Shown here piece after piece: positions 1 to 64,000 of a stretch of 64,000 nucleotides of DNA. A program made the position numbers and the translations under genes. Every line of letters begins with the position of its first letter. Position 1 is the first letter of the stretch. A model generated the notes under the pieces. It was not told the origin of the DNA. It made no database searches and worked only from the letters and a program-made list of their open reading frames with translations. Origin of the DNA: Eledone cirrhosa (lineage: Eukaryota); assembly GCA_964016885.1 (NCBI GenBank), contig OZ024746.1, positions 53,568,001 through 53,632,000 of the forward strand, given 5' to 3'.

Positions 1-36260: not shown

Positions 36261-36905
36261 TTCCCATGTCGTGTATATAACATGCAAGTATGTATGTACA
36301 CAAGTATCTATGTATATAGATATGCATTTTATGTGTTTGAGAGGCGCTGCATATCTATCGCACTCGAGAAAGAGAAAGAGAGACTGTATCACAGTCTATA
36401 TACACATGTATATACACATGAATGTGACATGCCATATACACTCACACATACACACATGAATGCATATTAAGCTCAAACACATTCATATGTGTGCACGCAT
36501 GCATGCAATTATTTCATTATTTATGTATTGGCATCGTCAGTGGCCAGGATGAACATTTTCGCAGCAAGAAATTTAAGTAGAAAGTTAATAAAACCTTTTT
36601 TATTTTAAGTAGCTGAAACGGCTTTTCATTGATATAATTGTGATGTATACATATGTATGTGTGTATATATGTGTGTGTATGTTTATATATATATATATAT
36701 ATGTGTGTATATATGTATATATATATGTATACACACACATATTTATAGGTGGTTCAGTATCGGCTGACATATACATAGTTATTCATTATATGCGCATATA
36801 TGTGTGTGTGTGAGTATGTATGTATACACACACACATATATATATACATATACACACACACACATATACATATACATATACACATACATATGTATACATC
36901 TCAAC

Positions 36906-36936
<31 letters not shown>

Positions 36937-37045
36937 TTTATTTATTTATTTATTTTTTTTTTTCCTTCTTCCTTCTCCAGCCTCACTTTCATATAGATTG
37001 CATTTTTGTTTTTAAAATCCAAATTCAATAAACAGACCAGGATTT

Positions 37046-37105
37046 TTTCATTCTGAGGATTGAAAGCAAAATCTTTTGCTTTTAAGAAACCACTGGTAAA
37101 TGGAA
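37046..37105 (+). ncRNA. Type I hammerhead ribozyme
   Basis: tttcatt-CTGAGGA-ttgaaagcaaa atct tttgcttttaa-GAAA-ccactgg-TA-aatggaa. Confidence 0.8.
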
Positions 37106-37131
37106 TAATTGCCTTATGTTGTTTATTACAT

Positions 37132-37245
<114 letters not shown>

Positions 37246-37413
37246 GGAAGCAGAAAATTGCTTATTGTGATCCAATTCGTGGTTAAGAAAGCCAGTTTCA
37301 AGGATGGTTTCAACGTACGGTTAATATAGTTGCAGTATAAGATTGCACTTACCAATGAAACGGTCGTAAATACCTGGATAAAATCCTTCTCTTAATGCTT
37401 ACCTGTGTTTTCT

Positions 37414-37491
<78 letters not shown>

Positions 37492-38164
37492 CGTGTGTAT
37501 ATGTATATATAGACCTAAATCCTGCTACTTCCAGCCCAATCATCGCCGCACCATTCTCATGTCATTGACCATTGTTCTGAGATCTTTGAACCAACCGTCT
37601 TAACAGTAAGCACATTGTGTGCAGAGAGTTGTAGGCCGAACATAGTTGTCTGCATAGATTAGTTGTAATGATGGTGGTGGTGGTGGTGGTGGTGTAGGTT
37701 GTGGTAGTAGAGAGAAGTGTGTGGGGGCGAAATTATATCAACAACTATAACAATACTGTTTTTCTTTAAATGACTAACAGCACACTATTAAAGACACAAC
37801 CAACACCACCACCGCCGCCACCAACACCACCGTCGATACCACTAACACCACCAGTATCACCACCATCATCGACAATCCTACTATCACCACCGCCACCACT
37901 ACCATCACCACCGTCAATACCACTATCACCATCACTAACACCAGCACCCAGCACAACCAACACCACCGCCAACAAGAACTACTGTCACACCATCACCAAT
38001 AACAGCACTACCGCCACCACACCACCACCACCACCTATAACACTACCGTCATCCTACCACCACCACCACCACCACCACCAATACCAGCACTACCGCCACC
38101 ACACCACCACCACCACCTATATCTCTACCAGAACATGTCTTTCAAAAACAGTATCGCTATCCCA

Positions 38165-38870
38165 GTGTCGGGGAGCGTTCTATGGTGTGTGGGAGCGTTC
38201 TATGGTGTGGAGGGTCGTTCTATAGTGTGGAGGTCGATCTATGGTGTGGAGGATCGTTCTATGGTGAGGAGGAGCGTTCTATGGCGTGGAGGTTCGTTCT
38301 ATAGTGTGGAAGAGCGTTCTATGGTGGGGGGAGCATTCTATAGTGTAGAGGATTGTTCTATGTTGTGGAGGAGCGTTCTATGTTGTGGAGGAGCGTTCTA
38401 TGGTGTGGAGGAGCGTTCTATGGTATGGAGGAGCGTTCTATGTTGTGGAGGAGCGTTCTATGGTGTGGAGGAGCGTTCTATAGTGTGGGGGAGCGTTCTG
38501 TGGTGTGGGGGAGCATTCTATAGTGTAGAGGATTGTTCTATGGTGTGGAGGAGCGTTCTATGGTGTGGAGGATCGTTCTATAGTGTGGGGGAGCGTTCTG
38601 TGGTGTGGGGGAGCATTCTATAGTGTAGAGGATTGTTCTATGGTGTGGAGGAGCGTTCTATGTTGTGGAGGAGCGTTCTATGGTGTGGAGGGATCGTTCT
38701 ATAGTGTCGTGTGTGTGGGGGGGGGGGCATTCTGCGGTGTGGGGGAGCATTCTATAGTGTAGAGGATTGTTCTATGGTGTGGAGGAGCGTTCTATAGTGC
38801 GGATGAGCATTCTATGGCGAGGAGGATCGTTCTATAGTGTGGAGGATCGTTTTATGGTGTGGGGGGAGTT
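38165..38870 (+). repeat. 20-bp minisatellite (gagcgttctatggtgtggag)
   Basis: About 35 tandem units with a higher-order variant (gagcattctatagtgtagaggattgttcta). Confidence 0.95.
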
Positions 38871-39589
38871 CTCTTGTAAGGAGGAGGAGTATTCTCTGGT
38901 GTTGAGGATCTCATGAGCAGGTCGCTTCTTGGTCTTAGCGGACAAATGATAACCCCCCCCCCCCAAAAAAACACGTTAACCCAGAGGAAGGCGAGGGAGA
39001 TACGTTGGAATAGCTATTCCAATTCACGGGGTTTACTTTTTCTGGGTGGCCAACACCGCTCTGATAGTTGTGAGTAGGGAGGTGGTCCATGAGCTTAGAA
39101 CACTCGAAATCTCTACTGCTACGAACTTATCGGACAGTTTGCCATTTTTGGCTTGACGAGCAGTGAAGCCTGAATTATTCAGCGAATGCACCGGATTCCT
39201 GCTGGTGGTCTCACCGTATGAAACCACTTTGTGGTTGGAGGAGGCTATAGGCGATTGTATCGACCCAAATACATTGCCAGTACTTTATTTTACTACTGTG
39301 CAAAGTGTGGCTTTACACAGCCACTCTATCTGCAAGAAGTAACAGCCACTTTTCCTAAAATAATAATGTCTCGTCCTATCAACTAAAAAAATGAAAGGAT
39401 ACATTAAAAATGCAGTTTTAGAATACTGCTAAAAAGACAGGATGGTCACGGTTTGTAACAACTTTTATCTTGTGATTGTTTGTATGTTACAGCTCACACA
39501 TATGCAGGTTTAGCTGCCCTCCTCCAAGGTATATCTCGTTGGCGGTGTCTTGGGTGATTTAATGATAGGGACCCCAGTCCTATCATCTC

Positions 39590-39730
39590 ATTTCTACAGC
39601 TGAGTAAACTGGAGCATCATGAATTAAAGTGTCTTGCTCAAGGAAACAACACATCACCCGGTCCGAGAATTGAACTCACAACCTTTCGATTGCAAGCCCA
39701 ATGCTCGAAGCACTAAGCCATGCGCCTTCA
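39590..39730 (-). mobile_element. tRNA-derived SINE (family A-related)
   Basis: Minus strand has A box tggcttagtgc, B box gttcaattct and ttccttgagcaagacactt. Confidence 0.7.
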
Positions 39731-39781
39731 CAATCATATGATTGTTCTATTGTGATTGACAACAGCTATAACAACTACAAC

Positions 39782-39867
39782 CAGGGCCGTCATAACAGCA
39801 TTATAGGCCCTATCCTCGTGGGGCCCCCGGGCAACTGCCAGCGTGCCCATGCGTTAAGTCGGCCCTG
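39782..39867. mobile_element. 86-bp hAT-type MITE
   Basis: TIRs cagggccgtcataac / gttaagtcggccctg. Perfect 8-bp TSD actacaac. Confidence 0.85.
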
Positions 39868-39896
39868 ACTACAACAGCACTAATGATTTCTGATTT

Positions 39897-40095
39897 AGGT
39901 ACAACGCGAGCAATTTTCGGGGGAAGGGAAAGTCTCTATTATATCGACCCAGTGTGTTCCTGGAACTTTATTTTATCGACCCCGTAAGGACGAAAGGTAA
40001 AGCTATCATCGGCGGGATTTGAACACAGAACGTAAAGGGTCGTAGATCTGTGCTACAAAGCATGCCCGCAGCTCTGGCGATACTGTCAGTCCACC
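39897..40095 (-). mobile_element. SINE family B
   Basis: Similarity to 29728-29902. Confidence 0.7.
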
Positions 40096-40641
40096 AACAA
40101 CAAAATCAACAAAAAGATCAAAGCCAAAATGAGCACAGGTAGGATTTAAACTTAGAAGGGAAAATAAAGTAATTGAGTTCAGCAAAGCACGTCTCTATAC
40201 CATACATAACGTTTCCTAAACAACTACACGACAACCACTACACATACCATAAGCCCCACCATCTTTACACCTACCACCACAGATTTCTACGAAAATACTA
40301 ATAGCATCATCACCACGACCACCACCACGACCACCGCCATTACCACTACGACCACCATCACCACCACCACCATTACCACGACGACGACCACCACGACAAC
40401 CACCATCACCACTTCAGAAAACATTACAACTATGCCTCCACTATCAGCAGCTTTAACATCATCATCCACATTGTCAACTAAGTACGCCGTTTAGTGCCAG
40501 ATCCTGACTGTGAGTGTGTAGGGTTGAAGTACAGGGTTGACATACACACGTCTCTCTGTGTGTAAGTCTCAGCTTATATATATATATATAAATATATGTG
40601 TGTGTGTGTATATATATATATATATAATTGTTTCTACTTTT

Positions 40642-40785
40642 TGGCACAAGGTCACCAATTATCCAGTGCATTACTGGTACTTTATTTTATCGACCTCGTA
40701 AGGATGAAAGGCAAAGTTAACCTTGACGGGATTTGAACTCAGAATGGAAAGGGCCGTAACTCTATACGTCAAAGCATGGTGTCCG
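40642..40785 (-). mobile_element. SINE family B
   Basis: Similarity to 29728-29902. Confidence 0.75.
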
Positions 40786-41443
40786 ATAGCAACTACACAG
40801 CCATTTCTATCTCCATATATTTCATCATGTTTTTCGCTGTGACCATTCTTCTCTCCTCTTCTACCTACCTACTTCGTCACTTTCTACTCTCACCCCTCTT
40901 TCTTCCCTTCCCTTTCTCCCTATCTACTCTTACCCCACTTTCTTCTTCTCCCTCTCACTTTCACCCCCTCGTCTGACCGTTTAGTAGTTCTCTTCTCACT
41001 TACAACTGCGGTGATCGGACGTGTATCTCGTTCCTCTCGATTACTCGGTCTCGAACTTAAGTTCTTTTATCGAGTGGTCTTGAATTTCCTACCTATAGTT
41101 GCTCGCACATTGCTCGTTTTGTGTTCTTTTTCGCTGTTTTGTTACTGTTTCTCTTTTCTTCCCCTTTCCTTTCCCCCTTCCTTCGTTTTCCCAATAACTT
41201 ATCCAGTTATTGACGCCCTGGGGTGAAGTGGTATCTTGTCTTTAAAACGCAGAAATATCCTAGACCCCCAGTAGACAACTGACGAGGAAACCCCCCCCCC
41301 CCTCTCGTTCTTGCTTTCTTCGTATTCCCACTACATTTTATGTATGTATGTATATATGTGTGTGTATATATATATGTGTGTGTATATATACACACACATA
41401 TATATATATATATATATGTCTCTGTATGTGTGTCTCAGCTAAT

Positions 41444-41522
<79 letters not shown>

Positions 41523-41847
41523 TTATATAAACAGCTTAAAGATACATACAGACATATATAATATATATATATGGCCGACGTGAGAATACATCTGTGTATA
41601 TAATTGTGAGATTGTGTGTGTGTGTGAGAGAAAGAGAGAGAGGGGGGGGGGGGGAGTTAAAAGACAGTGAATAGCTGTTTTGTTTTACTAAACAAGAAAA
41701 ACAAACAAACAAAAATAACAAAAATAAACAAACATAAACCAGGAAGACAACATGACCAAATCTCACTAAAGAGCTGTCATCTTCCCGCACCGCTCACCAT
41801 ATATCCAGATCTCCTGCTTCTTTCTTTATATATATATATATATATAT

Positions 41848-42035
41848 ATATTCAAAATATTAATAAATGAGAAATACTTTCATATAACCAAAGTATACTT
41901 ATGTGAAAGTATTTCTCATTTATTAATATTTTGAATATTAAGGATACTTCAGCAGATATATTACTGTCGAGTGCTTCTAATCTCTTGTAAAAATAAATTC
42001 GTTGAATAATCAACGAATCATATAAACTTTTGATT
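41848..42035. repeat. Short fold-back (about 38-bp arms) with tail motif
   Basis: Arms 41848-41885 and 41901-41938. The tail contains gtcgagtgctt. Confidence 0.6.
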
Positions 42036-42119
42036 ATATATATATATATAAGTATGGTCTTCCTTCGGTTGCAACGTTTTTTGAAATATTTACTTCTGCG
42101 TTCACAGATTGCCTTTTTT

Positions 42120-42170
42120 AGTTTCAGAAGATCTCATTAAGGGTGAAAGCACCGATTCTTTGCTTAAACT
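42120..42170 (+). ncRNA. Hammerhead-like motif with CAGAAGA core (U4A)
   Basis: agttt-CAGAAGA-tctc attaa gggt-GAAA-gca..tgc-TT-aaact. Partial copy at about 9107-9152. Confidence 0.5.
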
Positions 42171-42360
42171 TTAATCTGTTCTTTTAATAAATAAATAAAT
42201 ATATATATATATATATATATGAAAAGTGTAATTTTCTACACAAAACGAAGGTTATAGAGAAAATTGAGGTTGGTAATGGCACATGGAATATATAAGAGAC
42301 AGAATACTTTTTTGTGAAAAAACATAATTTTATAAGGTAAGGAAATAATAAAGGGTATAA

Positions 42361-42408
42361 AAAATGACCGGTTTCGATGGGTCTGCAAAAGCCATCTTTT
42401 CAAATGTT
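42361..42408 (-). ncRNA. Type I hammerhead, U3-A8 variant (inverted arm)
   Basis: Inverted copy of 48580-48627. Confidence 0.6.
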
Positions 42409-42758
42409 GATTAATATTAAGAAAAATTAATAATACGAAGAGTTAAAATTTGAGACTTGAAAATTCAAGTATAAAATTCATTGTGGGATTTCATAGCAGT
42501 TTTCATCTAGGTAGCAACAACAGGTTGACTGCTGTGTCCCTTTCTGGTAGTGAATGAGAAGTTATTTGGGGTGTGGGTTATTTTATAAAGGTCAGATTTA
42601 GCAATCGCCAGCTGCTGGTCAGTGAGGGGGTGGAAGCAATATACACACACATATATCTTCCTGTGATGGGTAGGAGAGTGGAGCGTGATAGAAAAGGATT
42701 TAGTGCACTTACACCTATATATACACACATACCTTCATCCACACATACATACATATAC

Positions 42759-42803
<45 letters not shown>

Positions 42804-42872
42804 CACACATACATACACACACACATACATATACATACACACATACACACACACACACATATATATACACAT

Positions 42873-42927
<55 letters not shown>

Positions 42928-43458
42928 TATATATACATACACATACATCCAGATACACACATACATACACACACACACACACACATATATATACACACAT
43001 ACACACACATATATATACACACACACACACACACATGCATATATATATATATATACACATACGCATACATCCAGATACCCACATACATACACACACACAC
43101 ACACACACACGCACACACAATACATACATCCACATGCACACACATACTCACACACACACACACACACATACATACACCCACACACAGAGAAATGGCCTTC
43201 AAATATATATATATATATATACATATAGACACATATATTTTTTCCATAATATAAGAAGTTGGGGCAGTGAAATTAAAATAATTCTGTGTGCGCATATATA
43301 TATAGATATATGTGTGTGCACGTGCAGGGTTTAACATGGATGTGTTGGTCACACAAAGGCATGGTCTGTCAATGAATAAACCTGATTCTACAGAATTGGT
43401 CTCTGGTCTTTAATAGTAGTGATTCCGTGCGTATGTGTGTTTATATTTTATGACAATT

Positions 43459-44365
43459 CTATTGGGGTGATAACCCGTTTAGTTTTGGTTTAAATTTGTT
43501 AAGGAATAGATTTTCTTTGTTTATTCTTTGTTGTTGTGTGAACGAATCTGAGCACTTGTAGAAGGGGAAGATTTTAAAGTTGGGTAGTGTCATTCCTGCG
43601 CAGTTCGCAATATGGCTGCTCAAGGGGATTTTTCTTGTGTTAGCGTCCCGGATTTGTTGGCGGTGGATGGTCATTCTTTTGCGTAATGAGGTGCCCGTCT
43701 GTCCTATGTAGTTGTGTTTGCACCCACCGCAAGTTATTGCGTAAATCAAGTTCTCCGAGTTGCAGGTGAAATTGTTTTTTACTGTAAATGTTTGGCCATC
43801 TTTGAATGTAAATGTTTGTCCTTCAGTGAGGTAGAGGCACGTTCCACAGTTTGTTCTACCACATTTGGTAACTGTAGGGTTGAGGATTGGTTTGGGTATA
43901 TTTGGTCCAGTGAGAATGCGTTTAAGTGATTTGGGTTGTCTTTTACTTTTAAGGATCTTGTGTGTTTCAAGAATAGACTTCATTTTTACATCTTTAAGTA
44001 GGATGGGGAGGTTTTTGTGTAGGTGATCAAACATTTCGGTATTTCTGGGGTTGAAAGTGGATACATATGGCAGGGTGTTGAGTGTGGTTTTCTGTTTTGG
44101 ATTGTTAAGTTGATGGGGATTTAGGTGTTTTGCCCTGTCTATTCCATTGTTGATTATTTCAAGTGGAAAGGCTCTTAAGATAAGGGTGTCTTTTAGTTCC
44201 TTTAGTCTTTGCTCCCGTTTAGGTGGATCTGATACTATGGTACATATACGTTTGGCCAAATTGTAAGGAATGTTAAGTTTTGTATGTTTTGGGTGACTTG
44301 ATGTGAAAAAGAGGTATTGCTTGGAATCTGTGGGTTTATAGAATATATCTGTATCTAATTTCCCG
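43459..44365 (-). pseudogene. Inverted duplicate of the RT thumb + GIY-YIG portion
   Basis: Translation from GKLDTDIFYKPTD to KLNGLSPQ is identical to the C-terminus of 45384-47531. Confidence 0.9.
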
Positions 44366-45337
44366 ATAGTTTTACCACGTAAATTCCAAATAAAGCATAT
44401 TACAAACGAACCTGAACCAGAAAGAAAACTCCGTGAACAAATGTCACTCAACAGGATAAACATGGAAATAGAACTCCTAAAATTAAGGGCCACCTCAAAC
44501 GAGCAAGAGTATAAGGATACTGATAAAAATATGGAGGAAGAATGCACTAAAAAGGCCGAGGGAACAACCCTACAAAATTTAATCAAATCGTGGAAACAGG
44601 ACTGCGAGAATGCAGAAACTATTTCCCTTAAACGGTGGGAAAAATCCGAAAACTGGTTCCTCAAATATGAAGAAGACTTTAAAAGGACGCACCAAACAGG
44701 TAACCCCTTTATAAAGCATTTGAACATAACAAGAACTACAACAGACACATTTACACCACCAAACCCAACACACACTAACCACAGGCACATCCCCCACCAA
44801 CACAAACCAAATACGGCCAACTAAACCAAAAGAAACACACCCAACCACCACAACACAGGTTTCCGTAGAAATGCCCCCTACATAAACCAACGACGAAATA
44901 ACATAGATCCAACTCACAACACACACACCACATTCCTCAGAAGAAATCCACCCAGGCCACTTGAAATCACAACAGAACTTACCCACAACCACACCAGACA
45001 TCACCCTCAATCCAACAAAAGACAACCCCCCAGCCTCAACACTCTGTACCACAGAAATAACGCACCCAGACCACATGTACCAACAACAGAACCCTTGCTC
45101 ATCAACAACCACAACACATACCACCCCCACCATCACATTCACCCTCATGAAACAACAAGCTACAGACCCACACGCAACAGACCAACAAAATATAATCACA
45201 CACAAAACTACATTCCTTTTTTAGGGAAAAGCCTGAAATACCAGGATACTCGATGGCCCCCCCCCTCAGGAGAAACCAAAAATAATCAACCTCTCAAAGA
45301 CACCTCTAACCAACACACAAATCAACATTTTAAGTAA
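44363..45337 (+). pseudogene. 5'-truncated PLE ORF1: helical/coiled-coil domain plus H/N/P/T-rich tail, with one in-frame stop
   Basis: One frame reads PIVLPRKFQIKH..EIELLKLRA..WKQDCE..RWEKSENWF.. from 44363 to 45337, with only TAA at 44822. It joins the listed ORFs 44441 and 45095. Confidence 0.7.
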
Positions 45338-47531
45338 GGGCCTGAAATTTACACCTACACCACGTAAACCAAACTTCCCCGAAATGAAGGATGACATCAT
45401 GGAATACTGCCGAAAGCTGCGACTAACGGAATTCTTCCACAACGACACCAACACTGAAGACGAATCACTGGTTAGAAATAAAAGCAATTTCTGCCCACAA
45501 AAGGGAAGAAATAAAGCACTGGACACGTACTGCGAACACATCACCAACTTTCCCTATGAAAAAATTACAAATAAACACACGAAATCAAACCTATCTACAC
45601 ACGAATGGGAAGAATTATTCACACTTAGAAACAACCCTGAGATAACTATCAAAGAAGCCGATAAAGGCAGTACTGTTGTGATTATGAATACGGACTACTA
45701 TAGGACCCTCGCACTTAACATTTTAGAAAACAACACATACTATGAAAAAACAGAAAACTACAAACACACCAAAACAATGGGGAACCTTTTGACCTTACTG
45801 AATAAATACTGCAACAGCTTAACCACAAAAGAGTTTAACTATATAAGCCACTTCAAATGCAATACAAGCTCTTTTTACGGCTTACCGAAACTTCACAAAT
45901 GTAAACCCATAAACGATGCATGTGACACCTCAACCAACAATTACATTGAACTAACACCACCAGAAGACCTAAAACTCAGGCCAATTATAGCAGGCCCTAC
46001 ATGTGAAACCCACAGACTTAGCAACTTTCTGGACATCCTACTGAAACCCTTTCTACAACATATACAGAGCTACATACGAGATGACCTTGACATGCTGAAA
46101 CACCTCCCTAAAACAGTAAGTGCAAATACAATTCTTGTCTCCTTTGACGTAATAAACCTCTACACAAACATACCTCACAACTATGGAATAACAGCAGTCC
46201 AATACTGGCTTAACACACACCCATCAGAAATACCGACACGCATCAACACAGATTTTATCACTGACGGACTCCGCTTTATCCTACAAAATAACTACTTCAC
46301 ATTCAATGGTTCAACATACAGACAAGTATCAGGTACGGCAATGGGCACGAAAGTAGCACCCACATATGCCAACCTAGTCATGGGATTCCATGAACAACAA
46401 ATATACAGTCAGTCCCTTCTCTTATTTGGAGACTCTTTCCACACACACCTCAAAGCCAATTGGAAAAGATATCTAGACGACTGCTTTATCCTATGGCAAG
46501 AAGACATGAACTCACTTACTACGTTTAAAAACATGATAAACAACATAGATAATAACATACAATTCACAATGGAATCCAATCCTAAGGAATTAGCCTTCTT
46601 GGATATTCTCATCTCTGTAATAGACGGGAAATTAGATACAGATATATTCTATAAACCCACAGATTCCAAGCAATACCTCTTTTTCACATCAAGTCACCCA
46701 AAACATACAAAACTTAACATTCCTTACAATTTGGCCAAACGTATATGTACCATAGTATCAGATCCACCTAAACGGGAGCAAAGACTAAAGGAACTAAAAG
46801 ACACCCTTATCTTAAGAGCCTTTCCACTTGAAATAATCAACAATGGAATAGACAGGGCAAAACACCTAAATCCCCATCAACTTAACAATCCAAAACAGAA
46901 AACCACACTCAACACCCTGCCATATGTATCCACTTTCAACCCCAGAAATACCGAAATGTTTGATCACCTACACAAAAACCTCCCCATCCTACTTAAAGAT
47001 GTAAAAATGAAGTCTATTCTTGAAACACACAAGATCCTTAAAAGTAAAAGACAACCCAAATCACTTAAACGCATTCTCACTGGACCAAATATACCCAAAC
47101 CAATCCTCAACCCTACAGTTACCAAATGTGGTAGAACAAACTGTGGAACGTGCCTCTACCTCACTGAAGGACAAACATTTACATTCAAAGATGGCCAAAC
47201 ATTTACAGTAAAAAACAATTTCACCTGCAACTCGGAGAACTTGATTTACGCAATAACTTGCGGTGGGTGCAAACACAACTACATAGGACAGACGGGCACC
47301 TCATTACGCAAAAGAATGACCATCCACCGCCAACAAATCCGGGACGCTAACACAAGAAAAATCCCCTTGAGCAGCCATATTGCGAACTGCGCAGGAATGA
47401 CACTACCCAACTTTAAAATCTTCCCCTTCTACAAGTGCTCAGATTCGTTCACACAACAACAAAGAATAAACAAAGAAAATCTATTCCTTAACAAATTTAA
47501 ACCAAAACTAAACGGGTTATCACCCCAATAG
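45237..47531 (+). CDS. PLE reverse transcriptase + GIY-YIG endonuclease
   Basis: Motifs IINLS..LSKGLKFTPTP (upstream of the first ATG at 45384), ADKG, FYGLPKLHK, LRPII, SFDVINLYTNI, GTAMG, RYLDD, FLD, FYKPTD..SSHP, CGRTNCGTC linker, NLIY..CGGC..YIGQT..H..H. Confidence 0.97.
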   Translation, partial: NTRILDGPPPQEKPKIINLSKTPLTNTQINILSKGLKFTPTPRKPNFPEMKDDIMEYCRKLRLTEFFHNDTNTEDESLVRNKSNFCPQKGRNKALDTYCEHITNFPYEKITNKHTKSNLSTHEWEELFTLRNNPEITIKEADKGSTVVIMNTDYYRTLALNILENNTYYEKTENYKHTKTMGNLLTLLNKYCNSLTTKEFNYISHFKCNTSSFYGLPKLHKCKPINDACDTSTNNYIELTPPEDLKLRPIIAGPTCETHRLSNFLDILLKPFLQHIQSYIRDDLDMLKHLPKTVSANTILVSFDVINLYTNIPHNYGITAVQYWLNTHPSEIPTRINTDFITDGLRFILQNNYFTFNGSTYRQVSGTAMGTKVAPTYANLVMGFHEQQIYSQSLLLFGDSFHTHLKANWKRYLDDCFILWQEDMNSLTTFKNMINNIDNNIQFTMESNPKELAFLDILISVIDGKLDTDIFYKPTDSKQYLFFTSSHPKHTKLNIPYNLAKRICTIVSDPPKREQRLKELKDTLILRAFPLEIINNGIDRAKHLNPHQLNNPKQKTTLNTLPYVSTFNPRNTEMFDHLHKNLPILLKDVKMKSILETHKILKSKRQPKSLKRILTGPNIPKPILNPTVTKCGRTNCGTCLYLTEGQTFTFKDGQTFTVKNNFTCNSENLIYAITCGGCKHNYIGQTGTSLRKRMTIHRQQIRDANTRKIPLSSHIANCAGMTLPNFKIFPFYKCSDSFTQQQRINKENLFLNKFKPKLNGLSPQ

Positions 47532-48060
47532 AATTGTCATAAAATATAAACACACATACGCACGGAATCACTACTATTAAAGACCAGAGACCAATTCTGT
47601 AGAATCAGGTTTATTCATTGACAGACCATGCCTTTGTGTGACCAACACATCCATGTTAAACCCTGCACGTGCACACACATATATCTATATATATATGCGC
47701 ACACAGAATTATTTTAATTTCACTGCCCCAACTTCTTATATTATGGAAAAAATATATGTGTCTGTATGTATATATATATATATATATTTGAAGGCCATTT
47801 CTCTGTGTGTGGGTGTATGTATGTGTGTGTGTGTGTGTGTGAGTATGTGTGTGCATGTGGATGTATGTATTGTGTGTGCGTGTGTGTGTGTGTGTGTATG
47901 TATGTGGGTATCTGGATGTATGCGTATGTGTATATATATATATATATATGCATGTGTGTGTGTGTGTGTGTATATATATGTGTGTGTATGTGTGTATATA
48001 TATGTGTGTGTGTGTGTGTGTATGTATGTGTGTATCTGGATGTATGTGTATGTATATATA

Positions 48061-48117
<57 letters not shown>

Positions 48118-48186
48118 ATGTGTATATATATGTGTGTGTGTGTGTATGTGTGTATGTATATGTATGTGTGTGTGTATGTATGTGTG

Positions 48187-48229
<43 letters not shown>

Positions 48230-48579
48230 GTATATGTATGTATGTGTGGATGAAGGTATGTGTGTATATATAGGTGTAAGTGCACTAAATCCTTTTCTAT
48301 CACGCTCCACTCTCCTACCCATCACAGGAAGATATATGTGTGTGTATATTGCTTCCACCCCCTCACTGACCAGCAGCTGGCGATTGCTAAATCTGACCTT
48401 TATAAAATAACCCACACCCCAAATAACTTCTCATTCACTACCAGAAAGGGACACAGCAGTCAACCTGTTGTTGCTACCTAGATGAAAACTGCTATGAAAT
48501 CCCACAATGAATTTTATACTTGAATTTTCAAGTCTCAAATTTTAACTCTTCGTATTATTAATTTTTCTTAATATTAATC

Positions 48580-48627
48580 AACATTTGAAAAGATGGCTTT
48601 TGCAGACCCATCGAAACCGGTCATTTT
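48580..48627 (+). ncRNA. Type I hammerhead, U3-A8 variant, in the PLE 3' UTR
   Basis: aacat-TTGAAAA-gatgg..ccatc-GAAA-ccgg-TC-atttt. Confidence 0.6.
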
Positions 48628-48721
48628 TTATACCCTTTATTTCCTTACCTTATAAAATTATGTTTTTTCACAAAAAAGTATTCTGTCTCTTATATATTCC
48701 ATGTGCCATTACCAACCTCAA

Positions 48722-49045
<324 letters not shown>

Positions 49046-51094
49046 TTACGTGCCGATTAACATTGCATAATGGCCACCAAATTTAAAGCGAGAGGGACGG
49101 AAGCAGTTATAGTAGGAGTTTGGTTCCTTTGTGTTTGGACCTACTGTATATGTGTATGTTTCACAGACACATACTCACACCTAGGATGTAATCCTTGGCT
49201 ATATTATCTATTATCATTGATGTTTTGGTTTATTCTAGATGTATTTACGTTGAAATTTAAGCAATTGACGGTAATTATTACACTCCTTACCACCATTACC
49301 GGTTATATGATCGAAGGGTAGTCCAGCGTTTTGATACTGTCTTATATGAACTACAGATCTAATATAAGTTAGACAGATTTCTTATTAACAACGCACCCAT
49401 AAAAATAAATCATAACTAAAACCTTGTATGTATTCTATCGTATATAGTGGTTGCAGTGAATATATATAGGGGAACCAGTTGACCTTTAATACTAAGACTA
49501 GAGAAATTTTGTGAAACTGTGATCCATGGAGTGACATAAAATTCAGTCGTGGGTGATCGTTTGTGAAGAGAAAATAGGTTGGATAAGAACGATGTCAGGG
49601 ATACAAGCACGAGCGACTGTTAGTCTTCCACAAAACACAATGCCCAGTCATGTGCTTTTGGGGGAACATTCCAGGTAGAACTCCTTAGCCAGTCACGACC
49701 AAAGTATGACTTCATACATGCACTGAAACACACGCACACATATATATTGGAATATGTGTTAAAACACAGTATTCAAAACAATCAAACATTATCTGATTGT
49801 GCACACATTACTTAGTACTGGTATGTAGAGTAAAAATGTATTTTCTAAGTAGAAAACTCCTAATTAGTATATATATGTGTGTGTTGTTATGTTTTCTGTG
49901 TGCGGAGGAATAGTTGAAAGTGTTTACACTTCATACGTTATTCTTTTCACAACTCAGACTTCTAATTGAAAGCCGCCAGTTATATTTATCATAAGTTTAA
50001 ACTCTTCAAATATTTGCTGTGTTCAAGCATTCGGGAGGGCGAGATCCAACTTTTAAAAACCAAGATGTTTCTAAAACTTAAACGGCAAGTTTACAACGAA
50101 TGTATCATACCCAACAGATTCTTACAATGTAGGAAAAAATAAAACCTGGTACAACTAACAAACAAGCTAAGAACAGGTCAACATTGCCACCATGAACTAC
50201 ATTATACTTGGAATAATTTGTTCAAATACAAAATATACACCCCAGAGCGAGAAAGAGATAGATAGATATCTAGATAGCTAAATAGATAGCTAGTTAGATA
50301 GATATAGAGAGAAAGAGTGAGTGATATTTTAAAACAGGTCTTAAAAGGCTTACCAAGACATATCTAATTTATTCTCAAGTATCCACCAACCATAAATAGA
50401 ATTTTCCAATTTATGGAGGTTACATAGTGTTAACAATAGAACTATTTAGCTATTCTTTTTGTCTTCTTTTCCATTACATTTTTTCTTATTGTTGTTACTT
50501 TAATATGTCACGAGGTATTAGATATTTTCTCACTCTCATTGCTTACAAGCTTCACACGAGGGCTTCCATTGATTAACACTTTCATTACCATATCCGAATG
50601 AAAGACAACACCTTCTATGATTTTAAATTAATTTTGAAAATAATCAAGAATTTTGAAGCATTTACTAAAATAATTTTTTTCATATTTTTAAGCTGGTGTT
50701 TGGAACATCATTTTTTGAATCAAATGTTCCTAAGTAAAAAAAAAAAAAATGACGAGAGATTTGAATATGAACACTTTAAAACAAACAGCTTTGAATCATA
50801 CAACCAGAGGTGGTTTCAGGTGGTTTGTTGTCAGAGGGGTAAAGTAAACAGAAAATAAAGCGGAACAATGAAATGAACATGAGAAATAGATAAAAGTAAA
50901 TGTCATGGTCAAGTTTATAAAAACCATTTGAAATGTAATTGTTAGACACTCCTAAAGTATTGGATGACAACAGGTGGACAGTAAGAGTTAAGACAGAATT
51001 TCCGAGAAATAGACACATAAGTAGAAGTATGACCACGCAGAAGGTGAAAGATTGAATAATAGATTTCACCACAGGCTCAGACGTACAAACACAG

Positions 51095-51141
<47 letters not shown>

Positions 51142-51819
51142 TACAGGCACATACACATACACCAATTGTTATTAATGGCGACTGTTTACTTCGAAGTTAG
51201 TCAACATTATTGGACTATGGAAATATTAAATATTGGATATTAATTTTCGCTACGTGTAGCTTAAACCAGACGTAGATGAATCTTTAATCCAGTGCATGTT
51301 TAACGTGAAGTAATACATAGCTAGAATGATATATATTTTATTATAACAGTAAAACTATACCATAGTCTCAAGGGTGAATATTTCCCTGCTTAAAACCACT
51401 TGCACGATATAAACACATATAAACACACACAGCAACGACAACAACAACAGCAAGAAAATCCCGGTGCTTCAGAATAAAAGAAAATACCCTTTACGGTGTT
51501 TACTTTGCTCAAGTTGCATAGACAAGCCCTTGTCCCTTATGCCATTAAATAAACAATGGATCAATGTGATTGGTCCGTTGGAAACTTGTAACCAATGACG
51601 CTTTTGTTTACCTAATGAGATTACACAAACATATATAAACGTCAACGTCACTCATTCCTGTCTCCCGGTCCCCTGTAACGATACCATTAACTGTCAGACA
51701 AGTACATGTTATTATAATACTATAACTCAGTGAGGATGATGTATCCTCCGTCGGTTTCCACATTAAACATTTAGTCGTTTGATTAACTGAACTTCCGATA
51801 TATAATTGTTTCTTCTTTT

Positions 51820-51998
51820 GGCACAAGGCCAGCAAATTATCAGTACATTACTGGTACTTTATTTTATCGACCCCGTAAGGATGAAAAGCAAAGTTAACCC
51901 CGGCGGGATTTGAACTCAGACCATAAAATGGCCGTAACTCTTTGCTGCAAAGCATGGTGTCAGAACCTCTACCGATACTGCCAATCCATCCATCACCC
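51820..51998 (-). mobile_element. SINE family B
   Basis: Similarity to 29728-29902. Confidence 0.8.
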
Positions 51999-52339
51999 TC
52001 AACTTCCGATATATAAGGAATTAATATATATAAGTGGTTGAGTGTCGCTAGTTCCAGGCAGAATCAACGTGACACCATATGTGACGAAACGGGAGCTTTG
52101 AATCATAGATACCATCCATCTTGAATTGTATAAAAAGGGGCTGAGTATTGGACACATACTTATAGAGATGTATATACCATATGCATACATACATGCAAGG
52201 TCCCATAACTCCAGATAGAGTCGTAGGAGCGCCATATTGACATAGGGATTTAAATAGCTTAGAAACACTAACGGAGCCCATCTCTCTCTATGTCTGAATA
52301 CAGCAGATTTATTCCAGAGAGAGAGGGGGTGGTGATGAA

Positions 52340-52497
52340 TTGACCCCAGTCCTTGACTATTAATTTTTTATCGACCTCGAATTGATGAAAGGCAAAGTTC
52401 ACCATGGTGAGATTTGAACTCAGAAAGCAGAAAGACGGAACGAATAACACAAAGCATTCTATCTGACGTTCTAACAACTCTGCCAATTCGCCGCCTA
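52340..52497 (-). mobile_element. SINE family B-related
   Basis: tatcgacctc..gatgaaaggcaaag..atttgaactcagaa. Confidence 0.7.
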
Positions 52498-52556
52498 CAT
52501 ATACCATAGCCTTACTATTGGTAACACTGTCGATCATACCGTTATACCAGTGCACG

Positions 52557-52595
<39 letters not shown>

Positions 52596-53380
52596 GTGTC
52601 GACGTCTAACCAACCATCTTACCGCATTATATTATAGTTAATAAAAGATATACAACTGTATGTTACACCACAGTATATTAGAGATAAACGTATATATATA
52701 TATATATATAAAAATAACAAAGAGGGTGTAGTATGATACCCGGCTACCCTCAACCTGGTTCGGCCCGCCAGCCAAGGCCGTTTACCGGGGTGTGGCCGCT
52801 GTCGCATGCTACAGCTTCCTGGGGCCACAGGTAAGAGCTGAGTGTCAGGTGGGACCCAATGCAGGACGAGCTGTCCTGAAAAGGGCATGGCTAGCCCCCC
52901 CCCCTACAGAGGTACATGCCCCTCCCTGACACCCCACATATCTATCTATCTATCTATCTATCTATATATATATATATATATATATATATCGCGTGTGTGT
53001 ATATATATAACGATCATCATTTAACATCTATTCTTACACACAGGTATGGGTTGGACATGCGTATATGTCCGTATCTGTGTGTACGTTTCCTGTTTATGTC
53101 ATATAACTTAGTGGTTCGGATAATAACGAAATCATAAACATAAGTACCCTAGCTGGAAAAAAAAAAAAAAATGTTAACATATAGCTATGAAACAACCTTT
53201 TTATCAAACTTAAGAATAATAAAATTGTTATCTAATACATTTAATTTTCTTTGGGGTGTTAGTATGAATCGATGCTGGAATGAATGTGTGGGCTTACATT
53301 CATGTATTTTGAATTTTCATTAAGTTTCATTAAGATAATTTTGAACTGATGCTAGGGAGCCCAAAATCTTTAGTTGCTTT

Positions 53381-53627
53381 CAGGGTTGGATTTAGACCTT
53401 CGGGGGCCCGGTATACCTCAGGTTTTTTTTATTTTTTTTACATATCAAAGTTAGCTTGGCGCAAGTAATTTGAATTGAAAAGTTATACATACATGTATTA
53501 GATTCAAAAATTCTAACCATCCTAAAACTAAAAATTCCAGCTGAGGTCACAAATAAATTGCTACGGCCGTCGCTGGTGGGACCCGCGGGCAATTGCCCCG
53601 TTTGCTCCCCTATTAAATCCACCCCTG
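53381..53627. mobile_element. hAT-type MITE
   Basis: TIRs cagggttggattta / taaatccacccctg. Perfect 8-bp TSD gttgcttt. Confidence 0.85.
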
Positions 53628-53686
53628 GTTGCTTTAATTCGGCATGATAATCAGCTATATGTATTACTTTTCTTTATGGTCTAGAA

Positions 53687-53850
53687 CAGGCATGGGAAAC
53701 CTTTTTCGAGCAGTGGGCCGCATAGGATGAGACTTATCATATGTCGGGCCGCACTACTAAAAAATTCAAGGCAATTTTAGAAATAGGTGGGCCATTCAGA
53801 AAGCCAAACGGGCCGCATGCGGCTCACGGGCCGTAGTTTGCCCATGACTG
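53687..53850. mobile_element. hAT (Charlie-like) MITE
   Basis: TIRs caggcatgggaaac / gtttgcccatgactg. TSD gtctagaa/gtctagga. Confidence 0.8.
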
Positions 53851-54216
53851 GTCTAGGATGTCTGTGTGTCTAGGAGTAGCAGCAGAACCGCTCCATGTGT
53901 GATAACATGCTAACATACCATCGTATTTGTTTATACTCTATCATTCGACCATTTTACATTGTTGACAAATAGTATATAGCTGTGATACCATTGGTTACAG
54001 TACCCAGTGTTATCACACATACCATTGTGTACTGTAGAAGTATTTAAAACATACTGTTGTATTATTGGTTACAATATCAATCTACCATTGTACCAATTGC
54101 TACCATTATACCATACTATATTATAGAGATATGGGTAATTTACATCTGCGTTACTATTGGTAAAAACATTAGCATAACATTATGCCACTATATTGTAGAG
54201 TTGTTTTCAATACTCT

Positions 54217-54278
<62 letters not shown>

Positions 54279-54379
54279 AACACACACCTCCACTTACCAA
54301 GCGTGAAGCTAATAATACCATGTAACATTTACTCCTGTGTTTGTTTGTTTTTTTATTTTGTTATTTCGAACTATATATA

Positions 54380-56417
54380 TCATCATCATCATCGTTTAAC
54401 ATCCATCTTCCACGCTTGCATGGGTTTGAACGGGAATTTTCCCACTTGAGGCAAGATTGGTTGTCTTGCTCGTATAGGACTGTCTGGCGGGTTTTCTACG
54501 TGTGGATGCCCTTCCTAACACCAACTACGTTTACAGTGTGGACTGGGAGGTTTTTACCGTGTTACCTACACGGCCACATTACAGCGTGGACTGTGTGTTT
54601 TTTTGTCGTGACACCTACACGACCTCATTTGTTTCGGACTAGATGTTGTGGTACCAACATAACTTCACATTTAAGGGGGTGGTGTGGATGGGGTGGGGGT
54701 GGGGGACGGGGGTGTATTCTTGTTAGAGGTGCCTACTAACTGTAGGTTTCGCTTTGTACTTAGGCAAGGCGGGTCATCTGATTTACTGTGTAGCGCCAAA
54801 GATCTCAGTCCAGTGACATTGTCTTGGAGAGGTGTAAGTGTGTGAGGTCGGAATTTATCAAGTCGTCCCAGGTTTTTCTGGGTCTGCCTACTCCGTGGCT
54901 ACCGTCTATTTTTATCGCCCTGCACTTTTTTATACAGCTGTCGTCTTTCATGCGCATCACGTGACCGTACCAACGTAGTCTTCTCTCGAGTAAACAACAT
55001 CTGATCCCTCTTATTCCTAATTTCTCCCTTAGTTCGTTTATGCTTTGCCGTTCACATACATTACTATTACACATCCAGCGGAGCATGCAAGCTTCGTTCT
55101 TCTCCAGTCTGCGTATATCCTCTGCACACGAGGCCCAAGTCTCACTGCCATGCAACATTGCTGTTCGTATGCAGGCATCATACAGCCTGCCTTTTATTTT
55201 TAGACAGAAACCTTTAGCGGCCAATAGTGGTATAAACTCTGAACTTTTTCCATCCCGTTCTGACTCTAGCTACTGTACTTTCAGAGCACCCACCACCACT
55301 GCTGATTTTGTCACCCAGGTAACGGAAGGTGTCCACTATTTCTATAGAACCATCTGTGCAATGGAATGAGCTAGTATTCTGTGGGCACTTGTTGCTACTT
55401 ATTGCACCTGACCACCGGCCACATATAAAATCTATGTTCTTAGTTAGCTTACCTGTGATCCCACTACATCTTTTATGCACCCATACTTTGCATTTTGGAC
55501 ATAAAATGGAGTTTCTGCCTACTCCTTTCCTACACAATGAGCATGGCCATTTCCCAGATGGGACCGGTGCCCTATTTTCCTTCCTACAAACTAGAACTTT
55601 AGTCTTAGACAGGTTAATTTTAAGGCCTTTTGATTTTAGGCCATGCTTCCATGTTTGGAATTTCTTCTCTAGTTCAGCCATTGATTCAGCTATGAGCGAT
55701 ATATCATCTGCGTATAGGAGTTCCCATGGGCAGCCGGTCTTGAACTCCTCTGTTATAGCCTGAAGGGCAATAATAAATAGTAGGGGGCTAAGAACGGAGT
55801 CCTGATGAACACCAACTTTTACGCTAAACTCTTCACTATATTCGTTGTTAATTCTAACCTTGCTGACTGTTTCTTTATACAGGCTTGTATAGCTCTCACA
55901 AACTATTCATCAACACCTAGTTTTCGAAGAGCCCACCAGATAATGGAGCGGGGGACTCTGTCAAAGGCTTTCTACAATTCAACAAAAGCTAAGTATAGGG
56001 GTTTACTTTTAGCTAGGTACTTCTGTAGTTGTCGTACAATGAAAAGAGCGTCTGTGGTACTTTTACCTGACACAAACCCGAACTGCATTTCATCTAGATC
56101 AATTCTCTCTCTGATTAGTTGCGCTATTACTTTTTCTGTGACCTTCATGACCGGGTCGATTAATTTAATGCCTCTATAGTTACCCCTATCTAGGGCATCT
56201 CCTTTACCCTTGTAGCAGTTAATGATGATGCTGCTACGCCAGTCCTTCGGAACGAACCCATTCTGTATGACTTGGATTACTATCCGGGTGACCATAGTGT
56301 GTCCCACCGTTCCAGATGCTTTCAGCATTTCAGCAACTATTTCCGAAGGCCCAGCCGCCTTACCCGTCTTCAAATCTTTGATTGCCTTACTTATTATACT
56401 ACCTTCAACTTGCACTC
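54380..56417 (-). mobile_element. 5'-truncated decayed RTE-clade LINE
   Basis: Frameshifted RT: GKAAGPSEIVAEML, YKGKGDALDRGNYRGIKL, QFGFVSGKSTTDA, LYADD, FRYLGD, AMLHGSETW, RRLRWYGHVMRM, GRPRKTW. (GAT)n 3' tail at about 54380. Confidence 0.92.
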
Positions 56418-56419
56418 CT

Positions 56420-56481
<62 letters not shown>

Positions 56482-56760
56482 ATGATATATAACTAAGTTT
56501 CATTTTAAAATGTTTGTATTGTATATCGACCGTTACATGTAGCTCATAATTGGCTCGATATCCTCATCTATGTGACAGACCTGACTTCAGTATTAATCTA
56601 CTCATCAGACATGTGGACTCACTCAAAACATCTACATCCACTAATGTAAATGTTGAAAAGCAATTTATAGTGAAACTCTGCTATAGCATTGAGTGCTTAC
56701 ATTGGTGCCGCCTCCAGTAATCAACAACAGTACTGAACACACACACACACATATATATAC

Positions 56761-56839
<79 letters not shown>

Positions 56840-57577
56840 CATATATATATACACCTATATATGTGTGTGTGTATATATATATATGTGTGTATATGTTTGT
56901 ATGTTTTTATGTCCTGTAGTAGCATCGTTCGACAAAAAGAGATCGATAAAATAAGTGCTAGACTTGCAAAAAATAAAATACTGGTTTTGATGTGATCAAT
57001 TAAATCCATTAAAGGTGGTACCGCATAAAACTTAAGCATATAAAAGAATATACATAATGTACATATAAGCACACCTATATACAAAATGTAACCTTTCTGT
57101 ATTAATCGTTGTTGTATATGTATGGCCACTGCCTTCGGACGTTTTTCTTGGTGTCACACTTTTTAACTTTTGTGTTTACTCCATTGAGTGCTTTGTGATT
57201 GCCTTAATCAACTCGAATAGTTCCTGCTGTACGACTACAACGTCGGTTTATACCAAATATATATATATATATAGCTGTTTTGGCTTCTCTCTCCCTCTCT
57301 CCCGGTTACTTACATATGTGCTTCTCCCCCCACGTTTTTTTCCCTTTTTTTCCCCCTCTTCTGTTTAATTTTTCTTTCTCTCTCCTTTTTTTTCTTCCCC
57401 CAATAACTCCCACAAGTTATTGACGCACTGGAATTAGACTTATTGTCTTTAATGCGTTGAAATGTCCGTGATTTCCAGCAGACAACTGAAGAAGGGATTG
57501 TCCTCCGTTTGTGCTTTCCTTTTATTTTTAAATACACTTTAACAAGAAACCAAAAGGTATTCCAAATTATATATACA

Positions 57578-57666
<89 letters not shown>

Positions 57667-58354
57667 CTGAATCTCAATCTATCAGGCTAGCGGACCTTAA
57701 CAATGTCTTCAAGGAGAAACACACTGTCTATCATAAAAAAAGGTTATGTACAGCTATGGTGTCCGTAAACTTGGATATGATTATAACAGACAGAAAGCGT
57801 AGATCGATTGTTTTGCAAGAGCAGGAAATAGCCATAGTCATGAATTACCCCAATGCACAAAAGAGACAATGATACCTAACCGCTTGAAAGTGTCTCTGTT
57901 TTTTTTAAGAATGTTTATATATATCTAGAACTCTTCCGGCATAGTTTTATGTAGGGACATTTATTAAGTTGGGATCACAAGATTAGATAAATAATTCATG
58001 ATTATTTTCAGAATGATTTGAAACATATAGGAAGTATATTTCACGAGAAATGCGAAAGCTCACAAGATGCCGCCGCAAATGAAAGATAGTACACATGTGA
58101 TCAGCAACTGTTTTCGTAAATGTGTAATGTGGTAGTGATGACATGTTTGTGTGAAGTTGTAGTATAGTAGTGAAGATATATTATATTGTACTGGAGTATG
58201 AGAGGTGCTGTATACACTACCTCACCAAACAATATGTCATCACTACCCATACTACACCATCACACACATAATACATATATACATGAATGTGTGAGCGTGT
58301 AATGGTGCATTCCCGATGGGTATCGTGGAGGGGTGGGCGGTGTGACCACAATTA

Positions 58355-58485
58355 AAAAAGCACTCAATATGTTAGTAGAGTATATGCATCTTTATTTTAT
58401 ATAGAAATGACCTCTACCGGACATGAACTGTTTCATTCATACGAATGAAACAGCTCTACTCCTCTAGAAGTCATTTCTATTTAAA
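58355..58485. repeat. Decayed fold-back HHR remnant with tail motif (related to 27617-27789)
   Basis: atagaaatgac..ctgtttcattc atac gaatgaaacag..gtcatttctat. The CTGA half of the core is missing. Confidence 0.5.
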
Positions 58486-58500
58486 CTAATATGTGTGTGC

Positions 58501-58541
<41 letters not shown>

Positions 58542-59499
58542 TGTGTGTGTATATATATATATGTATATGCGTGTATGTATGTGTGTGTATATATGTATAT
58601 GCGTGTATGTATGTGTGTGTGCATGTGTATATATATATATATATATATGTGTGTCAATACAAGCTACATGGGTGGAACGTTGTTATCAAAGCTTTCGCTT
58701 CATGCAAACAACATACCAAGCCTGATATGCTGGTTTTGGGGCGACAAGAAAATTATGTTTTGTCCTACCGAGTCAGGTATGCTTTGGCCAAGCCCTTATA
58801 TGTCGTCATTTGGGCAGAAAACACATTTGGTTGCAGATGTTTTGCTCACGAAAGATTGTGTGCCATATACAATAATTTGTATTTTTGATATTTCTAAATC
58901 CAAGAGTTGAACTTGGACGACATGTTTTTTGCTCAACGACGACATTTTTTTTTTGCCTATTCATACCTAACGTGTATTCCACAGACACTTATGTATAGCC
59001 ATAACGTAATTCTAGGGGAGATTCAGCTTGATACAGTGTGTGACAAGACTGAGGTACATCTTATTTATTTGTGGCTAAGTGGACGAGATCAAGGTAAAAG
59101 AAAATGTCTTATACAAGAACACAATGCGCTGCTGGGAATCAAACTTTCTACCTGATGCTTCTGAGCCGAACACCCTAACCGCCCCTCAACATCTTACTAA
59201 ACTTCGTTTAGCTGTCTGCTTAGGTAACAGATGGCGCTATTGTTGCTGCAAACAGGTGATATATGAGTTGTATCTACTGTGTATGTGTGCGTGTGCGCAA
59301 TACTGCAAGTGTTGCCCACTATCTGTTCATAGATTTCTTACTCAATAGTTTCCGTTCGTTGGGGCTACATTTGCATGCGGTCTACCACAATATCCCTAGT
59401 CTACTCTGTGTAATGACCTGACCTGTCTATCAAGTTAGTTAGGGTAGTGTATGTAACTAAAGTAAACTGTACACTGAACTATAAATGGTTTCTTATATA

Positions 59500-59697
59500 G
59501 GCACAAGGCCAGCAATTTTGGGGGAGTGGATGGAAAGTCGATTAAATCGATCCCAGTGCGTGACTGGTACTTTATTGTAAGGATAAAAGGCAAAGTTAAC
59601 CCCGACAGGATTTGAACTCAGACCGTAAAGGGCCGTAACTCTATGCTGCAAAGCATGGTGTCCGACTCTCTACCGATACTGCCAATCCACCACCCTC
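59500..59697 (-). mobile_element. SINE family B with target duplication
   Basis: Flanked by acactgaactataaatg at about 59471 and about 59698. Confidence 0.8.
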
Positions 59698-59971
59698 ACA
59701 CTGAACTATAAATGACCAGGTAGACCGTGCATTACAATGACAGCTCTGATCGTATGTTTGCATGATAATAACTGACATAGGATTAAATACAACAATAAAG
59801 AATACGAACATTAAACAGCAGTACTATCTCATATTATAAATTGTTTTGTACACTGCAATGTCGTACTTTAGCATGCGGTCACCACAGTCTATGCTATATA
59901 ATAACCTTATATCTCTACCGGATTAAGGTTATCATTTATGGTTACAGTTGGCTTTTATATTTGATGTAAAC

Positions 59972-60284
59972 CAGAGGCGTGCAACAGGCGGCCCGGGGCC
60001 ACAATCCGGCCCGCGAAACCAGTCAGAGTGGCCCGCGATGACAGTTTTTAATTTTTACCTTGTAGGCTTATTTAGAATTGTTTTCGTAATCGTAATACAA
60101 TTTTCTGTTAGCTGACCTATACTAAAGGGTTTCACTGATAGGGTTATGTGTGCTATAATTTCCCAGTTCCATATTACAGAAAGAAGTGATTTTCATTAGA
60201 TTACATATTTTTGACAGTGCCTGCTCTAATAGTTGTTCCAATGTTCAAAAGTGGCCCGCCAATGGAATATGTTGCACACCCCTG
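59972..60284. mobile_element. hAT (Charlie-like) MITE
   Basis: TIRs cagaggcgtgcaaca / tgttgcacacccctg. Degenerate TSD atgtaaac/gtgtagac. Confidence 0.7.
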
Positions 60285-60477
60285 GTGTAGACAACAAATG
60301 ACTAGGTAGACTGCACGCTAAAGTGAAAATGAGCTGGTGGATCGCGCACTAATGTGGCACCTTTTTATGTTTATGATATTCGAGAATATATTAATGAAAT
60401 GTGGAAAAGTTACGTTTCAGCATCATGAATTGCACCGCGCCCGGAATCGAGAACTTACAGCTCCTTAGTCTCTCATG

Positions 60478-60665
60478 AGTGGCGTATTGGTTAGTGTGTT
60501 AGACTGACGACCATAAGGTCATGGGATAGATTCCTGGTCTATGTGGTGTTTTATGTTCCTTATTTCACATTGCTCCGACTGCCAAGAATTTTGAACGACT
60601 GATAGTATCAACAATGGAAAGCCCAAATGGAAAAATCATTCTCTTGTTCCGATCTGATGATCCCC
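60478..60665 (+). mobile_element. Degenerate SINE (family A-related)
   Basis: A-box-like tggcgtattgg, tatttcacattgctcc, and a 3' part similar to family A. Confidence 0.5.
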
Positions 60666-61065
60666 AAAAGCAACAATATAAATAACAAAACAATGGCATT
60701 GGATACATAGTTAATGATTGGGTGATCACAGCTGGAATGTATTGGGTCATAGAAGTTAGGTCAGAGTAAAGCTAGGATTATATAACAATATTTCATATAG
60801 TGACGACTATATGTGTGTGTATGTATGAGACTTGTGTGTGTGCATGAATGAGAGTGCGTGTGTGTGTGTGATTTTGTGTATTTCTTTTTTTTTTTTTTAC
60901 CAGTTTTAATCATTAGAGGTCGGCAAAGCTGGGGTGCGGCCGATAGGGTTTTAATCGATCAGATGAACCCCGGTACTTACCTTATTTTAACGATCTCTAT
61001 ATAACAAATCGCTCGATTACAGGACAAAACAAACCCATGTAAACAGAGACATACACACAAATACT

Positions 61066-61159
<94 letters not shown>

Positions 61160-61339
61160 TAAGAATCTTAAGGCTAGGAAGAACATATGTACCCAAGGAC
61201 TGAACCCCAAACCATTTGGTTGCATGGCGAACGTGTTACCCACACAGCCATCTATATAGAGAGGTAGACATAAAAGCTCACACATGTGCACCCAAAGAAA
61301 TATAATTACAAATATTAACATATGCAAACATAACAGGAA

Positions 61340-61728
61340 ACATATATTCACAAATATATATATACACAGAGCAACATGTGTATATATATATATTTACAAA
61401 TATATATATACACAGAACAACATGTGTATATATATATATATATATATTTACAAATATATATATATATACACAGAGCAACATGTGTATATATATATATATT
61501 TACAAATATATATATACACAGAGCAACATGTGTATATATATATATATATTTACCAATATATATATTCACAGAGCAACATGTGTATATATATATATTTACA
61601 AATATATATATATACACAGAGCAACATGTGTATATATATATATATTTACAAATATATATATACACAGAACAACATGTGTATATATATATATTTACAAATA
61701 TATATACACACAGCAACATGTGTATACA
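61340..61728 (+). repeat. About 45-bp minisatellite (tttacaaa(ta)n cacagagcaacatgtg(ta)n)
   Basis: About 9 tandem units. Confidence 0.9.
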
Positions 61729-62639
61729 GACGTACATATGTTGTAATGAAATCAATGTATAGTACAGATACATCCATGTATCTGAACATACATACATAAA
61801 AACCAGAGGAACATACATACATACATACATACATACATACATACATACATACATACACTCATATATACACACACGCGTATATACCTATACGTATATACAT
61901 ATACCCATACATACACACATACACACATATATACATACACACATATATAAATACACATCTGTGTCTGTGTGTTTGTTATGTTTACTAGTTGTTATGTATA
62001 TGAATATGTGTGCATGAATGTATATATCCATATGTGTATGTGTATGGTGTATACGTGAGTATGTACGTGTGCGCGCGAAAACAAGTCATCTCTTATCTGT
62101 ATCTGTGTGTCTGCTTCACTCTCGATCACAGCTTGTCAAAGAAATTGGGTAGAACACACACACATACATACATATACACCAGACTTGCACACACATATAT
62201 ACACTCAAACACATATATACACACACACACTTTTATATGAATTAGAACAACGCGAAAATAGAAAGAAATGCAACAACAATAATAAGAACAATCACAGCAG
62301 CAGCTACGACAGAAAGTACAACAGCAGCAACAATAACAAGAGTAACGATGACAACAGCAGCAGTGACATTAATCACAATAGTGACAACAACAACAACAGT
62401 AACAATAATAGCAGCACAGGTAGTAAGAAACATCAGCAATAGCAACAACAGCAATGCCAAGAATCACAGCAACGACAACAACAATAGCATAAAAATCCCT
62501 CACCTGTAGCAACAAAGACGTCAGCAATAACACACACACACACACACACACACTAACACACAATGAATGCTGACAACCACAACAACAACAACAGTAACGA
62601 AAACAATAAGACCGATAAATGGTAACAACAATAATCACA

Positions 62640-63255
62640 GTAACAACAACAGTAATATTAGACACAAGGCCAACAATTTTGGGTAGGTGGGAGGGAGACG
62701 AGTAAATCGACCCAAGTGTATTACTGCTACTTTATTTTATCGACTCCATAAGGATGAAAGGAAAAACAGTAATAATGGTTTTAGATTTAGGCACAAGGCT
62801 AACAATTTTTGTGGAAAGGCGAAGTCGATTAAATAGACCCAAGTGTATTACTGGTACTTTATTTTATTGACTCCATAAGTATGAAATGAACAACAACAGT
62901 AATAATGGTTTTAGATTTAGGCACAAGGCTAACAATTTTTGTGGAAAGGCGAAGTCGATTAAATAGACCCAAGTGTATTACTGGTACTTTATTTTATTGA
63001 CTCCATAAGTATGAAATGAACAACAACAGTAATAATGGTTTTTGATTTAGGCACAAGGCTAACCATTTTTGTGGAGGTGAGGAAAGTCGATTAAATCAGC
63101 CCCAGTGCATTACTGGTACTTTATTTTATCGACCGCGTAAGGATGAAAGGCAAAGATAACCTCGGCGGGATTTGAACTCATAACGTAAAGGACCGTAACT
63201 ATAAGTAGTAAAGCATCTAGACCGACGTCCTACCGATATTGCTAATCCACCGTTA
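62640..63255 (-). repeat. 130-bp tandem array derived from the 3' half of SINE family B, ending in a full SINE
   Basis: cacaaggc recurs at about 62662, 62792, 62922 and 63052. Confidence 0.85.
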
Positions 63256-63294
63256 TTACAACAGTAATAATAACAATAGAAACAATTACAGTAA

Positions 63295-63385
63295 TTAACT
63301 TTGCCTTTCATCCTTAGGGGTCGATCAAATAAAGTACCAGTAATGTACTGGAGTAATTGCTGGCCTTGTGCCAAAAGTAGAAACA
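63295..63385 (+). mobile_element. SINE family B 3' fragment, inverted to its neighbour
   Basis: ttaactttgcctttcatccttaggggtcgat..ggccttgtgcc. Confidence 0.75.
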
Positions 63386-63689
63386 ATTATAGTGAGAGCA
63401 TCAACCACAATAACAAGAGATTACAATAATGACGGTAGCGACAGCTAACAGTAGTAAAAACATTCACAATAAGAGTAACGAAAATAATAATAACAACAAC
63501 AACAATAACTATGTCGGTAGCGACAGTAACAGCAACCGCAACAATGAGATTAGCGACAGTTAACAATGACGCTAGCAACAGCTAACAATGTCAGCAACAG
63601 CAGTAATAGCCGCATTAACAACAACAGTCCCAAGAACAATGATAGTCGTTACAAGTATTTATACTAAGAATTCAACCCGAGAAAAAACA

Positions 63690-64000
63690 TGGTAATATGC
63701 CCAGCCCAGGCCAGATGTGAAAGTAGGCTCCCAAATTTGGTAATAGGCCCAGGCCAGATGTGAAAGTAGGCTCCCAAATTTGGTAATAGGCCCAGGGCAG
63801 ATGTGAAAGTAGGCTCCCAAAGCTGGTAATGGGCCCAAGACAGATGTGAAAGTAGGCTCCCAAAGCTGGTAATGGGCCCAAGACAGATGTGAAAGTAGGC
63901 TCCCAAAGCTGGTAATGGGCTCAGGACAGATGTGAAAGTAGGCTCCCAAAGCTGGTAATCGGCTCAGGACAGATGTGAAAGCAGGCTCCCAAAGCTGGTA
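63690..64000 (+). repeat. 43-bp minisatellite (cagatgtgaaagtaggctcccaaagctggtaatgggcccaaga)
   Basis: At least 7 units, running off the window end. Confidence 0.95.

Follow-up and report, generated by a model that had tools for sequence, protein, structure and literature searches.

Penelope-like elements and the copy in the window

According to the abstract of Craig et al. 2021 (PMC8557442), canonical endonuclease-bearing (EN+) Penelope-like elements (PLEs) consist of a single ORF. The Neptune and Nematis elements, as described in the accessible sections of the same paper, have a C-terminal GIY-YIG endonuclease with CCHH, a CX2-5CxxC linker, and the GxKF and DKG motifs of the reverse transcriptase (RT), as well as a pLTR with a hammerhead-like motif, inverted 5'-truncated insertions and (TA)n flanks; in these points the element treated here is alike, its own hammerhead-like motif being a candidate one. 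A killifish Neptune has a short unexplained ORF1, with no frameshift mentioned in the accessible part of the paper (PMC12602865), and an esterase ORF1p is known from Penelope-like elements through a paper whose accessible text has 0 occurrences of 'frameshift' (PMC3905857). For some PLEs, the Fig. 1 legend of Craig et al. (PMC8557442) gives an 'ORF1 separated by a frameshift with a pseudoknot'.

Our analysis concerns a window of 64,000 nucleotides from Eledone cirrhosa (contig OZ024746.1, 53,568,001 to 53,632,000; positions below are those of the window, and features lie on its plus strand unless stated otherwise). Within it lies a copy of a young, endonuclease-bearing Penelope element of Neptune-like type, damaged and truncated at its 5' end. 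The main body (44363-48729) is 98% identical to a natural full-length copy, L034, and blastn to L034 also identified, at 42214-44365 on the minus strand, an inverted copy of the 3'-terminal part of the element (RT thumb, EN, 3' UTR/pLTR). The truncation falls inside ORF1, because the inverted copy was joined to the main body at 44363, with CCG microhomology at the junction (44363-44365); the inverted arms (42742-44365 and 46625-48248) are 97% identical. At its far end the inverted copy terminates in (TA)n, and the 3' pLTR of the main body continues into (CT)n, its last ~40 nt missing. The element thus shows the pLTRs and the tandem or inverted 5'-truncated insertions of PLEs, and insertions of its family occur at many positions on many contigs, which does not match the telomere-type profile of the EN- Athena/Coprina elements.

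From the IINLS motif onward the RT-EN ORF (45282-47531) encodes GLKF, DKG and YLDD (46470-46481), followed by a CX4CX2C linker (CGRTNCGTC, 47127-47153), also a Nematis feature, and, from 47241, a GIY-YIG endonuclease with CCHH (LIY...CGGC...YIG...H...H in translation). The local Pfam scan returned RVT_1 for the RT (E 4.6e-7) and did not list a GIY-YIG domain for the window protein; PF01541 and the source name 'GIY-YIG nuclease' are attached to RT-EN homologues. The RT has no sequence match in the PDB, and its thumb, compared by eye with the rows of Fig. S7 of Craig et al. 2021, is nearer to Neptune1_Ap than to Nematis. A pattern scan located a minimal hammerhead-like motif in the pLTR (48585-48622), mirrored near 42366-42403 inside the inverted arm. 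Its core, with U3-A8 replacing C3-G8, a 5-bp stem II and a weak stem I, recurs as the same variant in a second family of this genome (family B; the window family is called family A); it is a candidate ribozyme, and Rfam gave no hammerhead match on two full copies.

The element departs from the textbook single-ORF form in having a separate 421-aa helical ORF1 before the RT, and is still a PLE by its RT and EN. Position 44363, which the earlier note had taken as the start of ORF1, is the junction with the inverted copy: the window retains only residue 116 onward (44363-45285), the first 115 of 421 codons being missing. The protein is made up of a helical bundle and a disordered tail rich in H, N, R, T and P; AlphaFold, which had been proposed as a check, models the bundle confidently (pLDDT ~98 over residues 70-230). 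With this model Foldseek found nothing at E <= 0.001, VIA-align returned nothing beyond helical bundles of a generic kind (best Z 9.1, rmsd 6.4, 124 aligned), and ORF1 has no Pfam family, no Gag knuckle and no usable Atlas match. Representative proteins matching the window-family ORF1 number 510; a profile search for further homologues returned just 2, and no relative was found in the viral contigs searched. ORF1 is a putative structural protein that probably binds RNA. The TAA noted earlier inside its frame is indeed present (44822-44824), and is a nonsense codon private to the window copy: of the 75 rows that include this position, certain loci being counted twice, 74 read TAC.

The slippery heptamer and the phase of the two ORFs

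A direct check confirmed that the heptamer T TTT TTA (45217-45223), which encodes Phe-Leu of ORF1, has the X XXY YYZ register relative to the ORF1 frame (44363-45337). Of the 100 family matches listed (of 180), 94 carry the heptamer unaltered, and in an intact copy a phased TTTTTT(A/G) is found 0 times elsewhere in the other 384 codons of ORF1 and 751 codons of the RT. Equally present as described earlier are a run of nine C (45257-45265) and a stop of the -1 frame at 45283 in the window copy. That stop, TAA 45283-45285, is the ORF1 stop of the family, and it is because of the C9 run that ORF1 of the window runs on to 45337. Most copies have seven C at this place, so that nine break the -1 register. 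Among 100 matches listed of 103, the run has the C7 length in 84 and is C10 in 1, 8 are C8, which fuses the frames, and 7 have the phase of the window; RT-EN therefore lies in the -1 frame of ORF1 in 85 of these 100. The repair suggested earlier, one more C in the window, gives the right phase, and the natural C10 copy (L044) reads as predicted; the common form, however, is C7. Copies with the two frames fused have arisen on more than one subfamily background and, since they have no variant private to them in common, the fused form has not spread.

The same arrangement extends well beyond the window family. Two overlapping ORFs in -1 relation were found in family A, in families B and C and at 10 loci outside this genome, and T TTT TT(A/G) stands in phase in all three families of the genome (3/3) and at the 10 outside loci. 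These comprise all seven with an ORF1 profile match upstream of the RT (7/7) and three further loci where ORF1 is cut by the contig end. Families B and C, whose RTs are 54-57% identical to that of family A, carry T TTT TTA G. Heptamer and phase, the conservation of which had been proposed as a check, are kept among elements with RTs only ~30-60% identical; one continuous ORF, another phase relation, or loss of the heptamer was the prevailing form in none of these groups. In L194, which is related to L137, the run is one T shorter, and this copy is read as decayed. Protein data, which overlap in part with these loci, agree: Phe-Leu occurs in the last 40 residues of 68 of the 82 ORF1 homologues of at least 330 aa (14 have no terminal Phe-Leu), against 4-8 of 82 in four upstream control windows. 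In none of the 68 is this Phe-Leu preceded by K, E, Q, M or W (background 27%), which fits a requirement that the codon before it end in T. No ORF1 fusion exists among the best 120 RT homologues (641-803 aa; lengths to 1315 searched). In the RT tree, 11 elements with the window-type ORF1 fall on one branch (SH-aLRT 99; L143 dropped out), which supports one clade for the ORF1 family and not a single origin of the frameshift; a search for further families of this genome with distant queries returned the same families. Judged on these sequences, presence and phase of the heptamer are not chance.

A programmed -1 ribosomal frameshift from ORF1 into RT-EN is, in our judgement, the best explanation, and a highly probable one. 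The ribosome would slip on U UUU UUA, its tRNA-Phe and tRNA-Leu re-pairing from UUU-UUA to UUU-UUU, and so yield an ORF1-RT-EN fusion, while most ribosomes would stop 19 codons after the heptamer and release ORF1 alone; the outcome would be a gag-pol-like excess of ORF1 over enzyme.

One point against a frameshift is that family A has an RT-frame ATG before IINLS. The earlier note had held that the RT needs an upstream entry. This is true of the copy as sequenced, where the first ATG of the RT frame (45384) lies 3' of both IINLS (45282) and GLKF, but not of the family alone: in the family phase the RT frame contains, 10 codons ahead of IINLS, an ATG at 45253 which that note had missed and which shares letters with the Trp codon TGG of ORF1 (45254-45256; the two together span 45253-45256). 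RT-EN could therefore be translated separately from ATG 45253, by reinitiation or internal initiation, the heptamer being a relic in the window family. This in-frame ATG, 12 codons after the heptamer, is shared by family A with its older subfamily; the gene calls of five close RT homologues begin with a Met immediately ahead of KPKIINLS, and the retrotransposon SART1 uses reinitiation, according to the accessible part of PMC10275272. ORF1 terminates ~30 nt downstream of the ATG. In family B, however, 40 of 40 rows, from 34 distinct loci, read GTG at the ATG site with the ORF1 Trp kept; the ATG looks like a by-product of conserved Arg/Lys-Trp codons of ORF1; and the heptamer is exactly kept. 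Neither family B nor family C has an RT-frame ATG before IN(L)S/GLKF, nor was one found before IN(L/M)S at any of the 10 outside loci (9 of 9 elements), so that an RT-frame ATG after the heptamer is missing from 11 of the 11 other elements examined. Because these 11 are without it, frameshifting stays the best reading of the ATG-bearing family too, and separate translation is improbable.

PLEs carry introns, and TTTTTTAG could be a 3' splice acceptor, removal of an ORF1 intron putting the RT in frame. The window site does read as a polypyrimidine tract with AG, and in 43 of 68 homologues the residue after Phe-Leu allows a codon with an initial G (background 21%); yet in the remaining 25 of 68 it does not, the AG is missing at 4 of 14 junctions (L137, L146, L148, L217), and an acceptor needs no fixed ORF1 phase, no six T and no fixed distance to the ORF1 stop. 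No GT-AG joint was seen among the 15 listed of 61 joints, from contigs of three runs of unknown kind, which is uninformative on splicing. We regard splicing as very improbable, and give still less credence to transcriptional slippage, in which the run of six T would acquire one extra U in the RNA. The conserved feature is a homopolymer, and an extra U would yield the same fusion as the ribosomal frameshift, but six T are short for polymerase slippage, copies with seven T would be retrotransposed and none occurs among the 100 matches listed, and the fixed codon phase and a stop distance counted in codons indicate translation.

Spacing to the ORF1 stop and candidates for a stimulator

No conserved hairpin or pseudoknot was found 3' of the heptamer at 14 junctions by MFE folding and a simple pseudoknot scan. 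Fold z-scores range from -2.3 to +1.2, with 1 of 14 below -2; the family A junction (z +0.68) is no better than its shuffles and shows no H-type pseudoknot in the simple scan, and the stem-loop or pseudoknot 5-9 nt downstream that marks canonical -1 frameshift sites is not seen. As no downstream stimulator was found, frameshift efficiency could be low.

What stands out is the distance to the ORF1 stop. Between Leu and stop lie exactly 10 codons in 25 of 68 homologues and fewer in 0 of 68 (1 of 85 once shorter proteins are added); in the other 43 the distance is greater, the window family having 19 codons and family B 20. Control dipeptides give no 10-codon peak. On the ORF1 tree the 10-codon label needs 9 changes, at least 5 of them forced, and is clustered, so that the counts overstate independence. 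The same spacing is also seen in two remote PLEs whose ORF1s are unrelated and whose RTs are 25-27% identical: L197, with an esterase-like ORF1, and L180, with A AAA AAC and no endonuclease. Both fit the frameshift type.

Ten codons is the minimal gap between collided eukaryotic ribosomes, and disomes accumulate at stop codons (both bioRxiv 10.1101/2023.02.01.526718, accessible part); in E. coli a ribosome stalled at a stop promotes -1 slippage in the trailing one at 8-10 codons (PMC6815119, accessible part). The spacing equals the eukaryotic collision gap, and a candidate for the stimulator is collision with a ribosome that is terminating at the ORF1 stop. Ten codons behind it, the next ribosome would be held with UUA in its A site and would collide and slip, so that the amount of enzyme would depend on ribosome load and on the speed of termination. 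That a queued ribosome and not an RNA fold is the stimulator across the clade we propose tentatively, at rather less than even chances, and we are equally reserved about the wider suggestion that PLEs contain a structure-free class of -1 frameshift with a terminating ribosome exactly 10 codons downstream as its stimulator. If true, this would be a natural eukaryotic case found in lineages with unrelated ORF1s and using two different heptamers. In the window family the 11th codon after TTA, which in many relatives is the stop, is the Trp codon TGG, and a Trp-Pro-Pro pause there, or a second queued ribosome, would need to take over the role of the stop. The 43 longer spacings, the clustering of the 10-codon label and the low count of Trp at +11 (below) speak against collision.

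With a chance only just short of even, and with respect to the stimulator only, the frameshift is real and the 10-codon spacing has another cause; jointly, the candidates are a minimum length of the ORF1 tail, an effect of the nascent Phe-Leu on the exit tunnel while the ribosome terminates, or an unrecognised RNA structure set free by the stop, a mechanism put forward for SARS-CoV-2. In coronaviruses frameshifting changes with the position of the stop via refolding (PMC8168617, accessible part), many families tolerate 12-40 codons, and hairpins do occur in single families (L139, z -2.3). The ten residues between Phe-Leu and stop are, however, unconserved (mean 0.95 identities), family C and L180 keep 10 codons with essentially no fold (-0.8 and 0.0 kcal/mol), and the number equals the measured collision gap.

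Two accessory signals were considered and proved weak. A Pro/Trp pause at +10/+11 in long-spacing families is enriched only weakly (at +11, Pro in 8 and Trp in 5 of 50 proteins, 4 of the latter with a D-T/V-x-W motif). A C at +4 after the stop at first separated ten-codon elements (5 of 5) from others (0 of 7); the rule is weakened by +4 A in L144 and L197, L180 having +4 C, and is left as a hint.

Significance and comparison with known systems

The single-ORF picture is corrected for a large clade of endonuclease-bearing PLEs. Because ORF1 has no Pfam family, elements of this clade annotated as 'full-length' are probably missing both their first gene and the real beginning of the enzyme. The literature search found no slippery site described in an EN+ PLE, though earlier PLE papers or Repbase may already note a frameshift, and no natural stop-collision frameshift, the only demonstration found there being on bacterial reporters of synthetic design. 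If the rule of 10 codons does result from ribosome collision, it would offer a natural, selected test of queuing-programmed frame change in eukaryotes, and would be the first natural eukaryotic case in the literature searched.

The HIV-1 gag-pol and LTR-retrotransposon -1 frameshifts use U UUU UUA and yield more of the structural protein than of its fusion with the enzyme. The element described here differs from these in lacking a stable stem-loop or pseudoknot downstream of the heptamer and a Gag knuckle in ORF1. The PLEs of the frameshift-pseudoknot legend quoted at the outset, which reportedly means Athena, resemble it in an upstream coiled-coil-rich ORF1 joined to the RT by a frameshift, a probable one in our element. 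The legend names no clades and may already include Neptune; in our element an endonuclease is present and a pseudoknot was not found. Athena and Coprina are themselves EN- and end 3' in telomeric repeats, unlike the endonuclease-bearing element of the window. Similar in arrangement is the engineered collision frameshifting of Smith et al. 2019 (PMC6815119, accessible part), with a heptad one ribosome length before a stop and no structure; those are synthetic E. coli reporters with a peak at 9 codons, whereas the PLEs are a candidate natural eukaryotic case, at 10.

The window copy and the consensus of its family

By the criteria of Craig et al. 2021 (PMC8557442), rather than by placement among named references, the window element is a Neptune/Nematis-type endonuclease-bearing (EN+) PLE: its RT-EN frame, ending at 47531, has the RT motifs GLKF, DKG and YLDD and encodes a CX4CX2C linker and a GIY-YIG/CCHH endonuclease, and a hammerhead-like motif lies within its 3' repeat. 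The T TTT TTA heptamer (45217-45223), the TAA at 44822 in the ORF1 frame, the C9 run (45257-45265) and the stop of the -1 frame at 45283 are all present as the earlier note described them. The frame from 44363, which it took as ORF1, is not the ORF1 start: an inverted duplicate of the element's own 3' end (42214-44365) adjoins the main copy through a 3-nt microhomology, and ORF1 in the window therefore opens at residue 116 (5' truncation).

Exact matches to the junction number at least 103 in the 3.0-Gb genome. Among the 100 listed, the C run is C7 in 84 and C10 in one, both placing RT in the -1 frame of ORF1; C8, in eight, gives one fused ORF1-RT frame, and seven, the window copy among them, are in the third phase. 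The C10 repair predicted earlier was thus right about the family phase but not about the usual length, which is C7. At 44822, where a sense codon was to be sought in other copies, TAC stands in 74 of 75 rows (some loci counted twice). Judged against this family form, the window copy is broken in three ways: by truncation, by a nonsense codon and by a two-base expansion of the C run. The -1 frame continues past the ORF1 stop in 26 of the 30 best loci (in 21 of those 26 to the locus end); in the larger stretches the ORF1 frame has 427 codons (421 aa from ATG; 11/14) and the RT-EN frame, opening eight codons before the heptamer, 775-779 (12/14). Natural in-frame ORF1-RT-EN fusions of ~1,160-1,180 codons, made by C-run expansion, occur in several copies in this genome (e.g. 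loci L092, L093, L094, L233), having arisen repeatedly without expanding. Fused copies sit on several subfamily backgrounds and share no private variant, which suggests that the homopolymer slipped repeatedly and that no lineage came of it.

Internal to the 3' UTR/pLTR is a long (TA)/(TG) microsatellite (window 47650-48250, and the equivalent region of all copies), which is copied along with the element and may seed microsatellites genome-wide. Over the part of the pLTR with the hammerhead-like motif (2536-2807 of L034, a natural full-length copy of the window's family, here family A; window ~48490-48729), summed contig depth in run X1 was ~70,000-117,000, while ORF1 had ~650-1,500. A solo pLTR or a non-autonomous element with the same end may therefore be very abundant.

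The slippery site and ORF1 among relatives

The earlier claim that RT needs an upstream entry fails for family A alone: in the family phase the RT frame includes an ATG at 45253, ten codons before IINLS, and so family A by itself requires none. As far as sequence can tell, it is conservation across relatives that settles the question. T TTT TTA G recurs in the same phase in two other PLE families of this genome, B (RT 56% identical) and C (57%); GTG replaces the ATG in 40/40 family B rows, which come from 34 loci and of which 37 are open to GLKF; a start codon is absent in 8/8 family C rows. Among 87 outside loci from metagenome and genome collections (the 80 best of 366, plus 7), TTTTTTA or TTTTTTG is in phase in all seven with an ORF1 profile match upstream of RT and in three with a truncated ORF1; none of these ten has an ATG before IN(L/M)S. 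Related pairs among the outside loci are L142/L144 and L138/L143, and L194, a relative of L137, has lost one T of the run. Translation of RT from the ATG instead of by frameshift is very unlikely, being limited to family A's subclade.

The ORF1 core matched 510 representative proteins; among the best 150 of these, 82 homologues are 330 aa or longer, and their median nearest-neighbour identity is 42%. Phe-Leu occurs within the last 40 residues in 68 of the 82, versus 4-8 in four upstream windows, and is preceded by K, E, Q, M or W in 0/68 (background 27%), so that the heptamer's first T is recovered from protein alone. A splice acceptor at the site is still less probable, AG being absent at 4/14 junctions and 25/68 residues after Phe-Leu having codons unable to begin with G; least credible is transcriptional slippage, which leaves the codon phase unexplained. 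Lengths among the best 120 RT homologues range from 641 to 803 aa. ORF1 is predicted to form a bundle of long helices, its basic tail being disordered; no specific match to its sequence or predicted structure was found, and by analogy we infer that it may act in RNA packaging. Named homologues come from Mytilus; others, in bins of bivalve symbionts, are probably host DNA. PLE contigs L217-L223 and proteins P0171, P0187, P0217, P0219 and P0229 likewise sit in bins labelled as bacterial (Bacteroidota, Campylobacteraceae, SUP05, Solemya and Thiodiazotropha symbionts) and are probably host-animal DNA.

Spacing between heptamer and ORF1 stop

No conserved hairpin or pseudoknot was found 3' of the slippery site. 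The distance to the ORF1 stop is conserved: from the Leu it is under 10 codons in 0/68 homologues and exactly 10 in 25/68, the rest tailing to 38; among proteins of at least 200 aa it is 10 in 29/85, with one at 6. Other common dipeptides, taken as a control, gave no such peak, and the ten intervening residues are unrelated among homologues. In a quick-method ORF1 tree of 69 rows, the 10-codon label is clustered but needs nine changes, at least five of them forced. Spacings at the DNA level in 12 elements are 19, 20, 10, 10, 12, 17, 10, 12, 10, 10, 20 and 19.

Two distant PLEs outside the clade, L197 and L180, also have spacing 10. In L197 (2569-4497) ORF1 has 632 codons, and its last segment resembles an SGNH esterase (GDS, GxND, DxxH by eye; no Pfam match); it is followed by T TTT TTA, the stop 10 codons later, and RT downstream. 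L180 (at 1215), which is endonuclease-less, has A AAA AAC and, 10 codons on, TAAC, and the site shows no fold whatever; telomere-like CCCTAA/CCCAAA repeats in the overlap lie beside its heptamer, which may be their by-product. Another distant group does not follow the rule, its -1 overlaps being long (~200 codons). The distant PLE-like RTs L171, L176, L177, L191, L193, L195, L202-L204, L209 and L216 have very long upstream ORFs (up to ~800 codons); in most of them the overlap with the RT frame is in the -1 phase and spans ~200 codons, and several have A AAA AAC close to the point where the -1 frame opens.

The smallest gap between colliding eukaryotic ribosomes is given as ten intervening codons, and disomes are reported to accumulate on stop codons (bioRxiv 10.1101/2023.02.01.526718). 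With E. coli reporters, -1 slippage of a trailing ribosome increases about two-fold when the one ahead is stalled at a stop 8-10 codons away (PMC6815119). Because the spacing equals this gap and stop-stalling promotes slippage, we tentatively propose that a ribosome terminating 10 codons downstream would be struck by the trailing one, and that this collision would stimulate the -1 slip at the heptamer. Other causes, namely tail length, the nascent peptide or refolding of the kind described in PMC8168617, are as likely. Family A does not fit collision simply, since its stop is at 19 codons and codon +11, the 11th after TTA, reads TGG (Trp), a single base change away from a stop, as in family B and three close homologues; a pause at codon +11, a queue of two ribosomes or weak unstimulated slippage might serve there.

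Comparison with known PLEs

In the literature searched, which did not extend to the main Athena and Neptune papers or to the Fig. 1 image of Craig et al., we found no account of the 10-codon spacing, of any EN+ PLE with a slippery site, or of a natural stop-collision frameshift. PLEs with a frameshifted ORF1 have already been published: a frameshift accompanied by a pseudoknot appears in the Fig. 1 legend of Craig et al. 2021 (PMC8557442), the clade not being named. We regard the frameshift architecture, as read from sequence, as real, and it probably extends known PLE biology only modestly; what surprises is the spacing rule, which can be tested directly. The abstract of Craig et al. calls EN+ PLEs single-ORF, whereas family A typically has a separate ORF1 and an RT-EN in -1 phase.
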